DNA from: a virus
IMG/VR virus record: IMGVR_UViG_3300031507_000007
Span: 1-52,545 of that record
Reading direction: 5' to 3' (one strand)
DNA: 52,545 bases
Positions 1-52,545 of the stretch are shown here, piece by piece; positions within the stretch are counted from its first letter, which is position 1, and each line of letters opens with the position of its first letter. Below the pieces are notes generated by a model. It was not told the origin of the DNA. It was given only the letters and a program-made list of their open reading frames with translations, and made no database searches. The position numbers and the translations under genes were made by a program.

Positions 1-127
1 TCATGGTAACCGCGGCGCCAGGCCGCCGCCCGCCGATCCACAACGACGACGGCCGAGATCTTGGAGGCGGTCTGTTGTACGCCGACGACGCCACCGTGAT
101 CCGGGTGAGGTACTCGCAGGCGATCCG
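1..127. repeat. Terminal overlap copy 1, identical to 52419..52545 (circular closure)
   Basis: Compared base by base. The first 127 nt equal the last 127 nt, and a CDS reads through the junction in frame. Confidence 0.9.
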
Positions 128-254
128 GCGCTCCGTAGGCCGCGGCGACCTCATCCCCTGCAACATGGACGGCGTCTCGTGCGCGGTCGCGCTCGCCGCG
201 GCCAAGGACGAGCTCTCCGAGCCCCGGCTCGCGAAGAAGGGAACCCCCAAGTGA
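3..254 (+). CDS. Small tail-module protein, C-terminal part in this linearisation (true ATG at 52400 across the junction, 90 aa in total; Mu gp38-like position)
   Basis: ORF track 3..254. Its frame is continuous with ATG 52400 in the duplicated end. Its stop overlaps the sheath GTG as GTGA. It lies directly upstream of the sheath gene. Confidence 0.5.
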   Translation: MVTAAPGRRPPIHNDDGRDLGGGLLYADDATVIRVRYSQAIRRSVGRGDLIPCNMDGVSCAVALAAAKDELSEPRLAKKGTPK

Positions 255-1720
255 TCAACACCGGCGTACCGAACAGCCTCAACCGGCCCCAGACCTTCCA
301 CACCTTCTCGTTCTTCCGGGCCGGCGGGTCGCTGACCAACGTCCCGCTGCGCATCGCGCTGATCGGCGCGCAGCGCTCGACCGCGACCGCCGCGGTTAAC
401 ACGGTCTCGGACCTCAGCAACAAGTCCACCGATGAAGTCGATGCGCTGTACGGCTCGAGTTCGGAGCTCGCGCTGATGTTCCGCGAGGCGATCGCCTGCG
501 CGAACCTCTTCCAGCGCGGCCCGCGGGTGTTCGCGGTCGGCATCGCAGAGAGCTCGGGCGTCGCCAACGTCCAGACGATCACCGGGACCGGCGCGGCCAC
601 AGCGGACGGCAACATCATCGTTCGCGTCGCCGGCCGCACGGTGATCGTCGGGGTCGCGTCTGGAACCTCGGCGAACAACATCGCAACGGCGATCTCGAAC
701 GAGCTCAAGAAGATCCAGACGACGCTCCCCGTCATCGTCTCGGTGGCGACCAGCGTGGTCACGCTGACCCACGCGACCAAGGGAATCAACGGCGTGGACG
801 TCAAGGTCTCGGTCGACCAGGCTGTGGCCGGCAACACGCAGGCGGTCGCGACCACGGTCGTCGGCACCAACGCGACCGACCACCAGCCGGCGCTCGACGC
901 GCTGTCCCCGCTCCGCTACGACGGCATCGTATTCGCGAACCACGTGGGCGCGGACATCACCGAGATCGCCTCCGACCTGGCGGTCCGCTGGGGCGCGCAG
1001 TCGAAGAACTGGGGCTTCTACTTCGTCGGCGAGATGGGGACGATCGGCACCGCGACCGCGCTCGCCGCCGCCGCCAACGACAAGGCGGTCGTGGTCTCGA
1101 GCTTCGAGGGCTGCCTCAACACCGCCGGAGAGATCGCGACCGCGACCGCGATGCTGGTGTTCTCGCGCGAGCGGCCGAACGCCAGCTATGACGGCGCCGC
1201 GGTCCCGCTGTACCCGCCGCCGGTCGGCACGATCTACACGCCGGGCGAGGTCGAGACCGCGATCGCCGCCGGCCTGACGGCGTTCACGGCTATCGTCGAC
1301 TCGACCGGCTCGGTCACCGCGAACCGAGGGAAGTGCGAGCGGATGGTCACCACCAAGACCACGACCTCGAGCCAGCCGGATGACAAGCTCCGGGACATCG
1401 GCATCCCGCGCGTCTCGGTCGCGCTCGCCATCCAGCTCGACATCGCGACCGCCCAGCGGTTCGGCGCCGAGGCCAACCCGGATGGCGTGTTCCAGACCGA
1501 CGACACCAAGGACCAGGTCAAGGACATGATCTCTTCCATCTGGCGAGCCGAGGCTGCCGCCAATGTCATCAACCCGAAATTCGTCGAGGCCGACATCGCG
1601 CAGACGGTGGTGGAGTTCGACACCGTCACGCTCGGCCGGACGAACAGCGCGCTGTTCTACCACCCGGTCGGGTCGCAGCATCAGATCGCGTTCCAGCACA
1701 ACTCGACGATCGGAGCGTGA
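251..1720 (+). CDS. Contractile tail sheath protein
   Basis: In-frame GTG at 251 forms a GTGA overlap with the upstream stop. About 490 aa, directly upstream of the tube gene. The N-terminus (VPNSLNRPQTFHTFSF...VPLRIALIG...ALYGSSSELALMF) is sheath-like. Confidence 0.8.
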   Translation: MINTGVPNSLNRPQTFHTFSFFRAGGSLTNVPLRIALIGAQRSTATAAVNTVSDLSNKSTDEVDALYGSSSELALMFREAIACANLFQRGPRVFAVGIAESSGVANVQTITGTGAATADGNIIVRVAGRTVIVGVASGTSANNIATAISNELKKIQTTLPVIVSVATSVVTLTHATKGINGVDVKVSVDQAVAGNTQAVATTVVGTNATDHQPALDALSPLRYDGIVFANHVGADITEIASDLAVRWGAQSKNWGFYFVGEMGTIGTATALAAAANDKAVVVSSFEGCLNTAGEIATATAMLVFSRERPNASYDGAAVPLYPPPVGTIYTPGEVETAIAAGLTAFTAIVDSTGSVTANRGKCERMVTTKTTTSSQPDDKLRDIGIPRVSVALAIQLDIATAQRFGAEANPDGVFQTDDTKDQVKDMISSIWRAEAAANVINPKFVEADIAQTVVEFDTVTLGRTNSALFYHPVGSQHQIAFQHNSTIGA

Positions 1721-1723
1721 TCC

Positions 1724-2137
1724 ATGACCGACCAGGTTTCACAGAGCAAGATCTTCATCGACGTGGGCGGCATCGGCGGATCGTCCCGGCTGCTTCAGCA
1801 GATCGAGTCGATGGACGTCAAGGACGGCCGCTCCACCGAGGTCACCGTCACGATCGGCGGCTTCAAGGGATTCAAGCGCAAGGAGGGCGGATTCGAGATC
1901 GACCTCAGCGTCTATCACGAGATCGGGAAGGACCCGGAGGTCAACTGGCGCGCGCTCAAGCGTGCGATCAGGACGTTCACGCTCACCCAACAGGACGAGT
2001 TCTCCGGCATGCGCGAGGCGTTCACCTGCCAGGTGAGCAAGATCGATAGCAAGTCCGACAAGGACGGCATGCATCAGGACACGGTCACGCTGGCGGCGAC
2101 GTACGGGTTCGATGACCTGACGGGCTCGATCCTGTGA
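1724..2137 (+). CDS. Tail tube protein
   Basis: 137 aa lying between the sheath and chaperone genes. High GC3 (G+C at third codon positions). Confidence 0.7.
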   Translation: MTDQVSQSKIFIDVGGIGGSSRLLQQIESMDVKDGRSTEVTVTIGGFKGFKRKEGGFEIDLSVYHEIGKDPEVNWRALKRAIRTFTLTQQDEFSGMREAFTCQVSKIDSKSDKDGMHQDTVTLAATYGFDDLTGSIL

Positions 2138-2724
2138 ATCCGCCAGGCGGGCGCATCGCCGCCGCGAGGACGGCCCAGCCGGCAGCGAAGCCGGAGGGCC
2201 GTTTGGCGCGTCTGCGCGCGACGAACCAGCGCGGCATGTACGTCGTCATGCCGCTGCTCGGCCGCGCCTGGGTCGAACTCGCCGGCGACGCCGAGGTCAC
2301 TCGGATCGAGAGCGCCGTGTTCTCGGAGATGGAGGCGATGCGGCTCGCCCCGGTCCCGATCAACGCGCTCACGTACGACGCTTGCCGGACTCGCCTGACC
2401 CTGGCGAGCAGCGTTCGCGATCCAGACCATCACGAGCTCGCCTTCGACACCGCGGAGGCGTGGGGCGATCTCGACGTCGACATGATCAACGCGTGCGGCA
2501 TCGTGTACAACACGGTCCGCGAGGAGCTCGACCCGATTGGTCTGTCGACGCTGACCGACGTCGACTGCACCGAGATCAGGCTCGCGATCGAAAAAAAAAA
2601 TCCGACTTTGTTACGGTCCTTCGGTATCGCGAAGCTGTCGCTCTACATGCTTTCTACGGCAAGCCAGCGATCGACATCACCGATACCAACGTCCTCGAAT
2701 GGGGAATCGTCACTGGACACATAG
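2134..2724 (+). CDS. Tail assembly chaperone, zero-frame (G-like) product
   Basis: GTG 2134 in a GTGA overlap with the tube stop. Canonical position between the tube and tape-measure genes. Contains the A10 run. Confidence 0.6.
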   Translation: MNPPGGRIAAARTAQPAAKPEGRLARLRATNQRGMYVVMPLLGRAWVELAGDAEVTRIESAVFSEMEAMRLAPVPINALTYDACRTRLTLASSVRDPDHHELAFDTAEAWGDLDVDMINACGIVYNTVREELDPIGLSTLTDVDCTEIRLAIEKKNPTLLRSFGIAKLSLYMLSTASQRSTSPIPTSSNGESSLDT

Positions 2725-2834
2725 CGACGGTGGCCGACCAGCAGCAGCGCAAGCTCGCTGAGCGCGGCGGCCCGGTCCCCGCCGGAGCACGCCGCATCGT
2801 CAACGCGGCATTCAACCCGAGAGGTGCCACGTGA
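2134..2834 (+). CDS. Tail assembly chaperone, -1 frameshift-extended (GT-like) product
   Basis: The -1 frame after the A10 run reads KKKSDFVTVLRYREAVALHAFYGKP... Its stop (2832..2834) forms a GTGA overlap with the tape-measure start at 2831. Confidence 0.5.
2591..2600 (+). promoter_or_regulatory. A10 slippery run, candidate -1 programmed frameshift site
   Basis: Ten consecutive A in a G+C-rich genome. Zero frame reads GAA AAA AAA AAT. The -1 frame stays open from here to 2834. Confidence 0.55.
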
Positions 2835-4606
2835 GCGCGAACAAGGCCGAGATCGAGATCACCGCGAGCACGGCGCGTCTGCCGGCGGCGCTGCGCACGG
2901 CGATGAAGATGATGCAGGGGTTCGTGGCTTCCACGACGGGGCTGCTCTCGAAGTCGTCGAAGAAGAAAGACATCGACGAGCTGGGCATCGCAAAGGGGGC
3001 GGCAATCGGGGGGATCGCGTCATCGTTCGCGGTCCGCGGCATCGACAAGATGCTCGACCAGGTCGGAGATGTCCTGAAGTTCAACGAGGCCCTTACCAGG
3101 TTCGGCATCGCGACTCGCATTGGCGGGCACGAGTTGGCCAACCTGGGGCAATCCGCGCGAGAGGCCAGCACGGCCACCGGAATCAACGCGCTCGAGGTGC
3201 TGCGCGGCGAGCGCGCGTACGTCGACCTCGCCGGCGCGAGCAAGGCGTCTGCGCAGAGCATGCGCCTGATCGCCGCCGCCTCGCAGGCCACCGGCGCCGA
3301 CGTCTCCGACATGGCAACCGTGATGTATTCGCTCGAGAACGCGCTCCACGTCTCCGGCCCGGAGATGGAATACGTGATGGGCGGGATCGTCAACCAGTCC
3401 AAGGACGGCACGGTCCACTTCCAGCAGATGGCGCAGGAGATCATCGCGCTCGCTCCGATCTATGCGCGCTTCGGGCGCACCGGCCGCGAGGGCGCGAACG
3501 AACTCGGCGCCCAGCTACAGATCGTCCGGTCCGGCTTCAAGGACAGCGCCGAGGCCGCCGTGGGCCTGAAGAACATGTGGCGAAACCTGCAGCTGCACAG
3601 CGACAAGTTCGAGAAAGCCGGCGTCAAGATCTTTGACGTCGACAAGGATGGCCACAAGAAGCTGCGCAACGTCGCCGTGATCCTCAAGGACATCAGCAAG
3701 AGCAAGCTCGACTTCGACCCGCACGCGCTGATGAAGGCGTTCGGCCGCGGAGAGTCCGAGCGCGCGTTCCGCCTGCTCGAGGAGCAGGTCGACAAGTACC
3801 GCGAGCTCGAGGAGCTGGGCATGCGCAACGGGGTCATCCAGCAGGACCTCGCAACCTACACCGAGTCCGCGAGCGGTCGCATGGCGGTCGCGTTCGAGAA
3901 GATGAAGGTCGCGTTCGCCGAGGCGCTGACCCCGGAGCGACTCGAGCAGATCGTCCAGGGCATCGAGAGCCTGACCGAGGCGATGGGGCCGCTGATGGAC
4001 ATCACCGGCAAGATCGCGGACGGGTTCGGCATGATCTATAACGCCGGCAAGAAAGCCCGGAAGCTGATCAGCGGCGGCAGCGAGTACCAGACGAGCGTGG
4101 AGGAGCGTGCGATCATGGGGCTGCCCGACCGCAGATTCATGCATGGCCTGCCGATCACTCCAGATGAACAGCGCCGGGCAGATCAGACCAAGTCTCGGAT
4201 CGATGCCTACAACCGAACGATCGGCGGGATCCTCGGAAGCGAGAAGAATGACCGGCCGACCGATGAGTCGATCCGCAAAGCGATCGTGGCGGCCCGCACG
4301 GATATGACGGGCGGGCCAGACGCAGCCCACACCCCGGAGGAGATCTCGGCGGGCAAGGCCGGCCGAGCATACCTGGCCGAGAGATCCGACTCGATCCCAG
4401 AGTCCAAGTACAAGCGGATCGAGGCCAAGATCCTAGCAGAGCAGGACTCCGCCCAGCTTCAATCGAGGCTGGGTCCGCTGATCGACAAGATGGGCAAGAC
4501 CATCTCCGACGCCATCGACCGCGCTCGCGCTCCTGTGGTCCATGTGGATGGTAACCCGATCGCAAGAGCGGCCAACAACGCGTGGCACAAGCGGCGTAAA
4601 CCGTAG
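2831..4606 (+). CDS. Tail tape measure protein
   Basis: 591 aa, helical, Ala/Leu/Glu-rich. Canonical position after the chaperone pair. Confidence 0.8.
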   Translation: MSANKAEIEITASTARLPAALRTAMKMMQGFVASTTGLLSKSSKKKDIDELGIAKGAAIGGIASSFAVRGIDKMLDQVGDVLKFNEALTRFGIATRIGGHELANLGQSAREASTATGINALEVLRGERAYVDLAGASKASAQSMRLIAAASQATGADVSDMATVMYSLENALHVSGPEMEYVMGGIVNQSKDGTVHFQQMAQEIIALAPIYARFGRTGREGANELGAQLQIVRSGFKDSAEAAVGLKNMWRNLQLHSDKFEKAGVKIFDVDKDGHKKLRNVAVILKDISKSKLDFDPHALMKAFGRGESERAFRLLEEQVDKYRELEELGMRNGVIQQDLATYTESASGRMAVAFEKMKVAFAEALTPERLEQIVQGIESLTEAMGPLMDITGKIADGFGMIYNAGKKARKLISGGSEYQTSVEERAIMGLPDRRFMHGLPITPDEQRRADQTKSRIDAYNRTIGGILGSEKNDRPTDESIRKAIVAARTDMTGGPDAAHTPEEISAGKAGRAYLAERSDSIPESKYKRIEAKILAEQDSAQLQSRLGPLIDKMGKTISDAIDRARAPVVHVDGNPIARAANNAWHKRRKP

Positions 4607-4608
4607 CC

Positions 4609-5589
4609 ATGGCCACCGAGCTCTATCTCGCCAGCTGGGGATCGATTCAGCTGTTCTGCACCGAACTCGAGATCGACATCTCGCGCACCAAGGTGGTGCA
4701 TGACCTGACCTCCGGCGACGTTCACCCGGTCCAAGACCGCGGGCTTCATGCTCGCCGCGCGAAGGGCAAGATCGTATTCGACGACTTCGGCCCCAACTTC
4801 CCGGCTCCGGTCGATGCGGCCCGGGCCATGCGGGATGCGGTCGCCAGCGGGGCCTCGGCGATGTTCACCCATCCCCTGGTCGGCAGCTACTCTGCCGGGG
4901 TCGGAGACTTTCAGCTCCGCATCGATGAGAGCAGCAACCTGTCCGCGGATGTCGAGTTCATCCCCGACGATGACGCCCCGCCGATCGCCCCGGCCGGGGC
5001 CGCATCGTCGGCCGCTTCCGGCGAGCAGGCGGTGGGCGTAGCTGCCGACGACTTCGACACCGAGACCCACAAGGTCATGACCGATGCGGAGATCCGGGCG
5101 GTCCTTGAGGCCGACGACGGAAAGGGCGGAACGATCTCGGTCGCCGACGACGCGCGCCAGTCCTCCGCCTCGTGGAAGCCGGGCGACGACGGCACGCCGA
5201 CGCCGCTGCGCGAAGTCCTGATCGACGTCACGCGGATCTCCGCCAAAATCGCCTTCGCGATCGAGGCCGGCGGGTTCGAGAATGACCTCGCGCTCTGGGC
5301 TGCATTCCGATCGGCGATCATGCTCGGCCAGTCGATCCGCGCCGCGGCAAGTTCGGCAACTTCGGAGACCCCTTCGACGTTCGTCATGCGAGTCACCGAG
5401 CCCACCGCGCTGCTGCCGATCTGCGCGCGGGTCTACGGAGGCGACGACGCGACCGACAAGGCTCGTCAGGTCGCGCAGCTCAACGACATCAGCACGCCGG
5501 GATGGCTGGCCCCGGGAGACTACACCTTCCCCGCCAAGTCGGCGGCGCAGCGCGGCCCGCTCTCCAAGGTCAAAGGGTTCTTCTTCTGA
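4609..5589 (+). CDS. Baseplate/tail protein, Mu gp43 (DNA circulation N-terminal domain)-like, with a LysM-like C-terminus
   Basis: N-terminus LYLASWGSIQLF...VVHDL..GDVHPVQDRG resembles the DNA_circ_N pattern as I remember it. Position directly after the tape measure. Confidence 0.55.
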   Translation: MATELYLASWGSIQLFCTELEIDISRTKVVHDLTSGDVHPVQDRGLHARRAKGKIVFDDFGPNFPAPVDAARAMRDAVASGASAMFTHPLVGSYSAGVGDFQLRIDESSNLSADVEFIPDDDAPPIAPAGAASSAASGEQAVGVAADDFDTETHKVMTDAEIRAVLEADDGKGGTISVADDARQSSASWKPGDDGTPTPLREVLIDVTRISAKIAFAIEAGGFENDLALWAAFRSAIMLGQSIRAAASSATSETPSTFVMRVTEPTALLPICARVYGGDDATDKARQVAQLNDISTPGWLAPGDYTFPAKSAAQRGPLSKVKGFFF

Positions 5590-6731
5590 TGCCGGCGTCA
5601 TCTCACGTCGTGACCGTGGTCGTGAACGGCCAGCAGATCGGCGGCTGGTCCGAGTACCACATCGAGTCGAGCATCATCACGCCGGCCGACTCGTTCCAGA
5701 TGCACCGACCGTTCTCGGCGGACGCATGGCTCGCGCTCCGCCGCGACTCGGATATCCGGGTCGCCATCGACGGCACGACGATCCTGCGCGGCTTCATCGA
5801 CAAGCGCGTGCGCAAAGCGCGCGAGGGCGTCATCGAGATCTCCGGCCGGGACCGCGCCGGCCGCATGGTCGACGAGAGCGCCCCGCAGATCGACTACAGC
5901 GGAATGCGGACGATCGATGCCGTCAAGCGGCTCGCGTCGCCCTGGTTCGACGTGGTGACGCTCAGCGACGCGAAGAACCGCATCCTACGCCGCGGCAAGG
6001 GCCGTCGGGTGGCGTCCGGCAGCGAGCCGGTGGTGACGATCGGGATCCGGACGCCGCGCCACGGCACCGTGCACCCGGGGATGTCGCGATGGCAGGTCAT
6101 CCACGAGATCGCGTCGCGCGAGAACCTGATGGCGTGGTCCACTGCGGACGGCGAGGAGCTGTTCATCGGCCTGCCCAACGATCGCCAAGCCCCTCAATAC
6201 CTGTTCGCTCACGCCGCGCCGGGCTCGTCGCTGCGCGGCACTATGACCGACCTGGTAATCACCGAGGACGACGGCGATCGATTCAGCCTGATCATGGTGG
6301 CCGGCTCGGGCGGCCAGAGCGATACCAACTACGGCGAGAACGTCTCGGACAACCGGGGCCGGGTGTTCGACAGCCCGTTCAACAAGATCGACGGCACCGG
6401 CCGCGACTTCATCCACCCGAAGCGGATGTTCATGCCGGAACGCGACTTCGCCAGCTTCGGCGACGCCCAGCGGGTCGCCGAGAACGAGCAGGCGCGCCGC
6501 GACTTCCACCGCCACAGCGTCCGCGTCGATGCTCCGCTGCACGGCCAGTTCCTCGGAACCGCGTGCACGCTGTTCGCGCCGAACTGCGTAGGCCGAGTGA
6601 TCGACGAGGAGCAGACGCCGAAGCTCGACGACAACTACCTGATCGTCTCGTGCTCGTACAACTCCACCCATGACCAGGGCGAGAGCACCTCGATGCACAT
6701 GGTGCCCGTCGGAACGAGGATCATCCTGTGA
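5589..6731 (+). CDS. Baseplate hub protein (Mu gp44 / P2 gpD-like)
   Basis: ATG 5589 shares 1 nt with the upstream TGA. About 380 aa. Synteny with Mu gp44. Confidence 0.65.
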   Translation: MPASSHVVTVVVNGQQIGGWSEYHIESSIITPADSFQMHRPFSADAWLALRRDSDIRVAIDGTTILRGFIDKRVRKAREGVIEISGRDRAGRMVDESAPQIDYSGMRTIDAVKRLASPWFDVVTLSDAKNRILRRGKGRRVASGSEPVVTIGIRTPRHGTVHPGMSRWQVIHEIASRENLMAWSTADGEELFIGLPNDRQAPQYLFAHAAPGSSLRGTMTDLVITEDDGDRFSLIMVAGSGGQSDTNYGENVSDNRGRVFDSPFNKIDGTGRDFIHPKRMFMPERDFASFGDAQRVAENEQARRDFHRHSVRVDAPLHGQFLGTACTLFAPNCVGRVIDEEQTPKLDDNYLIVSCSYNSTHDQGESTSMHMVPVGTRIIL

Positions 6732-7288
6732 GCGCAACCGACGACGACGTCCGAGCGCGGCGCGACGCGACCTCGCCGGAGACCCGGCGGTGGGCCGGGC
6801 TCGCCCGCCGGATGGTAGCGAAGCTGACCCGCGGCCCGACCTGGCAGGTGCTGGGCCACCTGCTCCTCGAGAACAACCGCGAGACCGTGCAGGCAGAGAA
6901 CTTCTCGGGGATCGGGTTCTTCGCGCGCCCCAAGGCGAGCCACCGGTCCGAGGCCGTGGTGATCTACCCCGGCGGCGCCGCCAACCCGATCATCGTGGCG
7001 ACCCGCGACGAGGACGCGCGCAGGGCGATCGCCGATCTCGGCGAGGACGAGACCGCGGCCTTCAACAGCGCCACGATCGTACTGATCAAGGGCAACACGG
7101 TGGAGATCCGGCTTGCCGGCGGGACCGCGCTCAAGCTGCCGACCCTGGCCGACTACAATGCGCTACGCGCCGCCTTCAACGCCCACGTTCACCTGGAGAC
7201 CGGGGCGACCACGAACGCGCCCACGGCGGTCCCCAGCGTGATCCCAGTACCTGCGCCGACCGGGACCGTCGTTCTCAAAGCCCAGTGA
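6728..7288 (+). CDS. Baseplate spike / assembly protein V-like (Mu gp45-like)
   Basis: GTG start in a GTGA overlap. 186 aa. Synteny after the hub gene. Confidence 0.6.
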   Translation: MSATDDDVRARRDATSPETRRWAGLARRMVAKLTRGPTWQVLGHLLLENNRETVQAENFSGIGFFARPKASHRSEAVVIYPGGAANPIIVATRDEDARRAIADLGEDETAAFNSATIVLIKGNTVEIRLAGGTALKLPTLADYNALRAAFNAHVHLETGATTNAPTAVPSVIPVPAPTGTVVLKAQ

Positions 7289-7319
7289 CCGCCGCCGGGC
7301 GATCTGGTAACCCGGCCGC

Positions 7320-8963
7320 GTGACCAACTTTCTACGCGATCTGGTGGCGCTTCCGTTTCCGGTCACCGACCTCAACCCGATCCCGGTGGGCGAGGACGCG
7401 ACCAAGTATATGGACGCGTCGAAGTACAACGCGATCTGCCAGGCGGCCGTGGACCTGCGCGGCTGGGCACTGACCGGCTTGACGCCGGGTACCTACACCA
7501 ACGTCACCCTGATCGTCGACGCGGACGGCCGCATCACCAGCGCGGCTGCCGGATCCGCAGGTGTTCCGACTTCGCGCACGCTCACCGCGACCGCACCGAT
7601 CCGGATCGACGGTGGCGGCAGCTCTGACCTGTCGGCGAACCGCACGCTGTCGCTCGCCAACACCGCGGTCACGCCGGGCAGCTACACGTTCACGTCGCTA
7701 ACCGTCGACGCCCAGGGTCGAATCACCGCGGCCAGCAACGGCTCGTTCGCGGCGATCGCGACCAGCGGTAGCGCCTCCGATCTGACGCTCGGCACTGTGC
7801 CGGCTGCGCGCATGCCCGCACTGACCGGTGACGTCACGACCAGCGCGGGAGCCGTGGCAACGACGATCGGCGCGAACAAGGTCACGGTCGGGATGATGGC
7901 GCAGGCCGCGACGCTGACCCTGCTCGGTAACAACACCGGCGGGACCGCGAATATCTCGGCGCTCACCGTCTCGCAGATCACGTCCATGCTCGGCATCTCC
8001 GCCGGGAGCTTCGGCCTCTTCGGGTCTGGCCTGGATGGGGCCGTGGTCATGGACGGGGTCGCATCGATTCCGGGCACCACGCTCGCCGCCAACGTCTACA
8101 AAGCGACCCGCGAACTTCACCTCACGAACCTGACCATCAACGCGACGGTATCGTTCAAGCCCGATGGCTACTCGGTGTTCGTCAAGGGCACGCTCACCAA
8201 CAACGGAACATACGACTGCAGGGGTACGGCTGCAGCTGGTCAGGCGGCCGGCAACGGGCTGTGGACTGGTTCTCGATCGCTGCCCCTTCCCCCCGGGGGC
8301 AGCGGAGGGGCCGGCGGGGTGAGCCCCGGCAACGACGGAACCGCGGGGGTCACCCAAACCAACGGCATTAGGATCGCCTCGACCGCAACCGTGTTGGGAG
8401 GCACGACCGGAAACGTGGGCAACGCCGGAGGCCAGTGCGCGGGCGGAAGCGGAGGCGGCGGAGGACTGGGCCTCGGGTCATTCGGTGGAGACGGGGGTAG
8501 GTTCAGCTCGCTTGCGTCCGGTCTCAACGGCGACTTCGCCAACTTCTTGTCTGCCACGCAGGGTCGCCCCTACCTGACCACCACCATGTTCGTGGCGGGG
8601 TGCGGCGGCGGCGGCGGCGGCTGCGGCGGCGGCACGACGGGCGGACAGGGCGGCGGCGGTGGCTCTGCCGCCGGATGGTCCGTGCTGTACGCCTTCGCCT
8701 TCGCCGGATCGGGAACGTACACCGCCAAGGGCGGCGCCGGGGCGAACGGAACCGCAGGGGTGACCAACGGTGGTGGTGGTGGTGGTGGTGCGGGCGGGGC
8801 CGGCGGCATCTTTGTGTTGGTCACCGCATCTCAATCGCCGCCCACCGTTGACGTGTCCGGCGGGGCGGCCGGAACCGGGGCGGCCGGGGCGGGAACGGCA
8901 AGCGGAAACCCTGGCGCAACGGGCGGCGCAGGCGGCGTCGGTATCCTGCTTACGTTCAACTGA
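7320..8963 (+). CDS. Tail fibre-like protein with fibre repeats and a Gly-rich C-terminal half
   Basis: Two repeats: TPGTYTNVTLIVDADGRITSAAAG and TPGSYTFTSLTVDAQGRITAASNG. C-terminal half has poly-Gly runs such as CGGGGGGCGGG and NGGGGGGGAGGAGG. Confidence 0.6.
   Translation: MTNFLRDLVALPFPVTDLNPIPVGEDATKYMDASKYNAICQAAVDLRGWALTGLTPGTYTNVTLIVDADGRITSAAAGSAGVPTSRTLTATAPIRIDGGGSSDLSANRTLSLANTAVTPGSYTFTSLTVDAQGRITAASNGSFAAIATSGSASDLTLGTVPAARMPALTGDVTTSAGAVATTIGANKVTVGMMAQAATLTLLGNNTGGTANISALTVSQITSMLGISAGSFGLFGSGLDGAVVMDGVASIPGTTLAANVYKATRELHLTNLTINATVSFKPDGYSVFVKGTLTNNGTYDCRGTAAAGQAAGNGLWTGSRSLPLPPGGSGGAGGVSPGNDGTAGVTQTNGIRIASTATVLGGTTGNVGNAGGQCAGGSGGGGGLGLGSFGGDGGRFSSLASGLNGDFANFLSATQGRPYLTTTMFVAGCGGGGGGCGGGTTGGQGGGGGSAAGWSVLYAFAFAGSGTYTAKGGAGANGTAGVTNGGGGGGGAGGAGGIFVLVTASQSPPTVDVSGGAAGTGAAGAGTASGNPGATGGAGGVGILLTFN
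8604..8633 (+). repeat. (GGC)6-TGC-(GGC)3 trinucleotide run inside the fibre gene
   Basis: Read directly. Encodes GGGGGGCGGG. Confidence 0.85.
8769..8789 (+). repeat. (GGT)7 microsatellite inside the fibre gene
   Basis: Read directly. Encodes seven Gly. GGT is not the Gly codon used in most of the surrounding genes (GGC predominates). Confidence 0.85.
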
Positions 8964-8970
8964 GGACGCC

Positions 8971-9468
8971 ATGAGCTTCTTCGCCTCCCCATTCTCCTCT
9001 CCGTTCGGATCCGGGTTCATCTTCGCGCCGATCACGCGCGCCGAGGCGCTGCAGCAGAACCCCGCCGGCGAGATCCCCGGTGCCTTCGACATGATGCTCG
9101 ACCCGGTCTCGCTCGACTTCGTGCGCACCGACGGCGGCGAATGGGCCGAGACCGCGGACTCGCGCGCGACCGTGATGATCATGCTCGAGCTCGAGCTCGG
9201 CGCCAGCCCGTTCGACCCGGGCGACGGAACCCGCCTGCGCGCGCTGCGCCGCGTGGGCGACCCGATCACCCCGGAGGTCATCCAGTCCGACGTACTGCGC
9301 GCCGGCGGTGTGCTGGTCGCGGACGGCGTAATCTCGGACCTCTCGGTCGACGTCCGCGACACCGCCGGAGATGCCCTGGTCGATGAGTCCGGTCGCGGCG
9401 CAGTCCAGCTTCACTGGCGCGACCTCGCTTCGGGATCCCCCGTCGACGCGTCGTTCTCACCGAGGTAG
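8971..9468 (+). CDS. Baseplate wedge protein, Mu gp46-like
   Basis: ATG 8971 within ORF 8770..9468. 165 aa. Synteny directly upstream of the J-like gene. Confidence 0.55.
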   Translation: MSFFASPFSSPFGSGFIFAPITRAEALQQNPAGEIPGAFDMMLDPVSLDFVRTDGGEWAETADSRATVMIMLELELGASPFDPGDGTRLRALRRVGDPITPEVIQSDVLRAGGVLVADGVISDLSVDVRDTAGDALVDESGRGAVQLHWRDLASGSPVDASFSPR

Positions 9469-9470
9469 CC

Positions 9471-11003
9471 ATGCCATTCTCCGTTCCATCCCTGGCCGAC
9501 ACGCGAGACTTCCTCGTCGCGCTTGGCAAGTCGCTGTTCCCGTGGGCCAACTTCGGTAGCCGGCGCACCTTCCATGGCCGCCGAGCGACTTACCTGGCCG
9601 CCGCGGTGACGCAACTCCACGCCCATGTCGACTCGGCGGAGCGCGACGTGCACCCGTTGACCGCCGGCGATGGAAAGCCCATTGACGACTGGGGGGATAC
9701 CGTCGGTGTTCCGCGCAAGGCAGCCACGCCAGCCCGCAAGGCGTCGGCCGGGCGCGTGCGCGGAGCCGCCGGCGCGACCGTCACGATCGGCGAGCAGCTC
9801 AAGCACGACACCTCGGGCCTGATCTACGAGCTGGCTCAGAACGTCACCATCCCCGGGACGGCCGGCGTCGATCCGGACAGCTTCGTCGACGCCAGCATCG
9901 TCGCGGTCGACACCGGAGCCAAAACCCGGCAGGACGCCGGGCAGACGCTGGCCTTCGTGAACACGCTGCCCGGCATCGAGCGCAACGTCATCCTACAGCT
10001 ACCGCTCGACGAGGACGGCTTCGACGCGGAGCCATTCGGCAGCTACCGCGCGCGCGTGCTCGCCACGTTCTCGCAGACCCCGAGCGGCGGCAACCAGGCC
10101 GACTTCGTGAAATGGGCGCTGGCGAGCCTTAACACGGTGGCGGCGGCGTTCGCCTACCCGAACCGGGCCGGGCGCGGAACGATCGACATCGCGGCGTTCT
10201 ACGCGGGCAGCGGGACGGCGCGCACCCTGACGGTCGACGACCGCGAGGCCGTGGCGACATACATCCGCACCCAGACCACAGCGCCGTTCCAGATCACGGG
10301 CGCCGGCGGCGGCCTGCGGATCTTGGTCACAGTAGCTGACCCGAGGCCCGTGGAGATCCTGTTGATCCCGAACGGGCAGGCAGCCTTCGCGTTCGATTGG
10401 GACGACAGCACGCCGCCGACGGTGCTCGGCTGGGTCTCGGCTACGCGCGAGCTGCATTTTTCCGGCGGCGCGCTGCCTCCGTCCCTGCGCGCCGGGCACC
10501 GGCTGTCGCTGCGCGGCGTCGCGAGCGCGCAGGACGGCACCGAGTTCAAGATCGAATCGATCTCCGCCGTCGACAAGGTCATCCTCGAGAAAACCCCGGC
10601 GGTCGACCCGGTCGCGACCGACGTGATCTACTCGGGCGGCCCACTGGTCACGCCGGTCCGCGCCGCCATCGTGGCTCACCTGAACGGGGAGATCGTCTAC
10701 GCCGGGCGCGGCCTGACGCCGCTGCCGGCCAGCTCGGTCGACTCGACCGTCGGGCTCGACATCCTGGCCGATGGCATCGGCAGCGCCAACCCGGGCGGGA
10801 TCTACAACGTGGCCGGCGGGGTCAGCTGGTCCGGCGCGATCGTGCGCGCGCAGCTGTTCGGGATCGCCAAGTACAAGGCCGGCGTCCGCGACGTCGACGT
10901 GGCTACGCCGGCCGCGAACTACGAGGCAGTCGACGACGCGTTCCCCGACGACGCCCAGATCCACTACGTCACCCCGGGCGCCGTGCTCGTGCGGAGGGGC
11001 TGA
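9471..11003 (+). CDS. Baseplate J-like protein (Mu gp47-like)
   Basis: 510 aa, with size and position typical of the baseplate J family. Confidence 0.75.
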   Translation: MPFSVPSLADTRDFLVALGKSLFPWANFGSRRTFHGRRATYLAAAVTQLHAHVDSAERDVHPLTAGDGKPIDDWGDTVGVPRKAATPARKASAGRVRGAAGATVTIGEQLKHDTSGLIYELAQNVTIPGTAGVDPDSFVDASIVAVDTGAKTRQDAGQTLAFVNTLPGIERNVILQLPLDEDGFDAEPFGSYRARVLATFSQTPSGGNQADFVKWALASLNTVAAAFAYPNRAGRGTIDIAAFYAGSGTARTLTVDDREAVATYIRTQTTAPFQITGAGGGLRILVTVADPRPVEILLIPNGQAAFAFDWDDSTPPTVLGWVSATRELHFSGGALPPSLRAGHRLSLRGVASAQDGTEFKIESISAVDKVILEKTPAVDPVATDVIYSGGPLVTPVRAAIVAHLNGEIVYAGRGLTPLPASSVDSTVGLDILADGIGSANPGGIYNVAGGVSWSGAIVRAQLFGIAKYKAGVRDVDVATPAANYEAVDDAFPDDAQIHYVTPGAVLVRRG

Positions 11004-12946
11004 TGGCGCCCGGCGCGGACAAGCGGCTGTTCTTCGATCCGCCTGGCGCGATCGGCCTGGTCGACCCGGATCCGGTCCTGCTAGTCCGGTTCAACGAGCA
11101 GGACACCGCGACGAGACCGCAGGACGCGCATGGCGTGATGCAGGACTTTGACGTCGCGAGCTACGGGCTGTTCACCACCAACGTGATGCCGGACGTCGTC
11201 GACGGAGTGCTTGGCAACGCGCGACGGTTCAACGGCTCCACGATGGGGCTTGATGCCCGCGATCTCGTGAGCGGCGCCACCCTGCTCACGCGCGACTGCT
11301 CGATCCAGGTCGTGCTCTCCTGGGATGCCGCCGCGCAGGACGCCGAGGGCTCGGCCGGGGCGATCGCGTCGCGCGGGATCGGAACCACGAGCGCCGAGGC
11401 CCTGTGCTATTGCATCCAGCTCGACGTGGTGGACGCCCCAAGCCACACGGCGAGCTTCCAGTGGGTCTGGCAGGACGTCGGCGGGACGACCCATGTACAG
11501 GCCGGCGCCAGCGTCGTTCTGCCGCCGGGCCAGTTCACCATGTTGACCGCTACGCGGCGCTGGGTCTCTCCGACCGAGGTCGTGCTTCGCTACTACGTCG
11601 GTGACGTCTTGCTCGGCCAGGTCACGAGCTCGAATGGCTCGATCGGAGGCGGGACGACCGGGCGGTTCCAGATCGGATACCGCGCCGAAGGATCCCCGGG
11701 GGACTACTTCGCCGGCGCGATCGATGAGCTGCTCGTGGTCGGCCGCGAGCTGACCCACGAGGAAATCGAGAGCACCTGGCTGCGCATCACCAGCTACCAG
11801 CCGCTCGGGGTCCAGCTGTTCACCGAGCTGCACGATCCCGGCTTCCCGCTGCCGACCGACCCGGCGGCGGACGTCCAGCTCGAGACGCGCCTGATCGGGC
11901 AGGGTTTGGGCTACGCCGCGGCGGCGATCGAGAACTTCCGCGCCAACGCGCTGCCGGGCCGGTCCTACGGCCAGGTGCTCGCCGACTGGGAGACCGCGGT
12001 CCGCGTGACGCCGGCGCCGAGCTCGGGCGTGGACGAGCAGCGGGCTCGCGTGGTCGCGCGGATGCGCCAGCGCCGCGGCGTCTCGATCGGCGGGCTCGAG
12101 GACGCCCTGGTCGGCCTGCTCGGCGGAGCGACCAACGACGACCTCGAGTTCCTGGCGTTCACCAACGACGTCGAGGACGACTTCACCACGCTGAACCTGC
12201 TCCGGTGGGACGTCACGCCGGCCGCCTCGTTCACCGCGGTCGCCGGCAGCGCGCACGCGGCGCCGGGCGCTGGCACGTTCCTCATGAACGGCACCACGCG
12301 GACCTGGGTCACCTGCACGCAGGACATCGGCGGCGACGGGCAGGCCGCGCACCACTTCGCCAAGCTCGCGTTCACCACGCCGCAATCGACCGCGGAGACC
12401 GGCATCTACTTCGGCGAGCGCACGCAGGGGAACTACCTACTGCTCGGCCTGCGCGACAACGCCGGGACGTTCGTCGTGGTGACGGAGAGCTTCCAGCACA
12501 ACGTGTCGCAGGGCCTCGTCACGCAGGCCACGCTCGGCGCCAACCCCGCGGCGATCTGGCTGCACCTGTACCAGACCGACACCCCGGGCACGTGGAAGGC
12601 GGCGTGGTCGATCACGTCCGCGTCGGCCGGCTTCACGACGTCGGGCAACATCACGCACCCGACCCTGCAGAACCTCTCCGGGCTCTACCTGCGCTCGACC
12701 GGGGCGATCGCGGCGCCGGTGGCCGACTTCGACAACAGCCGGACCCGGGCTCCGTTCGGCACGCGGTCGTTCGATGCCTACGTCCTGCTAGATTCCGCGC
12801 TCGGCTTCACGCCGGACGTAGACGGCGCTCACTCGGTCATCCAGGCGATTAAGCACGCCTATACCGAGGGCACGTTCATCACGAGCAGAGAGCTACTCTG
12901 CGATACCCCGTTCGGCTGTGACCGCGGACCATGCGGGGGTATATGA
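11003..12946 (+). CDS. Baseplate wedge protein (Mu gp48 / DUF2313-like) fused to an N-terminal LamG (concanavalin A-like) domain
   Basis: ATG 11003 shares 1 nt with the upstream TGA. LamG_3-like ending: YFAGAIDELLVVGRELTHEEIESTW. The segment after it (LPGRSYGQVLADWE...RARVVARMRQRRG) and the C-terminal IKHAYTEG resemble DUF2313. Confidence 0.65.
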   Translation: MAPGADKRLFFDPPGAIGLVDPDPVLLVRFNEQDTATRPQDAHGVMQDFDVASYGLFTTNVMPDVVDGVLGNARRFNGSTMGLDARDLVSGATLLTRDCSIQVVLSWDAAAQDAEGSAGAIASRGIGTTSAEALCYCIQLDVVDAPSHTASFQWVWQDVGGTTHVQAGASVVLPPGQFTMLTATRRWVSPTEVVLRYYVGDVLLGQVTSSNGSIGGGTTGRFQIGYRAEGSPGDYFAGAIDELLVVGRELTHEEIESTWLRITSYQPLGVQLFTELHDPGFPLPTDPAADVQLETRLIGQGLGYAAAAIENFRANALPGRSYGQVLADWETAVRVTPAPSSGVDEQRARVVARMRQRRGVSIGGLEDALVGLLGGATNDDLEFLAFTNDVEDDFTTLNLLRWDVTPAASFTAVAGSAHAAPGAGTFLMNGTTRTWVTCTQDIGGDGQAAHHFAKLAFTTPQSTAETGIYFGERTQGNYLLLGLRDNAGTFVVVTESFQHNVSQGLVTQATLGANPAAIWLHLYQTDTPGTWKAAWSITSASAGFTTSGNITHPTLQNLSGLYLRSTGAIAAPVADFDNSRTRAPFGTRSFDAYVLLDSALGFTPDVDGAHSVIQAIKHAYTEGTFITSRELLCDTPFGCDRGPCGGI

Positions 12947-12990
12947 TTACCCACTTCACGAGCACCGGAATGCCTGCTACCTCATCGCAC

Positions 12991-13671
12991 ATGAAGGCAC
13001 TCCTGATCTCGATTGCGCTGGCGGGCTGCACGTCGTCGGTCCCCGCTCAGTACGAACCCGATGCCGGTGTGCTGCTGCCGGACTCGCATGTTGATGCAGC
13101 GCCGGCGCCACCGCGCCAGATCGGATGCGGCATGGGTAATCTCCCTGACTCGAGAACTGCAACGCTCACCCCGTCCGACCCGCTTCCGTCGGCTCTCATC
13201 GACGAGATCCAAGATCAGATTATCGGACACAAGAGAAAGGTGTGGGACAGAAGGTTCACGCCAGTCCCTGTGTTCCAGTCCGGTGGGGCCAACGGGTTCG
13301 TCGGGGCCGTTAACCCAGCGGCCGGCGGCCCCAGCATACTCAAGAACTCGGCGTCTTCGGATTCCCAGTTCAATGCCGGCCCATGGGAGGCCGGCGACCG
13401 GGTCATCGGTGGATCTATCGAGATGTTCGGCACCGGCGGTGCGCCCGACACCTCATTCAGCCTGCTGCTCTACACCAGTGCGGCCGACACGGCCCCGGTT
13501 ACGCTGGGAACCTTCGGCCTCAGCTCAGTCAGCGCAGCGTGGCAGACGATCACGCTGACATCATTCGTCAACCACATCCTGCTGGCGACCGACGTCATGC
13601 GTGTTCGGGTCTCGAAGGTCGGCGCCAATCTCTGTCTCGGCGATGTGGATCTGAAGTACGACCGTCTGTAG
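12991..13671 (+). CDS. Predicted lipoprotein with a beta-rich C-terminal domain, sitting in the tail-fibre slot
   Basis: MKALLISIALAGC lipobox signal. An alternative upstream ATG at 12931 would bury the signal. Last gene before the lysis cassette. Confidence 0.5.
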   Translation: MKALLISIALAGCTSSVPAQYEPDAGVLLPDSHVDAAPAPPRQIGCGMGNLPDSRTATLTPSDPLPSALIDEIQDQIIGHKRKVWDRRFTPVPVFQSGGANGFVGAVNPAAGGPSILKNSASSDSQFNAGPWEAGDRVIGGSIEMFGTGGAPDTSFSLLLYTSAADTAPVTLGTFGLSSVSAAWQTITLTSFVNHILLATDVMRVRVSKVGANLCLGDVDLKYDRL

Positions 13672-13732
13672 TCTTTCGCTGCAGGGTACGCCGGGTCTTG
13701 CGCGCCGCCGCGCCGCCGCGTAACCCGCAAGG

Positions 13733-14191
13733 ATGGCGGAACCACCGGACGACGAAGAGACGGCTGGCGACACGCCGCCCTGGGGGACCAACTCCGAGTC
13801 GCGCCGCCGAGCCGCCGAGCCGATGGCGCTCATGGCGCGCAGCGCCCGCCAGACCGCCGACGTCACCGCGAAGACCCTCGACCGGGTGGGCCAGCTGCGC
13901 CATGCGGTAATGGATCACCTGCACCGACAGGACACCGACATCGCCGTGGTCAAGGGCAAGCTCGACGTCCTGCTCGAGGAGCTCAAGGTCGCGCGCCGCG
14001 AGCGCTCGGCGATCCATGTCAGCGCAGTCCAGGCCCGGATCGACGTCGAGCGCACCGGCGAGATCGCCAAGATCGACGAGACCGCGGCTCGCCGGAAGCA
14101 CAGCCGGGACCTGGCCATCAAGATCATCGCGGTGGTCGGCCCGATCGTCGCCGCCATCATCAGCGCTCTAGCCGTCGGAGGTTGCCCTTGA
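13733..14191 (+). CDS. Coiled-coil protein with a C-terminal transmembrane anchor (lysis-cassette associated)
   Basis: 152 aa. C-terminus LAIKIIAVVGPIVAAIISALAVGG. Immediately precedes the spanin genes. Confidence 0.5.
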   Translation: MAEPPDDEETAGDTPPWGTNSESRRRAAEPMALMARSARQTADVTAKTLDRVGQLRHAVMDHLHRQDTDIAVVKGKLDVLLEELKVARRERSAIHVSAVQARIDVERTGEIAKIDETAARRKHSRDLAIKIIAVVGPIVAAIISALAVGGCP

Positions 14192-14640
14192 CGTACGCCA
14201 TTCTCGCATTCTCTGCAGCCTCCCTCGCCGCCGCGATCTCCGGCTGGTGGAAGGCGTGGTCCGCCCTCAAAGAGGCCAACGACGCCGCCGAGCGGGCGCG
14301 GATCTCCGAGGCCCGGGCCGACGCCGAGCGAGCCCACGCCTTCGACGCGCAGGCCGCCGCCGCCGTGGCGCTGACCCAGCTCAAGGGCGCGCAGCTTGAC
14401 CTGACGCACGCGACGCAGGATCTTGTGCGGGCACGTGCAACGAATGGAGATCTCCTTGAGAAGATTGCGAAGCTGGGCGCTCCGGTCGGTGACGCTCTGT
14501 ACGATTCCACTGTCGATCGGCTGTACGCGGACCGTGACCGTCGAGAAGCCGGTCGAGGTGCGAGTGCCGGTGCCGGTCCAAGTTCGAACGGTGTGCCCGT
14601 TGACCCTGCCGGACCTGCCGCCCCAGCCCCGAAGGGGTGA
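14188..14640 (+). CDS. Inner-membrane spanin (Rz-like) candidate
   Basis: TTG 14188 in a TTGA overlap, 6 nt after GGAGG. N-terminal TM helix (YAILAFSAASLAAAISGWW), then an Ala/Glu/Arg coiled coil. Confidence 0.55.
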   Translation: MTYAILAFSAASLAAAISGWWKAWSALKEANDAAERARISEARADAERAHAFDAQAAAAVALTQLKGAQLDLTHATQDLVRARATNGDLLEKIAKLGAPVGDALYDSTVDRLYADRDRREAGRGASAGAGPSSNGVPVDPAGPAAPAPKG

Positions 14641-14797
14641 CCCAGTACTCTGTCAAAAGAACTTCGGGCAGGGCGCGATCTGCTTCGAGCCGTCCGAAGC
14701 GGTTCGCCAGGCGCGCCTGATGGGGATGCTGGTCGACCTGTACCTCGACCGGGTCGCCTGCGGTTCTACCGAGCCCGCACCGCCTGCAGCGCAATAG
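14444..14797 (+). CDS. Outer-membrane spanin (Rz1-like) lipoprotein candidate, overlapping the i-spanin gene in another frame
   Basis: MEISLRRLRSWALRSVTLCTIPLSIGC, then the Pro-rich VEKPVEVRVPVPVQVRTVCPLTLPDLPPQP. It starts inside 14188..14640 and ends beyond it. The lipobox is non-ideal. ATG 14423 is an alternative start. Confidence 0.45.
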   Translation: MEISLRRLRSWALRSVTLCTIPLSIGCTRTVTVEKPVEVRVPVPVQVRTVCPLTLPDLPPQPRRGDPVLCQKNFGQGAICFEPSEAVRQARLMGMLVDLYLDRVACGSTEPAPPAAQ

Positions 14798-14837
14798 GGC
14801 TGGACGGCTCGCCAGCCGGTGTGACAACACCGGAACT

Positions 14838-15077
14838 ATGGCTGATTCCAACCTCCCTCTGTCCACCGATACCTCCGTCATTCTCGCCACCGTCCCGCCG
14901 AAGCCCGGGTTCAAGACCTCGGAATTCTGGCTCAAGGTCGCGGCGATGCTCCTGACCGCGCTGTTCGCGTCCGGCGCGGTGACCAACAACACCGTGCTCG
15001 CGGTCGCCGGGATCGCGGCGTCGATGCTCGGCGCCCTCGGCTACACCGTCGCGCGCTCGCTGGTGAAAGCGTCGTGA
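14838..15077 (+). CDS. Holin candidate (two TM helices)
   Basis: 79 aa. FWLKVAAMLLTALFASGAV and VLAVAGIAASMLGALGYTV. Lies within the lysis cassette. Confidence 0.5.
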   Translation: MADSNLPLSTDTSVILATVPPKPGFKTSEFWLKVAAMLLTALFASGAVTNNTVLAVAGIAASMLGALGYTVARSLVKAS

Positions 15078-16378
15078 TCCGCGCCGCGCTCGTCGCGCTG
15101 GCCCTGGCCGGCTGCTCGCCGACCCCGATCGAAGTCGCCATGCGGCAGGCGGTCGCCGCGCCCGGCTTCGTCGAGGTCGCCACCCTGACCGACCAGACCG
15201 GCATGGCGATCCGCGGCGCCGGCGCGCAGCTCGGCCGCCGGGTCTACTGGATGGCCGGCGAGCGCGGCCCCAACGGAACCTACAACTGCTCGAGCACCGC
15301 GCACTGGAACGACGCCGAGCACCTGAAGCACTGCCCCGGCGCCCTGATCTCGGTGTCGCTCGACGGCGACGCGGACATCCAGGTCGCGCACGCGTTCGAC
15401 CAGCTCGACGCGCGCGGGCAGAACGACGGCGGATACCATCCCTACGGAACCCCGCTCGCGGTCGACGGCTGCCTCGTTGGCGTGACCCAGGTCGGCGGGC
15501 GCCCGACCGGCGCCGGGATCGAGGCGGACACCGCGGCCGGCGCGGGCACGCTCTGGCGCTACTGCCCCGACACTGGGGCGTTCGAGACGCTGCACAACTT
15601 CTTCGCCGTGGGTCGCGCGCTCGACGGCGAGTACCCGATGGGCACGCCGGCGCTCACGCCGGACGGTCGGATCTGCGGCACGACGAAGGGCGGCGGCGCG
15701 CTGAGCCGAGGCACCGTGTGGTGCTGGTCGGCCAGCGGGTTCGATTACGTCCCGCTCTCGCCGGCCACGGGGACGGCGTACGGCGGCCTGACCTACAGCG
15801 GCGGGTCGCTGCACTTCAGCACCAACGACGGCGCCGAGAACGGCGTGGGCGCCTACGTGCGCGCGGACGCGGCAACGCTCGCGCTGACCGTGGTCGACAG
15901 CTGGCCGGCGTTCACCGGGTCGCAGTGCTGCAACGACAACACGAGCATCCAGGCCCCGACCCGGATCGGCACCGCGCTCGTGATGGCCCGCCAGTTCGAG
16001 GGCAGCGGCGGGACCGGGCTCGTCGTGCGGCTCGACCCGACTGCGGGGATCTCGGTGCTCGGCGGCTTCGAGCCGGTCGTCGTCGACGCGGTCCCGCGGT
16101 TCTCGAACACGACCGGCGGCATGGCCAACGGCCGGGTCACCGAGGCGCCGAACGGGATGGTGATGGGGACCGCGGCCTACGGCGGCGCGGCGGGCGCCGG
16201 TGGAATCTACGAGCTCGCGCGCGACGGCACGCGGCAGCGGCTCGTGCACAGCTTCGATCCGGGCGGCCCGAGCTACCCGTACGGCGGACTGATGACCACG
16301 ACCGACGGGGAGATCTACGGATCGACGTTCAGCGGGACGATCTTCAAGTTCGCGCCGCCGATCGAGGCCTGCCCGTGA
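15074..16378 (+). CDS. Lipoprotein with GloVer-type tandem (beta-propeller-like) repeats
   Basis: GTG start in a GTGA overlap. MIRAALVALALAGC lipobox. Repeats such as YPMGTPALTPDGRICGTTKGGGALSRGTVW and YPYGGLMTTTDGEIYGSTFSGTIFKF. Confidence 0.55.
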   Translation: MIRAALVALALAGCSPTPIEVAMRQAVAAPGFVEVATLTDQTGMAIRGAGAQLGRRVYWMAGERGPNGTYNCSSTAHWNDAEHLKHCPGALISVSLDGDADIQVAHAFDQLDARGQNDGGYHPYGTPLAVDGCLVGVTQVGGRPTGAGIEADTAAGAGTLWRYCPDTGAFETLHNFFAVGRALDGEYPMGTPALTPDGRICGTTKGGGALSRGTVWCWSASGFDYVPLSPATGTAYGGLTYSGGSLHFSTNDGAENGVGAYVRADAATLALTVVDSWPAFTGSQCCNDNTSIQAPTRIGTALVMARQFEGSGGTGLVVRLDPTAGISVLGGFEPVVVDAVPRFSNTTGGMANGRVTEAPNGMVMGTAAYGGAAGAGGIYELARDGTRQRLVHSFDPGGPSYPYGGLMTTTDGEIYGSTFSGTIFKFAPPIEACP

Positions 16379-17112
16379 CCGTGGACCCGCTGTTCATCGA
16401 CCGCTACCCGGGCGATGCCAAGGGCGACGGCGCTGCGTTTTGCGCGGCCGGCCCGCCGTGGCACGGCGCCGTGTTCAAGCTCTCGCAGGGCCTGGACTAC
16501 CAATACGCGGCGTGGGCGCTCGAGCAGCGCAAGCCGTTCGTCAACAGCCCGCGCTACGGCGGCGACCTGTTCGACGGCTTCTACCACTACCTGACGATCG
16601 CGCAGGACGGCGCCGCGCAGGCGGACCGGTTCATGGGGCTGATGAAGCTGATCGGCGGCGAGCTGGTGGGCACGATGTGGGCGATGGTCGACGTCGAGCG
16701 TGGCGGGCAGCGCAAGACGCCGAACCGGCAGCAGGTCATCGACTGCGTGAGCGCGTTCGCGGCGCGCTACCGCCAGCTCTCCGGGCGCGCGCCCACGCTG
16801 TACGGCGGCGAGCTCCTGCGGGATCTCCAGGTCGGCAGCTTGATGGGGTGCGGCCGCTCCTGGGTGGCGCTGTACGGCAGCGAGCTGCACGGCGTCGGCG
16901 AGAGCACCCGGCAGTTTCTGGCGCGCACCGGGACCGACCTGGATCACCTGGCGTGGTGGCAGTACGACGCCGGCCGAGACGAGAACCAGCCGGAGCCGCG
17001 GGGCTACCCTAACGTCGTGCCCGGCTACGGCAAGTCGGACATCAGCGCGCTCACGCTGCCCGGCGGGCTGGCTAGGCTGCGCGCGACGCTTTGGGCCGAG
17101 AGCCCGAACTGA
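16375..17112 (+). CDS. Endolysin, GH25 muramidase-like
   Basis: GTG start in a GTGA overlap. AVFKLSQG, GFYHYL, AQADRF, MVDVE and WWQYD align by eye with GH25 (cellosyl-type) blocks. Confidence 0.65.
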   Translation: MTVDPLFIDRYPGDAKGDGAAFCAAGPPWHGAVFKLSQGLDYQYAAWALEQRKPFVNSPRYGGDLFDGFYHYLTIAQDGAAQADRFMGLMKLIGGELVGTMWAMVDVERGGQRKTPNRQQVIDCVSAFAARYRQLSGRAPTLYGGELLRDLQVGSLMGCGRSWVALYGSELHGVGESTRQFLARTGTDLDHLAWWQYDAGRDENQPEPRGYPNVVPGYGKSDISALTLPGGLARLRATLWAESPN

Positions 17113-17440
17113 CACTGGACCTCCTGCGAGGTCGACCAGACTTCCCCTTCCATCTGACCGAGGGGACCCGATCGGAAGCCCTCAGGTACACCCACACCTC
17201 GGTCGGGAAGTCCCCTCCGTTGTCCTGGATAGTGGTCTCGTCGGATTTGACTACGAGTCCCTTGTCGATCAGCCATCTCATCACGCGATAGAGCCTGCGC
17301 TCCGACGCAGATCCGAAGTCCTCCCGGACCTCCACGGCCCAATCGTGGAACGTCCGTCCCTCGAGTCGGTACAGGTGACGGAGACCGATCTGGCGTAGTA
17401 TGTGGGTGTCGCAGGTATTGCTGTAGACCCGAGACGCCAA
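17072..17440 (-). CDS. Winged-helix-like DNA-binding protein candidate
   Basis: 122 aa. SERRLYRVMRWLIDKGLVV. Its 3' end overlaps the convergent endolysin gene by 41 nt. Confidence 0.4.
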   Translation of the reverse strand: MASRVYSNTCDTHILRQIGLRHLYRLEGRTFHDWAVEVREDFGSASERRLYRVMRWLIDKGLVVKSDETTIQDNGGDFPTEVWVYLRASDRVPSVRWKGKSGRPRRRSSVSSGSRPKASRAA

Positions 17441-17441
17441 G

Positions 17442-17864
17442 CTACACCTCCTTGACGCGCCGCGATCGCAGCTCTTGGACCTCGCGCTCCGCGCGCGACA
17501 CCGCCTTCACCAGTCCGACGATGTCGCGCGACTGCTCCTGCACGACCAGGAGCGCGTCCTCGATCTCGGACTTCAGATACTCGATCCTGCGCGAGGTCGC
17601 CTCTTCGCTGTCTCGGCCAAGCCGCACCAGCTCGTCGCAGCGCTTCATGTGAAGATCGCGCTCGAACAGGGCATTTACCCTGAGGTCGTTCGCTTCTACA
17701 CATCCAGAGATCAATCTTTCGATCTTGTCGTTGAGTTGCGAGATCTCCCTGTCCCTATCGAGGACGACGATGGACGCCTGGTCAGCGGCAGCTTGAGCGA
17801 TGTCGGAGCGCCGCATGCTGGCTTCCAGGTTTTCGCGCAGGATGATGTGGTCCGCCGCGTTCAT
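17442..17864 (-). CDS. Coiled-coil hypothetical protein
   Basis: Internal ATG at 17864 of ORF 17442..17981, in an ATGA overlap with the upstream stop. Heptad-like sequence. Confidence 0.45.
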   Translation of the reverse strand: MNAADHIILRENLEASMRRSDIAQAAADQASIVVLDRDREISQLNDKIERLISGCVEANDLRVNALFERDLHMKRCDELVRLGRDSEEATSRRIEYLKSEIEDALLVVQEQSRDIVGLVKAVSRAEREVQELRSRRVKEV

Positions 17865-18112
17865 CTGGCGCCCCCTCTCCGCGCATTGACCTGGTACGGC
17901 GCTCGGTTCTGGATATGGGAAACGAACGTGGCCTTCGCTCGGATGCGGTCGCGGAATTCGTCGGTGCTCTCGCCGCTCCACCGGCGCAGCCCGTACAGCG
18001 CGCCGACGTTGTTGATGTTGATGGCCCGTCGCCGGGCGCGCAACAGCGCAGCGACGGCAAACAGGGTCAGGGAGATCGCCATCGCGATCGTGAAGATGTC
18101 GTCATTGGTCAT
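17861..18112 (-). CDS. Small membrane protein (N-terminal TM helix)
   Basis: ATG 18112 inside ORF 17861..18451. MTNDDIFTIAMAISLTLFAVAALL. Confidence 0.45.
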   Translation of the reverse strand: MTNDDIFTIAMAISLTLFAVAALLRARRRAININNVGALYGLRRWSGESTDEFRDRIRAKATFVSHIQNRAPYQVNARRGGAR

Positions 18113-18114
18113 GG

Positions 18115-18366
18115 TCAGTCCTGGTTCTTCTTGAGGTCGTCGTTGGATTCGGAATCCATCGCGCTCTGCACCGTCTCGTGGAATAAGTCGATCGGGATCC
18201 TGTCGATCAGGAGGATGCGGCCGACCGCGAAAGCCAGCCCGATCAGCATGGCGTTCGGCGTGGATGCTTCCTTCGAGCATCGGTCGATCACGTCGTTGGC
18301 CATGTCGAACGAGGTGCTCCGCTCGGGCGTCATCTCGGCCAGGATCGCGATCTCCTTCTCGGTCAC
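18115..18366 (-). CDS. Hypothetical protein
   Basis: 83-aa ORF with a GTG start in a GTGA overlap with the upstream stop. Confidence 0.45.
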   Translation of the reverse strand: MTEKEIAILAEMTPERSTSFDMANDVIDRCSKEASTPNAMLIGLAFAVGRILLIDRIPIDLFHETVQSAMDSESNDDLKKNQD

Positions 18367-19181
18367 GGGACCTCGACGAACAGGGCTCGATCGACGATGG
18401 CGTCGAAGTCGGGATCGGTGATGCCGAGCCGGTTCGCCGCAGCGCGCTCACTGGCCGCCCAGTTCTTGACCAGGGGGATCATCTCGCGGACCGTGGCGAT
18501 CAGCGCGAGGATCGCGGCGGGCTGCGCGGCGATGATGTGGTCGAGCGTAATTTTATTCGGCAGCCCACCGACCGTGATCCATTGGCGCATCTGATCGATC
18601 GCCGGATCCAACTTCGCCGTCCTCTCGAGGTTATCGATGAACACCCCGACCGGGATCCGACGCGGCGCCGGCGTCACCGAGACCAGGCCGAGCGGATGAT
18701 CCTCGTCGGTCGGCGTGGCGACCACGTTGGCCCCGCGATCGATCTTGTCAGCCGCGGCGTGCACTCGGGACCGGTGCTCCAGGCGAAGTCGATCGTTTAG
18801 CCGCTCTCCCTCGCGAGCGATGGCCTCCCGCAACTCCGGGGTGTCCGACGGATCGATCGCCGGGATCGCCTGGCGCCCGGCGTGGTGGGGCTTGGGGGCG
18901 GGCACGGACAGTTGCTCCGCGGCTCGGTCGGCGATGGCGTCGGCGGCGCGGCAGATCGGATCGTGCGCCAGCGCCGACCACACGCTCAGTCGCTTCGTGA
19001 CGGCCTCCCGCACCACCTGGTGCACCCGTTCCCTGTCCGGGGTCGTGGCCGCCCGACGCTTCTGCAGCTCGCGCAGCCACACCAGCCCCTGCGCAGTCCG
19101 GCCGCGCTGCGGCTGGTCCTCGAGCACGGCGATCTCCGCGGCAAGCTCGGCGTCTCCGGTCCCGCGATCTTCGATTGCCAT
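18363..19181 (-). CDS. Hypothetical protein (272 aa)
   Basis: ORF track entry with high GC3. I recognised no motif. Confidence 0.5.
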   Translation of the reverse strand: MAIEDRGTGDAELAAEIAVLEDQPQRGRTAQGLVWLRELQKRRAATTPDRERVHQVVREAVTKRLSVWSALAHDPICRAADAIADRAAEQLSVPAPKPHHAGRQAIPAIDPSDTPELREAIAREGERLNDRLRLEHRSRVHAAADKIDRGANVVATPTDEDHPLGLVSVTPAPRRIPVGVFIDNLERTAKLDPAIDQMRQWITVGGLPNKITLDHIIAAQPAAILALIATVREMIPLVKNWAASERAAANRLGITDPDFDAIVDRALFVEVP

Positions 19182-19784
19182 TTATCCCTCCACTGCAGTT
19201 TGCGGCGCCTCGAGCATCTCGAGAGCCTTGCTGATCTGTGCGGCCCTGGCGGCGGCCCCGGCGGCGGCCCCGGCGGCGGCCCTGGCGGCGGCCTCGGCGG
19301 CCCCGGCGGCGGCCCCGGCGGCGGCCCTGGCGGCGGCCTCGGCGGCCCCGGCGGCGGCCCTGGCGGCGGCCTCGGCGGCCCCGGCGGCGGCCCAGGCGGC
19401 GGCCTCGGCGGCGGCCTCGTCGGCGGCCCTGGCGGCCCTGGCGGCCTCGTCGGCGGCCCTGGCGGCCTCGGCGGCGGCCTCGGCGGGTTGACCCCGGAGC
19501 CCGGTCACGGTGGCCAGGGTGGCCTTCGCGCGCTCCTGCCAGGCCGGCTCAACGTGCCGGATGGACTGCTCGGCACACCACAGCGAAAAATCGTAGCAGA
19601 GCCACGGATCGCGCTCCCACAGCGCGTGGGTTAGTAGCCACATCTTGTCGCCGTGTGGGATGTCGAACGCGCACGCCTCGCGCGCGGTGATCTCGGGTCG
19701 ACCCATAAAGAACTTATCCAGGGCGTCACCCTGGTAGTCCTCGCAGGCGCCCCACTTCGACAGCAGATCTCGAGTGATGATCAT
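19182..19784 (-). CDS. Protein with an about 95-aa Trp/Cys-containing N-domain and an Ala-rich tandem-repeat C-terminus
   Basis: ATG 19784 in an ATGA overlap with the RHH gene stop. C-terminus: AAEAAARAAAGAAEAAARAAAGAAAGAAEAAARAAAG... Confidence 0.55.
   Translation of the reverse strand: MIITRDLLSKWGACEDYQGDALDKFFMGRPEITAREACAFDIPHGDKMWLLTHALWERDPWLCYDFSLWCAEQSIRHVEPAWQERAKATLATVTGLRGQPAEAAAEAARAADEAARAARAADEAAAEAAAWAAAGAAEAAARAAAGAAEAAARAAAGAAAGAAEAAARAAAGAAAGAAARAAQISKALEMLEAPQTAVEG
19245..19488 (-). repeat. Imperfect tandem repeats (12-nt GGCGGCGGCCYN units in 33/45-nt higher-order units) encoding the Ala-rich array
   Basis: Read directly on the plus strand. The repeats are in frame within CDS 19182..19784. 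Confidence 0.85.
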
Positions 19785-19963
19785 GCGCGCCCCGACAGCC
19801 GCTGGTATTCCAGGGCGGCGTGCTCGATGTACGCGGCCACCTTGAGCTGCGGCAGGCCACTGAGGCTGGCGATCTGCATGATGTCGGCCTGGATGCGGCG
19901 GTGCGCGGCCGGGTCGAGGCGGATGGTGATGGATACCTTCTTCGGCTTTGGCTTCTTCGGCAT
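19781..19963 (-). CDS. Ribbon-helix-helix (CopG/Arc-like) DNA-binding protein candidate, first gene of the leftward cassette
   Basis: ATG 19963 inside ORF 19781..20026. MPKKPKPKKVSITIRLDPAAHRRIQ... has an RHH-like beta strand plus helices. Confidence 0.5.
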   Translation of the reverse strand: MPKKPKPKKVSITIRLDPAAHRRIQADIMQIASLSGLPQLKVAAYIEHAALEYQRLSGRA

Positions 19964-20073
19964 TGCGGAGACTCTGGATGCATCGCGAATCGATGTCAAC
20001 AAGTTGATGCAAAATGAATCAAACACCCGATCGATACCCCAACTCCGGATCGTGTCGGCCGATAGTGGAAGGC

Positions 20074-20451
20074 ATGTCCCAATCCACGATCTTGCTGATC
20101 GAAGATGACCCCGATGTTTGCGCGGCCCACTGGCGGTTCCTGCGCCGCACCTTCCCGACGGCCACCGTCATCACCGCGGAGACCGCGTCGCGCGCCATCG
20201 CGATCCTGGCCACCGGCGGCGTCGACATGGTGGTCAGCGACTACTGGCTAGGCAGCAGCAGCGCCGGCACCGGCGGCGATGTCCTGCAGTGGATCCGGCG
20301 TAACCGCCCCGACCTGGAAGACCGCTTCGTGTTCCTCACCGGGTCACCGGCTGAGGTCCAGGATCGCGGCGCGCGGGTCATGATGAAAGGCACGCCGGCC
20401 GAACTGATGCGGAACTTCTTGACCGGCGTGATGGCCGGTACTACAACCTGA
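20074..20451 (+). CDS. Single-domain response-regulator receiver (CheY-like REC) protein
   Basis: MSQSTILLIEDD (acidic pocket), DMVVSDYWL (phospho-acceptor Asp), FLTGS and MMKGTP (Lys-Pro) all sit at canonical spacing. There is no output domain. Confidence 0.8.
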   Translation: MSQSTILLIEDDPDVCAAHWRFLRRTFPTATVITAETASRAIAILATGGVDMVVSDYWLGSSSAGTGGDVLQWIRRNRPDLEDRFVFLTGSPAEVQDRGARVMMKGTPAELMRNFLTGVMAGTTT

Positions 20452-20562
20452 TCTCGATCAGCTGGGAATAGAACGCAGGGAGAACCTGCGCACCAACTAT
20501 CTGGGCATTGAACACCCAGGTCGACAGTGTCGGGGACCCGGTCACTTTAACGTGGGTCCACG

Positions 20563-20595
20563 GAGCCGCCTTTCCCCGAGGCGGCTCTTGTTTTT
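20563..20595 (+). terminator. Intrinsic terminator candidate
   Basis: GAGCCGCC, a 9-nt loop, GGCGGCTC, then TTGTTTTT. Confidence 0.65.
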
Positions 20596-20658
20596 GGCGA
20601 GGAGCGGCGCTACAACCTCGATGGTCATCGAGGGCGGCATCTAGCTTCCTTCGTCCGG

Positions 20659-20704
20659 TCAGGGTGGGCAAACGCCCCGAGGGTCGTCATGGGACCTCGG
20701 GGCG
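20659..20704 (+). terminator. Intrinsic terminator candidate (14-bp perfect stem)
   Basis: CAAACGCCCCGAGG, a 12-nt loop, CCTCGGGGCGTTTG, then CTTTTG. Confidence 0.65.
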
Positions 20705-20729
20705 TTTGCTTTTGCGGTAGGCTAGTCGC

Positions 20730-20909
20730 ATGTCCTACGTGCTGCCGCCGAACAACGCGATCCGGATCATCTGCTCGCAGGATCAGCCCGAAGAGGTCCG
20801 CCGGCAGCTGTTCGAGATGGACCTCGAGCTCCAACGCCGGGACATGAACAACACGCCAGAGGGCGGCGGCCCGGTCCGCGGCTGGGGCCAGGGGCGCGGC
20901 CGGCGCTAG
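20730..20909 (+). CDS. Small hypothetical protein (59 aa)
   Basis: Below the ORF-track cutoff, so read manually: MSYVLPPNNAIRIICSQDQPEEVRRQLFEMDLELQRRDMNNTPEGGGPVRGWGQGRGRR. By my count 54 of 59 third codon positions are G/C. Confidence 0.4.
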   Translation: MSYVLPPNNAIRIICSQDQPEEVRRQLFEMDLELQRRDMNNTPEGGGPVRGWGQGRGRR

Positions 20910-21319
20910 ATCCCGAGCGACTTCGCTAGCCGCACGATATCCTGGCCGACCTGGTCCTTGTCGCCCCACGGGGGCATGACGCCGAGGGTAGTCAGGTCGA
21001 GCACGGGGATCGCCTCTCGGATCCTGCGCTGCGCGTGGTTCTTCTCGAGCTCCATATGGGGAGAGACGCGCCCGCCACACATCACGACCAGGTCCGATCG
21101 GCCGATCAGCTCGATCTGGTCTCGCATCGCCCGCGGCCGGTGGAACACGTCGTCCACGGCGGCGATGTAGACGAACCATGGGCAGGTGATGCACCACCGG
21201 GTAGTCATCACGAGGAACTTGAACCACTGCATCGCGTTGGCGACGTTGTCGCCTCTCAGCGATCCGCCATCCTCGTCTGCCTCGCCCATGGGGTGCGTCA
21301 GGTAGGCAACTATCGCCAT
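20906..21319 (-). CDS. Nucleoside 2-deoxyribosyltransferase-like (DUF1937/DUF4406-type) protein, paralogue 1
   Basis: YLTHPMG...NVANAMQWFKFL...CPWF...RSDLVVMCGGRVSPHMELE. The same block order occurs in 31795..32349. Confidence 0.55.
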   Translation of the reverse strand: MAIVAYLTHPMGEADEDGGSLRGDNVANAMQWFKFLVMTTRWCITCPWFVYIAAVDDVFHRPRAMRDQIELIGRSDLVVMCGGRVSPHMELEKNHAQRRIREAIPVLDLTTLGVMPPWGDKDQVGQDIVRLAKSLGI

Positions 21320-21363
21320 TCACGCAGCTTGCGCTTCGGCGTTCCGGTGTGCAACCTCGACCA

Positions 21364-21693
21364 ATGGCCGAACCGACCCAGCTTGATCGAATCGAGGCGC
21401 TCCTCAACACGATCAAGCTTCAAAACACCCAGCAGACGGCCCTGCTGGGCGCCCTCGTAGCCGGAGAACAGCTCATGTCCGCACAGCTCGATGCCCTCGC
21501 CGCCCAGGTGGCCCAGACCGAAACCGTGGAGCAGTCCGCGATCACCCTCATCCAGGGCCTCGCCGCCCAGCTCGCCGCGGTCGCGACCGACCCGGCCGCC
21601 GTCGCAGCGCTCGCGGCCCGGTTGAACAGTTCGGCGACCGCGCTCGCCGCCGCGATCACGGCGAACACGCCGGCGCCGGCCCCCACCGCGTGA
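21364..21693 (+). CDS. Coiled-coil hypothetical protein
   Basis: ATG 21364 in ORF 21349..21693. Ala/Leu/Gln heptads. Confidence 0.45.
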   Translation: MAEPTQLDRIEALLNTIKLQNTQQTALLGALVAGEQLMSAQLDALAAQVAQTETVEQSAITLIQGLAAQLAAVATDPAAVAALAARLNSSATALAAAITANTPAPAPTA

Positions 21694-21803
21694 GCCCGGT
21701 GGACGATCCGGATCCCGTGCCGGGCTGGTTGATCGCTATTTCGGCGGTCGCGATCGGCGCCGCGGTCGCGCTGGTTGTGCTTCAGGTCTCAGCCTGGTTC
21801 TGA
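21690..21803 (+). CDS. Small membrane peptide (37 aa) candidate
   Basis: Read manually. GTG start in a GTGA overlap. VSPVDDPDPVPGWLIAISAVAIGAAVALVVLQVSAWF. Confidence 0.3.
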   Translation: MSPVDDPDPVPGWLIAISAVAIGAAVALVVLQVSAWF

Positions 21804-21829
21804 CCGACCCATGATAGGGTGCCCTCACA

Positions 21830-22630
21830 ATGAGCGCATCCAAGGGTCAAGTCGTCGAGGTTCAGATCACGTCGGGTAGATGGTCGCTGGCCTTCGTGGT
21901 CAAGATCATCTCCGGCGACACCGTCAACCTGGTGGCCATTGCCGACGGCGTTGACCCATGGCCGACCGCTGACACCTTCAACGGCGTGGTCTCGGGCACC
22001 CTGGTCAGCGTCACCAAGGGTACCGAGGTTGGTCAGTGGCGAGAGGTCGCGCTCCCGAGCTATGTGACCGATGCGATCTCGGCCGCCGTCGCCGCAGCGC
22101 TCACCGACTACGCGACCGACTCGGACATCTCGAGCGCGGTGTCCGCAGCGCTTGCTACGGTCGCATCAAACCTCGCCGGCGCCGTCGACTCAATCGATAC
22201 CGACATCGATGCGCTCGAGGCGTCGGTTGCCTCGCTGTCCGCTGCGGTCGCCGCGATCCCGGCCGACGATGACAGTGGGCTTGCAGTTGTTTCGACGGCG
22301 GGCTCGTCTCACAGCTCACTCGGGCTGAACGCCGCGCGGCAACCCAGCTCGACGAGACCCACCCGGGTAACGGCGACTGGCTCGATGAGCCTGACGTCGA
22401 CTCTTCTCGGATCGCAGACCGTCAGCGTCGACCTGCTGAGCGACGCCAGCAACCCGCCGACGACCAGGCGGGGACGGCAGCCGGCCGGGCTGTCCGGTGT
22501 GGCCGCGAGCGCGACGATGCCGTGGACGCTGACCTACGACGTGCCGGCCGGTCATTACTACAAGCTGGTGACCGCCAACACCGCAGGCGCCAGCGTGTCG
22601 CTCGACGACATCAACGAGACCGCTGGCTAG
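21830..22630 (+). CDS. Fibre-like protein (N-terminal small beta domain, Ala/Ser/Asp coiled segment, C-terminal beta domain)
   Basis: ALPSYVTDAISAAVAAALTDYATDSDISSAVSAALATVASNLAGAVDSIDTDIDALEASVASL resembles tail-fibre shaft segments. Confidence 0.45.
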   Translation: MSASKGQVVEVQITSGRWSLAFVVKIISGDTVNLVAIADGVDPWPTADTFNGVVSGTLVSVTKGTEVGQWREVALPSYVTDAISAAVAAALTDYATDSDISSAVSAALATVASNLAGAVDSIDTDIDALEASVASLSAAVAAIPADDDSGLAVVSTAGSSHSSLGLNAARQPSSTRPTRVTATGSMSLTSTLLGSQTVSVDLLSDASNPPTTRRGRQPAGLSGVAASATMPWTLTYDVPAGHYYKLVTANTAGASVSLDDINETAG

Positions 22631-22658
22631 CCCAGGTCGGGTGGTGTAACCCATCCGC

Positions 22659-23252
22659 ATGGATGACAGCTGCGGTGGCCAGGCGTACTCCCTAACCGGC
22701 TCGACCGGGACCATGGCCGCTGCGCTCGCGGCCAACTCGATCGTGTTCGCGATGCAGGCGACCGCGGACGTCGCCGCGAACGTGAACGCGCCGCGCCGCG
22801 CTCCGATCGAGATCGAAGGCATCCGCATGACCTTCACCGCGATCGTGGCCTCGGCGGCGCCGGTCGCCGCGGGGCGGGCGCTGCGGCTGTTCAAGAGCTC
22901 GGACAACGCGCAGGCGATGCCGGCCGGCGGGACCGCGCTGACCGCGCTGGCGAAGCGCACGCTCGACGCCGGCGGAAACTCCGGCCTGGTCGGGGCGCAA
23001 ATCTCGACGACGGCCGGGCTTACGGTCGTCGGGTTCACGCGCGGCACCGTGCCGATGGCGACGATGGATCTCGCCGGCGAGGGCGCGGCCGGCAACCGGA
23101 TCGTCTACGAGCTCTACGAGAGCATCAACGGCGCCGCGCTGTGGCTCGACCCCGGGGAGATCCTCGTGGTCTCGAACCCTGCGATCTTCGATGCGCTGCT
23201 GACCTGGCAGCTCACCGTCGACGTGGACTACCGGCGCCGCGACTCGCTATAG
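22659..23252 (+). CDS. Hypothetical beta-rich protein
   Basis: 197-aa ORF with high GC3, directly downstream of the fibre-like gene. Confidence 0.45.
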   Translation: MDDSCGGQAYSLTGSTGTMAAALAANSIVFAMQATADVAANVNAPRRAPIEIEGIRMTFTAIVASAAPVAAGRALRLFKSSDNAQAMPAGGTALTALAKRTLDAGGNSGLVGAQISTTAGLTVVGFTRGTVPMATMDLAGEGAAGNRIVYELYESINGAALWLDPGEILVVSNPAIFDALLTWQLTVDVDYRRRDSL

Positions 23253-23858
23253 CCCCAGCCAGGGGTCTGCGGTGCGCGCGATCGAGATCAGGACGTCGCG
23301 GAACCGATCGGGGGTCGCGATGCACTCCCGCTTCCCCAGCCGCTCGAGCGGCACCCGCAGGTCGCCGCGCGCCTCAGCTGCGCGCCGCTCGTCCTTCGAG
23401 TGATATCCGGCGTCCAGCCGGACGCCGGAGGGTGACGGCCCCCAGATCAACTCTGGAAGATCGCAGCCGACCGCGTAGAGCCACGTCGCCTTGCGAGCGC
23501 GGTGCCCGTAGTGCCCTTGCTCGACCTGGCACGTCCATCCGAGCTCGTCGCCCGGCACCCATCCGCCGACGAACGGAGGCCGCGCGATCCCGTGCGCCTT
23601 CCACGCGTGCGACGCCTGCGGGTGCTCGAGCACGCCGCCCCACCTGCGCACCGCGGCGACCGCGGCGGCGAAGCATCCATCGTCGTCGCCGAGCAGGCGA
23701 CGGACCCGGGCCGACGGACCGCCCGACCAGTAGCGACCCCAGCGCTCGCACGGCGGGTGGGCGACAACCGGATGCGGACCCGCGAAGGCGCGTGCATCAC
23801 GCTCCTCATCCCACGGATCCACGTCGGGCTGGTTGAAGTAGCAGCCGCCCGTGGCCAC
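23247..23858 (-). CDS. PPC-motif protein with C5-pyrimidine-methyltransferase-like motif spacing (tentative)
   Basis: GTG 23858 in the frame of ORF 23247..24761. HPPCERW, VLEHP, GHRARKATW and RECIATPDRF are spaced roughly like C5-MTase motifs IV, VI, VIII and IX. I see no clear FxGxG loop. Confidence 0.45.
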   Translation of the reverse strand: MATGGCYFNQPDVDPWDEERDARAFAGPHPVVAHPPCERWGRYWSGGPSARVRRLLGDDDGCFAAAVAAVRRWGGVLEHPQASHAWKAHGIARPPFVGGWVPGDELGWTCQVEQGHYGHRARKATWLYAVGCDLPELIWGPSPSGVRLDAGYHSKDERRAAEARGDLRVPLERLGKRECIATPDRFRDVLISIARTADPWLGL

Positions 23859-23869
23859 GTAGAGCGCTG

Positions 23870-24391
23870 CTATAGCGCGTCCCACGGGTCCCGCTCGCCG
23901 CCGAGGATCGCCGCCAGCGCCGCGCGCACCGCGGCCTGGACGCCGGGCTCTCGGCTCTCGCGCGGTCCGGCGACGTTGAGGATGCGGACGTTGCATTCGC
24001 GCAGAAACTGGGATACCCGGTCTATGGCGTGCCTTCGGTATTCGATGTCGGCCACGATGTTGTGCCGGCACGGCTTGCCCAGCGTGCGAGCCATCTTCGC
24101 GGTCAGGTAGCTGCCGCTGTCCATCTCGAGCGGCCCGATCGACAGGATCAGCGTCGCGTCGCTGGCCTCGATGTTCGCGCGGGTCCGCACCGGGTACGCC
24201 GGCGAGGCGCTCTGCACCATGCCGACCCGGTAGCGCTCGGGGATCACGCCGTCCTCGGCGCGCCAGCCCGCCGGCGCAAAGCCGCCCGTGGCGATCCCGA
24301 GGTCCCACGCGGCCTCTAGCGCGCCGCGATCGGCGCCGGTTTGGCCGCCGGAGATGATGCGGGCGACGGTCACCTGCGCGACGATTCCCAT
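23870..24391 (-). CDS. SLOG-superfamily protein, YpsA / 'putative molybdenum carrier' type
   Basis: RIISGGQTGADRGALEAAWDLGIATGGFAPAGWRAEDGVIPERY...RTRANIEASDATLIL. An alternative GTG at 24373 would give a GTGA overlap with the thyX stop. Confidence 0.75.
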   Translation of the reverse strand: MGIVAQVTVARIISGGQTGADRGALEAAWDLGIATGGFAPAGWRAEDGVIPERYRVGMVQSASPAYPVRTRANIEASDATLILSIGPLEMDSGSYLTAKMARTLGKPCRHNIVADIEYRRHAIDRVSQFLRECNVRILNVAGPRESREPGVQAAVRAALAAILGGERDPWDAL

Positions 24392-25041
24392 GCGTCGATG
24401 ATCGTTGGGAACACCGGCCGCAGCAGCGCCAGCATCGCCTCGGCATAGACGCGGATCTCGTACTGCGCGTGCGGGTCAAGCCGCAGCGCGAGCATGTGCA
24501 GGGTGTTGTGGAGGTCGCACTGCCAGTACCACTCGGTGTACGTGCCGCACGGCAGGACCGAGCGCGCCAGCTCGGGCGCGAGTCCCTTGGTGAGCAGTGC
24601 CTCGTAGGCATCGAACGACGCGTTGCAGCTCTGGACCATGAGCCTGTTGCACCCCAACGGGTCGTCAACGATCTGACTGGATGAGCCCTGCTTGTTCGTC
24701 TCGGCCTTGCGTTGCATGCGCTCGCCGACTGGCACGTAGAACTCACGCGCGGCCTGCACATACCGGTAGCTGACCTCGTTGATGCTCGCAGTCCGATGTC
24801 GCACGAGCTGGCGAGCCACGAAGATCGGCATCTTGTGATAGAAGCGAATCTGGCAGAACTCGAGCGGCGTCGTGTGCCTGTGACGCACGAGGTAGCTGGT
24901 GAGCTTGGCGTCCTCGTCCTCGGTGCGCTCCTTGCGGTTGCGGAACGAGGTGCGCGCGGTCTGCGCCGGCGTCCGGTCGTGGCCCATGACGTCGACGAGG
25001 GCGACGAAGCCGTAATCGAGAACTGGGATTTCGTTGGTCAC
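24370..25041 (-). CDS. thyX: FAD-dependent thymidylate synthase ThyX
   Basis: ThyX signature RHRTASINEVSYRY, plus HTTPLEF and the YTEWYWQCDLHNTLH blocks. Confidence 0.9.
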   Translation of the reverse strand: MTNEIPVLDYGFVALVDVMGHDRTPAQTARTSFRNRKERTEDEDAKLTSYLVRHRHTTPLEFCQIRFYHKMPIFVARQLVRHRTASINEVSYRYVQAAREFYVPVGERMQRKAETNKQGSSSQIVDDPLGCNRLMVQSCNASFDAYEALLTKGLAPELARSVLPCGTYTEWYWQCDLHNTLHMLALRLDPHAQYEIRVYAEAMLALLRPVFPTIIDAWESSRR

Positions 25042-25250
25042 TTGAGATTGCCTTCCTGGCGCGCGATCTCTCGGTCGAGATACCAGCGCGCTTTCTTGAG
25101 ATCCTCGAGTCCCGCCTTTGCGGCGTGGCGCAGGATGTATTTGACGACGTTGCCGAGACAGAAACCGAGGTCGAACTCCTCGATGATTCGCATCACGGTG
25201 TCGCCGCGGTAGTGAGATGGGTTGATTGGGTCCTTGGGTGTCTTGCTCAT
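25038..25250 (-). CDS. DUF3310-like phage protein
   Basis: ATG 25250. INPSHYRGD...GNVVKYILRHAAKAGLEDLKKARWYL matches the DUF3310 pattern. Confidence 0.65.
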   Translation of the reverse strand: MSKTPKDPINPSHYRGDTVMRIIEEFDLGFCLGNVVKYILRHAAKAGLEDLKKARWYLDREIARQEGNLK

Positions 25251-25525
25251 GGTCGATACTCCAATGCGCTTCGGATCATGTCCTCGGCGATTCGCGTGAT
25301 CTGGGTGTCGTGCCCGTCGGAGATGCGCTCGCACAGCGCAGACAGGATTTCCCCGAGAGTGGCGCGGCCGAAGTTGATGACGATGCGGTCCGGCCCGGGT
25401 GCCTCGGGCAGCGTTGGCCTTGGCGACCGCGTGCGGTTGTAGGGCATTCGGTAGCGGCGGCGCGGCTTGTACATCGCCGCGAACCTCGCCGCGGTCTCCG
25501 CGCTGGTCGATCGCCGGATGCTCAT
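25247..25525 (-). CDS. Hypothetical protein (92 aa)
   Basis: ATG 25525 in an ATGA overlap with the helicase stop. It is the C-terminal part of the long shadow ORF 25247..26929. Confidence 0.4.
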   Translation of the reverse strand: MSIRRSTSAETAARFAAMYKPRRRYRMPYNRTRSPRPTLPEAPGPDRIVINFGRATLGEILSALCERISDGHDTQITRIAEDMIRSALEYRP

Positions 25526-26826
25526 TCGATCCTCGCAACGACGCGCCAGCGTCCGCTTGGGGTTTTCTCGATCGCGCCGGAGCGCGACAGCTCTTGAAGC
25601 GCCGACTGCGCGGCGTTGCCGCGGCCGACTCCGCGGAGCCCGCGGATCTCCGACCACTCCATGCCGAGCATCCCGTGTCGGGTCAGCGCCGTCATGATCT
25701 CTGCCCGCCGCGATGCGTCGGCGTCGCCGGCGCGCGCGAGGTTCATGTCCGCCGTGACCTCCGCGATCGACGGCGCGGGGCCGGCGCGGTGCTTGTCCTT
25801 CTTCGCCTTCTCGTGCTCGGCCTTCACCGCAAGCGGGTGGACCGGGACGTAGTCGAGCTCGTCCCACACGCCGCCGGGCTTCTTGAACCGCGCGCCCACC
25901 TTGCCCTCGCGCCCGACGTGCCGGCTCTTGGCGATGTTCCAGCGCGCCTCGAGCTCGTCCTTGTCGTCGGCCTTGAACACCTCGAGGTTGATCTCGATCG
26001 CCGCGGCGTTCTCGACCTCGCCGCTCTCGCCGGCCGACCCGGAGGTATCGGTCGCCGACTCGTGATCGACCTTGCCGGTGAGCGCCTGGTTCTTCGAGCG
26101 CGACGGCTGAGCGAGCATCAACACGAAGCACTCCTCTTCGACGGCCAGCGCCCGGATGTTCTCGGCCGCCGCGATCGTGGCCATGCGGATATCGCGCGCC
26201 AGCGACGCGAGCTTTCCGAGGTAGTCGACCACGATCAGCGGCTTGACCCGGTACGTCTTCCAGACCACCGCGATCGCCCGGCGCAGCGCCGCATACTGCT
26301 TGTCCGGGTCCATCAGGCGCGGCACGAACTTCCACATGTCGTGGACGGCCTGCAGGGTGTGGGCGATCCGGGCCTCGGTCCAGTGCTCCTTGATCGCCAT
26401 CGTGTGCACGCCGTGCATGTTGGCGACGATGCGCTCCGTGATCTGCGTGGGGTCGAGCTCGAGCGCGCACCACAGCACGGGGATGCCGTTGCCGGTGAAC
26501 GACAGCCCGACCTGGATCGCGAAGCTCGTCTTGCCGGCCCCGGTCGGCCCGGTGACTATCACGACGTCGCCGGTGTACGCCCGGCAGCGCTCGCCGAGCT
26601 GGGGCCACGCGGCCGGCCAGCAGAACCGCGGCAGCCCGCGCCGCCGGATGATCTCGGTCAGGCAGTCGAGCGGCCCCGGGAACTTGTCGCTCTCGGAGAG
26701 CTTGCTGTTCTGCTCGGCCAGCGCGGCGGAGAACGCCTCGGTCAGCTTCGCGTTCGCGCGCATCCCGGGGAACGGGATCACGTTGTCCGGGACGGAGCCG
26801 GCTTCGTCGTCGAGGATCGGCATCAC
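25522..26826 (-). CDS. Replicative helicase, DnaB/RecA-fold family, with a C-terminal winged-helix-like tail
   Basis: Walker A GPTGAGKTSF, Walker B-like LIVVDYLG. 434 aa, adjacent to the primase gene. Confidence 0.75.
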   Translation of the reverse strand: MMPILDDEAGSVPDNVIPFPGMRANAKLTEAFSAALAEQNSKLSESDKFPGPLDCLTEIIRRRGLPRFCWPAAWPQLGERCRAYTGDVVIVTGPTGAGKTSFAIQVGLSFTGNGIPVLWCALELDPTQITERIVANMHGVHTMAIKEHWTEARIAHTLQAVHDMWKFVPRLMDPDKQYAALRRAIAVVWKTYRVKPLIVVDYLGKLASLARDIRMATIAAAENIRALAVEEECFVLMLAQPSRSKNQALTGKVDHESATDTSGSAGESGEVENAAAIEINLEVFKADDKDELEARWNIAKSRHVGREGKVGARFKKPGGVWDELDYVPVHPLAVKAEHEKAKKDKHRAGPAPSIAEVTADMNLARAGDADASRRAEIMTALTRHGMLGMEWSEIRGLRGVGRGNAAQSALQELSRSGAIEKTPSGRWRVVARIE

Positions 26827-27113
26827 CGGTAGGCCACCGCGTATCGACGTCGGCCATGGAAGCGCGCGCCATCGGATGCATTGCAGCTGCGGCAGGACGC
26901 CCGCAGTACCACGCCATCGAGGTACTCACGCCACTGTCGGCGGATCCGGTCGAGGAAGTTCAGGCGGCGACCGCACCACGTGCGACCGTCGGCGTGGTCG
27001 ATCTCGGCGTCCTCGAGCGCCAGGAAGCGACCGCAATGCGCGCAGCGCCGATCGGGCGCCAGGATTTCGAGCAGCGTGATGCGCAGCTGCAGCGCGTTCT
27101 CAGAACGGCTCAC
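26823..27113 (-). CDS. HNH-type zinc-binding endonuclease-like protein (96 aa)
   Basis: GTG 27113 in a GTGA overlap. CAHCG...EIDHADG...CRSCN. Confidence 0.45.
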   Translation of the reverse strand: MSRSENALQLRITLLEILAPDRRCAHCGRFLALEDAEIDHADGRTWCGRRLNFLDRIRRQWREYLDGVVLRASCRSCNASDGARFHGRRRYAVAYR

Positions 27114-28360
27114 GCCGCCTGACCGATCTCTGTCCACCACCTCACCAGCGCTTTCGCGTCCACGCCCTGCCGGATCAAGTCGTTCAGGTCTTTGGCCGGT
27201 GGGATCGTAGGTCCGCCGTCGATAGCGATCCATGGATGGCTCGTGCACATCAGCCAGCCCACGCGCCGCGGGCCGAGCAGCCGCACGGCGACCTTCGTGG
27301 CCGCGTTCGGATCTTCGTTCACGCTCGCGTCGGCGGCGCCGATCCGCATCGTGCCGTCGCGCTGCAGCTTCGGCGGGTCGGCCTGCTCGACGATGAGCAG
27401 CCGGCTCGTGCCGTCGCGCCGCGCGAGCTCGCGGGCCGCGTGCCCGGCGACCAGCGCCAGGGATCCGGCCTCCACGGCGCCGAGCACGCACGCTTCCGGC
27501 CAGACGATCAGTGCGGTCAGGTAGTCCATGAGTCCCTCGACGACCACGACCAGGTCGGCATCGACCTCGTGCGGCCTGCCGTAGCATCCAACGAGCTGGC
27601 GCGGGCGCCCAGCCTCCGCCGGCCCCGCGGTCACGCTGCCGAGCATCCCCACGATCTTCGGCTGGCCCGGACGCGGCTCGAAGCGCCGTACCCGGATGTC
27701 GACGAGCGCGCCGTCGAGACCGCGCACCGGCAGCGCAATGGCCGGCGACGCGAACAGGTGCGACATCGACTTCATGTCGGCCGACTTCGCGATCTCCTGC
27801 ATCGAGACTCGCATCGGCGTCTCGCGGATCTCCTCGCGGCCGAGCAGCTTGGTCGGGTCGAGGCCGCGGCCCTCGAGGTAGAGATCGCCGACCGACAGCA
27901 CGCGCCCATCACGGCGCTCGCGCGCGACCTCCTCGTGGTGCATCAGCCGGTCCCACGCCCATGCGGCGCGGCGCTTCGCCAGCGCGATCCGCTCGACCAG
28001 TGGGACCGGCGGCGGCAGTGGAGCGCGTGGACGCGGGGCGGCCTTGCCCAGCGCATCCCAGGGGTCCCCCGTGTCGATGCCGGCGATCTTGGCCGCCGCC
28101 TCTAGCACGGCCGGGAAGTCGGCGCGCACGTCGAGCTTCTCGGAGGCCGCGATCAGGGCCAGGAGATCGCCGCCCTTGTCACAGGCGTAGCAATGCCAGA
28201 ATCCGTCGCGCGAGATCCCGAACGCCTCCGTGCCATGGTCGTCCGACCCGCACCGGCGAGACCTCATCCAGCGCCCGCGCCACGCGCCGGAGATCCCGAG
28301 GTATGCGGCGACGTCTTCGGCGCGCAGCGCGGCGAGCACGGTGTCCTTGTCGACGGTCAT
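27110..28360 (-). CDS. DNA primase (CHC2-like zinc finger plus TOPRIM)
   Basis: ATG 28360. RRCGSDDHGTEAFGISRDGFWHCYACDKGGDLLALI is a zinc-finger block. VVVVEGLMDYLTA is TOPRIM-like. Confidence 0.75.
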   Translation of the reverse strand: MTVDKDTVLAALRAEDVAAYLGISGAWRGRWMRSRRCGSDDHGTEAFGISRDGFWHCYACDKGGDLLALIAASEKLDVRADFPAVLEAAAKIAGIDTGDPWDALGKAAPRPRAPLPPPVPLVERIALAKRRAAWAWDRLMHHEEVARERRDGRVLSVGDLYLEGRGLDPTKLLGREEIRETPMRVSMQEIAKSADMKSMSHLFASPAIALPVRGLDGALVDIRVRRFEPRPGQPKIVGMLGSVTAGPAEAGRPRQLVGCYGRPHEVDADLVVVVEGLMDYLTALIVWPEACVLGAVEAGSLALVAGHAARELARRDGTSRLLIVEQADPPKLQRDGTMRIGAADASVNEDPNAATKVAVRLLGPRRVGWLMCTSHPWIAIDGGPTIPPAKDLNDLIRQGVDAKALVRWWTEIGQAA

Positions 28361-28941
28361 GAGAACTTCTCCCCGTTTCGACGGCGCAGGCCGCGGTGCA
28401 GCGCCTGGGGCGAAAGCTTCGCCATCCTGGCGGCCTCGTGGAGCGACATCCCGGAATCGAGCAGCCTCAGGCCGGCGGCGGTTCTCGTGGGATGGCCGGG
28501 GCGCGGTGATCCGGCGCCGTTGGCCTGCGACCTGACGCCCGCGTTGATGCACCACACCCACACGGTCTGGTAGCTGAATCCGGTCTGGATCGACACGGAA
28601 GCTACCGACATTCCGCCGCGCACCAGATCTACCGCGGCGTCCCGAGCCGCCGCATGGCTCTCTCGAACCGATGCCAGCTCTCCCTCTTTGCGAACCTCGC
28701 GATCGTCGCTGCGCGCAGCGATTGCGTCGAGCATCGGAGTCTGGCGCGGTCCGTTGCGATCGACCAGCACCATCGACACGGCCTGTCTAGTGATGCCGAA
28801 CTTGGCGGCGGCTACATCGATAGCGCAGCCGTCGCGCTCGACCATGTCGGCGGCGAGTTTGCTGCGGCTGTCCTCGTGGCGCTTGCGGTTGTGGCCGAGC
28901 TTGCCGCACTGCCCGCATTTTGACTTCTGGCGCGGCTTCAC
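28357..28941 (-). CDS. Multi-HTH DNA-binding protein with an N-terminal zinc knuckle (CX2CX4HX4H)
   Basis: GTG 28941 in a GTGA overlap. CGQCGKLGHNRKRH. Three HTH-like segments: AAAKFGITRQAV, SVSIQTGFSYQTV and EAARMAKLSPQAL. Confidence 0.5.
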   Translation of the reverse strand: MKPRQKSKCGQCGKLGHNRKRHEDSRSKLAADMVERDGCAIDVAAAKFGITRQAVSMVLVDRNGPRQTPMLDAIAARSDDREVRKEGELASVRESHAAARDAAVDLVRGGMSVASVSIQTGFSYQTVWVWCINAGVRSQANGAGSPRPGHPTRTAAGLRLLDSGMSLHEAARMAKLSPQALHRGLRRRNGEKFS

Positions 28942-29117
28942 TTCCACCTCGGAAACGGCTTCTCGGGGATCCGCATGCGGTCGGCGGACAGCGCCCACGC
29001 CACGATCGGAGTGTAGGCCATGCCCGGCCAGAATCCGGTCGCTTCGGAGTAGATGCAGATCGCCATAGCGGCGACCCACCATGGGATCGAGATCCAGAGC
29101 GGGATGACGCGCCTCAC
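28938..29117 (-). CDS. Small membrane protein (59 aa) candidate
   Basis: Read manually: VRRVIPLWISIPWWVAAMAICIYSEATGFWPGMAYTPIVAWALSADRMRIPEKPFPRWK. GTGA overlaps at both ends. Confidence 0.4.
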   Translation of the reverse strand: MRRVIPLWISIPWWVAAMAICIYSEATGFWPGMAYTPIVAWALSADRMRIPEKPFPRWK

Positions 29118-29308
29118 CGGACCGCCTCGACCATGTCGATCAGGGAGCGGACGTCCATTAGAGCGTCGACGAGCTTGGCCTCGACCGCGCGCAGGGCCTC
29201 GATCTGGGTCGGCTCGCAGGCATCTAGATCACCGCAGACCTCGGCGAGTGCGCCGTGTTCGTTGACAGCGGTGACCCGGGCCACGCCGAAGTCGAATCCG
29301 ACCTTCAC
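29114..29308 (-). CDS. Hypothetical protein (64 aa)
   Basis: GTG 29308 in a GTGA overlap with the upstream stop, inside ORF 29114..29422. Confidence 0.4.
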   Translation of the reverse strand: MKVGFDFGVARVTAVNEHGALAEVCGDLDACEPTQIEALRAVEAKLVDALMDVRSLIDMVEAVR

Positions 29309-29490
29309 CCGATCCTCGGGACGAACACCGGGGCCGACCATCCGTCGTGCTGCAGCGCATCTACGGTCGGATCCAGGTCGGACGATGTGACCTTCCAGTA
29401 GAGCTGGACCTGGTACAGGCACCCGCCCGGGATCTGCAGCCGGCGGACCCGGCGACCCTCGATATCCACGACCATCTCCCAGTCGCTCAT
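29305..29490 (-). CDS. Hypothetical protein (61 aa)
   Basis: ORF track entry, with an ATGA overlap with the upstream gene. Confidence 0.4.
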   Translation of the reverse strand: MSDWEMVVDIEGRRVRRLQIPGGCLYQVQLYWKVTSSDLDPTVDALQHDGWSAPVFVPRIG

Positions 29491-29735
29491 GGCGTCACTC
29501 CGAATCGGCGCGTCTTCTTATCGCGCTTGCAATACCCCTTGTGCTCGAGAGCCAAGAGGCAGTTGTAGGCCGGCTGCCGGGTCACGCCGAGGTAGTTGGC
29601 GATCTCCATCAATGTCGGTGCACGTTTGCGCACGGCCCAGAAGTTGATCAGGGCCTGAAGAGTCCGCTGCTGCGACGGCGGCAGCGACTTCACGGGCGGC
29701 TTGATCGGGGGGAGCTTCTGCGCGACCGCGGTCAT
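29487..29735 (-). CDS. LexA-type N-terminal winged-HTH DNA-binding domain protein (no peptidase domain)
   Basis: LPPSQQRTLQALINFWAVRKRAPTLMEIANYLGVTRQPAYNCLLALEHKGYCKRDKKTRRF. Confidence 0.6.
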   Translation of the reverse strand: MTAVAQKLPPIKPPVKSLPPSQQRTLQALINFWAVRKRAPTLMEIANYLGVTRQPAYNCLLALEHKGYCKRDKKTRRFGVTP

Positions 29736-29971
29736 CGGACCGCTCGCAGGTACTCGTCAATCGTCGACATCATCTCCATCAGATTCACCTTGTCTTCCTC
29801 GCTCGATCGTAGAGCGACGCATTCGATCGCCGCGGCGATCTCGAACATCCGATCCGTCGAGGTGGGCCCTTCCGCGGAGGCGGCCTCGAACATCGCCTCG
29901 GCAAGGCACGGTAGGTTCACGTATTGGTTGCCGTCCATACCCCAAAAGGAGTACACAGTCTGCGTGCCCAC
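29732..29971 (-). CDS. Hypothetical protein, first gene of the leftward replication operon
   Basis: ORF track entry with a GTG start. Only 30 nt separate it from the divergent recT, so an internal ATG (MDGNQ...) is an alternative start. Confidence 0.4.
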   Translation of the reverse strand: MGTQTVYSFWGMDGNQYVNLPCLAEAMFEAASAEGPTSTDRMFEIAAAIECVALRSSEEDKVNLMEMMSTIDEYLRAVR

Positions 29972-30001
29972 GTCAACATCGGGCGCAGGAGCTACTAGAA
30001 C

Positions 30002-31252
30002 ATGACGACCCCGAACGGACCTGAGACCCGCACCGACATGGTGCTATCACCGCGACAAGAGAAGCTTGTTGCGCTGCGTGACGACATGCGACCCGGCGAA
30101 AGGCCGGGCGCGATCGTGCCTCGAACTTTTGTCGAGGTCGAGCTGATGTGCAAGGCGCTGGCCGGTGCCGGGCTCATCCCGGCGGCCTACCGCGAAAAGC
30201 CGGCCGACATGATGTTGGTCGTGATGAGCGGCGCTGAGCTGGGGCTGCCGCCGATGGCGAGCCTGCGCCTCTACCACGTGATCGAAGGCGTCCCGCGGCT
30301 GGGCGCCGAGGGCGTGCGCGCGATCATCATCCAGAGCCCCGATTGCGAATACTTCGAGTTCGCCGAGTCGTCGCCGGAGCGCGCCGTGTGGATCGGCAAG
30401 AAGGTGGGGCGCCCCGAGAAGTCGATCACGTGGACGATGGAGCGCGCGCGCAAGGCCGGGCTCGCCGGCAAGGCGAACTGGACCAAGTCGCCCGAGGACA
30501 TGCTCAACGCGCGCGCCTCGATGCAGCTCGGACGCCTGATCTGGCCGCACATCGTCGCCGGCCTCATCTCGCGCGAGGAAGCGATGGACGGCCCGATCGA
30601 TGTCGAGTGGACCGAGGCTCCGAAGTTCAGCGCGCCCGCGCCGCGCGTCCAGGTCGTCGAGGTGCCGCTGCCGGCCGGATCGTCGGTCGCGGTGACGCCG
30701 GCCGCAGCGCCGCCCGAGAGGAAGACCCGCGCCCCGCGCCCCGCGCCCATCCCTACGTCGCCCCCTGCATCAAGCGATTCGTCGTCGGCAGGGGCGACGC
30801 AGCCCGCGAGCTCCGCGACATCGTCCGCCGCAAGCACGGCGACGCCGCCGGCCGAGGTCGTGCTCGATAAGTGGGGTCAGGCGATCGCCCATGCCGAGGC
30901 GAAGAACGCAAACCCTCCGCCCGCCGATACGGCCTCGACTGGCTCGTCGACCGCCTCGGCTTCCTCGACGGCATCGACTTCGGAGCCCTCGAGTGGTGCC
31001 GCCGCCGATGACCTCGGCGATGCCGGCTTCGAGGACGAGGACCCGGTCGACACGCAGCCGACGTACGACCAGGCCGGCTTCATCGCCTGGCTGGCTGGCT
31101 GCATTTCACAGACCCAGCTGGCCCGAGAGGCTGACCCGTGGATCGCCTGGAACGGCACGATCGGCGACCCCAAGGTCCAGGCCAAGATCCGGCCGGAAGT
31201 CGTCGCGAACCGCAAGCTCTACGCGGCCCGCAAGGCGGAGCTGCCGCTGTGA
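30002..31252 (+). CDS. recT: RecT-family single-strand annealing protein with a long Ser/Thr/Ala/Pro-rich C-terminal extension
   Basis: LAGAGLIPAAYREKPADMMLVVMSGAELGLPPMASLRLYHVIEGVPRL is RecT-core-like. About 200 extra C-terminal residues. Confidence 0.75.
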   Translation: MTTPNGPETRTDMVLSPRQEKLVALRDDMRPGERPGAIVPRTFVEVELMCKALAGAGLIPAAYREKPADMMLVVMSGAELGLPPMASLRLYHVIEGVPRLGAEGVRAIIIQSPDCEYFEFAESSPERAVWIGKKVGRPEKSITWTMERARKAGLAGKANWTKSPEDMLNARASMQLGRLIWPHIVAGLISREEAMDGPIDVEWTEAPKFSAPAPRVQVVEVPLPAGSSVAVTPAAAPPERKTRAPRPAPIPTSPPASSDSSSAGATQPASSATSSAASTATPPAEVVLDKWGQAIAHAEAKNANPPPADTASTGSSTASASSTASTSEPSSGAAADDLGDAGFEDEDPVDTQPTYDQAGFIAWLAGCISQTQLAREADPWIAWNGTIGDPKVQAKIRPEVVANRKLYAARKAELPL

Positions 31253-31407
31253 GGGCCCAGATCGTTGCCGTAGCGGCGTCGGGGTGCCTCGCAACGTTGG
31301 CGTATTGCTGCAGGCCAGCGGCCGATCTTGTTGCGTACGCGCTGGCGGGCGGATGCATCGCCCTGATCTGCAGCCGGCGGCCGAGCGCGGAAGGCAAGAA
31401 ATCATGA
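31249..31407 (+). CDS. Small Cys-rich membrane peptide (52 aa) candidate
   Basis: GTG start in a GTGA overlap. VRAQIVAVAASGCLATLAYCC... Confidence 0.3.
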   Translation: MRAQIVAVAASGCLATLAYCCRPAADLVAYALAGGCIALICSRRPSAEGKKS

Positions 31408-31586
31408 TGAACGAACAGGAGACTGCGCAGGTCGTGAACCGCATCGACGCCGCATCGGCCGAGCGGATCGCGGGCCTGCGAAACGGGCTGCTCGAGGCGT
31501 GCAACGCGCTCACGCACGACCGGGACATCGGAGGGGCCGAGTATGCGCTCGTCAAGCGCCTCCGAGAGCTGGCAGGTGTGCCTTGA
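31404..31586 (+). CDS. Hypothetical protein (60 aa)
   Basis: ATG 31404 in an ATGA overlap, in the frame of ORF 30891..31586. Confidence 0.4.
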   Translation: MMNEQETAQVVNRIDAASAERIAGLRNGLLEACNALTHDRDIGGAEYALVKRLRELAGVP

Positions 31587-31798
31587 GCCTCTACAGCAAC
31601 CACAGCGTGAGCATCTCCGCTCGATTGGCGGATCGGCTTCGCGTGCGCGCGCTACGCGACGGCGTGCCGATGCGCTTCATCGTCGACATGGCGTGCTCCG
31701 GTGAACTTGCGGTCGGCGATCATCTTCTCACGCTCGAGCGCCCCGGCGACTGCGCGCGCGAGATGTTCCGGCTGGCGCGCCCGGAGGTGCCGCGGTGA
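31583..31798 (+). CDS. RHH-like small protein candidate
   Basis: TTG 31583 in a TTGA overlap. SVSISARLADRLRVRALRDGVPMRFIVDMA. Confidence 0.35.
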   Translation: MSLYSNHSVSISARLADRLRVRALRDGVPMRFIVDMACSGELAVGDHLLTLERPGDCAREMFRLARPEVPR

Positions 31799-32349
31799 CG
31801 CGCCTGGTGCTGTACGTCGCCCACCCGGTGGCGCCGACCGAGGAGGAGATCGCGGCGATTCGAAAGTCCGATGACTTCATCGGAGGTCAAGCGCACGGCG
31901 ATGCCGCCCAGCGCGCATACGATGCGGCGGTCGTCCGATCGGCGCTGCAGGCCAACCTCACCGCCGCCATGAAGTGGCTCTCCTGGCTGAGCCGCAGCTT
32001 CCCGGAGACCACGTTCATCGCCCCGTGGATCGCCGACATCCAGAGCGGCGCCGACGACTCGGATCCGGCGCAGCGCGAGCGCGGGCTCGTCGACTGCTGC
32101 GCCGTGGTAGAGCGCTGCGATGGGATCGTGCTCGTGGGTCCGCGGATCTCGACCGGCATGGCGAGGGAGCGGGACCACGGCCGCACGCATTCGAATGTGG
32201 TGATGGATTACGAGGGAGATCCCAGTGCGTTCCAGGTCTACGACCTCACCCAACACCCCAACGCGCCAGCCCAAGGGCAGCCTATCATCCCAGGCGGCCC
32301 GCACCCGTGCTCGTTCGTCGAATGGGCGAAAGCGGTTCTGGTCCGGTGA
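31795..32349 (+). CDS. Nucleoside 2-deoxyribosyltransferase-like (DUF1937/DUF4406-type) protein, paralogue 2
   Basis: YVAHPVA...NLTAAMKWLSWL...IAPWI...RCDGIVLVGPRISTGMARE. Block-for-block similar to 20906..21319. Confidence 0.55.
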   Translation: MTRLVLYVAHPVAPTEEEIAAIRKSDDFIGGQAHGDAAQRAYDAAVVRSALQANLTAAMKWLSWLSRSFPETTFIAPWIADIQSGADDSDPAQRERGLVDCCAVVERCDGIVLVGPRISTGMARERDHGRTHSNVVMDYEGDPSAFQVYDLTQHPNAPAQGQPIIPGGPHPCSFVEWAKAVLVR

Positions 32350-33590
32350 GGATCCCCATCACCGGCTCGCGCGCACACCGCGTCTGGAAGTGCCCGGCCA
32401 GCGCCGTCCTGCCCCAGGTAGACGAGGGTCCGCGCAACGAGCCCGCGCGTCGGCGCGGCAAGCAGATCCACGCGTACCTCGAGCGCGTGGCGGCCATCGG
32501 CGTGGATGCGGCGCTGGCGGAGCAGCCTGACGAGCTGTACCCGTTGCTGCGCGCGCTGGACCTCGACGAACTGCCGACCTGGCTCGCGACCGAGGTCGCC
32601 TTCGCGTGGGACTGGAAGGCGCGCACCGCGCGCGAGCTGGGGCGCAACCTCGACCGTGACTACACGGGGGTCGACTGGACGCGCGAGACCCCGGCGACGC
32701 TCGACATCGTGGGCTCGGCGATGGCGTCGCACGCCGGGCTGGTCAGCGACTACAAGAGCGGGCACTCGAAGTACCCGGCCCCGGACTACTTCGGGCAGAC
32801 GCTGCTCGGCGGGCTGTGCGCGCGCTCGGTCTACAAGCTCGAGAAGGTGGCGCTCGAGCTGATCCACATCCACGACGACGGCACGCACCACAAGGTGCGG
32901 CGCTGGGTCGGCGAGTTCGAACTCGACGCCTTCGAGGACGAGTGGGGAGCCGCAATGGAACTCGTCGACCACTGGGAGGCCGAATACGCCGCCGGACGAG
33001 GCGTCAACGTCAACGAGGGGCCGCACTGCGAGTATTGCCCCGCGTACAACCAGTGCCCCGCGAAGACGGCGCTGGTCCGCCAGCTCCCGGCCGAGCTGCG
33101 CGGGCTCGGGATCCAGGTCGGGCAGGATGAGGCCGGCGCGCCGGTGCTCCTGATCGAGCGCGGGAAGATCTCCATCCGCTCGGCGTCCGAGATGTGGATG
33201 GCGATCGAGCGCATCGAGGACGTGCTGTCCCGCGCCAAGCAGGAGATCATCGGGATCGCGGCGTTCGAGCCGATCCCGTTGCCCGACGGCCGGGTGATCG
33301 GCCGGCTACAGACCGAGCGGCGCGCGCTCGACGGGCGCATCGTCGCCGAGGTGCTGGACGCGCGCTACGGCCGCCAAGAGCGCGAGGCGACCGTGGAGCT
33401 CGAGTGCACCATGGATTCCCTGCGGCGTTGCGTGGTCCGCAACATCAAGCCGCACGAGAAGATCTCGACGAAGAAGCGGGACGGCGTCTTCGACCGCGTG
33501 CTCGAAGACATCGAGAGCAAGGGCGGCATCGTGATCAACTCGACCGACTCGATCAAGCCGCACGTCCCGAAGCGCCTGAAGTCGGGCTAG
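32346..33590 (+). CDS. PD-(D/E)xK exonuclease with a Cas4/AddB-type Cys cluster, partner of RecT
   Basis: GTG start in a GTGA overlap. WKCPAS, LVSDYKSG, QTLLGG and CEYCPAYNQC fit a four-Cys arrangement. About 165 aa of C-terminal extension. Confidence 0.7.
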   Translation: MRIPITGSRAHRVWKCPASAVLPQVDEGPRNEPARRRGKQIHAYLERVAAIGVDAALAEQPDELYPLLRALDLDELPTWLATEVAFAWDWKARTARELGRNLDRDYTGVDWTRETPATLDIVGSAMASHAGLVSDYKSGHSKYPAPDYFGQTLLGGLCARSVYKLEKVALELIHIHDDGTHHKVRRWVGEFELDAFEDEWGAAMELVDHWEAEYAAGRGVNVNEGPHCEYCPAYNQCPAKTALVRQLPAELRGLGIQVGQDEAGAPVLLIERGKISIRSASEMWMAIERIEDVLSRAKQEIIGIAAFEPIPLPDGRVIGRLQTERRALDGRIVAEVLDARYGRQEREATVELECTMDSLRRCVVRNIKPHEKISTKKRDGVFDRVLEDIESKGGIVINSTDSIKPHVPKRLKSG

Positions 33591-33904
33591 AACTCGGCGC
33601 CCGGGGTACCGATAACCACCGAGGTCTGATCGGGCGGCGTCGGGACGAATGCCTCCATCGTATCGGAGTGCGGCGTCGACCCGGCCGGCTGAGCCGTGAC
33701 GGTGACCGAGACGTTGCCGGCCGTCGGGGCCAGCGCGGTCAAGATGATCGAGCGGGCGTCTGCCGGGTCGACCACGGCGCCGACTTGGGATTGGTTCGCC
33801 GATGCCACGCTGGCGACGGCGGCCGAATCGACCTGGCCTAGCGAGTTGCGTACGACGAACGGGACGCGGCGGGACTTGCCGAACGTGATGGATGAAATCT
33901 GCAT
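33587..33904 (-). CDS. Stand-alone Ig-like (Big-type) domain protein candidate
   Basis: 105 aa with a beta-strand pattern: VVRNSLGQVDSAAVASVASANQSQVGAVVDPADARSIILTALAPTAGNVSVTVTA. Confidence 0.4.
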   Translation of the reverse strand: MQISSITFGKSRRVPFVVRNSLGQVDSAAVASVASANQSQVGAVVDPADARSIILTALAPTAGNVSVTVTAQPAGSTPHSDTMEAFVPTPPDQTSVVIGTPGAEF

Positions 33905-33943
33905 GGACCGGTGTTGCCCGATCCGCCCCCGCGCTGTCTGCAG

Positions 33944-34102
33944 CTATTTGCTGCCTACGACAAACGCCGTGTCCAGCTCTTCGATCACTAGTCGGTCAAG
34001 GTCGGAGATAGTCGGAGCAGGAACGCAGTAGATCAGCCAGCCTCCACCGTCGGCGACCGGCTCCAGCCAGCGGAGGTAGCCCTCGAAGAGGGTGGGCGGC
34101 AT
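33944..34102 (-). CDS. Hypothetical protein (52 aa)
   Basis: ATG 34102 inside ORF 33944..34387. MPPTLFEGYLRWLEPVADGGGWLIYC... Confidence 0.3.
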   Translation of the reverse strand: MPPTLFEGYLRWLEPVADGGGWLIYCVPAPTISDLDRLVIEELDTAFVVGSK

Positions 34103-34106
34103 GGCG

Positions 34107-34319
34107 TCACCCTGCCTTCGTGCGCGTGTATCCGGTGCCGCCGCACGCGGTGCAGTTGCGATCGGGCAGCGTGCCGTATGCCGCCGGCTCGCGGCACTCG
34201 CACTCGCCTGGCGACAGCGTGAACGGCGCGCATTCCTCGGTGAATCCGCCGTCTGGATCGGCATGATGCCATTCACCGTTGTTGCACCGTCGATGGATGC
34301 ATCCTCGTTCGCGCCCCAC
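34107..34319 (-). CDS. Cys-rich zinc-finger protein (70 aa) with a DnaJ-type CxxCxGxG motif
   Basis: GTG 34319, 4 nt after the upstream stop. CIHRRC...CECREP...CTACGGTG. Confidence 0.4.
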   Translation of the reverse strand: MGRERGCIHRRCNNGEWHHADPDGGFTEECAPFTLSPGECECREPAAYGTLPDRNCTACGGTGYTRTKAG

Positions 34320-34323
34320 CGGC

Positions 34324-34635
34324 CTACCCCTTCCCCTGGTCCGCCGTGCGGCGGGCGATGTCGGGCAGTGCCCCGACGTGGTGGCAACGCTGGTAGTCCT
34401 CATCGTCGCAGTCGTGCTCGCGATCGACTGCTCGGGCGCGGTGCTGTCGAATGATATCAAGCTCCTCCATGGTCAGCGTCCGCTCCGCGGCGAACGAGGC
34501 GAGGACGATCTCCATCTTGTCGATGATTCCGATCTCCAGATCGGTCGGCTGCAGGTTGGCCCGACGAGGCCCATCGAAGTGACTCCTGATGGCGCGCGCC
34601 TCGTCCTCGGTGATCTGAATAATCCTGATGTCCAT
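34324..34635 (-). CDS. Hypothetical acidic protein
   Basis: ATG 34635 inside ORF 34324..34656. Confidence 0.4.
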   Translation of the reverse strand: MDIRIIQITEDEARAIRSHFDGPRRANLQPTDLEIGIIDKMEIVLASFAAERTLTMEELDIIRQHRARAVDREHDCDDEDYQRCHHVGALPDIARRTADQGKG

Positions 34636-34639
34636 CGGA

Positions 34640-34894
34640 CTACTCGCTCCCTTCACGGCGGGCGTGGGCGATGAGCCTGGCGAACTCGCTGCGGATTCGG
34701 TCCTTGCTATCGTAGGGCGTCGTCTCAGAAAACAGAATGATTGACGCGTCGTTGACGATGCCCTTGCCGGCGCTGCCGCCCATCCACTGCTCGCGCCAGT
34801 GATCTCGCACGTACTCGCGAATCTGCTCGTCCGTCACCGGCTCCTGCCAGCCCTCCGGCGGACTCGCCGGGCCGTCGTTCTTCGTTGTTGTCAT
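34640..34894 (-). CDS. Hypothetical protein (84 aa)
   Basis: ATG 34894 inside ORF 34640..35038. The rest of that ORF is antisense to the tRNA. Confidence 0.45.
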   Translation of the reverse strand: MTTTKNDGPASPPEGWQEPVTDEQIREYVRDHWREQWMGGSAGKGIVNDASIILFSETTPYDSKDRIRSEFARLIAHARREGSE

Positions 34895-34909
34895 GGTCAA
34901 TCCTGGTTT

Positions 34910-34928
34910 GAGGTGTCGAAACTTGTGG
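34910..34928 (-). promoter_or_regulatory. Conserved upstream element, copy 1 (plus-strand GAGGTG-N4-AACTTGTGG)
   Basis: Plus strand reads gaggtgtcgaaacttgtgg. It lies 15 nt upstream of ATG 34894 on the coding (minus) strand. Confidence 0.5.
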
Positions 34929-34942
34929 CAGATCTCGTAGGG

Positions 34943-35014
34943 TGCACCGAGCAGGATTCGAACCTGCATCCGCCAGGTAGAAGCTGGCCGCTCTATCCAT
35001 TGAACTATCGGTGC
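34943..35014 (-). tRNA. tRNA-Arg (anticodon UCU)
   Basis: Folded manually. Acceptor GCACCGA/TCGGTGC, D arm GTTC/GAGC with a GG loop, anticodon arm GCCAG-CTTCTAC-CTGGC, T arm GCAGG-TTCGAAT-CCTGC, discriminator A. CCA is not encoded. Confidence 0.85.
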
Positions 35015-35048
35015 GTGGCGCAGAGGCCGGTGTAGCACGTTTCCGGTG

Positions 35049-35246
35049 TCAGAGGCCAGCTGCGATCGGAGGGCAGCATCCGCCCTCGGACACGCACCAC
35101 TGGCCCGCGCGCGTCTTGCGCTCGATCGTCACGCCGCCGCGCCGGCACAGCCAGACACGCTCCGTCCTGCGGTCGATCTTGAGGTCGCAGCAAGCCCCGG
35201 TCGAGAGGGTTCGCAGGTTGCGGAGCTCGGAGGGGGTGTAGCTCAC
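35049..35246 (-). CDS. Cys-containing hypothetical protein (65 aa)
   Basis: ORF track entry with a GTG start in a GTGA overlap. Confidence 0.4.
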   Translation of the reverse strand: MSYTPSELRNLRTLSTGACCDLKIDRRTERVWLCRRGGVTIERKTRAGQWCVSEGGCCPPIAAGL

Positions 35247-35425
35247 TTGACCTCGATGTTGGTGATCTCGACGCCCATCGCTCCTTCGAGCGCGGCGGAT
35301 TGGATGGATCCAGAGTCTAGCGCTCGACGAATGGCCTCAAATGCAGCGGAAAGGTCTCCGGTGCACGTGATCTCGATGCTGATCAGGTGCTCTTTGCGTG
35401 AGCGCTTGCGAGTAATGCGGGGCAT
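35243..35425 (-). CDS. Hypothetical protein (60 aa)
   Basis: ATG 35425 preceded by GGAGAA. Lies inside ORF 35243..35503. Confidence 0.45.
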   Translation of the reverse strand: MPRITRKRSRKEHLISIEITCTGDLSAAFEAIRRALDSGSIQSAALEGAMGVEITNIEVK

Positions 35426-35439
35426 GGGATTCTCCAGTA

Positions 35440-35459
35440 GAGGTGGGTGAACTTGTGGG
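35440..35459 (-). promoter_or_regulatory. Conserved upstream element, copy 2
   Basis: Plus strand reads gaggtgggtgaacttgtggg. It lies 14 nt upstream of ATG 35425. Confidence 0.5.
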
Positions 35460-35526
35460 CCTGGCTCATCAGTGCAGGTAGGCCGTGGCCTGCAGACCGG
35501 CAATGCCGGTTTCGCCTATGGGGTGT

Positions 35527-35745
35527 CTAGATTGGAACCCCGTCGAACATGTCGGACGGCAGGCTCGACCGGGTGATGCCGAGGTCACGGGCGCGATCGA
35601 GCAGCGAGGAATCGTCCAGCGAACCGGCGATGTCGCCTTCCATGTCCGCGGCACGGTACGCCGGCAGCGATGGCAGGCGACTGACAGCTGCGGTGCAGAG
35701 CGCGATCTTGATCTGGTAACGCTGGTATTTGTCCAGCGTCGGCAT
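35527..35745 (-). CDS. Hypothetical protein (72 aa)
   Basis: ATG 35745 shares 1 nt with the upstream TGA. Confidence 0.4.
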   Translation of the reverse strand: MPTLDKYQRYQIKIALCTAAVSRLPSLPAYRAADMEGDIAGSLDDSSLLDRARDLGITRSSLPSDMFDGVPI

Positions 35746-35981
35746 CACGGCTGCATCCCCAGGACGCGGAGGTCGCGCGGCCCCTCGCCTGCGGCCACCT
35801 CGCTCACAGCCGCCTCGATCCACTGCCGGTCACTGGCCCCGGCTGGTAGATGTGCCGGCCGAGGCCGCACGCCGAACACGCGGTCAGAGAGTCGCCAGGC
35901 CAGGCGGCACTGGCCCCCATCGAAGTAGAATCTAACCGTGGTGCCATCGCTCAATAGTGCTCGATACATAGTCGCATTCAT
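35745..35981 (-). CDS. Hypothetical protein (78 aa)
   Basis: ATG 35981 inside ORF 35745..36038. Confidence 0.45.
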   Translation of the reverse strand: MNATMYRALLSDGTTVRFYFDGGQCRLAWRLSDRVFGVRPRPAHLPAGASDRQWIEAAVSEVAAGEGPRDLRVLGMQP

Positions 35982-35994
35982 GTGGTTGTCCTTT

Positions 35995-36014
35995 GAGGTG
36001 CGTGAACTTGTGGG
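35995..36014 (-). promoter_or_regulatory. Conserved upstream element, copy 3
   Basis: Plus strand reads gaggtgcgtgaacttgtggg. It lies 13 nt upstream of ATG 35981. Confidence 0.5.
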
Positions 36015-36077
36015 ACACTTTGTCCGGCCAGCGGGCACCGCGAGGGTGCACGCTCGACGGGCACAGCGGCCCCAGCG

Positions 36078-36749
36078 CTACTCGGATTGGCGCTCCTCGA
36101 CCCACGCCAGCGACGCCTCGTCGGGCTCCTCGTAGGTCACCTCGGTAAGGCCCTGCTCCCCTGTGTCCATGCGCTGGGCCCACGTGTCCGTGTGGCGGCG
36201 CGCTCCGCAGTGACAGCAGACCTCGTCGATCGTGACGCCGCCGCCGTGGCCCCATACGCCTGGGTTATCGCCGATCCCGCCGACCAGCTCGATGGGCGAG
36301 CGCCAGTCGTGCTCATGCCCGGCGGCGCAGTCGGGCGCCTGGGGCGCGATGGTGACCGTGTGCTTGTCGTGCTGGGTGCCGTCGATACTGGAGACCCAGA
36401 CGTCGATGTAGATCGTTCCGTGGTCGGTGTCCCAGTCGGCTGAGCGGACGTCGACATCGATGCGGGCGTCCAGCTCGGACGGACGGCAGGTGATCGTGGT
36501 CTCCTCGCCGCCCTCGTAGCGGAGGGTGTACTCTCGCGGCTCGTCGCTCTTGCGCAGTGCCAAGCGGGCGGCGACGACAGCGTCATCGGCCGCGCGCGTG
36601 GCGAGGCTCGACGCGCACGAGCACTTGAGATCGTGGTCTGCATCGCAGGTCACGTCTTCCACCCACGCGTGCTCGGCGGTGGCGGCGGTGGCGATCGCAT
36701 CGGCAAGGGCGTAGGAGAATGGGGCATCTGGACGGATATAGGCGGTCAT
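36078..36749 (-). CDS. Hypothetical protein (223 aa) with His/Cys motifs
   Basis: ORF track entry. HEHDW...NPGVWGHGGGV...CCHCG. Confidence 0.5.
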   Translation of the reverse strand: MTAYIRPDAPFSYALADAIATAATAEHAWVEDVTCDADHDLKCSCASSLATRAADDAVVAARLALRKSDEPREYTLRYEGGEETTITCRPSELDARIDVDVRSADWDTDHGTIYIDVWVSSIDGTQHDKHTVTIAPQAPDCAAGHEHDWRSPIELVGGIGDNPGVWGHGGGVTIDEVCCHCGARRHTDTWAQRMDTGEQGLTEVTYEEPDEASLAWVEERQSE

Positions 36750-36764
36750 GGTCAGAGTCCTTTC

Positions 36765-36783
36765 GAGGTGCGGTAACTTGTTG
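36765..36783 (-). promoter_or_regulatory. Conserved upstream element, copy 4
   Basis: Plus strand reads gaggtgcggtaacttgttg. It lies 15 nt upstream of start 36749, within a 43-nt intergenic gap. Confidence 0.5.
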
Positions 36784-36792
36784 AGATGTGTA

Positions 36793-36999
36793 CTAGGCGA
36801 CTACGTGGAGGGCAGCGCCAACGTGGTAGTCTGGGTGAGCCTGCATGGCGCGCAGCGCCGCGGTGGTCGCCTCTGACCGGCGCCACGCCGCGTCGAGCAG
36901 ATGAGGCGATGGGTAGTCCGGCAGCGAGTCGACGAGCTTGACCTCGTCGCGCAGCGCCCGGCGGTAGACGCGGCGGAGGTCGGATAGGGAGGCGGACAT
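36793..36999 (-). CDS. Hypothetical protein (68 aa)
   Basis: ATG 36999 inside ORF 36793..37125. Confidence 0.4.
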   Translation of the reverse strand: MSASLSDLRRVYRRALRDEVKLVDSLPDYPSPHLLDAAWRRSEATTAALRAMQAHPDYHVGAALHVVA

Positions 37000-37001
37000 G
37001 G

Positions 37002-37415
37002 CTACTTGCCCTCCTGTGCGAGGCACACCGCGTTGAACTGCGGGCGCAGCGCGGCGTCCTCGCAGTCGGTCGAGCCGTCGGGTAGCGCGGCCTCGACGCA
37101 GGCATCGACCACAGCCTGCTCGCACGCCTCGACGGCCTTGGCAACCTTGGCCTTGGCCTTGGCGACCCGAGCGTTGGCGCGGGCCAGGGCGAGCGCCTGC
37201 TTGGCAGCGGCGACCTCGTCGTCGGGCAGCTCGGCGCCGCAGATGGCGCGGGCCTCGGTGAGGGACACCCCGCCGACCGGGCCGGTTCGCTCGTGGATGC
37301 AGCCGCGCATCCAGGCGCCGTCCGTCTTGCGAGCGTGGGGCTTGCGGTGCGAGCCGGCATCAGCGGCCGACGTGGTGGCGAGGAGCAGGGCGAGAGCGGC
37401 GATCAGGTTGCGCAT
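37002..37415 (-). CDS. Secreted Cys-containing protein (signal peptide)
   Basis: MRNLIAALALLLATTSAADA signal-like N-terminus. 137 aa. Confidence 0.5.
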   Translation of the reverse strand: MRNLIAALALLLATTSAADAGSHRKPHARKTDGAWMRGCIHERTGPVGGVSLTEARAICGAELPDDEVAAAKQALALARANARVAKAKAKVAKAVEACEQAVVDACVEAALPDGSTDCEDAALRPQFNAVCLAQEGK

Positions 37416-37438
37416 GGTCGGGTTCCTTCGGGGTTGGT
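37413..37438 (-). repeat. 26-nt start-codon-plus-leader block, copy 1 (identical to 38355..38380)
   Basis: catggtcgggttccttcggggttggt, read at both loci. Confidence 0.85.
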
Positions 37439-37502
37439 GGGACGGGATGTCCGGCGAGGGTCGAGGCGAACTCGGCCGCCGACGGGCACACAGGCCCTGG
37501 TG

Positions 37503-38003
37503 CTACAGGCGGACCGCGTCGGCCTCTCTGGGGCAAGCGGCCTGGAAGGCCCGACCCGTGGAGCGGCGGATGTCCGCGTCGCGGTATCGGGCCGACACCA
37601 GCTCGTAGGCGTCGGTGCCGTGCTGCAGGATCCCGGCGGCCACCGCGTCTTGGCGGGCCAGCCACAGCATAGAGGCGCATGCCGACCATGCCTCCACGGA
37701 GCGAGGCCGGCGCGCGTAGCCGGCGTATGCCGCCATGGCGATGGACAGAGCGCGATGCGCGGCAGCGGCAGGCGACTCGACCACGAGCCGGGTCACCAGT
37801 TTGCCGCACTGGTCGCGGACGGCGGTGCCGTGCCAGAGCCCGGGCGCCTCGGCATGCTGCGCCTGGATTGCGGCGCGGACGGCCGCATCGGGTGCGGTGT
37901 CCTCGGGGTCCGTGGGGTCGACTGCGCCGGAACAGTAGCAGTGCACGATGGTGCGGCCGGAGGTCATGCGGATGAGGTACTCGCTGATGGTCTTGGTGGT
38001 CAT
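37503..38003 (-). CDS. Hypothetical protein (166 aa)
   Basis: ORF track entry with high GC3. Confidence 0.45.
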   Translation of the reverse strand: MTTKTISEYLIRMTSGRTIVHCYCSGAVDPTDPEDTAPDAAVRAAIQAQHAEAPGLWHGTAVRDQCGKLVTRLVVESPAAAAHRALSIAMAAYAGYARRPRSVEAWSACASMLWLARQDAVAAGILQHGTDAYELVSARYRDADIRRSTGRAFQAACPREADAVRL

Positions 38004-38012
38004 GGTCGTGTC

Positions 38013-38183
38013 CTATCGGGTGGTGGGTTGGTAGGTGGCCAGGATGAGCGCGGAATCGCGCAAGGAGCAGCGCCACCAGCCGTCCTGGAAGCGGTCCATG
38101 TCGAGGATGGCCTCGACCAAGTCGGCCTGGGTGTCGCAGTCCACGGTGACGGTGAGCGGGGCGAGTCGGTGGTAGTGCAGCAT
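38013..38183 (-). CDS. Hypothetical protein (56 aa)
   Basis: Read manually: MLHYHRLAPLTVTVDCDTQADLVEAILDMDRFQDGWWRCSLRDSALILATYQPTTR. Preferred over the Pro/Arg-rich ORF 38000..38224. Confidence 0.35.
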   Translation of the reverse strand: MLHYHRLAPLTVTVDCDTQADLVEAILDMDRFQDGWWRCSLRDSALILATYQPTTR

Positions 38184-38204
38184 GGCGATCTCCTGAGTCG
38201 GGGG

Positions 38205-38357
38205 TTACAGGGACAGGGCTGCAAGGCGAGCCGCGTTGCGAGCGCGGCGGACCGCGTCCTCGTCCGACCAGCGGGCCAAGAGAGCGGCCTGGGCCTCCAT
38301 GACCTGGAAGGCGGACATCGAGGCGAATCGGCTGGTCGGGGCGAGGGTGGTCGGCAT
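38205..38357 (-). CDS. Hypothetical protein (50 aa), first gene of the leftward early cluster
   Basis: ATG 38357 inside ORF 38205..38474, preceded by GAAGGAAC. Confidence 0.4.
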   Translation of the reverse strand: MPTTLAPTSRFASMSAFQVMEAQAALLARWSDEDAVRRARNAARLAALSL

Positions 38358-38380
38358 GGTCGGGTTCCTTCGGGGTTGGT
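38355..38380 (-). repeat. 26-nt start-codon-plus-leader block, copy 2
   Basis: Identical to 37413..37438. Confidence 0.85.
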
Positions 38381-38515
38381 CTAGCCGGCGATTTTCGACC
38401 GGCGAGAATTCTCTCTGCGGGATCCGGGCCAAAATTTTCATACCGCGATGCGATGGGGTATACTCCAGTATCACAGCTAGTTGAACTTCGGGATACTCGG
38501 CTGGATCGCGCGCGA

Positions 38516-38550
38516 CCGTGAATTTTCTGCCACACCAGCCGTGAATTTTC
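38516..38550. repeat. Two perfect 12-nt direct repeats CCGTGAATTTTC (period 23 nt)
   Basis: Read at 38516..38527 and 38539..38550. Confidence 0.85.
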
Positions 38551-38557
38551 GGCTCAT

Positions 38558-38599
38558 GGGTGAAAATCTACCCGGGTGATCCTGGGTGATTTCCTACCC
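38558..38599. repeat. Two 16-nt imperfect direct repeats GGGTGA-N4-CTACCC, with a third GGGTGA between them
   Basis: gggtgaaaatctaccc at 38558..38573 and gggtgatttcctaccc at 38584..38599. The extra GGGTGA is at 38574..38579. Confidence 0.8.
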
Positions 38600-39253
38600 G
38601 CATCGCACGCGATCCCCCGTACCCCCAGGATCGCGCCTATGCGCCCGTGGGCGCGGGCGTCTTGCACTGCCTGCCCGCGGGCGGCCGCGCATGTGTGTGC
38701 GTGAGCGCGATCTATAGAGCTGGCCCGTGTTCGGTAAACGGGGGTGCTTGGCTGGAGTTACTGTCTGGTCAGCGACGGTAATGCGCGAGCTCGAGCGTGT
38801 TCGGCATCGATCGCGTGAGTGCTCTCTCGCGCGCGAATACGTGAGCGCGCGTACACATGCGCGCGCGTTTAATGTGGGGCGGGGGGAGAGACAGCTGAAG
38901 CGTTTTTTCCCCAGCAAACTGTATTCTGGACCACAGGAAGCTCCTCCGATCGGACAGACCTGTCTGATCTGTCCAAAAAGCGGCCTAGAATGGCCCAGGA
39001 CGTTTCCGGGGTACCTAGGTGGCGCCCTACCGGATTGAACGCGCTACAGCGCAAGCCATTGCGGTTTTCTGGCCAACTGTGGACCTCGGATCCTGGTCAG
39101 GTGGAGGTCTGCGGTCATCCGTTCAGAAAATGATAGGCTATCACTTACCACATTTTTTTTCTCCTCTCTCCTTCTTATCCATCCCCCTTTCAGGGGATGG
39201 AATAAGAGGAGATCTATAAGGCAAGCATGTAACTATAGTGCCAACGTGTGAAC

Positions 39254-39324
39254 TTGTTGTAAGTGCCCCCGGTAAAAAACGCCTTGTTGCACCTTGTAGA
39301 TTGATTAGAAATTGTTTACAACAA
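39254..39324. promoter_or_regulatory. Operator-like CTTGT(T/A)G half-sites, including the 9-bp inverted repeat TTGTTGTAA / TTACAACAA, upstream of the XRE gene
   Basis: TTGTTGTAA at 39254..39262 and TTACAACAA at 39316..39324. Extra CTTGTTG at 39283..39289 and CTTGTAG at 39293..39299. Confidence 0.45.
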
Positions 39325-39365
39325 CGTCCCGATAGTTATCCCACTCTAGTCATTGAGGTTACAGC

Positions 39366-39962
39366 ATGTCATCACAGGGCAAGTGCGATTTCGCCGTCAT
39401 GGCCAGGTCGCTGCGCATCCTTCACCGGAAGAAGCAACGCGAGGTTGCGGCGGCCATCGGTATCCAGCCGTCGACCTACGGCAACCTCGAATCGTCTTCA
39501 TTTAAGATCGTCCGCCGGGAGCGAGTCGACGACCTCTCGCGGCTATACAAACTGGACGCAGCGCAGCATTCCGCGCTGGTCGCCGCCTGGGAGGCCGCGC
39601 CGATCAGCGACTACAGCAAGAAGCAGCGCGACGGCTGGGCCAAGCGCAACGAGGCCAGGTCCAAGGGCCGCCGCCTCGACATGGTTCAGACCGCGCTCTG
39701 CGATCTCCTCGACGCGATCGCGAGCTCGGCGGCGGCCGGCGAGCCGTGTCCGTCGGCCTGCTCGTGCGTCGCGCCGGATGCGTTCGTCGACGAGCCCGGC
39801 CGGACGTGCGAGCTGTGCTCCGCGTTCCACGCGCTCGGCTTCCCCGACGGCTTCGTCTCGCCCGACGTGGCCGCTCAGCGGATCGCCGACATCTCGCCGG
39901 TCGCGCTCAACGAGCGCCCGGTCGTTCCGAACACGCCGCACGTTCCGAAGGCGGGATCGTGA
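39366..39962 (+). CDS. XRE-family (Cro/CI-type) HTH regulator with a Cys-containing C-terminal domain
   Basis: GAGG lies 7 nt upstream of the ATG. LRILHRKKQREVAAAIGIQPSTYGNLES is an HTH segment. Confidence 0.65.
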   Translation: MSSQGKCDFAVMARSLRILHRKKQREVAAAIGIQPSTYGNLESSSFKIVRRERVDDLSRLYKLDAAQHSALVAAWEAAPISDYSKKQRDGWAKRNEARSKGRRLDMVQTALCDLLDAIASSAAAGEPCPSACSCVAPDAFVDEPGRTCELCSAFHALGFPDGFVSPDVAAQRIADISPVALNERPVVPNTPHVPKAGS

Positions 39963-40258
39963 GCGACCGGCCCGACGGACTGGACTGGTGGCTGATCGGA
40001 ACATTCGCCGCCCTGATCGCGATCGGCTCGCTGTTCGTCATGGGCGCGCGACAGGCGGCGCGCCACGCCGCGATCTGCACCGACAACGGCGGCCACTGGG
40101 AGCGCCGCAACTGCCACGAGGTCGAGGAGCAGGTCTGCACCGTCGTCGACTACTCGAACATGCTGCAGACATGCATCCCTACGACCACCACCCGGTGCGA
40201 CTCGGTCTGCTTCGGCGCTCGCGCCGAATCCTCGACGGGATCACCGGAAAGCCGTTGA
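39959..40258 (+). CDS. Membrane protein (one TM helix) with a Cys-rich ectodomain
   Basis: GTG start in a GTGA overlap. WWLIGTFAALIAIGSLFVMG. Confidence 0.4.
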   Translation: MSDRPDGLDWWLIGTFAALIAIGSLFVMGARQAARHAAICTDNGGHWERRNCHEVEEQVCTVVDYSNMLQTCIPTTTTRCDSVCFGARAESSTGSPESR

Positions 40259-40274
40259 CCACGACACCGGAACC

Positions 40275-40751
40275 ATGTACACCGGAATCGAGATGAGGAT
40301 CGCCTTCGACGTTCTGGGCACTCCGGCGCCGAAGGGAAGCTCGCGAGCGATGATGCGCGGGGGCCACGCGGTCAACGTCCCCAGCGGAAGCGACACGAAC
40401 CGCAACAAGCAGAAGGCTTGGGACACGTCGGTCCGCGAGGCGGCCAACTTGGTCCTGCAGTCGAGCTGGGAAGAACTTCCGTTCCGCGGCGTCCCGCTGC
40501 GGGTCACGCTGATCTTCCGGGTCCGCCGGCCGATCGGCCACTACAACGCGAAGACCGGCGCGCTCAAGCCATCGGCCCCCAAGTGGCCAATCACCAAGCC
40601 CGACAAGGACAAGATGTTTCGCGCGACCGCCGACAGCCTGACCGGAATCCTCATCGACGACGACAGCCGGATCGTCGAAACCCACGAGCGCAAGCAGTAC
40701 GCAGAGCCCGGCAACGAGGGCGCGCGAATCGTGATCGAGGTAATGCAGTGA
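40275..40751 (+). CDS. rusA: RusA-family Holliday junction resolvase
   Basis: FDVLGTPAPKGS...KPDKDKMFRATADSLTGILIDDDSRIV. An alternative ATG lies at 40293. Confidence 0.75.
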   Translation: MYTGIEMRIAFDVLGTPAPKGSSRAMMRGGHAVNVPSGSDTNRNKQKAWDTSVREAANLVLQSSWEELPFRGVPLRVTLIFRVRRPIGHYNAKTGALKPSAPKWPITKPDKDKMFRATADSLTGILIDDDSRIVETHERKQYAEPGNEGARIVIEVMQ

Positions 40752-40951
40752 AGCTCGAAGGAACCCTACCCGTCCCGAGCTCGAGCTGGATGATCTACGA
40801 GGGCAAGACGCAGAACTACGTGGCTCGCATCGGCCCCAACGGCGGATTCAAGCGCACGACCTCCGGCGGGCGGCGCGCCGGCGCGAAGTGGAAGCGCAAG
40901 GCGCGGACCGCCGCGAAGCGATCTCCGAGAATACCGAAGGCAGGGCCGTGA
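40748..40951 (+). CDS. Basic hypothetical protein (67 aa)
   Basis: GTG start in a GTGA overlap, in the frame of ORF 40418..40951. Confidence 0.4.
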   Translation: MKLEGTLPVPSSSWMIYEGKTQNYVARIGPNGGFKRTTSGGRRAGAKWKRKARTAAKRSPRIPKAGP

Positions 40952-41427
40952 GACGCGACAACGCAGAATTGCTACGCGAGTTGCGAGCGAAGGCAAGGAT
41001 CGAAGGAAAGTGCGGCGAGTGTCGGCTGCGACCGGTGGTGGACGGATGCCGAACGTGCAGGGTATGCCTCGACGCACACCGATCGAGATCGTCAGCGTAT
41101 ACCGCGCTGTCGCTCTGCGCATGCGGGGGAGAGCGTGCACCCGGAATAACATCGTGTCGTCGCTGCGCTGATACTACAGCGGCCCGCGAGAGGTCTCGGC
41201 GCGCCAATCTGGTTGCCCAGGGCGTCTGTGGAGAATGCGGCAGCAATCCGTCGGAGGCCGGATTCAGTCACTGCCTCGAATGCCTGGAGCTCCTCCGCGT
41301 TCGCAAGCTGACTGAATCGCGTATGAGCGGAGCAGCTCCCAGGCAGTGCGGTTCCTGCGGAAGACCTGGACACAACCGACGGACCTGCGAGAGATACCAG
41401 GCTCGCGCGACAGCGTGGTCGCCGTGA
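40948..41427 (+). CDS. Multi-zinc-ribbon protein ending in a canonical CCHC zinc knuckle
   Basis: GTG start in a GTGA overlap. CGECRLRP..CRTCRVC, CGECG...CLEC, and the C-terminal CGSCGRPGHNRRTC (CX2CX4HX4C). Confidence 0.5.
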   Translation: MRRDNAELLRELRAKARIEGKCGECRLRPVVDGCRTCRVCLDAHRSRSSAYTALSLCACGGERAPGITSCRRCADTTAARERSRRANLVAQGVCGECGSNPSEAGFSHCLECLELLRVRKLTESRMSGAAPRQCGSCGRPGHNRRTCERYQARATAWSP

Positions 41428-41597
41428 TCCGATCCACGCGCGCGATCAAGACGGCCAAGATCCGCGAGCAGAAGCGCGCGCGCCGCGAATGCCGTCAGTG
41501 CAGCAAGCCGGCCATCGTGAAGAACGGCAAGCTGCTGGCGATGTGCCAGCACCACCTCGACCAGGACTCCGAACGCAAGGCGACCAACAAGGCATGA
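41424..41597 (+). CDS. Small basic Cys protein (57 aa)
   Basis: GTG start in a GTGA overlap. CRQCSKP...MCQHH. Confidence 0.4.
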   Translation: MIRSTRAIKTAKIREQKRARRECRQCSKPAIVKNGKLLAMCQHHLDQDSERKATNKA

Positions 41598-41767
41598 CCG
41601 ACCGCGAATCACAGCGCAAGCCGCGCCCATACTCGAAGCTCGAGACCGATCAGGAGCTGATCGCTCGCATTCTGTCCGCCGGGCACATCCGAAGGATTGA
41701 CGAACCGGTCGATGCCGCGGCCGAGCGCGCCGGACTCGAGCGCAAGATCGAGTGGGTAACGCCGTGA
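41594..41767 (+). CDS. Hypothetical protein (57 aa)
   Basis: ATG start in an ATGA overlap. Confidence 0.4.
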   Translation: MTDRESQRKPRPYSKLETDQELIARILSAGHIRRIDEPVDAAAERAGLERKIEWVTP

Positions 41768-41958
41768 ACTATCCCTGGTACCCCGTATTCCTGATCTCGT
41801 TGTTCATCCTTCTGTTCTTCTGGGATCTACGGGTTCTGGTGGTGAACGGGTGGCGTAGCAAGTACAACGATGTTGCGTTTCGCAGATTCGGATACACCGC
41901 GATCAGCGTAGCTATTTGGTTCGTCGCGATTCTCTATACATCGTGGAGTAACCGGTGA
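41764..41958 (+). CDS. Two-TM membrane protein with visibly lower G+C than its neighbours
   Basis: GTG start in a GTGA overlap (an alternative GTG lies at 41752). WYPVFLISLFILLFFW and AISVAIWFVAILY. Confidence 0.45.
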   Translation: MNYPWYPVFLISLFILLFFWDLRVLVVNGWRSKYNDVAFRRFGYTAISVAIWFVAILYTSWSNR

Positions 41959-42104
41959 GCGACCAGTGCCACGTCTGCGGCCCGGTCCGCCACGCATGCC
42001 CGACGGTGATTTGCGCTCCGTGCGCGCTCGACGACGTCGCCGCGCGACGCGCCCGGCTGGTCGCCGCGCTGATCGACATCCGCCCGCGCCCGAGATTCCG
42101 ATGA
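41955..42104 (+). CDS. Small Cys protein (49 aa) candidate
   Basis: Read manually. GTGA overlap at its start and ATGA overlap at its end. CHVCGP...CPTVICAPC. Confidence 0.35.
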   Translation: MSDQCHVCGPVRHACPTVICAPCALDDVAARRARLVAALIDIRPRPRFR

Positions 42105-42538
42105 CCGCGGTCCAGGTCCCGTGCCCGCGCTGCCTCGGTCAGGGCTGGCTGATGCCGCCCGACCGGTCGTGGGTGCTCTGCGGCGGCTGCGACGGCGTCG
42201 GTAAGGCGTGGGCGACCGGTGGTCCGTCGTTCGGGTGCAAGATCAAGCTGGGCGATCGAATCGCCGGCGAGATCGTCACGCTCGGAAACGGCGACGTCGG
42301 CCGGATCGCATGGCACTCGCCGCGCGGCAAGGACAAGAAGAACCCGCCGACCACGACGTTCCTCACGCTGATCGAGTTCGGCGATGAAGGAGCTCGACCG
42401 GTCGGCTACCCGTCGTGCACCGGCGTAGCCTCGGTGGCGAGCCCGCGCGGGCGCGGCGACGATGACCACTTCGGAGATCGGGGAACCGATGCCGGCGACC
42501 CGATGCAGCGCAACCGCAACACCGTCGGAATGATCTGA
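42101..42538 (+). CDS. Protein with two DnaJ-type CxxCxGxG zinc-finger motifs
   Basis: ATG 42101. CPRCLGQG and CGGCDGVG. Confidence 0.45.
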   Translation: MTAVQVPCPRCLGQGWLMPPDRSWVLCGGCDGVGKAWATGGPSFGCKIKLGDRIAGEIVTLGNGDVGRIAWHSPRGKDKKNPPTTTFLTLIEFGDEGARPVGYPSCTGVASVASPRGRGDDDHFGDRGTDAGDPMQRNRNTVGMI

Positions 42539-42545
42539 GGAATCC

Positions 42546-42989
42546 ATGGCCAAGAAACCACCATCTCCCGAGTCGTCGGATCCCCACGGCCGCATCCGCC
42601 TGATCGGCGAGCGGGACGAAACGGTCACGCTGTCGCTCACCGAGCCGAAGATCACCGAGTACCGCAAGCAGGCGTGCAATCTGCGCGACCAGATCGACCA
42701 GATCGAGGATCAGGCAAAGGCCGCCTCGTCGTCGTTCAAGGGACGCCAGAAGGAGCTTGAGGAGCGCGAGCGGGTCGCGCGCCGCATCGCCTCCACCGGC
42801 CGCGCCGACGTGGACGTCAAGATCCAAGAATGGCTCACGCGCAGCAACGAGGTGGTCCGCGTGAACGCCGACACCGGCGAGCAGCTCGGCCCGCCGCGGA
42901 CCGCGAGAGCCGCCGAGCTACAGGAGAGCCTGCCGTTCGACGGATCATCCGACGACGATGTCGGTCAAGTCGGATTCGAGGACGCATGA
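42546..42989 (+). CDS. Hypothetical protein (147 aa)
   Basis: GAGGAA ribosome-binding site upstream. ORF track entry. Confidence 0.5.
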   Translation: MAKKPPSPESSDPHGRIRLIGERDETVTLSLTEPKITEYRKQACNLRDQIDQIEDQAKAASSSFKGRQKELEERERVARRIASTGRADVDVKIQEWLTRSNEVVRVNADTGEQLGPPRTARAAELQESLPFDGSSDDDVGQVGFEDA

Positions 42990-43066
42990 GGACGATCATG
43001 GCGATGGCGCTAGTGGCGTTGGTCTACTTCTGCGTTCTCCGCCCGGCTCCCCGGGGTGATTCGTGA
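42986..43066 (+). CDS. 26-aa hydrophobic peptide candidate
   Basis: ATGA overlap at its start and GTGA overlap at its end. MRTIMAMALVALVYFCVLRPAPRGDS. Confidence 0.25.
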   Translation: MRTIMAMALVALVYFCVLRPAPRGDS

Positions 43067-43386
43067 GCGAAACCATCGCCAGCGGGCGCCGGCAGTCGAA
43101 GTCGACGTGCCGGAAGTGCAACCGGACCGTCCATGTCGTGATCGCGCAAGGCGTCGACGGCCCGGTCCAGGTCGAGCTCGACCCGGAGCTGATCTCGATC
43201 GTCGTGTTCGAGCGGCGCGCCGCGACGGTCGAGTTCGCGCGCCGCCTTCATGCCGAGCGATGCGATTCGTATCAGAACGATGCCGCGAAGCTCAAGATCG
43301 CTGCCGAGCGCAAGATTTGGGACGCCAAGCAGTCTCGACGGGCCGCTCGCAAGCCGATTCCTGGCGCAAGAGAGCCAGTCCAGTAG
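43063..43386 (+). CDS. Hypothetical protein (107 aa)
   Basis: ORF track entry with a GTG start in a GTGA overlap. Confidence 0.45.
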   Translation: MSETIASGRRQSKSTCRKCNRTVHVVIAQGVDGPVQVELDPELISIVVFERRAATVEFARRLHAERCDSYQNDAAKLKIAAERKIWDAKQSRRAARKPIPGAREPVQ

Positions 43387-43389
43387 ACG

Positions 43390-43611
43390 GTGACCGAGAT
43401 CCAGATTGCGGCGCTCGAAAGAGCGGAATCATCGATGGCTCCTGCGCTCGAACTCTACGAGCAGCGCTGTTATCTATGGCGGCTCAGCTGCAAACTGCCG
43501 CTGCGCGACCTGAAGCGCCTGAACGATCTGCTCAAGAAGTTGTCGGATGACGACCTACGCGAGGTGGCGCGCTTCGCGGAAGGTCTTGCGGAGTTTGACG
43601 CCCGGCTGTAA
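43390..43611 (+). CDS. Hypothetical protein (73 aa)
   Basis: ORF track entry with a GTG start. Confidence 0.4.
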   Translation: MTEIQIAALERAESSMAPALELYEQRCYLWRLSCKLPLRDLKRLNDLLKKLSDDDLREVARFAEGLAEFDARL

Positions 43612-43620
43612 CCCTTTCCG

Positions 43621-44109
43621 GTGCCGAGGCCGAAGAAGTACAAGCCGCGAAAGCCGAAGACGCCGGATCCATGGGACGCGCTCCCCGCCGAGGTAGAGCC
43701 GGATCCACCCAACCCGGAGGCTGATCTTCCCGAGCTGCCTCCGATGGCGCCGGTCAACGCGATCGAGGAGGCAACGCCGCCCTCGCCGGCGATCACCGCG
43801 CTCGGCACGCCGGCCGGCTCCGTCCGCTCGATGGCGGAATGGAGCTATCAGCTCGTCATGACGCAGGCGTTTGAGGCCGCTAACGACGCTACCGTGTCCG
43901 CCGCCCGACGAGAAATCCGGGTGCGCGCGCTGCTCGCGACCGCCGCGCGCATCTACCCGGATGCGCTACGGCAGGAAGCGGCCCGCGAGATCAAGTCGAG
44001 CCGCAGCAAGATCGAGGATCGCCGGCGATCCAACCGGGCGGCAGCTCAGATCGAGCCCCGACCGGCGCCGCCGGGCAACGTGATCCAGTTCCGCGGAACC
44101 CGTGGGTAG
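43621..44109 (+). CDS. Small terminase subunit candidate (by position only)
   Basis: 162 aa with a basic N-terminus (PRPKKYKPRKPK). Directly upstream of, and overlapping, the large terminase gene. Confidence 0.35.
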   Translation: MPRPKKYKPRKPKTPDPWDALPAEVEPDPPNPEADLPELPPMAPVNAIEEATPPSPAITALGTPAGSVRSMAEWSYQLVMTQAFEAANDATVSAARREIRVRALLATAARIYPDALRQEAAREIKSSRSKIEDRRRSNRAAAQIEPRPAPPGNVIQFRGTRG

Positions 44110-45850
44110 GATCTCCGAACAAGATGCGCTCGCGCAGCACCACCGCGAGTTCGACGCCGGCGGGCGCGCCGCGATCGACATGCGGCTCGACTTCCAGCTC
44201 GAGGGCGAGGATCGGGTCCTGCTCTCGGTCGGCGGATCGTGGAACCTGAAGCTCGAGGACTTCGACCAGGACGCCGATGGCGCGGTTGTCGTCCGGATCC
44301 ACGCCGGCCAGGTCCGCGCCGTCGAGTGGTTCGCGCTCTGGATGGCCAAGCACTCCGATCGCCGCCGCAACCCGCCAACGCTGCCCGAGGACTTCGATCT
44401 CGAGGCCGACCTGGCGCGCGAAGTCCCCGACGACGAGGTCTACTCGGCGCTGTTCGCCGGCGGCCGGCGCGGCGGCAAGACCTGGATCGCGGCGGCGCTG
44501 TGCTTGGCCTACGCGATCGCCTTCCCCGACGCGCTGGTCTGGGTGGTCGAGCCGAGCCGCGGCAAGGATGACGACAAGGCCGACGAGGTCCGCCGCTACT
44601 TCGCGCGGCTGCTCGCGCCGGCCTGGGTGACGCACCAGACCGCCGGCGAGTGGGTCCTGATCAACGGATCGAAGATCCAGCTCAAGAGCGCGCACACCGG
44701 CAGCGATCCGGACGCGATCAAGCAGGGCGAGGCTCATCTGATCTGGATGAACGAGGGCCAGAAGATGAAGAAGCGCGTCTATACGGTCGGCCGCGCCGCG
44801 ATCGTGGACCGCTCCGGCCTCGTGCTGATCTGCGCGAACCCGCCGGTCGAGGCCAAGGATGAGCAGTGGGTCTCCGACTTCGCGTCCGACGCCGAGACCA
44901 AGCGGCGCGCGAGCGTCTACATCCACTTCAACCCGCTCGACAACCACAAGATCGACCGGCGCGGCCTGCTCTCGATGAAAGCGGAGGTCGACGAGCGCAC
45001 GTTCAAGATCGAGGTACTCGGCGAGTTCCTCGGCCCCGCCGACGCGGTCGCCTACAACTGGCAGCGGATGCACAACGAGATGCCGGCGCCGAAGCCCGGC
45101 GAGGGGATGATCGACGTCACCGAGGCGTTCATGCGGCTTGTCGAAGAGGGCGAGGGGATCCGCGACGTGATCGGCGCCGATATGCAGGTCCTGCCGTACA
45201 TCGGCGGCCCGGTCTACCGGTTCTTCTGCCCGGTCGACAAGCAGATCTCGCGCGAGACCGTGCGGGCCTGGATCGTCGGAGAGGTCATTCTCGAGGGAGA
45301 CGAACTCGACTGGTGCGCCGAGCTCGCGGCGCGGAAGTTCAACCCGGCCACGACGCTGATCATCTGCGATGCGACGGCCGAGTACCAGCACACGCGCCGG
45401 CGCTCGACCGACACGCCGCCGCCAGAATGGCAGGGCCGCGGATCGTTCGACCTGATCCGCCAGGCCGGCTACACGCGGATCGTCCCGCCGAGCCGGCGCC
45501 TGCGAAAGAAGAACCCCCCGATCGTCGACCGCATCCGCGCGATGACCTCGATGATCTCGTCGGGAACCGGCGTCCGCCGGCTGTTCATCGACCGCGACAA
45601 GGCTCCGAAGGCGGCCCAGGCGGTGCGCGAATGGCGCAACGTCCATGGCAAGCCGAGCCGGATCCAAGAGGTCGCCCACATGGGGGACGGCATCTCCTAT
45701 CCCATGATTCGCCTCTTCCCAAGAATCCAGCGATCGGGCAAACCCGCGGAGATGGACCCCGTGACCCAGCGTGTAGACCGGCAGGCCGTGCAGGCCGCCG
45801 CGGACCAGCCGCGCCGCGCCAGCCGGCGCGATCGCTACCGGGGCCTGTGA
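44102..45850 (+). CDS. terL: Terminase large subunit
   Basis: Walker A GGRRGGKT, Walker B-like HLIWMNE. 582 aa, upstream of the portal gene. Confidence 0.8.
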   Translation: MGRISEQDALAQHHREFDAGGRAAIDMRLDFQLEGEDRVLLSVGGSWNLKLEDFDQDADGAVVVRIHAGQVRAVEWFALWMAKHSDRRRNPPTLPEDFDLEADLAREVPDDEVYSALFAGGRRGGKTWIAAALCLAYAIAFPDALVWVVEPSRGKDDDKADEVRRYFARLLAPAWVTHQTAGEWVLINGSKIQLKSAHTGSDPDAIKQGEAHLIWMNEGQKMKKRVYTVGRAAIVDRSGLVLICANPPVEAKDEQWVSDFASDAETKRRASVYIHFNPLDNHKIDRRGLLSMKAEVDERTFKIEVLGEFLGPADAVAYNWQRMHNEMPAPKPGEGMIDVTEAFMRLVEEGEGIRDVIGADMQVLPYIGGPVYRFFCPVDKQISRETVRAWIVGEVILEGDELDWCAELAARKFNPATTLIICDATAEYQHTRRRSTDTPPPEWQGRGSFDLIRQAGYTRIVPPSRRLRKKNPPIVDRIRAMTSMISSGTGVRRLFIDRDKAPKAAQAVREWRNVHGKPSRIQEVAHMGDGISYPMIRLFPRIQRSGKPAEMDPVTQRVDRQAVQAAADQPRRASRRDRYRGL

Positions 45851-47190
45851 CCCAGATAGTGACGCTGCCGCGCGCGCTGCGCCGGCCGGCGGACTCGAGG
45901 CTTTTGGACTCGAACGGGCGCCCGCTGCCCCCGGTCCGGCCCCGCCTGCGCGTCGCCGCGCCGAACGCGCGCGGCACCGAGACCTACAACCGCCACCCGG
46001 CATTCGGCCTGACGGCGGAGATGCTGTTCTCCTACTTCCGGCTCGCCGAGGCCGGCCAGCCGCTGCAGCAGTTCGACATGTTCGACGACCTCATCGAGCG
46101 GTGGGGATCGCTGCGCGGCATGATCAACTACCGCAACGAGAGCGTCTCGGGCTGCGACTTCGTGATCATGCCGCCGCCGGGCCGCGTCGATGTGCTGAGC
46201 GTCAAGGCCGCTGCCGAGCTCAACGATCGGCTGCAGAGCCAGCTGCAATTCCGCGAGTTCCTCGGGCACCAGCTGAGCGCGGTCCCGTACGGCGTCGCGA
46301 TGACCAACATGGTGTGGGACTACGACCAGGGCATCGTGGTGCCGGTCGAGTTCGTGAACCCGGCGGCGCGCCGGTTCGCCTCCCCGTCGCAGGAGCGCGC
46401 CGACGAGATCTGGCTCTACGACGGGACGCCCGGATCGCTGGGCCTGATCGCCCTCGACCCGGGCCTCTGGGCGATCTCGCGCTACCGCTACCGGAACCCG
46501 TGGGCCGCCGGACTGATGCGGACGTGCTCGATCCTGGCGATGTTCACCGGCTGGGGTGTGCTCGGCTGGCAGACCTACCTCGACATGTTCGGCCTCCCGT
46601 TGGCGATCGGCTACTACGACGAGGGCGCCGGCCCGGAGTCGCGCAAGGCGCTCGAGGAAGCGGTGACCGGGATCGGACAGGACGGCTTCGCCATTCTGTC
46701 GTCGCTTACCGAGCTGGTGATCAAGGAGACGGCGCGTGGCGGAGACAGCTCGACGGCGTATCCCCAGATCCTGCGCTGGTGCGAGGATCAGGCGGCCAAG
46801 CTCCTCACCGGCGGCACGCTCAACACCGACGTGTCGGGCAGCGGCGCTGGTAGCTATAACGCCGCCGCAGTCCACGAGAGCCGCGGCTACGCGATGCTCT
46901 GCAACGACGCCAAAACCGTCGAAGAGATGTTCGTGCGCGACATCGGCCGGCCGTTCGTGGCGTGGAACGGCTACGACGGCGCCGCGCCACCGCGCCTGAA
47001 GATCCGAATCCGGCGCGACGCGCTGCAGTGGGCGCAGACGATCGAGATCCTGGGCCAGGCGGTCGAGCTCGACCCGACCCAGATCTACGAGGACTTCGGC
47101 CTCCGTGTGCCGGCGAAGGGCACGGGGGTGAAGTTTGAGGCCACCAAGCCGCCCGACCCGGGCCACGCGCGCGAGGACAAAAACAAATGA
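45847..47190 (+). CDS. Portal protein, Mu gp29 (DUF935)-like
   Basis: GTG start in a GTGA overlap, inside ORF 44866..47190. 447 aa. Assigned from position and a DUF935-like N-terminus (FRLAEAGQPLQQFDMFDDL). Confidence 0.75.
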   Translation: MTQIVTLPRALRRPADSRLLDSNGRPLPPVRPRLRVAAPNARGTETYNRHPAFGLTAEMLFSYFRLAEAGQPLQQFDMFDDLIERWGSLRGMINYRNESVSGCDFVIMPPPGRVDVLSVKAAAELNDRLQSQLQFREFLGHQLSAVPYGVAMTNMVWDYDQGIVVPVEFVNPAARRFASPSQERADEIWLYDGTPGSLGLIALDPGLWAISRYRYRNPWAAGLMRTCSILAMFTGWGVLGWQTYLDMFGLPLAIGYYDEGAGPESRKALEEAVTGIGQDGFAILSSLTELVIKETARGGDSSTAYPQILRWCEDQAAKLLTGGTLNTDVSGSGAGSYNAAAVHESRGYAMLCNDAKTVEEMFVRDIGRPFVAWNGYDGAAPPRLKIRIRRDALQWAQTIEILGQAVELDPTQIYEDFGLRVPAKGTGVKFEATKPPDPGHAREDKNK

Positions 47191-48584
47191 CGCGACACGC
47201 AACGGTCGAGGATCTATGGGCGATGCCGAGACTCCAGGTCGGAGCGCCCATGTTGTCGGCGAACCCCATCCCGGATCGTCATGGCGGTGCGATCCGCTCG
47301 TTCGGATGCCGCGGCGACGACGAGATTATCGCGGAGCGCGGCGCGCGCGGTATCGAGATCTTGTCCGACATCGAGATCCATGGCCGCGGGTCGCCGCACA
47401 GCGAACTCAAGGCCGGCGGCGGCGAGGACACGAACGCGCACCGGCTCGAGGTCATCCAGGCCGTTCGCGACGGCAAGCACCTAGAGCTGATGGTCAAGCG
47501 CGCGCGGACCTACCGCCAGAGCAAGGGCAGCAAGAATCGGCGCTACCTGCGGTTCGCCGCGGACGAACTCGACGCGGTAGCCCCGAGCTTCGCCGGTCAG
47601 CCGCTGCTGGTCGACCACAACACGTACGAGCAGGACAAGCGCAAGGGCACGATCCTCACCTCGGCGTCCGAGACCAACGGCCAGGGCATCACGTCGTTTT
47701 TCATGGGATTTGCGGTCGTGAAGCCCGACGCCGTGATCTCGGTGCTCGACGGCACCATCGACCGGTTCTCGATCGGCTGGTTCCCCGGCGCCGAGATCCT
47801 CTGCACGGCTCACGGGTGCAACATCATGGGCAAGGACTCCTGCTACTGCTGGCCCGGCGAAGAGGTCGAGGTTGACGGGAAGCTCAAGATCGCCGAATAC
47901 GAATTCAAAGGCGCCACTGGTAAGGAACTTTCTGCTGTCAACGTCCCCGCGGTAACCGGGACCCGAATCGAAGACTACCGCGCGGCACTGGCGGCCGAGT
48001 TGCAACTACCACCGACGAGAACCAAGGAGCGAACGAAGATGCTATTCACCCGACTTGCGGCGGCCCTCGGGCTCGCCGCGCTGAGCGAAGCCGGCCACGA
48101 GGATGCCGCGCTCGCCGCACTCGAGGGGCAGCGCAAGCGCCTTCTCGCCGCGGAGGTCGACGTGGGTACGCTCCGCGTCGACGTCGCCCGCCTCACCACC
48201 GAGCGCGACACCGCGCGCGCCGAGGCGAACCTCGCCGCCGGCGCCGCGATCGATCGCGTGGTCGCCGACGCCTACTCCGAGGGCAAGCTCGGCTACGGCC
48301 GCGATGCCGCCGGCGCGGCGCTCGCCGACCCGATGGAGTCGCTCCTGCGCGACTTCGGCAAGGCGGCCGGGCTCGATGCCCTGTCCGCCAAGCTCAAGGC
48401 GATGGCGCCGCGGATCCCGGTGGGCCAGCGCCAGCCGCTGCCGGCCGAGCCCGCGCGCCAGCTCGCCGCGGTCCCTACCGATGCCCAGATCGCAGCCACC
48501 GCGCTGCAGCTCGGCGTTCCGGTCGACTCCGTCCGCGCGCGCTACGGGCTCGCCCCGCTGGCGCAGGCTGGGGGTGCCCGTTGA
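47187..48584 (+). CDS. Prohead protease fused to a scaffold-like coiled-coil C-terminus
   Basis: FSIGW...ELSAVNVPAV is a protease-like ending. An Ala/Leu/Arg coiled coil follows. ATGA overlap at its start. Confidence 0.65.
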   Translation: MTRHATVEDLWAMPRLQVGAPMLSANPIPDRHGGAIRSFGCRGDDEIIAERGARGIEILSDIEIHGRGSPHSELKAGGGEDTNAHRLEVIQAVRDGKHLELMVKRARTYRQSKGSKNRRYLRFAADELDAVAPSFAGQPLLVDHNTYEQDKRKGTILTSASETNGQGITSFFMGFAVVKPDAVISVLDGTIDRFSIGWFPGAEILCTAHGCNIMGKDSCYCWPGEEVEVDGKLKIAEYEFKGATGKELSAVNVPAVTGTRIEDYRAALAAELQLPPTRTKERTKMLFTRLAAALGLAALSEAGHEDAALAALEGQRKRLLAAEVDVGTLRVDVARLTTERDTARAEANLAAGAAIDRVVADAYSEGKLGYGRDAAGAALADPMESLLRDFGKAAGLDALSAKLKAMAPRIPVGQRQPLPAEPARQLAAVPTDAQIAATALQLGVPVDSVRARYGLAPLAQAGGAR

Positions 48585-49006
48585 CCGCCACCACGACCGA
48601 CCGGGCCACGAAGGAATCCTTCAGCGCCGGGCTCGGCCGCCCGATCCCGCTGACCGCGTCGACCAAGATCCCGGGCGGCGTGATGGTGATGGTCGTCGCG
48701 GGCACCGGCACCGCGCTCAACGGCGCCGACACGGCGAGCGGCGTCCTGATGGGCGTCTCGACCCAGCTCGTCGACACCACCCTCGGCCACACCAGCTGCC
48801 CCTACAAGAAGGGGCGGTTCTGGTTCGGCAACAACGGCAACATCACCGCGGCGAACATCGGCCAACAGGCGACGATCGTCGACAACCAGACGGTCGGGCT
48901 CGCGGCCGACACCACGAACGACGTGATCGCGGGCCTCATTCTCGACGTGAACGCCATAGATGGCGTCCTGCTCGACATGACCGGCTCGAAGATCGGAGCA
49001 ACCTGA
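48581..49006 (+). CDS. Head decoration / DUF2190-like protein candidate
   Basis: TTG start in a TTGA overlap. 141 aa, between the scaffold and major capsid genes. Confidence 0.45.
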   Translation: MTATTTDRATKESFSAGLGRPIPLTASTKIPGGVMVMVVAGTGTALNGADTASGVLMGVSTQLVDTTLGHTSCPYKKGRFWFGNNGNITAANIGQQATIVDNQTVGLAADTTNDVIAGLILDVNAIDGVLLDMTGSKIGAT

Positions 49007-49007
49007 T

Positions 49008-50135
49008 ATGAACGGCCAGCTGATCACGCAGTTCCACGAGGGCTCGCGCCGCCAGGAGATGTTCCGCTCCGCGCTGATGGGCCACGGCGGATCGCTGCTC
49101 GACATCCAGGCGCAGCGCCTGCCGCACGGGGTGATGGTGCCGGGGCTGGCCGACAGCACGGTCAACACCGGCATCCGGATCGGCGGCACCTCGCCGGACG
49201 AGCAGAAGGTCGAGATCGCCTACGTCGGGTTCGGCACCAGACTCGCGAACCGGCTCTCGACCTACGAGAGCTTCTACCAGCGGCTCGCCACGGTCGTCGA
49301 CAGCCCGAACCTCATCAACCGCGAGATCTGGCTGAACGCTCTGCCCGTGATGCGCATGTGGCTCGGTCCCAAGGTCATCGAGCGGATATCGGCCGAGAAC
49401 ACCCCGATCGTGACGCGGCCCCACGAGGTCTCGATCGCGATCGGCAAGGGCACGCTGCAGAACGATCAGTTGGGCCTGTACGGGCAGCTGGTCGACAAGC
49501 TCGCCGAGGCGTACCCGAACGCCCTCGACGACCTGGTGATCACGATGCTGTGCGCCGGCATCCAGGGCACGGCCCTGGGCGCCACGTACGACGGGCAGAA
49601 CCTGATCGACACCGATCACACGTTCCGCTCGGCCGACACGGGCATCGCGGCGTTCCAGTACAGCAACAAGGTCACCGGCGCGTTCACGGCCTCCGTGTTC
49701 CAGTCGGCCGTGAATCTGTACAAGACGCTGAAGAACGAGCGCGGCATCCCGGTCAACGTCGGCAAGGGACAGATGATGCTCGTGCACGGCCCGGCGAACC
49801 GCATCCCGGTGCGCAACGTCCTCAAGCAGGACATCGGCGCCGGCCTCGTCCAGAACCTCGACAAGGACACGGCGATCCCGGTCGAGGTGCCCTGGATCCA
49901 GGCGCGCACGACCAGCGTGCTCGGGACCTCGGTCACGCTGACCGGGCTCGAGTGGTTCCTGATGCCCGCGAACTCGACCGCCGTCATCCTGCAGCGCAAG
50001 CGCGCCGCGGAGCTGATGTCGGTGGAGCAGGGCTACCAGGTGTTCATGGACGGCACCTACTACTACGGCCTGGAAGCCGAGTTCGGCGCGGCGTACGGCC
50101 TGCCGCAAGAGATCGTCGGCGGCCCCGGATCGTAA
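49008..50135 (+). CDS. Major capsid protein, Mu gpT-like
   Basis: 375 aa. Assigned from position and the WLGPKVIERISAENTPIVTRPHEVSIAI...NDQLGLY pattern. Confidence 0.75.
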   Translation: MNGQLITQFHEGSRRQEMFRSALMGHGGSLLDIQAQRLPHGVMVPGLADSTVNTGIRIGGTSPDEQKVEIAYVGFGTRLANRLSTYESFYQRLATVVDSPNLINREIWLNALPVMRMWLGPKVIERISAENTPIVTRPHEVSIAIGKGTLQNDQLGLYGQLVDKLAEAYPNALDDLVITMLCAGIQGTALGATYDGQNLIDTDHTFRSADTGIAAFQYSNKVTGAFTASVFQSAVNLYKTLKNERGIPVNVGKGQMMLVHGPANRIPVRNVLKQDIGAGLVQNLDKDTAIPVEVPWIQARTTSVLGTSVTLTGLEWFLMPANSTAVILQRKRAAELMSVEQGYQVFMDGTYYYGLEAEFGAAYGLPQEIVGGPGS

Positions 50136-50164
50136 TCGCTACCGCCCGCGCTCGCGGGCACCGT

Positions 50165-50239
50165 TGCGGGATGGAGAAGAGGCATCTCGGGTGGCTCATA
50201 ACCACCAGACCCCGGGTTCGAGTCCCGGTCCCGCTACCA
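50165..50239 (+). tRNA. tRNA with a CAU anticodon (Met or Ile2), CCA encoded
   Basis: Folded manually. D arm GAGA/TCTC, anticodon arm GGTGG-CTCATAA-CCACC, T arm CCGGG-TTCGAGT-CCCGG, acceptor TGCGGGA/TCCCGCT with a U1:U72 mismatch, discriminator A, then CCA. Confidence 0.8.
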
Positions 50240-50271
50240 GACGAAGCTCTCGCACCCCTACCGGAGAACCG

Positions 50272-50805
50272 ATGAACCTCTTGCACGTCGAAGTGATGGA
50301 TCCCGAAGAGGCCGCGGCCAAGCTGGTCAAGCAGCAAGCCGACAACGAGGCCAAGGAGCGCACGCGCGTCGCGGCGACCAACCGCGGCGCCGGCCACGCA
50401 GCGCCGGAGCCCGGCGATCGCCTGTACGTGAGCACCGCGCGCGGCATCCCGCGCCGCTCTCGCGCCGGCGTGACCTTCTTCGAGAGCCGCAAGGTCGAGG
50501 TGCTCGTGGTCGCCGACGGCGAGCCGCTCGACCAGTCCGGCGACGTCAAGCAGGTCCACCTGGCCGGCGCCGAGATGATCCTCGCGGACGACGCGCTCAA
50601 CACGAACGCGCCGGGCGCCACCGAGAGCGAGGCGATCGCGCTGCGCCAGGAGAACGAGGCCCTGCGCGCCAAGCTCTCCGAGGCCACCGCCGAGGCCGCC
50701 CGCCTGCGCGATGCCCGCCGCGGCGCCAAGGACACCGGCGACGGCGCGCCCGCGAGGCTCCGCGCTGCCGCGGCGGCCAAGAAAGACACCGGCTTCGAGG
50801 GCTGA
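50272..50805 (+). CDS. Mu gp35 / FluMu HI1506-like protein
   Basis: ATG 50272 preceded by GGAGAA. The annotated ORF start at 50164 lies inside the tRNA. LYVSTARGIPRRSRAGVTFF...ILADDALN. Confidence 0.5.
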   Translation: MNLLHVEVMDPEEAAAKLVKQQADNEAKERTRVAATNRGAGHAAPEPGDRLYVSTARGIPRRSRAGVTFFESRKVEVLVVADGEPLDQSGDVKQVHLAGAEMILADDALNTNAPGATESEAIALRQENEALRAKLSEATAEAARLRDARRGAKDTGDGAPARLRAAAAAKKDTGFEG

Positions 50806-50807
50806 TC

Positions 50808-51254
50808 ATGGCGTACTCGACGCAGGCACTGGTTCAGAACGCGGTTGGCGGCCCCGAGAAGCTGCTCCAACTGACGGATCTTGCCAACGCCAACGCGCCG
50901 ACGATCGACGCCGCCGTGGTCGCCCAGGCGATTGCCGAGGCCGACAGCGTGATCGACAGCTACGTCGGCCACCGCTTCGCCGTCCCGCTGTCCCCGATCC
51001 CGCCGGTCGTCCGCGACCTGTCGACCGCGTGGACCGCGCGCGTGCTGCGCCGCAACAAGTACAACGGCCAGGTCCTGCAAGACGACATCGACCGGGAGGT
51101 CGTCGATCGGAAGTGGCTCGAGGGCGTGGCCAAGGGAACGATCTCCCTGGGCATCGAGCCCACGCCGGCCAAGGCGTCCATGATCAACGACAAGGCCGGG
51201 CAGCGCTCGCCGCTGCTCGTCGTGTCGCGCCAGCGCCTCCGGGGGATCTGGTAA
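50808..51254 (+). CDS. Head-tail connector, Mu gp36 (DUF1320)-like
   Basis: 148 aa. AIAEADSVIDSYVGHRFAVPL pattern. Synteny. Confidence 0.55.
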   Translation: MAYSTQALVQNAVGGPEKLLQLTDLANANAPTIDAAVVAQAIAEADSVIDSYVGHRFAVPLSPIPPVVRDLSTAWTARVLRRNKYNGQVLQDDIDREVVDRKWLEGVAKGTISLGIEPTPAKASMINDKAGQRSPLLVVSRQRLRGIW

Positions 51255-51721
51255 TGGGCCTCGTCTCCGTCAAGGCCGATGTCAAGCTGATCGGTATCGA
51301 GCAGGCATTTCGCCGCCTGGGGGCTCCCGATCGCCGGAAAGCGTTCAAGGAGAGCGGCATGCACGCGCGTCAGGACCAGGCGCTGCACGACGTCAAGAGC
51401 GAGGGTCCAGACGGTCGCTGGCCGGATCTCCATCCGTCCACCAAGGCGCGGTACGCGCGCAAGGCCAAGACTGCGCGCAAGGGGTCCCGGCCGCGCAAGC
51501 TTCTGGGCCGGCTTCCGCGGGCCCTGCGAACGCTGGTCAGCGCGAACTCACTGATCGTTCGGTCTCGCGTTCGCTGGGCCTACATCCATCAGGCCGGCGG
51601 AGTCGCCGGTCGTGGTGCTCGGATCCCGCGGCGCCAGTTCCTTTGGATCTCGGCGCAGCTCGGCAAGCGCGTGGTCAAGGTGTTCGAGCGCTTCCTGCTC
51701 GCCCAGTGGAACGGCAAGTAG
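51254..51721 (+). CDS. Virion morphogenesis / tail completion protein (Mu gpG / P2 gpS family)
   Basis: ATG 51254 shares 1 nt with the upstream TAA. GARIPRRQFLWIS motif. Confidence 0.55.
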   Translation: MGLVSVKADVKLIGIEQAFRRLGAPDRRKAFKESGMHARQDQALHDVKSEGPDGRWPDLHPSTKARYARKAKTARKGSRPRKLLGRLPRALRTLVSANSLIVRSRVRWAYIHQAGGVAGRGARIPRRQFLWISAQLGKRVVKVFERFLLAQWNGK

Positions 51722-52399
51722 ATGGCGCTCTCCTTCGACACCGGTCTGGCCAAGCCGCAGCGCACGCTGATCACCGAAGGCGCGATCTCCCTGCTGTCCG
51801 GGCTCATGCGTCCGACCGGTTATCTCGCCACGGTGATCCCGTGGGGATCGGTCGTCCGCTCGTATACCGACGAGATTGGCGTGGTCCAGCTCGTCGATGC
51901 GCTGTCATCGCGCGCGCCCGGCATCGCGATCGCGACGGGAGATGGCGCCTCGAGCACGGCCGGAATCGGCGGGTTCCAGGCGAAGAAGGTGATCGACCTT
52001 CTGGTCTACTTCGCGAGCACTAACAAGCGCGACGGCTACACCGGCCGCATGGCTCAGGACGGCGCGAGCCTGGCGAGCAACCTCGCCGACCCGGGGCTCC
52101 ACGTCATGATGGAGCACGCTGCCGAGCTGCTCATCGGCCAACGCTGTGGCGCCTCATCGACGATCAAGCAGATCGTCACCGACCGCGAAGAGGAGCTGTA
52201 CACCGGCGAGCAGGTGACGATCTGGCTGCAGACCTACCGGGTCGAGGTCCGCACGAACCTCAAGGAGTTCCGCAACGTCACCCAGTTGATTGCTGACCTC
52301 AGATTCCGCCTGGCAACCAACCCTCACGAGGTTCACCTGCCGGCCGCCGCGACCGATTCTGGTACGCTGGACACCTTCAACGACGACATTGGAGCCTGA
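51722..52399 (+). CDS. Neck / tail-completion protein candidate (Mu gp37 position)
   Basis: 225-aa ORF assigned by synteny only. Confidence 0.4.
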   Translation: MALSFDTGLAKPQRTLITEGAISLLSGLMRPTGYLATVIPWGSVVRSYTDEIGVVQLVDALSSRAPGIAIATGDGASSTAGIGGFQAKKVIDLLVYFASTNKRDGYTGRMAQDGASLASNLADPGLHVMMEHAAELLIGQRCGASSTIKQIVTDREEELYTGEQVTIWLQTYRVEVRTNLKEFRNVTQLIADLRFRLATNPHEVHLPAAATDSGTLDTFNDDIGA

Positions 52400-52545
52400 A
52401 TGCCCGCCCCCACCCACATCATGGTAACCGCGGCGCCAGGCCGCCGCCCGCCGATCCACAACGACGACGGCCGAGATCTTGGAGGCGGTCTGTTGTACGC
52501 CGACGACGCCACCGTGATCCGGGTGAGGTACTCGCAGGCGATCCG
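52400..52545 (+). CDS. N-terminal part of the junction-spanning small tail-module protein (continues at 128..254)
   Basis: ATG 52400 follows the upstream stop (TGAATG). It is in frame with ORF 3..254 through the duplicated 127 nt. Confidence 0.5.
   Translation, partial: MPAPTHIMVTAAPGRRPPIHNDDGRDLGGGLLYADDATVIRVRYSQAI
52419..52545. repeat. Terminal overlap copy 2, identical to 1..127
   Basis: Compared base by base. Confidence 0.9.

Follow-up and report, generated by a model that had tools for sequence, protein, structure and literature searches.

Genes at the end of a replication operon

The window analysed in this study is a 52,545-nt stretch of viral DNA (IMG/VR record IMGVR_UViG_3300031507_000007). 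Next to a gene for a DnaB-like replicative helicase (25522..26826, minus strand; PF03796 DnaB_C, E 3.9e-16), which forms the upstream operon context, reading of ORFs and translations placed all five minus-strand ORFs where a preliminary description of this DNA had put them. They encode a lineage-specific 92-aa protein (orf92, 25247..25525), a 70-aa DUF3310 protein (25038..25250), the flavin-dependent thymidylate synthase ThyX (24370..25041), a stand-alone SLOG protein of the cpYpsA family with 173 aa (23870..24391), and a 212-aa protein resembling a reduced C5-cytosine methyltransferase (23247..23885), hereafter the PPC protein, whose gene occupies a swappable slot at the operon end. The GC content at the third codon position ranges from 0.76 to 0.95 across all ORFs of the segment (0.84 in orf92), which fits genuine coding sequence. 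The description of the genes as joined mainly by 4-nt overlaps holds for three junctions (DnaB/orf92, orf92/DUF3310 and DUF3310/ThyX), whereas the genes for ThyX and the SLOG protein overlap by 22 nt. At the far end, the palindrome CTATAG (23247..23252) was read from the sequence as back-to-back stop codons of two convergent transcription units, and no terminator-like site was found at this junction.

The genes and motifs of the preliminary description proved to be real, as the ORFs were located and family matches obtained, and its calls of ThyX and of a DUF3310-like protein were both correct. ThyX scores 180 bits against PF02511 (cutoff 24.8 bits; E 5.6e-53), matches phrog_85 (E 1.3e-58) and carries RHRTASINEVSYRY, the RHRxxSxxxxSxR signature. 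The DUF3310 protein (PF11753, E 5.5e-14) is conserved in the closest relative of this phage, L168, and also matches PHROGs labelled 'nucleotide kinase'. No family was found for orf92 in Pfam, PHROG, NCBIfam or PADLOC; the defence-system models of PADLOC likewise matched neither the SLOG nor the PPC protein. A near-identity search of the segment against 50,697 phage records gave no match.

The cpYpsA-family SLOG protein

The SLOG protein had been assigned to the YpsA / 'putative molybdenum carrier' clade, an assignment that we can confirm at the levels of both sequence and fold. It scores 147.5 bits against PF12694 cpYpsA (cutoff 26.2 bits; E 3e-43), and its sequence matches PDB 3IMK, annotated as 'putative molybdenum carrier' (E 1.4e-22). 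In Foldseek, its AlphaFold model (pLDDT 91.3) aligned to 3IMK with TM-scores of 0.85/0.93 and an rmsd of 1.7 Å. 3IMK is a structural-genomics entry from Syntrophus aciditrophicus; the two proteins share a full-length HMM match, a near-identical fold and 36% identity, and the phage protein is extended at its C-terminus by a short conserved tail (DPWDAL, GFGWDP in relatives). The motifs SGGQTGxDR, ED, RTxxN and NxAGPRE are invariant. Phages of this ~52-kb lineage retain the protein, which represents one further phage example of the PF12694 family.

The SLOG domain of ThsA, YpsA of B. subtilis and LOG/PpnN belong to the same superfamily; they are Rossmannoid domains that bind nucleotides and have a Gly-rich loop following strand 1 (PMC9503650). 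From this membership we infer that a nucleotide or one of its derivatives is bound or cleaved by the phage protein. Nevertheless, 3IMK was the only structure matched by the model in Foldseek; YpsA, ThsA and LOG were not recovered, probably because they are hidden by the circular permutation by which their topology differs from that of the phage protein, and they gave no sequence match either. Their ligand specificities are not transferable to the phage protein.

Viral YpsA-like SLOG domains were proposed in general terms in 2022 to counter host ADP-ribose-type signals (PMC9503650), and the possibility that the SLOG protein sequesters or hydrolyses immune nucleotide signals is therefore an already published idea. 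If this is the case, the protein would be an anti-defence factor that binds or cleaves NAD- or ADP-ribose-derived signals, for instance the cADPR isomers produced in Thoeris. The immediate neighbours of viral cpYpsA genes include one ADP-ribosylglycohydrolase and one NADAR protein, in agreement with such a role, and the conserved polar motifs (SGGQTGxDR, ED, RTxxN and GPRE) fit a ligand-binding or active site. On the other hand, the SLOG gene of this window has no Macro, NADAR or Nudix gene beside it, the structural match is to 3IMK and, probably owing to the permutation, not to ThsA or YpsA, and the gene belongs to the replication module of its lineage, with DnaB no more than about 1.2 kb away in 7 of the 83 loci. 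A literature search covering cpYpsA, UniProt Q67472 and anti-defence experiments on phage SLOG proteins found no functional study. We regard an anti-defence role as possible, albeit with the odds against it. Such a role would involve only the SLOG gene and does not conflict with the explanation preferred below, in which the three genes are independent accessory genes.

A compact protein resembling C5-cytosine methyltransferases

The last gene is present as described, but its 203-aa start (23858) is less likely than a GTG at 23885, which yields 212 aa and a 16-nt overlap with the stop of the SLOG gene. The latter start is more likely because the conserved N-terminus of the family, M-IAALYV, is lost with the former. 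The four motifs named in the preliminary description (HPPCERW, VLEHP, GHRARKATW and RECIATPDRF) are all found in the translation. The protein matches phrog_12600 (E 2.2e-64; residues 3-207 to profile positions 2-195 of 203), as do all 53 diverse family members. This family, labelled 'unknown function' in PHROGs, falls into at least 2,395 clusters when grouped at 50% identity and occurs in tailed phages, microviruses, a 10.9-kb Xanthomonas fSU1 phage genome and prophages in many phyla. No match to the PPC protein was found in Pfam, NCBIfam or PADLOC, nor did searches of PDB sequences with the protein and its family profile return any. Among ten long representatives, the only fusions were one to a NUDIX and one to a GNAT domain, which were too sporadic to serve as a functional clue and were dropped.

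The similarity to C5-pyrimidine methyltransferases, suggested earlier from motif spacing, was supported by fold comparisons. When the AlphaFold model (pLDDT 84.4) was compared with the PDB by Foldseek, the top 39 matches were all C5-cytosine DNA methyltransferases, the best being M.HaeIII (E 4e-3, probability 0.87, TMq 0.34-0.39). No other group of structures matched the PPC protein as well or as consistently as these bacterial and eukaryotic enzymes (M.HhaI, M.HaeIII, DNMT1/3; PF00145). In BFVD, the named matches were nearly all cytosine methyltransferases, and short viral ones reached probabilities up to 1.0 and TMq up to 0.51. The top TM-scores fell to proteins of 210-255 aa, such as A0A2P0VN45 of Tetraselmis virus 1 and Q38204 of Halobacterium phage phiH, none of which, to our knowledge, is biochemically characterised. 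The predicted likeness to the C5-methyltransferase fold is consistent, albeit with modest TM-scores.

We assigned the correspondence of motifs by eye against the M.HhaI sequence and scored conservation in 103 representatives. The PPC protein shares with C5-cytosine methyltransferases a Pro-Cys nucleophile after a beta strand (motif IV, A42-H43-P44-P45-C46, conserved in 94-98 of the 103), a flexible D-x-G-x-F loop, an acidic motif VI, a motif-VIII-like Q...K/R strand and a motif-IX-like TPxxF helix; C46, E87, H88, P89, Q123, K132, D68, G70 and F72 are 97-100% conserved. Motif VI, however, reads E-H-P (103, 102 and 103 of 103, respectively) rather than the E-N-V of C5-methyltransferases, with E87 invariant. 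At 212 aa against 275-330 or more, the protein is also considerably reduced. The region of motif I retains only G14 and Y16, so the earlier remark that a convincing FxGxG SAM-loop is lacking was right: G14 is its single conserved Gly. In place of helix A, the model shows a 13-residue coil between strands 1 and 2. Motif III is missing, and the protein ends right after the motif-IX-like helix, without motif X (GNxV). Residues 140-185 are variable, gap-rich and modelled with a pLDDT of 65-75, and a real target-recognition domain is absent. The N-terminal 45 residues are nonetheless among the best conserved (L8, G14, Y16, W25, D30, A31 and Y34), and position 23 is acidic in about 85% of the representatives.

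Several observations count against a methyltransferase. No profile-level link to the canonical C5 enzymes emerged: (i) PF00145 was matched by neither the window protein nor any of the 53 family members, even at E<=5; (ii) hhalign comparisons of the family with M.HhaI alone and with a 79-sequence M.HhaI-type profile were not significant (probability 0.2% in the latter case); and (iii) an iterated HMMER search from the M.HhaI-type profile through the 8,367 ORFs of the loci collected here reached convergence with the family still outside. In addition, Vsr, sought as an indirect sign of 5mC, was not found beside PPC homologues in 164 loci (0/80 in the bacterial ones). Among the top 25 Pfam families listed per scan for immediate neighbours, no restriction-enzyme partner was evident; neither kind of partner lends 5mC independent support. 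A weak link does exist to phrog_757, 'DNA methyltransferase', which was matched by 22 of the 53 members (best E 2e-5), residues ~30-190 aligning to profile positions ~65-210 of 247; the two are separate PHROG families, and the N-terminal part, about 60 profile positions long in phrog_757, is only about 30 long in the PPC family.

A functional guess has been published for one family member only, Gp8 of the Rhodobacter microvirus Ebor, a shorter homologue (163 aa; 36% identity over residues 2-137, E 4e-9) from a 6.6-kb ssDNA phage. It was called a 'putative DNA methylase' by HHpred, and only 1.58% of cytosine calls in Ebor DNA were 5mC by nanopore sequencing, but the authors could not attribute this methylation to Gp8 (PMC11980548). 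Around PPC homologues lies a heterogeneous set of phage replication genes, including other orphan DNA methyltransferases (Dam, N6_N4, D12, MT-A70 and one canonical C5-methyltransferase). With orphan phage DNA methyltransferases (Dam, CcrM-like, N4/N6 and C5 types), the family shares its niche as single genes in early or replication modules, a patchy distribution, cassette-like gain and loss, and occasional clustering with other methyltransferases. In those enzymes the SAM motifs can be recognised and activity has been proven, neither of which applies to the PPC family.

With these features, the PPC protein would be a pared-down enzyme in which the Pro-Cys nucleophile, the motif-VI Glu, the motif-VIII Gln/Lys and the motif-IX-like helix are retained, while its N-terminal cofactor half is compressed and its target-recognition domain essentially lost. 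Acting alone, it would most probably methylate cytosine C5 in phage DNA and thereby blunt host restriction, like other orphan phage methyltransferases. Because motif I, motif X and helix A are absent, we only infer SAM binding, and its DNA substrate and anti-restriction role are likewise putative.

Alternatively, the protein may derive from a C5-methyltransferase but have lost the SAM-dependent methylation of DNA. Its donor or its substrate might then be a different one (ssDNA, a free nucleotide or RNA as substrate), or it might perform SAM-independent C5/C6 chemistry or be a non-catalytic base-flipping DNA binder. The missing or reduced motif I, helix A, motif III, motif X and recognition domain, as well as EHP in place of ENV, point in this direction, as does the presence of the family in ssDNA phages; a canonical C5-methyltransferase right beside the PPC gene at one locus suggests that the two are not redundant. 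Nevertheless, the well-conserved N-terminal 45 residues fit a retained cofactor site, the invariant Cys and Glu argue for catalysis, and the genomic contexts resemble those of orphan phage DNA methyltransferases. We consider this alternative rather unlikely.

Absence of linkage between the three genes

A functional trio of ThyX, SLOG protein and PPC protein had been put forward in the preliminary description, which had also called for a survey of gene neighbourhoods. In 247 comparison loci (84 and 83 viral, 80 bacterial), the three genes never co-occurred. Near PPC homologues, the SLOG gene was found in 0 of 84 viral loci, and ThyX in three of the 84 without ever being adjacent; conversely, no PPC homologue lay near the SLOG gene in 83 viral loci, and neither SLOG nor ThyX accompanied PPC homologues in the 80 bacterial loci. 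L168, whose DnaB gene is about 97% identical to that of this phage at the nucleotide level, has the order DnaB-DUF3310-ThyX-cpYpsA followed by an unrelated 56-aa ORF in the PPC slot. Positions 23253-23873 of the window, covering the PPC gene, have no counterpart in L168, nor do positions 25262-25518 within orf92, the latter reflecting an indel. Other relatives in the lineage keep the SLOG gene without ThyX. PPC homologues also stand alone in microviruses, whose genomes of 4.8-6.6 kb leave no room for partner genes, which argues for the independence of the PPC gene. Linkage between the three genes is thus absent, and the idea of a trio did not survive the survey.

Could the SLOG protein at least be tied to thymidylate synthesis? 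LOG-clade SLOG enzymes cleave N-glycosidic bonds of nucleotides, and the phage protein may be an N-glycosidase of the LOG/PpnN type whose substrate is a (deoxy)nucleoside monophosphate. cpYpsA lies directly beside a thymidylate synthase of one or the other non-homologous type in three lineages (ThyX in this phage and L168/L171, ThyA in L194 and ThyA in L199/L208), and one dCMP deaminase and one adenylosuccinate synthetase are found among the neighbours of viral cpYpsA genes. As a functional link, however, we rejected this adjacency, since three of ~75 distinct lineages against 0/84 in the control is not significant. Most viral cpYpsA loci have no nucleotide-metabolism neighbour, and phage nucleotide-metabolism genes cluster with replication genes anyway. 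Such an enzyme is doubtful, and quite unlikely.

A single undescribed pathway of pyrimidine or DNA-base modification, for which the nucleotide-related chemistry of all three proteins and their adjacent, translationally overlapping genes on one strand might speak, is highly improbable, as the pattern of conservation largely contradicts it (co-occurrence in none of the 84 + 83 + 80 loci, ThyX and SLOG retained without PPC in L168, SLOG without ThyX in other relatives, and solitary PPC homologues in microviruses). The three genes do not travel together elsewhere, and thus no new modification pathway is revealed.

The best explanation, to which we assign a probability of roughly 0.7, is that these are independent accessory genes, the PPC protein probably being a putative orphan anti-restriction DNA cytosine-C5 methyltransferase. 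The segment would then be the variable accessory end of a tailed-phage replication operon, in which a primase-like gene and DnaB are followed by add-on genes that act independently of each other. ThyX enzymes produce dTMP, which here would be supplied for phage DNA synthesis, and the PPC gene would be a separately acquired cassette.

What remains useful is the PPC gene as a member of a large and highly conserved family for which Pfam and NCBIfam offer no model. Although we consider it rather improbable, the phrog_12600 proteins may form a new class of autonomous C5-pyrimidine-modifying enzymes, very compact (~200 aa) and lacking a target-recognition domain. Such an enzyme might be the smallest self-sufficient DNA cytosine-C5 methyltransferase and have an unconventional cofactor site, or might keep Cys-C6 covalent catalysis with a different donor or substrate. 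If a ~200-aa protein without a recognition domain is an active methyltransferase, it would offer a very small C5-methyltransferase scaffold, explain an accessory gene carried even by microviruses, and improve the annotation of thousands of phage and prophage genes. Genes of the family were left uncalled in several deposited phage genomes.

Gene content of the operon segment

The window is a GC-rich (~68%), phage-like contig, for which no close relatives were found among deposited phages. As stated in the preliminary description, five minus-strand ORFs follow a primase-like gene and the gene for a DnaB-like helicase (25522-26826, PF03796). These are orf92 (25247-25525), which matched no family, a DUF3310 protein (25038-25250; PF11753, E = 5.5e-14), ThyX (24370-25041; PF02511, E = 5.6e-53; signature RHRTASINEVSYRY), a 173-aa SLOG protein (23870-24391), and the last gene of the operon, encoding the PPC protein (stop end at 23247), named for its Pro-Pro-Cys motif. 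The SLOG protein matched both the cpYpsA family (PF12694, E = 3e-43) and PDB entry 3IMK, a 'putative molybdenum carrier' (E = 1.4e-22), and the family assignments made initially for ThyX, DUF3310 and the YpsA-type SLOG protein all hold. Three of the operon junctions are 4-nt overlaps, and ThyX and the SLOG gene overlap by 22 nt. GC at third codon positions ranges from 0.76 to 0.95 across the five ORFs, supporting that all of them are coding.

The homologues share the N-terminus M-IAALYV, with conservation of A6, A7 and L8, and the PPC gene therefore probably starts at the GTG at 23885, giving a protein of 212 aa and a 16-nt overlap across the end of the SLOG gene. The start assigned earlier, 23858, would cut off the conserved strand IAALY and is probably too short. 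At the other end of the gene, the palindrome CTATAG (23247-23252) places the stop codons of the operon and of a convergent plus-strand 197-aa gene back to back, with zero intergenic space and no terminator-like site at this junction. Further along, a minus-strand 137-aa ORF (20906-21319) gave a weak match to DUF7768 (E = 1.2e-3, under the gathering score); in the comparison loci L004 and L085, too, DUF7768 proteins are encoded at a distance of a few kb from a PPC homologue.

Linkage of the ThyX, SLOG and PPC genes

ThyX, the SLOG protein and the PPC protein had been proposed to constitute an undescribed pyrimidine or DNA base-modification pathway. Our survey of gene neighbourhoods did not find the three together. 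Among 84 loci that encode a PPC homologue (80 viral contigs), cpYpsA was never found within ~6 kb, and ThyX was near the homologue in three, never adjacent to it. Neither cpYpsA, ThyX nor Vsr was present in any of 80 bacterial-genome loci with such a homologue, which are mostly prophage-like and derive from Alpha- and Betaproteobacteria, Myxococcales, Gemmatimonadota and others. Conversely, no PPC homologue was found near cpYpsA in 83 loci carrying the latter (80 viral contigs), among which ThyX appeared only in the closest relative of the window phage. This relative, the 52,487-bp contig L168 (DnaB ~97% identical at the nucleotide level), retains the order DnaB-DUF3310-ThyX-cpYpsA, after which comes an unrelated ORF of 56 aa. 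With no such linkage in the loci surveyed, and with the PPC gene standing alone in microviruses, the three-protein pathway is rejected as not real.

The best-supported reading takes the segment as a run of accessory genes that are independent of one another, in which ThyX would supply dTMP, the cpYpsA protein would bind or cleave some nucleotide derivative, and the PPC protein would function on its own as a reduced enzyme of C5-cytosine methyltransferase type. All of the genes fall into families that had been catalogued before, and their combination is peculiar to this genome. As the PPC gene (23253-23873) has no counterpart in L168, which carries the 56-aa ORF instead, we regard it as a cassette that occupies an exchangeable position at the end of the operon. 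Two other segments are also missing from L168, namely 25262-25518 (orf92) and 21807-22634, and all three look like cassette-type indels. Their flanks are 82-97% identical, and the 21807-22634 segment contains a plus-strand 266-aa Ala/Ser-rich ORF.

The genes immediately next to PPC homologues form a mixed set of phage replication or early functions (DnaB, integrases, dUTPase, GcrA, GapR and helicases, among others), with several further orphan DNA methyltransferases among them (Dam, N6_N4, D12, MT-A70 and one canonical C5-methyltransferase). The canonical ORF (FSGIGG...GFPCQ...ENS), at about 5510-6130 of locus L253, lies immediately downstream of the PPC homologue, indicating that the two types of gene are able to coexist; it extends over no more than motifs I-VIII and is possibly truncated or frameshifted.

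The cpYpsA protein

Membership of the SLOG protein in the cpYpsA family is secure. The structural comparison suggested in the preliminary description placed its AlphaFold model (pLDDT 91.3) on 3IMK with TM scores of 0.85/0.93 and an rmsd of 1.7 Å, and SGGQTGxDR, ED, RTxxN and NxAGPRE are invariant among its relatives. No SLOG structure other than 3IMK was recovered by the structure search, probably due to the circular permutation. With this permutation and 3IMK as the sole match, no ligand specificity can be transferred from ThsA, YpsA or LOG. A short conserved C-terminal tail past the last helix (DPWDAL in the window; GFGWDP or GFGGR in relatives) falls, in the window protein, outside the residues aligned to 3IMK.

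We detected 2,091 homologues, many on 51-54 kb contigs that look like relatives of the window phage; among deposited phages the protein is rare (12 records, labelled 'SLOG family protein' or 'molybdenum carrier'). Within this ~52-kb lineage, cpYpsA remains stably part of the replication module while its neighbours change, and in more distant members it is found near DnaB without ThyX. In L169, L172, L174, L176 and L178 (about 5001-7350), the gene lies just upstream of DnaB (0-550 bp) rather than downstream.

The literature yielded no experimental study on any cpYpsA protein. An earlier paper (PMC9503650) has already suggested that viral YpsA-like SLOG domains, taken as a class, hydrolyse or sequester immune nucleotide signals, so the anti-signalling idea raised initially for this protein is not new; we consider such a role a tentative possibility. 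A role in nucleotide metabolism seems improbable, even set beside the former. In three lineages, the direct neighbour of cpYpsA is a thymidylate synthase, of one or the other of the two non-homologous types, with ThyX in the window (24370-24391), L168 (4351-5513) and also L171, and with ThyA in L194 (5001-6523) and in L199 (3904-5539) and L208 (5001-6636), the last two being of one lineage. This adjacency could hint at a functional link, albeit not a statistically convincing one.

The PPC family as putative methyltransferases

Along its entire length, the PPC protein matched phrog_12600, a family of 'unknown function' (E = 2.2e-64); no match was found in Pfam, NCBIfam, PADLOC or, by sequence, the PDB. 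The family is large, with at least 2,395 clusters at an identity threshold of 50%, and its degree of conservation is unusual: at a threshold of 90%, members sharing 65-75% identity with the window protein are found in over 8,000 clusters. Every named match is a 'hypothetical protein'.

The PPC protein is most likely an orphan anti-restriction DNA methyltransferase. In the PDB search with its AlphaFold model (pLDDT 84.4), the first 39 ranks were all C5-cytosine DNA methyltransferases, including M.HaeIII, M.HhaI and DNMT1/3 (best E = 4e-3; TMq 0.34-0.39), and a viral structure library returned short cytosine methyltransferases (probability up to 1.0, TMq up to 0.51). HPPCERW, VLEHP, GHRARKATW and RECIATPDRF, which had been likened to C5-methyltransferase motifs, are indeed present. 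Across 103 representatives, HPPC (C46), the D68-x-G70-x-F72 loop, GGV(L)EHP (E87), Q123-x-x-YGH-x-x-x-K132 and P192 of the TPxxF helix are 97-100% conserved, and by eye against M.HhaI (reference sequence verified as identical to PDB 10MH) these blocks correspond to motif IV, the IV-V loop and motifs VI, VIII and IX. The fold, the catalytic residues and the niche in the genome are observed; what is inferred is the use of SAM, DNA as the substrate and the biological role. Profile methods gave no link to canonical C5-methyltransferases. At the sequence level there are only two bridges, both weak: (i) the 'DNA methyltransferase' family phrog_757 was matched by 22 of 53 PPC members (best E = 2e-5), residues ~30-190 aligning with profile positions ~65-210 of 247 and so implying that the N-terminal half is shortened, and (ii) the homologue Gp8 of the Rhodobacter microvirus Ebor was called a 'putative DNA methylase' by HHpred (PMC11980548).

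Unlike C5-methyltransferases, the model lacks helix A, motif X is missing, and ~45 variable, low-confidence residues occupy the position of the target-recognition domain. FxGxG is absent from the family, in agreement with the first reading of the sequence, and only G14 and Y16 are conserved in that loop among the 103 representatives. An altered chemistry or substrate is accordingly conceivable, though rather unlikely. Conservation is nevertheless among the highest in the first 45 residues (L8, G14, Y16, W25, D30, A31 and Y34; acidic at 23 in ~85%), which argues that the protein retains some ligand site. We put the probability of true SAM-dependent DNA 5mC activity at about 0.5.

The remaining interest lies in phrog_12600 itself, a large, conserved and unannotated family of minimal methyltransferase-like architecture, which merits a bench test, though it would be no surprise for specialists. 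Its genes are often not called at all in deposited genomes. Full-length examples left un- or partly annotated are found in Pseudomonas phage Persinger, Ralstonia phage PQ43W and a Caudoviricetes record (NC_054149.1, 14594-15196; PP405626.1, 23269-23847; MW202476.1, 33228-33824), the MW202476.1 gene lying just downstream of a Dam-type methyltransferase. The cultured Caulobacter phages Jess A and RapA have a homologue too. Homologues also occur in ssDNA microviruses, namely Ebor (6.6 kb; 4001-4345), Tortoise microvirus 37 and a Microviridae record of 4.8 kb, as well as in a Xanthomonas phage of 10.9 kb (further records MK765587.1, 2861-3379; MH572337.1, 2990-3487; PQ067315.1, 9035-9613). Partner enzymes are absent from these small phages, in which the PPC gene is one of very few accessory genes. 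In rare fusions (P0136 and P0165), the PPC domain is followed at the C-terminus by a NUDIX domain (513 aa) or preceded at the N-terminus by a GNAT acetyltransferase domain (337 aa).

Follow-up and report, generated by a model that had tools for sequence, protein, structure and literature searches.

Four genes of the leftward, probably early, operon of an uncultured soil phage are each preceded by the same strand-specific box, ACAAGTT-N4-CACCTC. We found it in a stretch of 52,545 nucleotides (hereafter the window) from a high-G+C, Mu-head/myovirus-like phage of about 52 kb. The box is unchanged in related phages before different genes and hence, on sequence grounds, is a real control or boundary element. 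Our preferred reading, to which we assign a probability of about 0.4, is that of a compact phage-specific promoter that doubles as a cassette boundary, in a role like that of the PeSLs of T4-type phages. The box would then be a clade- and strand-specific cis signal marking the 5' boundary of separately expressed ORFan cassettes along the leftward operon.

Four perfect copies in the window

The motif ACAAGTT-N4-CACCTC occurs exactly four times in the window, and a 5' CC extends it to 19 bases. Our scan retrieved, without mismatch, the four plus-strand copies of GAGGTG-N4-AACTTGT that the first-pass annotation had reported at positions 34910, 35440, 35995 and 36765. All of them lie on the minus strand, i.e. 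in gene sense. Copy 1 (CCACAAGTT-TCGA-CACCTC, 34910..34928, minus strand) is found 12 nt after a tRNA-Arg and 15 nt before the ATG of an 84-aa gene. Copy 2 (CCACAAGTT-CACC-CACCTC, 35440..35458, minus strand) shares its 5' CCAC with the 3' tail of a hammerhead and precedes the ATG of a 60-aa gene by 14 nt. Copy 3 (CCACAAGTT-CACG-CACCTC, 35995..36013, minus strand) abuts the 3' end of a structured hairpin element, 13 nt before the ATG of a 78-aa gene. Copy 4 (CAACAAGTT-ACCG-CACCTC, 36765..36783, minus strand) lies 15 nt before the ATG of a 223-aa gene and 11 nt past the stop codon of a 68-aa gene, within a gap that is indeed, as previously described, only 43 nt long (36750-36792). The first bases of the four ATG codons are at 34894, 35425, 35981 and 36749. 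The sites fit within 1.9 kb, and only 4 of the about 14 genes of the leftward block carry the box.

The first-pass annotation had proposed a scan of the whole window as a check that the motif is restricted to intergenic sites. All four full copies proved intergenic. When we allowed up to two mismatches, there was one extra match only (46076, inside a gene), against 0.25 expected, and none of 100 shuffles reached five matches at this stringency. Including the 5' CC and allowing up to three mismatches gave seven matches where 0.64 were expected, the three extras being weak and unrelated. The 7-mer ACAAGTT is present eight times in the window, and six of these occurrences are intergenic against an expectation of 0.7 (intergenic sequence makes up 8.7% of the window). 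A chance origin of four perfect, intergenic and co-oriented copies is excluded. In these gaps, which have 68% G+C, ACAAGTT is the sole A+T-rich patch. A crude listing of repeated 9-mers was dominated by G+C-rich words.

The box lacks dyad symmetry. No RNA fold was found at the box (folding z-scores between -0.9 and +1.0), and no Rfam 15 covariance model matched over it at E-values up to 10. A scan of 33500-39500 for the sigma-70 consensus returned nothing at the four sites, which are without a -35, a TG extension and a TATAAT-like hexamer. We rejected an antisense reading, in which GAGGTG would be a ribosome-binding site 7 nt from a TTG start on the plus strand, as the resulting frames have 5 to 75 codons and nothing in them is conserved. 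We also rejected a role of CACCUC in masking the ribosome-binding site by pairing, which would involve at most 3 bp (CCU with AGG) and give no stable structure. CACCUC is identical to part of the 3' end of 16S rRNA. Copy 4 further resembles the 3' region of the E. coli 16S sequence (AACAAG..ACCG..CACCUC), a likeness that we regard as a coincidence because the other copies have different spacers.

None of the four box-headed genes has a family match. The 84-aa gene (34640..34894, minus strand) has homologues in L079 (68%) and L216 (42%), two of the related phages described below, and the 60-aa gene (35243..35425, minus strand) has homologues about 50% identical in L077 and L216. No homologue of the 78-aa gene (35745..35981, minus strand) was found in any fetched relative. 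The 223-aa gene (36078..36749, minus strand) has only its first 12 or so residues in common with the genes at the same position in L077 and L079, and C-terminal homologues in three unrelated soil contigs (L001, L075 and L076), in which we found no box. The same four genes, with lengths of 84, 60, 78 and 223 aa, are called in the ENA annotation of the source contig. Hence, the box precedes hypervariable ORFans that are absent or replaced in close relatives.

Conservation in related phages

Three related metagenomic phages (L077/L078, L079 and L216) carry four copies of the box each. Across the 16 copies (14 distinct) of the window, L077, L079 and L216, 15 positions are invariant or nearly so. 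The parts that are invariant or nearly so are CC, ACAAGTT and CACCTC, whereas variation is seen in N4, in the flanks, in the ribosome-binding sites and, for the most part, in the downstream genes. One orthologous copy, for instance, has the spacer TTCT where another has CACG. No conserved bases were found upstream of the CC across the aligned copies. The ribosome-binding site lies 1-8 nt from the box in 16 of 16 copies. The distance to the start codon had been described as 13-15 nt. This holds in the window (15, 14, 13 and 15 nt) but the range extends to 13-20 nt once the relatives are included, showing that the placement is close but not rigid. The conservation of the box before non-homologous genes in related phages argues for a functional cis element at selected early gene starts. 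What the evidence supports is the core shared by the three meanings that the first-pass annotation offered (binding sites of a regulator, compact promoters or an element acting in the mRNA), namely a functional and orientation-dependent cis element.

Beyond these phages the box fades. A more distant relative, L082, keeps ACCTC alone at the same place, and no box was found in further relatives. At that position, the leaders of the box-less relatives are rich in C/A, poor in G and contain CAYCAC-like strings. In the comparison set, the box is present in four genomes, present by half in one and absent from many. It is tempting to read the two-block layout of L082 as a -35/-10 pair, but we rejected this option since the first block is the 5' part of a family-wide GCCCRUCGR hairpin element. 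When IMG/VR was scanned for exact matches to CCACAAGTT-N4-CACCTC and to the L082-type pattern CCCATCRACG-N17-ACCTC, only single chance-level matches in unrelated contigs were returned. Among INPHARED phages, megablast and blastn revealed no close relatives, and matches to the tape-measure protein were remote only.

A cassette gained or lost between two copies

The window contains a cassette of 536 nt (35459..35994, minus strand), bounded exactly by copies 3 and 2, which encodes the 78-aa gene, a 72-aa gene and the hammerhead. This cassette is absent from L077, L079 and L216, and the window segments 36082..35996 and 35459..35417 both map onto a single copy in L077 and L079. The block between copies 3 and 2 is an insertion/deletion. 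Since the same 19 bp recur every 500-800 bp, the copies of the box may provide the short homology for recombination events that add or remove cassettes.

Recombination could also be invoked to explain the box without any regulatory function, as a set of duplicated leader leftovers kept alike by recombination and gene conversion. The indel bounded by two copies fits this idea. So does the spacer of one orthologous copy, which is identical to that of another copy and suggests conversion. Still, we find this explanation very improbable. The 15 positions are fixed in 14 contexts while the inner 4-nt spacer and both flanks vary, and conversion tracts would homogenise the spacer too. Furthermore, L082 is far more diverged and nevertheless keeps ACCTC at the same position.

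Structured neighbours of the box

The box is located 0-12 nt downstream of a tRNA, a type II hammerhead ribozyme candidate or a conserved structured hairpin. The tRNA-Arg(TCT) (34941..35014, minus strand), directly upstream of copy 1, is also present in L079 and decayed in L077. Directly upstream of copy 2, the two hairpins noted in the first-pass annotation are real; they correspond to stems III and I of the hammerhead candidate (35455..35517, minus strand), which had gone unrecognised. The candidate aligns with positions 1-66 of the 66 of RF02276 and has all the core bases (CUGAUGA, GAAA and the GUC cleavage triplet), with closed stems I and III and an open stem II. Cleavage is predicted after GUC, between 35495 and 35494. 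Its score of 33.2 bits is below the Rfam gathering threshold of 37 (E-value of 8e-5 when searched locally and 0.0057 over the whole window). Copy 3 is immediately preceded by a structured intergenic element with a long hairpin (GCCCGUCGR ... GGAC, 36010..36073, minus strand), and the element occurs again at 37437-37498. The GCCCRUCGR...GGAC hairpin is family-wide and supported by covariation. The tRNA, the hammerhead candidate and the covariation-supported hairpin occupy equivalent intergenic slots.

Such neighbours raise the question of whether the box acts in RNA. It could be a leader box, ACAAGUU-N4-CACCUC, at the 5' side of each mRNA released from one long RNA that is cut by tRNA-processing enzymes, by the hammerhead and possibly by the structured hairpins. 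A phage or host RNA-binding protein, or a nuclease, would read it and set translation or stability, and the box would then resemble a RegA-type translational operator or an RNase site. We see this as a possible explanation, albeit one that we do not favour. Its proximity to the ribosome-binding site in all copies puts the box inside the 30S footprint, and the box is unstructured. The identity of CACCUC with the 16S rRNA 3' end and the C/A-rich leaders of the box-less relatives are also consistent with it. Finally, the tRNA, hammerhead or conserved hairpin stands just upstream, and for hammerheads next to prophage genes it has been proposed that they divide long transcripts into mRNAs of gene length (PMC3088659). 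Yet we identified no factor or mechanism, the data fit RNA and DNA recognition alike, the distances to the ribosome-binding site and to the ATG are variable, and the pairing of CCU with AGG is limited to 3 bp. A more elaborate version, which we deem unlikely, takes the box as the RNA-level address label of a modular mRNA-processing system, with a phage factor that switches translation on or off. Each cassette would have a swappable cutting module (tRNA, hammerhead or GCCCRUCGR...GGAC hairpin, the last possibly a new processing or ribozyme-like motif) followed by the fixed leader box, including its copy of the 16S rRNA 3'-end hexamer, and the mRNAs would be released as single-gene units.

The box as a possible compact promoter

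If the box is a compact promoter, the A+T-rich block CCACAAGTT would serve for melting and recognition in the manner of a -10 element. The start point would fall within CACCTC or just past it, where a conserved A is found 6 nt after ACAAGTT, giving leaders of 15-25 nt that hold little beyond the ribosome-binding site. As a -35 or TATAAT-type signal is lacking, the site would have to be recognised with the help of a phage factor or by a non-canonical host sigma. We infer the promoter activity, the start point and the recognising factor from several lines of evidence. The copies are perfect, intergenic and co-oriented, with fixed blocks in varying surroundings and ORFan genes downstream. By analogy, the indel bounded by two copies recalls the PeSL promoters of T4-type phages. 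The tRNA, hammerhead candidate and hairpin would end or cut the upstream RNA. The geometry permits a purine start 6 nt after the only A+T-rich patch. The box shows neither dyad symmetry nor an RNA fold.

Some observations count against the promoter reading. The four sites have no sigma-70 elements, and the conserved putative early promoter region of the operon looks A+T-rich and unlike the box. We found no phage RNA polymerase or recognisable sigma factor among the phage proteins. The constant proximity of the ribosome-binding site is not a requirement of promoters. In relatives that lack the box, equivalent genes are expressed behind the same structured hairpins, suggesting that read-through transcription is probably the rule. 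In L077 and L079, two copies flank a single 68-aa gene, which would be redundant if both were promoters.

Other core matches and candidate regulators

The first-pass annotation had suggested that one regulator might act on every early transcription unit, and had listed recurrences of the core of the motif elsewhere. We confirmed the matches at 39251 and 38484 in the window, but relatives do not conserve them. AACTTGT at 39251, near the XRE gene, is AGATTGT or AGCTTCT in relatives and is part of a different inverted pair, TTGTTGTAA/TTACAACAA. AACTTCG at 38484, at the putative leftward promoter, is not kept even in the relatives with all four full copies. The site at 19999 is a separate palindrome, TCAAC-AA-GTTGA. 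The suggestion is not supported. There is no box in 38360-39365, and the partial matches in this region are not conserved in relatives. At the expected primary operator regions, relatives keep a TGATAGGCTATCA palindrome and the TTGTTGTAA/TTACAACAA pair instead.

The box could be a stoperator-like DNA site, i.e. an asymmetric bipartite sequence bound by a phage repressor or regulator that blocks or modulates the passing RNA polymerase in an orientation-dependent way. With about 10.5 bp between their centres, its two blocks lie on the same side of the helix. Its asymmetry, its location in short intergenic gaps and its single orientation, with transcription, are reminiscent of the stoperators of Cluster A mycobacteriophages (PMC9283540). 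The bipartite box would suit a monomer that has two DNA-binding domains, and there are two-domain candidates. The XRE protein combines an HTH domain with a conserved 4-Cys domain at its C-terminus. The other candidate, of 194 aa, has tandem HTH motifs and is shared by the motif-bearing genomes; the one motif-less locus with it is L091 (46% identity). An 82-aa LexA-like protein is a further candidate DNA-binding protein of the phage, whose regulatory genes include those at 39366-39962, 28357-28941 and 29487-29735. We nonetheless hold this explanation to be quite unlikely. Stoperators have the same sequence as the early-promoter operator and occur more than 20 times, genome-wide (PMC9283540), whereas the box is absent from the early-promoter operator region and has 4 sites only, all within a single 2-kb stretch. 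Modelled with AF2 (pLDDT 81), the XRE protein matches only generic XRE HTH folds among PDB structures, with no structural match to the cluster A repressor (N-terminal HTH and stoperator domain), and a search of PDB sequences gave no match. The single-sequence AF2 model of the 194-aa protein (pLDDT 52) was too poor for use.

Comparison with known systems

Repeated, strand-specific boxes before early genes have been described in well-studied phages (PeSLs in T4-type phages, SAS and stoperators in mycobacteriophages). To our knowledge, most of them are without a mechanism, with the exception of PeSLs and stoperators. In the early region of T7, RNase III sites act as cistron boundaries in polycistronic RNA. 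The box resembles cistron boundaries defined by ribozymes or RNases in that putative transcript-cutting modules (the tRNA, the hammerhead candidate and the conserved hairpin) adjoin it. However, it is unstructured, has no Rfam family and is a neighbour of such modules rather than one of them.

PeSL (promoter-early/stem-loop) cassettes of T4-type phages have a sigma-70 consensus (-35, -10 and an A+T-rich upstream region) and demonstrated promoter and terminator activity (Arbiol et al. 2010, PMC2839356; PMC4122927). Like them, the box is a short repeated unit squeezed between a stop codon and the next ribosome-binding site, mostly before ORFans of a hypervariable (hyperplastic) region and often beside a stem-loop, and recombination between copies leads to insertions and deletions between close relatives. 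In contrast to PeSLs, the box lacks the sigma-70 consensus (a TTGACA-like -35 and a TATAAT-like -10, 16-18 bp apart), and its promoter role is putative. Where PeSLs have G/C stem-loops, the box is next to a tRNA, a ribozyme candidate and an irregular hairpin that is conserved. The start-associated sequences (SAS/ESAS) of Cluster K mycobacteriophages lie 3-7 bp from the start codon, contain the AGGAG ribosome-binding site and are present in 11-19 copies per genome (Pope et al. 2011, PMC3203893). Both they and the box are asymmetric repeats of about 13-19 bp in one orientation, confined to the non-structural part of the genome, just upstream of some gene starts and conserved in related phages before different gene families. 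The box differs in being 13-20 nt upstream of the ATG, apart from a variable ribosome-binding site, and in having 4 copies.

The box is a new example of repeated, strand-specific pre-gene boxes, from an uncultured lineage of high-G+C soil phages. Its value lies in the natural comparison set, in a cassette gain or loss whose limits coincide exactly with two copies, and in its unusual neighbourhood of tRNA, hammerhead candidate and hairpin. If it is a promoter, it would represent a non-canonical promoter class in an unstudied host-phage system; if it acts in RNA, processing of mRNA by ribozymes would be tied to the control of translation. In both cases, the box can guide the annotation of transcription units and of the limits of cargo genes in this phage family. 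A scan of GTDB genomes with the terminase found nothing and one with a nuclease profile found only two MAG-binned contigs, making the host uncertain. The binned contigs of the lineage point to Gemmatimonadaceae or Chloroflexota MAGs.

A repeated box at the heads of early genes

The pattern GAGGTG-N4-AACTTGT occurs without mismatches in four copies on the plus strand of the window (34910, 35440, 35995 and 36765). With up to two mismatches allowed, 0.25 matches are expected and the observed number was reached in no shuffle, which confirms the first-pass annotation on this point: the four exact, co-oriented and intergenic copies are beyond chance. Read on the minus strand with two added conserved bases, the box is CC-ACAAGTT-N4-CACCTC (CA instead of CC in copy 4), and a scan of the window with up to three mismatches revealed no other credible match. 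All four copies are intergenic and share the orientation of the genes. The gap to the ATG of the gene that follows (84, 60, 78 and 223 codons for copies 1 to 4) is 15, 14, 13 and 15 nt, and always holds an AGGA or GGAG ribosome-binding site. Searches of Pfam and PHROGs with these four genes and their neighbours in the block gave no match. Intergenic sequence makes up 8.7% of the window and has six of the eight occurrences of the 7-mer ACAAGTT, where 0.7 would be expected.

Conservation of the box in related phages

Related contigs were located through homologues of three window proteins (the nuclease, the XRE-type regulator and an early protein of 137 aa), and their early regions were fetched. 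Four metagenomic contigs have four box copies each in the same block: L077, L078 and L079 (nuclease identity of 98%, 97% and 87%, respectively) and L216. Comparison of the 14 distinct copies shows only two departures from CC, ACAAGTT and CACCTC, namely an A at position -1 and a CACCTA; the N4 spacer, the eight bases before the box and the bases after it vary freely. For example, the flanks of one orthologous copy are identical in L077, L079 and L216, but its spacer is TTCT in the first and CACG in the other two. Over the window and its relatives, box and ATG are 13-20 nt apart. The genes downstream of the box mostly differ between relatives, and for three window genes, of 223, 78 and 72 aa, the fetched relatives have no counterpart. 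At the box position, the more distant L082 (nuclease identity of 67%) keeps N-ACCTC alone, with a degenerate A/T-rich stretch and a CCCATCRACG block upstream of it. The box is absent from L080, L081, L221 and the IMG/VR relatives L085-L091. This pattern shows that the box is a real, functional element under selection, confined to a single shallow clade.

When the window block was compared with L077 and L079 by blastn, two window matches fell on the relatives' single box copy. The first (36082..35996) covers the box of copy 3 together with sequence upstream of it; the second (35459..35417) covers the box of copy 2 and the sequence that follows. Since both junctions align to one copy, the 536-nt segment between them (35459-35994), which holds the 78-aa gene, the 72-aa gene and a candidate ribozyme, is an insertion or deletion bounded exactly by two box copies. 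That the box is a non-functional relic of recombination seems very improbable.

Elements adjoining the box

Each copy has a different upstream neighbour. A tRNA-Arg(TCT) lies 12 nt upstream of copy 1; the same tRNA is found in L079 and a decayed remnant in L077. Copy 4 has a stop codon 11 nt upstream. (A separate ARAGORN tRNA call at 48152-48244, minus strand, has a 4-base anticodon, lies inside a coding region, lacks Rfam support and is probably a false positive.)

Copy 2 adjoins a candidate type II hammerhead ribozyme (35455-35517, minus strand), located between the 72-aa gene and the box, inside the window-specific cassette. It matches RF02276 over its full length with 33.2 bits, against a gathering threshold of 37 (E-value of 8e-5 in a local search and 0.0057 in the whole window). 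The core elements CGAAAC, GUC and CUGAUGA are all present, together with closed stems III and I and a stem II of three base pairs (GCC/GGC), and the predicted cut is between 35495 and 35494. The two hairpins noticed before copy 2 in the first-pass annotation are thus real, being stems of this candidate. A possible 5-bp pairing of the 3'-tail AGGCC with the GGCCU of loop I resembles the pseudoknot typical of type II hammerheads (PMC3088659). This candidate is the only one in the window and the fetched relatives.

Copy 3 adjoins a structured element (36010-36073, minus strand), of which the window has a second instance (37437-37498, minus strand). Its pattern, cAGGGCC..GU-GCCCRUCGR-variable hairpin-..GGAC.., recurs throughout the phage family in intergenic positions, with invariant GCCC-R-UCG and GGAC/GAC boxes around the variable hairpin. 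Covariation in the alignment of 20 instances supports a predicted long, irregular hairpin: it is 81.8% paired, against 31-48% when partners are slid, twelve pairs have changes on both sides, and the covariation score is 0.387 against 0.175 in shuffles (none of 500 as high). A covariance model retrieved 33 instances in 321 kb of related loci, 31 of them outside the window (L077, L079, L216, L080, L082, L083, L086, L087, L091 and L221). They are on the minus strand in nuclease-oriented loci and on the plus strand in L216 and L221, in each case matching the small early genes in strand. The element is often followed by CCAC/ACCA and matches no Rfam family. Its role may be that of an RNase site, a protein-binding hairpin or a tRNA-like minihelix, or it may be a new ribozyme-like motif. 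The candidate hammerhead and this hairpin are independent findings.

Possible roles of the box

The box shows no dyad symmetry, no predicted RNA structure (z-scores from -0.9 to +1.0) and no sigma-70-type hexamers. We favour, with a probability of about 40%, a compact phage-specific promoter. ACAAGTT would be an A+T-rich recognition patch inside a G+C-rich gap, and transcription could start at the conserved A six bases after it. The placement of the box after RNA-ending modules, the ORFan cargo downstream and the recombination between copies, as in the PeSL cassettes of T4-type phages (PMC2839356), are consistent with a promoter. Against it, there is no known promoter signature, and in relatives without the box equivalent genes follow the same hairpins, suggesting that transcription reads through. 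The box may instead act in the RNA leader, a tentative alternative that would fit a ribosome-binding site always 1-8 nt away and the presence of processing modules beside the box.

In genomic role, the box is nearest to PeSLs and to the start-associated sequences (SAS) of Cluster K mycobacteriophages (PMC3203893). Yet it lacks the sigma-70 consensus of PeSLs. It also differs from SAS, which include the ribosome-binding site and are 3-7 bp from the start codon (PMC3203893), in having neither property. It also lacks three defining features of the stoperators of Cluster A mycobacteriophages (PMC9283540). Because these features fail, the box is outside all three groups: it is a repeated strand-specific box at the heads of phage early genes, outside every named family.

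Other start contexts are repeated in these phages. A second leader, ACCAACCCCGAAGGAACCCGACCATG, has identical copies at 38355-38380 and 37413-37438 (minus strand), preceding the 50-aa gene that comes first in the early block and the gene of the 137-aa protein. GACCATG is common to many gene starts in the early block. L080 (15500-20600) has its own repeated contexts with C/A-rich, G-poor leaders, e.g. CCCATCTTTCAACCTACTCACACCACAGGACAGGATACAGACCATG, present twice, and L076, an unrelated soil contig, has CACGATCATG before six genes (400-2950).

The XRE region and the likely early promoter

The first-pass annotation had suggested, as inference, functional roles for the box, which is partly supported, and had noted matches to its core elsewhere, with one regulator of every early transcription unit among the possibilities. 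The AACTTGT at 39251 is AGATTGT or AGCTTCT in relatives. It belongs to TTGTTGTAA (39254-39262), which forms a perfect inverted pair with TTACAACAA (39316-39324), 53 nt apart, upstream of the XRE gene. At 38484, AACTTCG lacks conservation even in L077 and L079. In the divergent promoter region at 19999, the site is the palindrome TCAAC-AA-GTTGA, and its conservation in L077 is uninformative because the flanks are nearly identical. As these matches are unconserved or parts of other elements, they give no evidence for a single genome-wide regulator. Near the XRE gene, a palindrome, TGATAGGCTATCA (39131-39143), is conserved, with related forms in relatives, and so is a long hairpin (39167-39212), with arms that differ between relatives and are still complementary. 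Palindrome, hairpin and inverted pair likely represent the immunity region's true operators and regulatory RNA.

The XRE protein (39366-39962, plus strand) has a conserved C-terminal domain with four invariant cysteines (C132, C134, C148 and C151) after a long helix, and no PDB match by sequence. The box is asymmetric and oriented, as a stoperator-like DNA site would be, but such a role is doubtful: the operator regions are without the box, there are four sites only, and the predicted XRE model (HTH plus four-cysteine domain, pLDDT 81) fits generic HTH folds only, through the HTH domain alone.

The leader of the first early gene has a conserved hairpin (38384-38404, minus strand) with a CGAAAAU-type loop, compensating stem changes and aligned counterparts in L077, L079 and L082. 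Upstream of it, a conserved GAAAAWTYTGG stretch and a GTGATAC..GTATAC motif are likely the early promoter and operator.

Genome and host

The window (52,545 bases, G+C of 67.7%) corresponds to contig k141_2303219 of ENA assembly ERZ27251791. Its last 127 bases (52419-52545) repeat exactly its first 127 (1-127), hence it is a complete genome, either assembled as a circle or with terminal redundancy. Among its gene products are a Mu-like portal and head, a contractile-tail set, DnaB, a primase-like protein, ThyX, a RecT-like protein, a PD-(D/E)XK nuclease, RusA and the XRE-type regulator; no RNA polymerase or sigma factor was recognisable in it. We found no close relatives among deposited phages. 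Homologues of the nuclease form a large family, found on metagenomic contigs of 44-54 kb. Two of them are binned, in a Gemmatimonadaceae MAG and a Chloroflexota MAG, and give no more than a hint of the host. Inside a minus-strand gene (19182-19784, 200 aa), dense imperfect GGCGGCCCTGGCGGC-type repeats (19240-19480) encode a low-complexity repetitive protein. In several relatives from different samples (L212, L213, L214, L215, L077 and L079), the contig ends inside the gap of ~1 kb that separates the XRE gene from the early-left operon, at 325-510 nt upstream of XRE. These shared ends may reflect a physical genome end, or a repeat or hairpin that breaks assembly.

Follow-up and report, generated by a model that had tools for sequence, protein, structure and literature searches.

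A gene-free region in an uncultivated soil-phage genome is probably the junction of cos-type chromosome ends flanked by the control sequences of two operons

The window analysed here is the whole stretch of 52,545 nucleotides, and the region of interest is a gap in its gene content. When genes were called independently on the source contig, none fell in 38358–39365, between a gene for a 50-amino-acid protein transcribed leftward and a gene for an XRE-family regulator transcribed rightward, and the same interval is the longest run in the window without codon-position GC periodicity. Substitutions relative to two relatives are spread evenly over the three codon phases (9/8/9 and 11/11/11), with no 3-nt periodicity. 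The initial annotation had described a gene-free control region of about 1 kb between divergent gene clusters and had set aside the open reading frames predicted inside it. Both points were upheld: the region is real and non-coding, and the frames are small and show neither codon periodicity nor conservation. The motifs that had been listed are all present, at positions correct to within 1 nt, and the repeats among them are real, specific to the region and partly conserved between relatives. The features of the region and its borders are as follows.

38205–38357, minus strand: first gene of the leftward operon, from the gene call, encoding 50 amino acids (MPTTLAPTSRFA...); left border of the gap
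38358–38894, unstranded: right-terminal non-coding arm, 537 nt; contigs entering from the left terminate at its right edge
38416–38431, minus strand: −24/−12 core of sigma-54 type, TGGCCCGGATCCCGCA, with GG at 38430–38429 and GC at 38418–38417, facing the leftward operon
38455–38480, unstranded: block GGGGTATACTCCAGTATCACAGCTAG between the repeat array and the −24/−12 core, identical in five close lineages
38516–38599, unstranded: repeat array, about 70–170 nt upstream of the −24/−12 core; candidate enhancer or operator
38686–38703, unstranded: perfectly alternating purine/pyrimidine tract of 18 nt, Z-DNA-prone
38845–38868, unstranded: perfectly alternating purine/pyrimidine tract of 24 nt, the longest in the window
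38867–38914, unstranded: apparent cos core with TTTAAT, a G-run, GACAG/CTGAAG and T6C4, placed by the cluster of contig ends and the retained motif
38895–38900, unstranded: CTGAAG, apparent 5' cohesive end, common to left-end and right-end contigs
38901–39130, unstranded: conserved left-terminal block of about 235 nt on the side of the terminase genes; candidate terminase recognition region, cosB-like
39131–39144, unstranded: palindromic operator-like site TGATAGGCTATCAC; a CTATCAC-containing site occupies this position in six lineages
39153–39212, plus strand: T8-led polypyrimidine tract running into a hairpin of 18–20 bp (39167–39212)
39294–39322, plus strand: sigma-70-like promoter of the XRE gene, TTGTAG-17 nt-TACAAC, aligned in five lineages
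39366–39962, plus strand: XRE-family helix-turn-helix gene (Pfam HTH_31/HTH_3), first of the rightward array; right border of the gap

The neighbours of the gap are small uncharacterised proteins and the XRE regulator. Genes to its left are swapped for others between lineages, and the right arm aligns with relatives despite these replacements. The N terminus of the 50-amino-acid protein is identical in the relatives L014, L019, L029 and L033, no exact copies of this protein or of the 166-amino-acid protein of the left flank were found elsewhere, and the XRE homologues recovered are P0001–P0009. A DNA search of GenBank phages gave no match and a protein search of the same phages gave remote matches only (terminase 23% and portal 28% identity). 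Nothing was found in IMG/VR with two proteins and two DNA motifs, or in GTDB genomes with the portal protein as query. Alignment of a 137-amino-acid neighbour to GTDB genomes recovered one contig of a metagenome-assembled genome, which breaks in the GC-rich part of the arm, short of the cos site. One related contig belongs to a Methylomirabilota metagenome-assembled genome, which is weak evidence for the host.

Fifteen related metagenomic contigs end in the gap, 12 of them no more than about 31 nt from 38894/38895 and nine within 6 nt. The start points of contigs with XRE homologues (59–95% identical, from at least six samples) all fall no more than 31 nt from a single position, and for three of them the distance is at most 2 nt; two contigs that arrive from the other side in two different samples (L029 and L030) have the identical final base. 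Contigs of near-genome length, 50,995, 51,005 and 52,487 bp, end at 38894/38895; the circular assembly is 52,418 bp long, and the window carries an end overlap of 127 nt. This evidence for a terminus consists of contig ends rather than reads and comes from at least six lineages and at least nine samples. According to the authors of PhageTerm, assembly contigs of cos phages end at the fixed termini, and 5' overhangs give shared terminal sequence (PMC5557969). The junction is read through in five assemblies (the window, L013, L014, L016 and L017), which shows, at the level of assembled sequence, that molecules with joined ends exist alongside cut ones.

The motif TTTAA-N-GGGGG-N-GACAGC(T/C)G is retained at the site in all lineages, and its flanks diverge. 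Left-end contigs begin with CTGAAG (L008), CCGAAG (L007) or GAAG (L002); right-end contigs finish with CTG (L026), CTGAA (L024) or CTGAAG (L019), and with the homologous CCGCG in L029 and L030. Left-end contigs share only 3–6 nt with right-end contigs, which is far below any assembler k-mer, so the break is not a graph branch. Because CTGAAG is common to both ends, short 5' cohesive ends are suggested. The comparison, made between contigs from different samples and lineages, suggests a staggered cut with a 5' overhang of about 6 nt, in which the top strand would be cut between 38894 and 38895. Fixed termini of cos type at GACAG/CTGAAG appear well supported by these ends.

Contig ends could also cluster as an artefact of assembly, if difficult-to-sequence DNA, or a boundary separating co-occurring phage variants, broke the assembly graphs. 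Long alternating tracts and hairpins, GC-rich, do lie directly left of the break, the gap is a mosaic boundary at which left-side genes are replaced between lineages, and two contigs (L027 and L033) break within the GC-rich part, away from the site. In addition, L010 and L003, which come from one sample in an older assembly, overlap by 50 nt across the site, as they would at a graph branch, which means that bridging reads do not keep every assembler from breaking at this point. This explanation nevertheless meets several difficulties. No sequence is lost at the break, where the overlap of left and right contigs is much less than k − 1. The end base is identical across samples, assemblers and lineages whose XRE proteins share only 59–70% identity, and contigs about one genome long finish at the break. 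Furthermore, what all lineages conserve around the site is only the short asymmetric motif at the break itself. We therefore regard an artefact as quite improbable. The clustered contig ends, together with the Mu-like head genes, led us to consider Mu-type ends, an attP site and a telomere as well. The phage resembles Mu in its portal, protease, capsid and Gp36 genes, and its left end starts with (C)TGAAGCG, similar to how the right end of Mu begins; it differs from Mu in having its own helicase and primase. Transposable ends were rejected because reading past either terminus leads into the opposite phage end instead of variable host DNA, and there is no transposase. An attP site was rejected since no integrase or recombinase domain was found and no contig continues into host DNA. 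As for a protelomerase telRL site, the break holds only a 6-bp palindrome, CAGCTG, and L003 runs into the other end with no fold-back. Domain scans of the phage open reading frames found no integrase, transposase or protelomerase genes, and no second copy of the break sequence, direct or inverted, exists elsewhere in the genome.

A lambda-type cos is made up of cosQ, cosN and cosB (review, PMC4669245). The site described here is similar in having one fixed cut site with cut and joined forms both present, ends that appear to be 5'-protruding, a short conserved element just upstream of the cut, at the position of cosQ, and a longer conserved non-coding block toward the terminase genes, at the position of cosB. 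This block, 38901–39130, shares 86–89% identity with relatives; it contains long runs that do not vary, shows no codon periodicity, and retains TCCGGGGTAYC-N5-TGGCGCCC in six lineages. We consider it a candidate packaging-recognition site; no family of terminase-binding repeats was identified in the left arm. The differences from lambda are an apparent overhang of about 6 nt rather than 12 nt, terminase genes at a distance of 4.7 kb, not adjacent to the site, the lack of recognised R-type repeats or an IHF site, Mu-like head genes, and a large terminase only about 23% identical to that of any isolate, so that the packaging type is not predictable from the terminase. In the mechanism that we propose, the terminase would cut the two strands at staggered positions, producing short cohesive ends with 5' overhangs, CTGAAG. 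Guidance would come from the conserved TTTAAT and G-run on the right-end side and also from the conserved 235-nt block of the left end, which lies toward the terminase genes. After injection, annealing of the ends would recreate the 1-kb region. Most likely, the gap of this uncultivated clade of soil phages is not one element but two terminal non-coding arms joined together. Taken as a whole, the gap is probably the cos-type junction of the ends of a linear chromosome of about 52.4 kb, flanked by control sequences of two outward-facing operons.

Once joined, the right arm would drive the leftward operon from a −24/−12 promoter at 38431–38416, with a predicted start near 38405. The pattern TGGCMCG-N5-YGCW has a single match in the window. 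A lone match in 52 kb is not significant, so the case for the promoter rests on conservation. A −24/−12 match lies upstream of the first leftward gene in every related locus that covers the position (L033 has a second one elsewhere), and the distance from core to ATG is 66–77 nt in all lineages examined. Within 110 nt compared in eight lineages, the main invariant blocks are the TGGCxCG and the GC of the TGGCxCG-N5-GC core, and the spacer varies. Relative to the canonical TGGCACG-N4-TTGCW the core of the window has three mismatches, and the cores of relatives have one to three to the consensus; the window's core has the ten-base spacing of GG and GC within TGGCAC-N5-TTGCW. For the consensus and real examples of sigma-54 promoters we used PMC3844500, which also places their enhancers typically 70–150 bp upstream. 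We infer from this conservation that the core is a sigma-54-type promoter of the leftward operon. No Sigma54_activat domain was found in any phage open reading frame scanned, so the enhancer-binding ATPase and sigma-54 would both be supplied by the host. A non-exhaustive search of the literature found no phage precedent for a sigma-54 promoter with an enhancer. A second near-consensus TGGCAC at 39243–39228 was rejected, as it is without the −12 GC and is missing from L003. The initial annotation had instead placed a leftward sigma-70 promoter, TTCAAC-17-TATACC, at 38485–38457 on the minus strand. The sequence is present, but its −35 element is not conserved and its −10 element lacks the T at the last position. 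The GGGGTATACTCCAGTATCACAGCTAG block in this interval has sigma-70-like hexamers on both strands (plus, TTTTCA-18-TATACT; minus, TTCAAC-17-TATACC) and a TATCAC motif.

The repeat array upstream of the core contains exact copies of CCGTGAATTTTC at 38516 and 38539, GGGTGA-N4-CTACCC at 38558 and 38584, and an additional GGGTGA at 38574; that is, two perfect 12-mers 23 nt apart and two palindromic 16-mers 26 nt apart. Copies of CGTGAG(C/T)GC follow at 38700, 38814 and 38840. Both CCGTGAATTTTC and GGGTGA-N4-CTACCC are found only in the gap (the latter with two matches against 0.15 expected), and the gap holds all six GAAAAT/ATTTTC and all three GTGAAWWT of the 52.5-kb window. Within the right arm, conservation is highest in the array (0.90–0.93 identity). 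At the equivalent place, distant lineages have palindromes of the type CGAAATC-N6-GATTTCG, as two to four palindromic elements of about 22 bp. Compared with the NtrC-dependent glnAp2 system (PMC3844500), the right arm has the invariant GG and GC at −24/−12 spacing in TGGCxCG...GC, palindromic and tandem repeats about 70–170 nt upstream, and a core at a fixed 66–77 nt from the start codon. It differs in that it lies at a phage chromosome end, serves what is presumably an early operon, and has no phage enhancer-binding ATPase. A further difference is that the repeat motif recurs beside the core and within the leader, a location that suggests an additional function in repression. The array may be an enhancer for the −24/−12 promoter, and its repeats, described as iteron-like in the initial annotation, would bind an activator or a repressor of that promoter.

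The same repeats had earlier made the region the best candidate for a replication origin. In that explanation they would be iterons for an unrecognised initiator, and AT-rich DNA would melt to load a DnaB-type helicase and the primase; such an origin would be compatible with the termini. In its favour, the gap alone contains the repeated motifs, GC content reaches its genome-wide minimum at 39131–39365 (42%), the phage encodes a helicase and a primase and no recognised initiator, and the repeats of the array vary together from one lineage to another, as sites co-evolving with a binding protein would. Known iteron origins include lambda ori and P1 oriR. The gap resembles them in its short clustered repeats about two helical turns apart (23 nt) and in the AT-rich DNA in the same intergenic region, and departs from them in having two identical direct copies only, no adjacent initiator gene, and AT-rich DNA that is not contiguous with the repeats. 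The DNA adjoining the array is 55–66% GC, and the perfect direct 12-mers number only two, the remaining repeats forming palindromic pairs. Relative to the conserved promoter core, the array has the placement of an enhancer, and the AT-rich patch lies about 550 nt off, across the chromosome end, where conserved promoter and operator sequences account for it. The genes for replication, among them one for a multi-HTH DNA-binding protein beside the primase, are 9–13 kb distant, with helicase, primase and multi-HTH protein at 25.5–29.1 kb. The GC skew turns at 39 kb, but transcription changes direction at the same place, so the turn is uninformative on the origin. We found no positive evidence for the origin and consider it unlikely; explaining the repeat positions by the promoter fits better than an iteron origin does. 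A structured non-coding RNA, which had also been proposed for the central part, is less probable still. It might run from a plus-strand promoter at 38435–38464 to the hairpin and T-rich sequence at 38845–38876, or be a small RNA within 38895–39070. A scan flags a promoter-like site on the plus strand and terminator-like sites, among them the GC hairpin and following T-rich sequence at 38845–38868; the block at 38455–38480 is identical across five lineages, and the hairpin at 39167–39212 covaries, with mismatches mostly of the plus-strand U-G type. Against this, no Rfam family matches even at E ≤ 10, in the sense that within 38200–39500 the best E-value, 0.097, belongs to eukaryotic miRNA-type hairpin models and nothing relevant appears; at the gathering score Rfam identified only two tRNAs, outside the gap. 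The GC hairpins of the initial annotation exist (GCGATCC..GGATCGC at 38609–38634, and 38845–38866), but with z = −0.6 and −1.4 they fold no better than shuffled sequences. The covariation term for 38895–39135 is unfavourable, no conserved RNA structure was found in the right arm, and homologues show no covariation outside the one hairpin. An internal segment of the right arm is exchanged between close lineages, and an RNA gene crossing 38894/38895 would be split in virion DNA.

The cos-type reading also leaves the left arm with control sequences of its own, and this arm would drive the XRE operon from the sigma-70-like promoter at 39294–39322. The pattern TTG(C/T)NN-17-TA(T/C)(C/A)A(A/C) aligns upstream of the XRE gene in five lineages. 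The promoter overlaps a CTTGTAG half-site and the right arm of a 9-bp inverted repeat; TTGTTGTAA and TTACAACAA are at 39254 and 39316, respectively. The inverted repeat, which had been put forward as part of an operator, is already broken in the closest relative, which is 95% identical. Operator-like sites and a conserved hairpin sit 80–190 nt upstream of the promoter. This hairpin (39167–39212; z = −4.8) invariably has pyrimidines in its 5' arm and purines in its 3' arm. Compensatory changes occur in 15 of 18 pairs across eight lineages, and 90% of cells are paired, compared with 56–64% when partners are slid, a value reached in none of 500 shuffles. Mismatches on the plus strand are 14 U-G versus five C-A.

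These results indicate that a large "mystery" intergenic region of a circularly assembled phage genome can be simply its joined chromosome ends, and that public contig ends alone can place termini to within a few bases in a clade with no cultured member. Termini in the middle of the region had not been visible to the initial annotation. The clade gains a defined packaging site, and a linear map follows, with the XRE gene and structural genes at the left and the leftward operon at the right end. In mycobacteriophages of the L5 type a leftward early promoter lies near the right cohesive end. The likeness to L5 is a cos genome in which a long leftward operon begins a few hundred bp inside the right end and the structural genes are transcribed rightward starting at the left end; the two are unrelated in sequence, and the promoter here would be of the −24/−12 type. 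If that promoter is real, it would be an unusual tie of a phage operon at a chromosome end to host sigma-54 and an enhancer, and it would limit the host to phyla that have sigma-54. Actinobacteria, which are not known to have sigma-54, would be excluded.

The alternating tracts and the left-arm hairpin may be topological or insulating elements. More tentatively, and we think this doubtful, the leftward operon might depend on host sigma-54 and the right-end enhancer, with the Z-DNA-prone tracts (up to 44 nt, between enhancer and end) and the left-arm hairpin acting as supercoil-responsive elements through which the terminal promoters would sense circularisation. The long alternating tracts are conserved in position beside the end. 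A tract of 24 nt was reached in two of 200 simulated genomes, and relatives carry alternating tracts of 26–44 nt in the same arm.

The non-coding gap at 38358-39365, which separates the 50-aa leftward gene (38205-38357, minus strand) from the XRE-family HTH gene (39366-39962, plus strand), is best understood as the two ends of a cos-type phage chromosome in joined form, plus the control sequences of two divergent operons. Within this model, it is the termini that are well supported. The source contig's gene calls leave the gap empty, it is the longest stretch of the window without codon-position GC periodicity, and substitutions relative to two relatives are spread equally over the three codon phases, confirming the gene-free region of about 1 kb proposed in the initial annotation. 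All of the motifs listed there are present, each within 1 nt of its reported position. GGGTGA-N4-CTACCC has 2 matches in the window (0.15 expected) and exact copies of CCGTGAATTTTC are confined to the gap; the iteron-like repeats are real and both types are unique to this region. All six GAAAAT/ATTTTC hexamers of the window also fall inside it. The proposed hairpins fared unevenly: the polypyrimidine-led hairpin folds much more stably than shuffled sequences (z = -4.8), whereas the GC hairpins are no more stable than shuffles (z = -0.6 and -1.4).

Features of the gap
38358-38894, right arm
38431..38416 (minus strand), putative -24/-12 promoter core
38516-38599, repeat array
38717-38734 and 38787-38804, internal repeat pair
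38894/38895, putative top-strand cut (GACAG/CTGAAG)
38895-38900, CTGAAG, apparent cohesive end
38901-39130, conserved left-end block
39131-39365, fast-diverging region with an operator-like palindrome, TGATAGGCTATCAC (CTATCAC conserved), and a retained T-rich polypyrimidine tract and hairpin (39167-39212)
39294-39322, sigma-70-like promoter, TTGTAG-17-TACAAC, aligning in five lineages

Relatives of the left end were fetched using the XRE protein (9 homologues, 38-95% identical). With the exception of one short contig (L005), these metagenomic contigs start 325-507 nt upstream of the gene, and when aligned their starts fall at one homologous point. Relatives of the other side were fetched using a PD-(D/E)XK homologue and homologues of the 137-aa protein encoded at 37002-37415, and contigs coming from the left halt where the XRE-side contigs start.

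Ends of related contigs at the homologous point
Left-end starts: L007, CCGAAGCG; L008, CTGAAGCA; L002, GAAGCG
Left-end starts lying earlier: L006 by 4 nt; L004 by 13 nt; L003 by 31 nt
Right-end stops: L026, ...GACAGCTG; L024, ...GACAGCTGAA; L019, ...GACAGCTGAAG

Two contigs of a distant lineage from separate sequencing runs (L029 and L030) share the same final base (...GACAGCCGCG), and three contigs of approximately genome length (51,005, 50,995 and 52,487 bp) end at the point. The homologous junction is read through in five assemblies (the window, L013, L014, L016 and L017). The overlap shared by left-end and right-end contigs is just 3-6 nt long (CTGAAG), well below the k-1 of any assembler, and the junction lacks no sequence. 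Hence the contigs do not end at a graph branch, nor does the point mark DNA that could not be sequenced. Contaminating circular forms can shift a cos site to a random internal position, and filled-in 5' overhangs place the same terminal sequence at both ends (PhageTerm paper, PMC5557969). Since the contig ends fit these rules, we place the top-strand cut at 38894/38895 and interpret CTGAAG as what appears to be a 5' cohesive end; its polarity and length are put forward tentatively, the paired ends having come from different samples.

Other explanations for the clustered ends were also considered.

Structural genes of the window
1-17 kb, baseplate and tail genes
44102-45850, large terminase
45847-47190, portal, Mu-like
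49008-50135, gpT-type capsid, Mu-like

The Mu-like head genes (portal, gpT-type capsid and Gp36) suggest Mu-type ends. Here the DNA beyond each end is the phage's other end; two contigs from one sample (L010 and L003) overlap by 50 nt across the cut site, and this overlap, together with the lack of a transposase, led us to reject Mu-type ends. A mixture of attP and attB presupposes an integrase as well as host arms, and neither exists; a telomere would require a long palindrome, where only CAGCTG is palindromic at the break. The scanned genes of the window yielded no integrase, transposase or protelomerase domain, and the genome has no second copy of the break sequence. The DNA just left of the break is GC-rich and structured, and the clustering could be an assembly artefact of it; we regard this as distinctly improbable, since it fits poorly with the base-level reproducibility of the ends.

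Left of the cut, TTTAA(T/C), a G-run and GACAGC(T/C)G are kept in all lineages, as is a T/C-rich run to the right (GCGTTTTTTCCCCAG in the window); the surroundings of this core diverge between lineages. The left-end block (235 nt right of the cut) shares 86-89% identity with relatives, including invariant runs up to 50 nt long, and TCCGGGGTAYC-N5-TGGCGCCC within it is kept in six lineages. Comparison with relatives revealed no codon periodicity in the block, and its RNA covariation term is unfavourable. In lambda, the small subunit of the terminase binds at cosB, and cosQ sits immediately upstream of the cut (PMC4669245). Because the block is on the side leading to the terminase genes it occupies the position of cosB, a likeness of position only.

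An alignment of 8 lineages over the 110 nt preceding the first leftward gene shows two contiguous invariant blocks, TGGCxCG and, five bases on, GC. Other invariant columns are few and scattered, and include a CGA triplet in the leader. The sigma-54 -24/-12 consensus is TGGCACG-N4-TTGCW, with real examples such as TGGCACAGATTTCGCT (PMC3844500), and the two blocks correspond to its core. TGGCMCG-N5-YGCW occurs once in the whole window and once per related locus covering the position, always facing the gene and at a distance of 66-77 nt from the ATG; in L033 there is an additional match elsewhere. One match per 52 kb is not significant alone (0.6 expected), and mismatches to the canonical consensus number three in the window's copy and one to three in relatives. 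The promoter reading is based on conservation: selection appears to have kept exactly the sigma-54-critical bases while the spacer drifted. The window's only match within two mismatches of the canonical consensus, TGGCACTATAGTTACA at 39228-39243 (minus strand), is without the -12 GC, is not conserved in L003 and is probably not a promoter; with 7 matches expected by chance, the canonical motif is depleted.

Sigma-54 promoters need an activator, typically bound 70-150 bp upstream (PMC3844500). The array lies approximately 70-170 nt upstream of the -24/-12 core and comprises a pair of palindromic 16-mers spaced 26 nt apart and a pair of direct 12-mers spaced 23 nt apart. It is the best conserved part of the right arm (0.90-0.93 identity), and distant lineages carry different, analogous palindromes at its position (CGAAATC-N6-GATTTCG type), further copies of which abut the core or sit in the leader. 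Based on this placement, conservation and analogy, we interpret the array as putative activator and/or repressor sites of the promoter. Domain scans of the phage ORFs found no enhancer-binding ATPase, so host proteins would be required, and a non-exhaustive literature search gave no precedent for a sigma-54-dependent phage operon of this kind. Overall, a sigma-54 promoter with an enhancer is moderately supported and somewhat favoured.

The window's two longest tracts of strictly alternating purines and pyrimidines, of 24 and 18 nt, lie between the array and the chromosome end; a run as long as the first arose in just 2 of 200 simulated genomes. The homologous arm has runs of 29 and 26 nt in L014, of 30, 28, 23, 22 and 18 nt in L016, and of 44 and 28 nt in L029. 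The position of these Z-DNA-prone tracts is conserved and their sequence is not; L033 breaks inside such GC-rich tracts, short of the cos site. The internal repeat pair (GAGCT..CGTGTTCGG, two copies about 70 nt apart) gives way at the homologous positions of L019 and L026 to another pair, two copies of (G/C)CTGGTCAG. That both copies changed together suggests another protein-binding pair or a swapped right-arm cassette. Genes adjoining the right arm are replaced between close relatives (37503-38357 versus 5826-6548 of L010), and the 166-aa and 50-aa proteins next to it have no exact copy elsewhere. Despite this replacement, relatives keep the non-coding arm as well as the 137-aa protein, which is secreted and Cys-rich (37 homologues, 4 invariant Cys). 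This makes the right end an apparent mosaic hot spot.

On the other side, 39131-39365 diverges fast (about 55% identity to L003 versus 86% for the cos-proximal block), as would be expected for an immunity-type operator region. The sigma-70-like promoter overlaps two motifs previously labelled as operators. The hairpin, led by a T8 tract from 39153, has 18 pairs, 15 with compensatory changes; 90% of its cells are paired, compared with 56-64% when partners are slid, a level reached by none of 500 shuffles. Pyrimidines invariably make up its 5' arm and purines its 3' arm. In plus-strand sense the mismatches are mostly U-G (14, versus 5 C-A), a hint that it may act as RNA of the plus strand. A terminator-like U-tail is absent on both strands, and no conserved promoter was found upstream.

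The initial annotation had proposed the gap as a control region, as the best origin candidate and as a possible source of structured ncRNA. The first proposal holds, in the form of the regulatory DNA of two divergent operons. An origin would be compatible with the joined-ends model, but we consider it unlikely: no positive evidence for one was found in this analysis, the repeats are better explained by position, and the AT-rich DNA holds a promoter and is parted from the repeats by the chromosome end. Moreover, the replication genes are 9-13 kb away and the GC skew turns where transcription switches direction. The ncRNA proposal was not supported, and a large structured RNA is highly unlikely.

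Identity of its first and last 127 nt (1-127 and 52419-52545) shows the window to be a circular assembly of 52,418 bp; its GC content is 68%. Its looked-up proteins were found on ENA metagenome contig ERZ27251791 k141_2303219; that record is 52,559 bp and breaks elsewhere, at approximately window position 48957, inside a gene. No DNA-level similarity was detected among 50,697 GenBank phage records, and identity to any isolate's protein is only 23% for the terminase and 28% for the portal. This is a phage clade without a cultured representative. A related contig, L033 (DATEMW010000326.1, 29,137 bp), was assigned to a soil MAG that carries the label Candidatus Methylomirabilota, the only, and weak, host hint.

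Further genes encode a DnaB-type helicase, primase, ThyX, RecT, a PD-(D/E)XK nuclease and RusA. A tRNA-Arg(TCT) gene (34941-35014, minus strand) lies within the leftward small-gene operon, and a tRNA-Met(CAT) gene (50165-50239, plus strand) directly follows the major capsid gene, mid head module. ARAGORN also reported a tRNA-like element with a 4-base anticodon (cggt) at 48152-48244 (minus strand), inside the head-protease/scaffold gene (47187-48584); Rfam did not report it, and thus it is probably a false positive. The segment 19190-19540 (81% GC, GGC/CCC-type units, 9/12-nt periodicity, 21 overlapping copies) is probably the coding sequence of a repeat protein rich in Gly, Pro and Ala. A further stretch, of roughly 400 nt, to which the source's gene caller assigned no gene (40952-41345) is overlapped by an ORF at 40888-41427 (plus strand) with weak codon periodicity, whose 179-aa product is rich in CxxC pairs (zinc-finger-like) and has no match in Pfam or PHROG. 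The phage also encodes a stand-alone response-regulator receiver domain (20014-20451, plus strand) and a circularly permuted YpsA (SLOG) protein (23870-24391, minus strand); its ThyX gene lies at 24370-25041 (minus strand). In view of the putative sigma-54 promoter the receiver domain is of note, but it carries neither an ATPase nor a DNA-binding domain.
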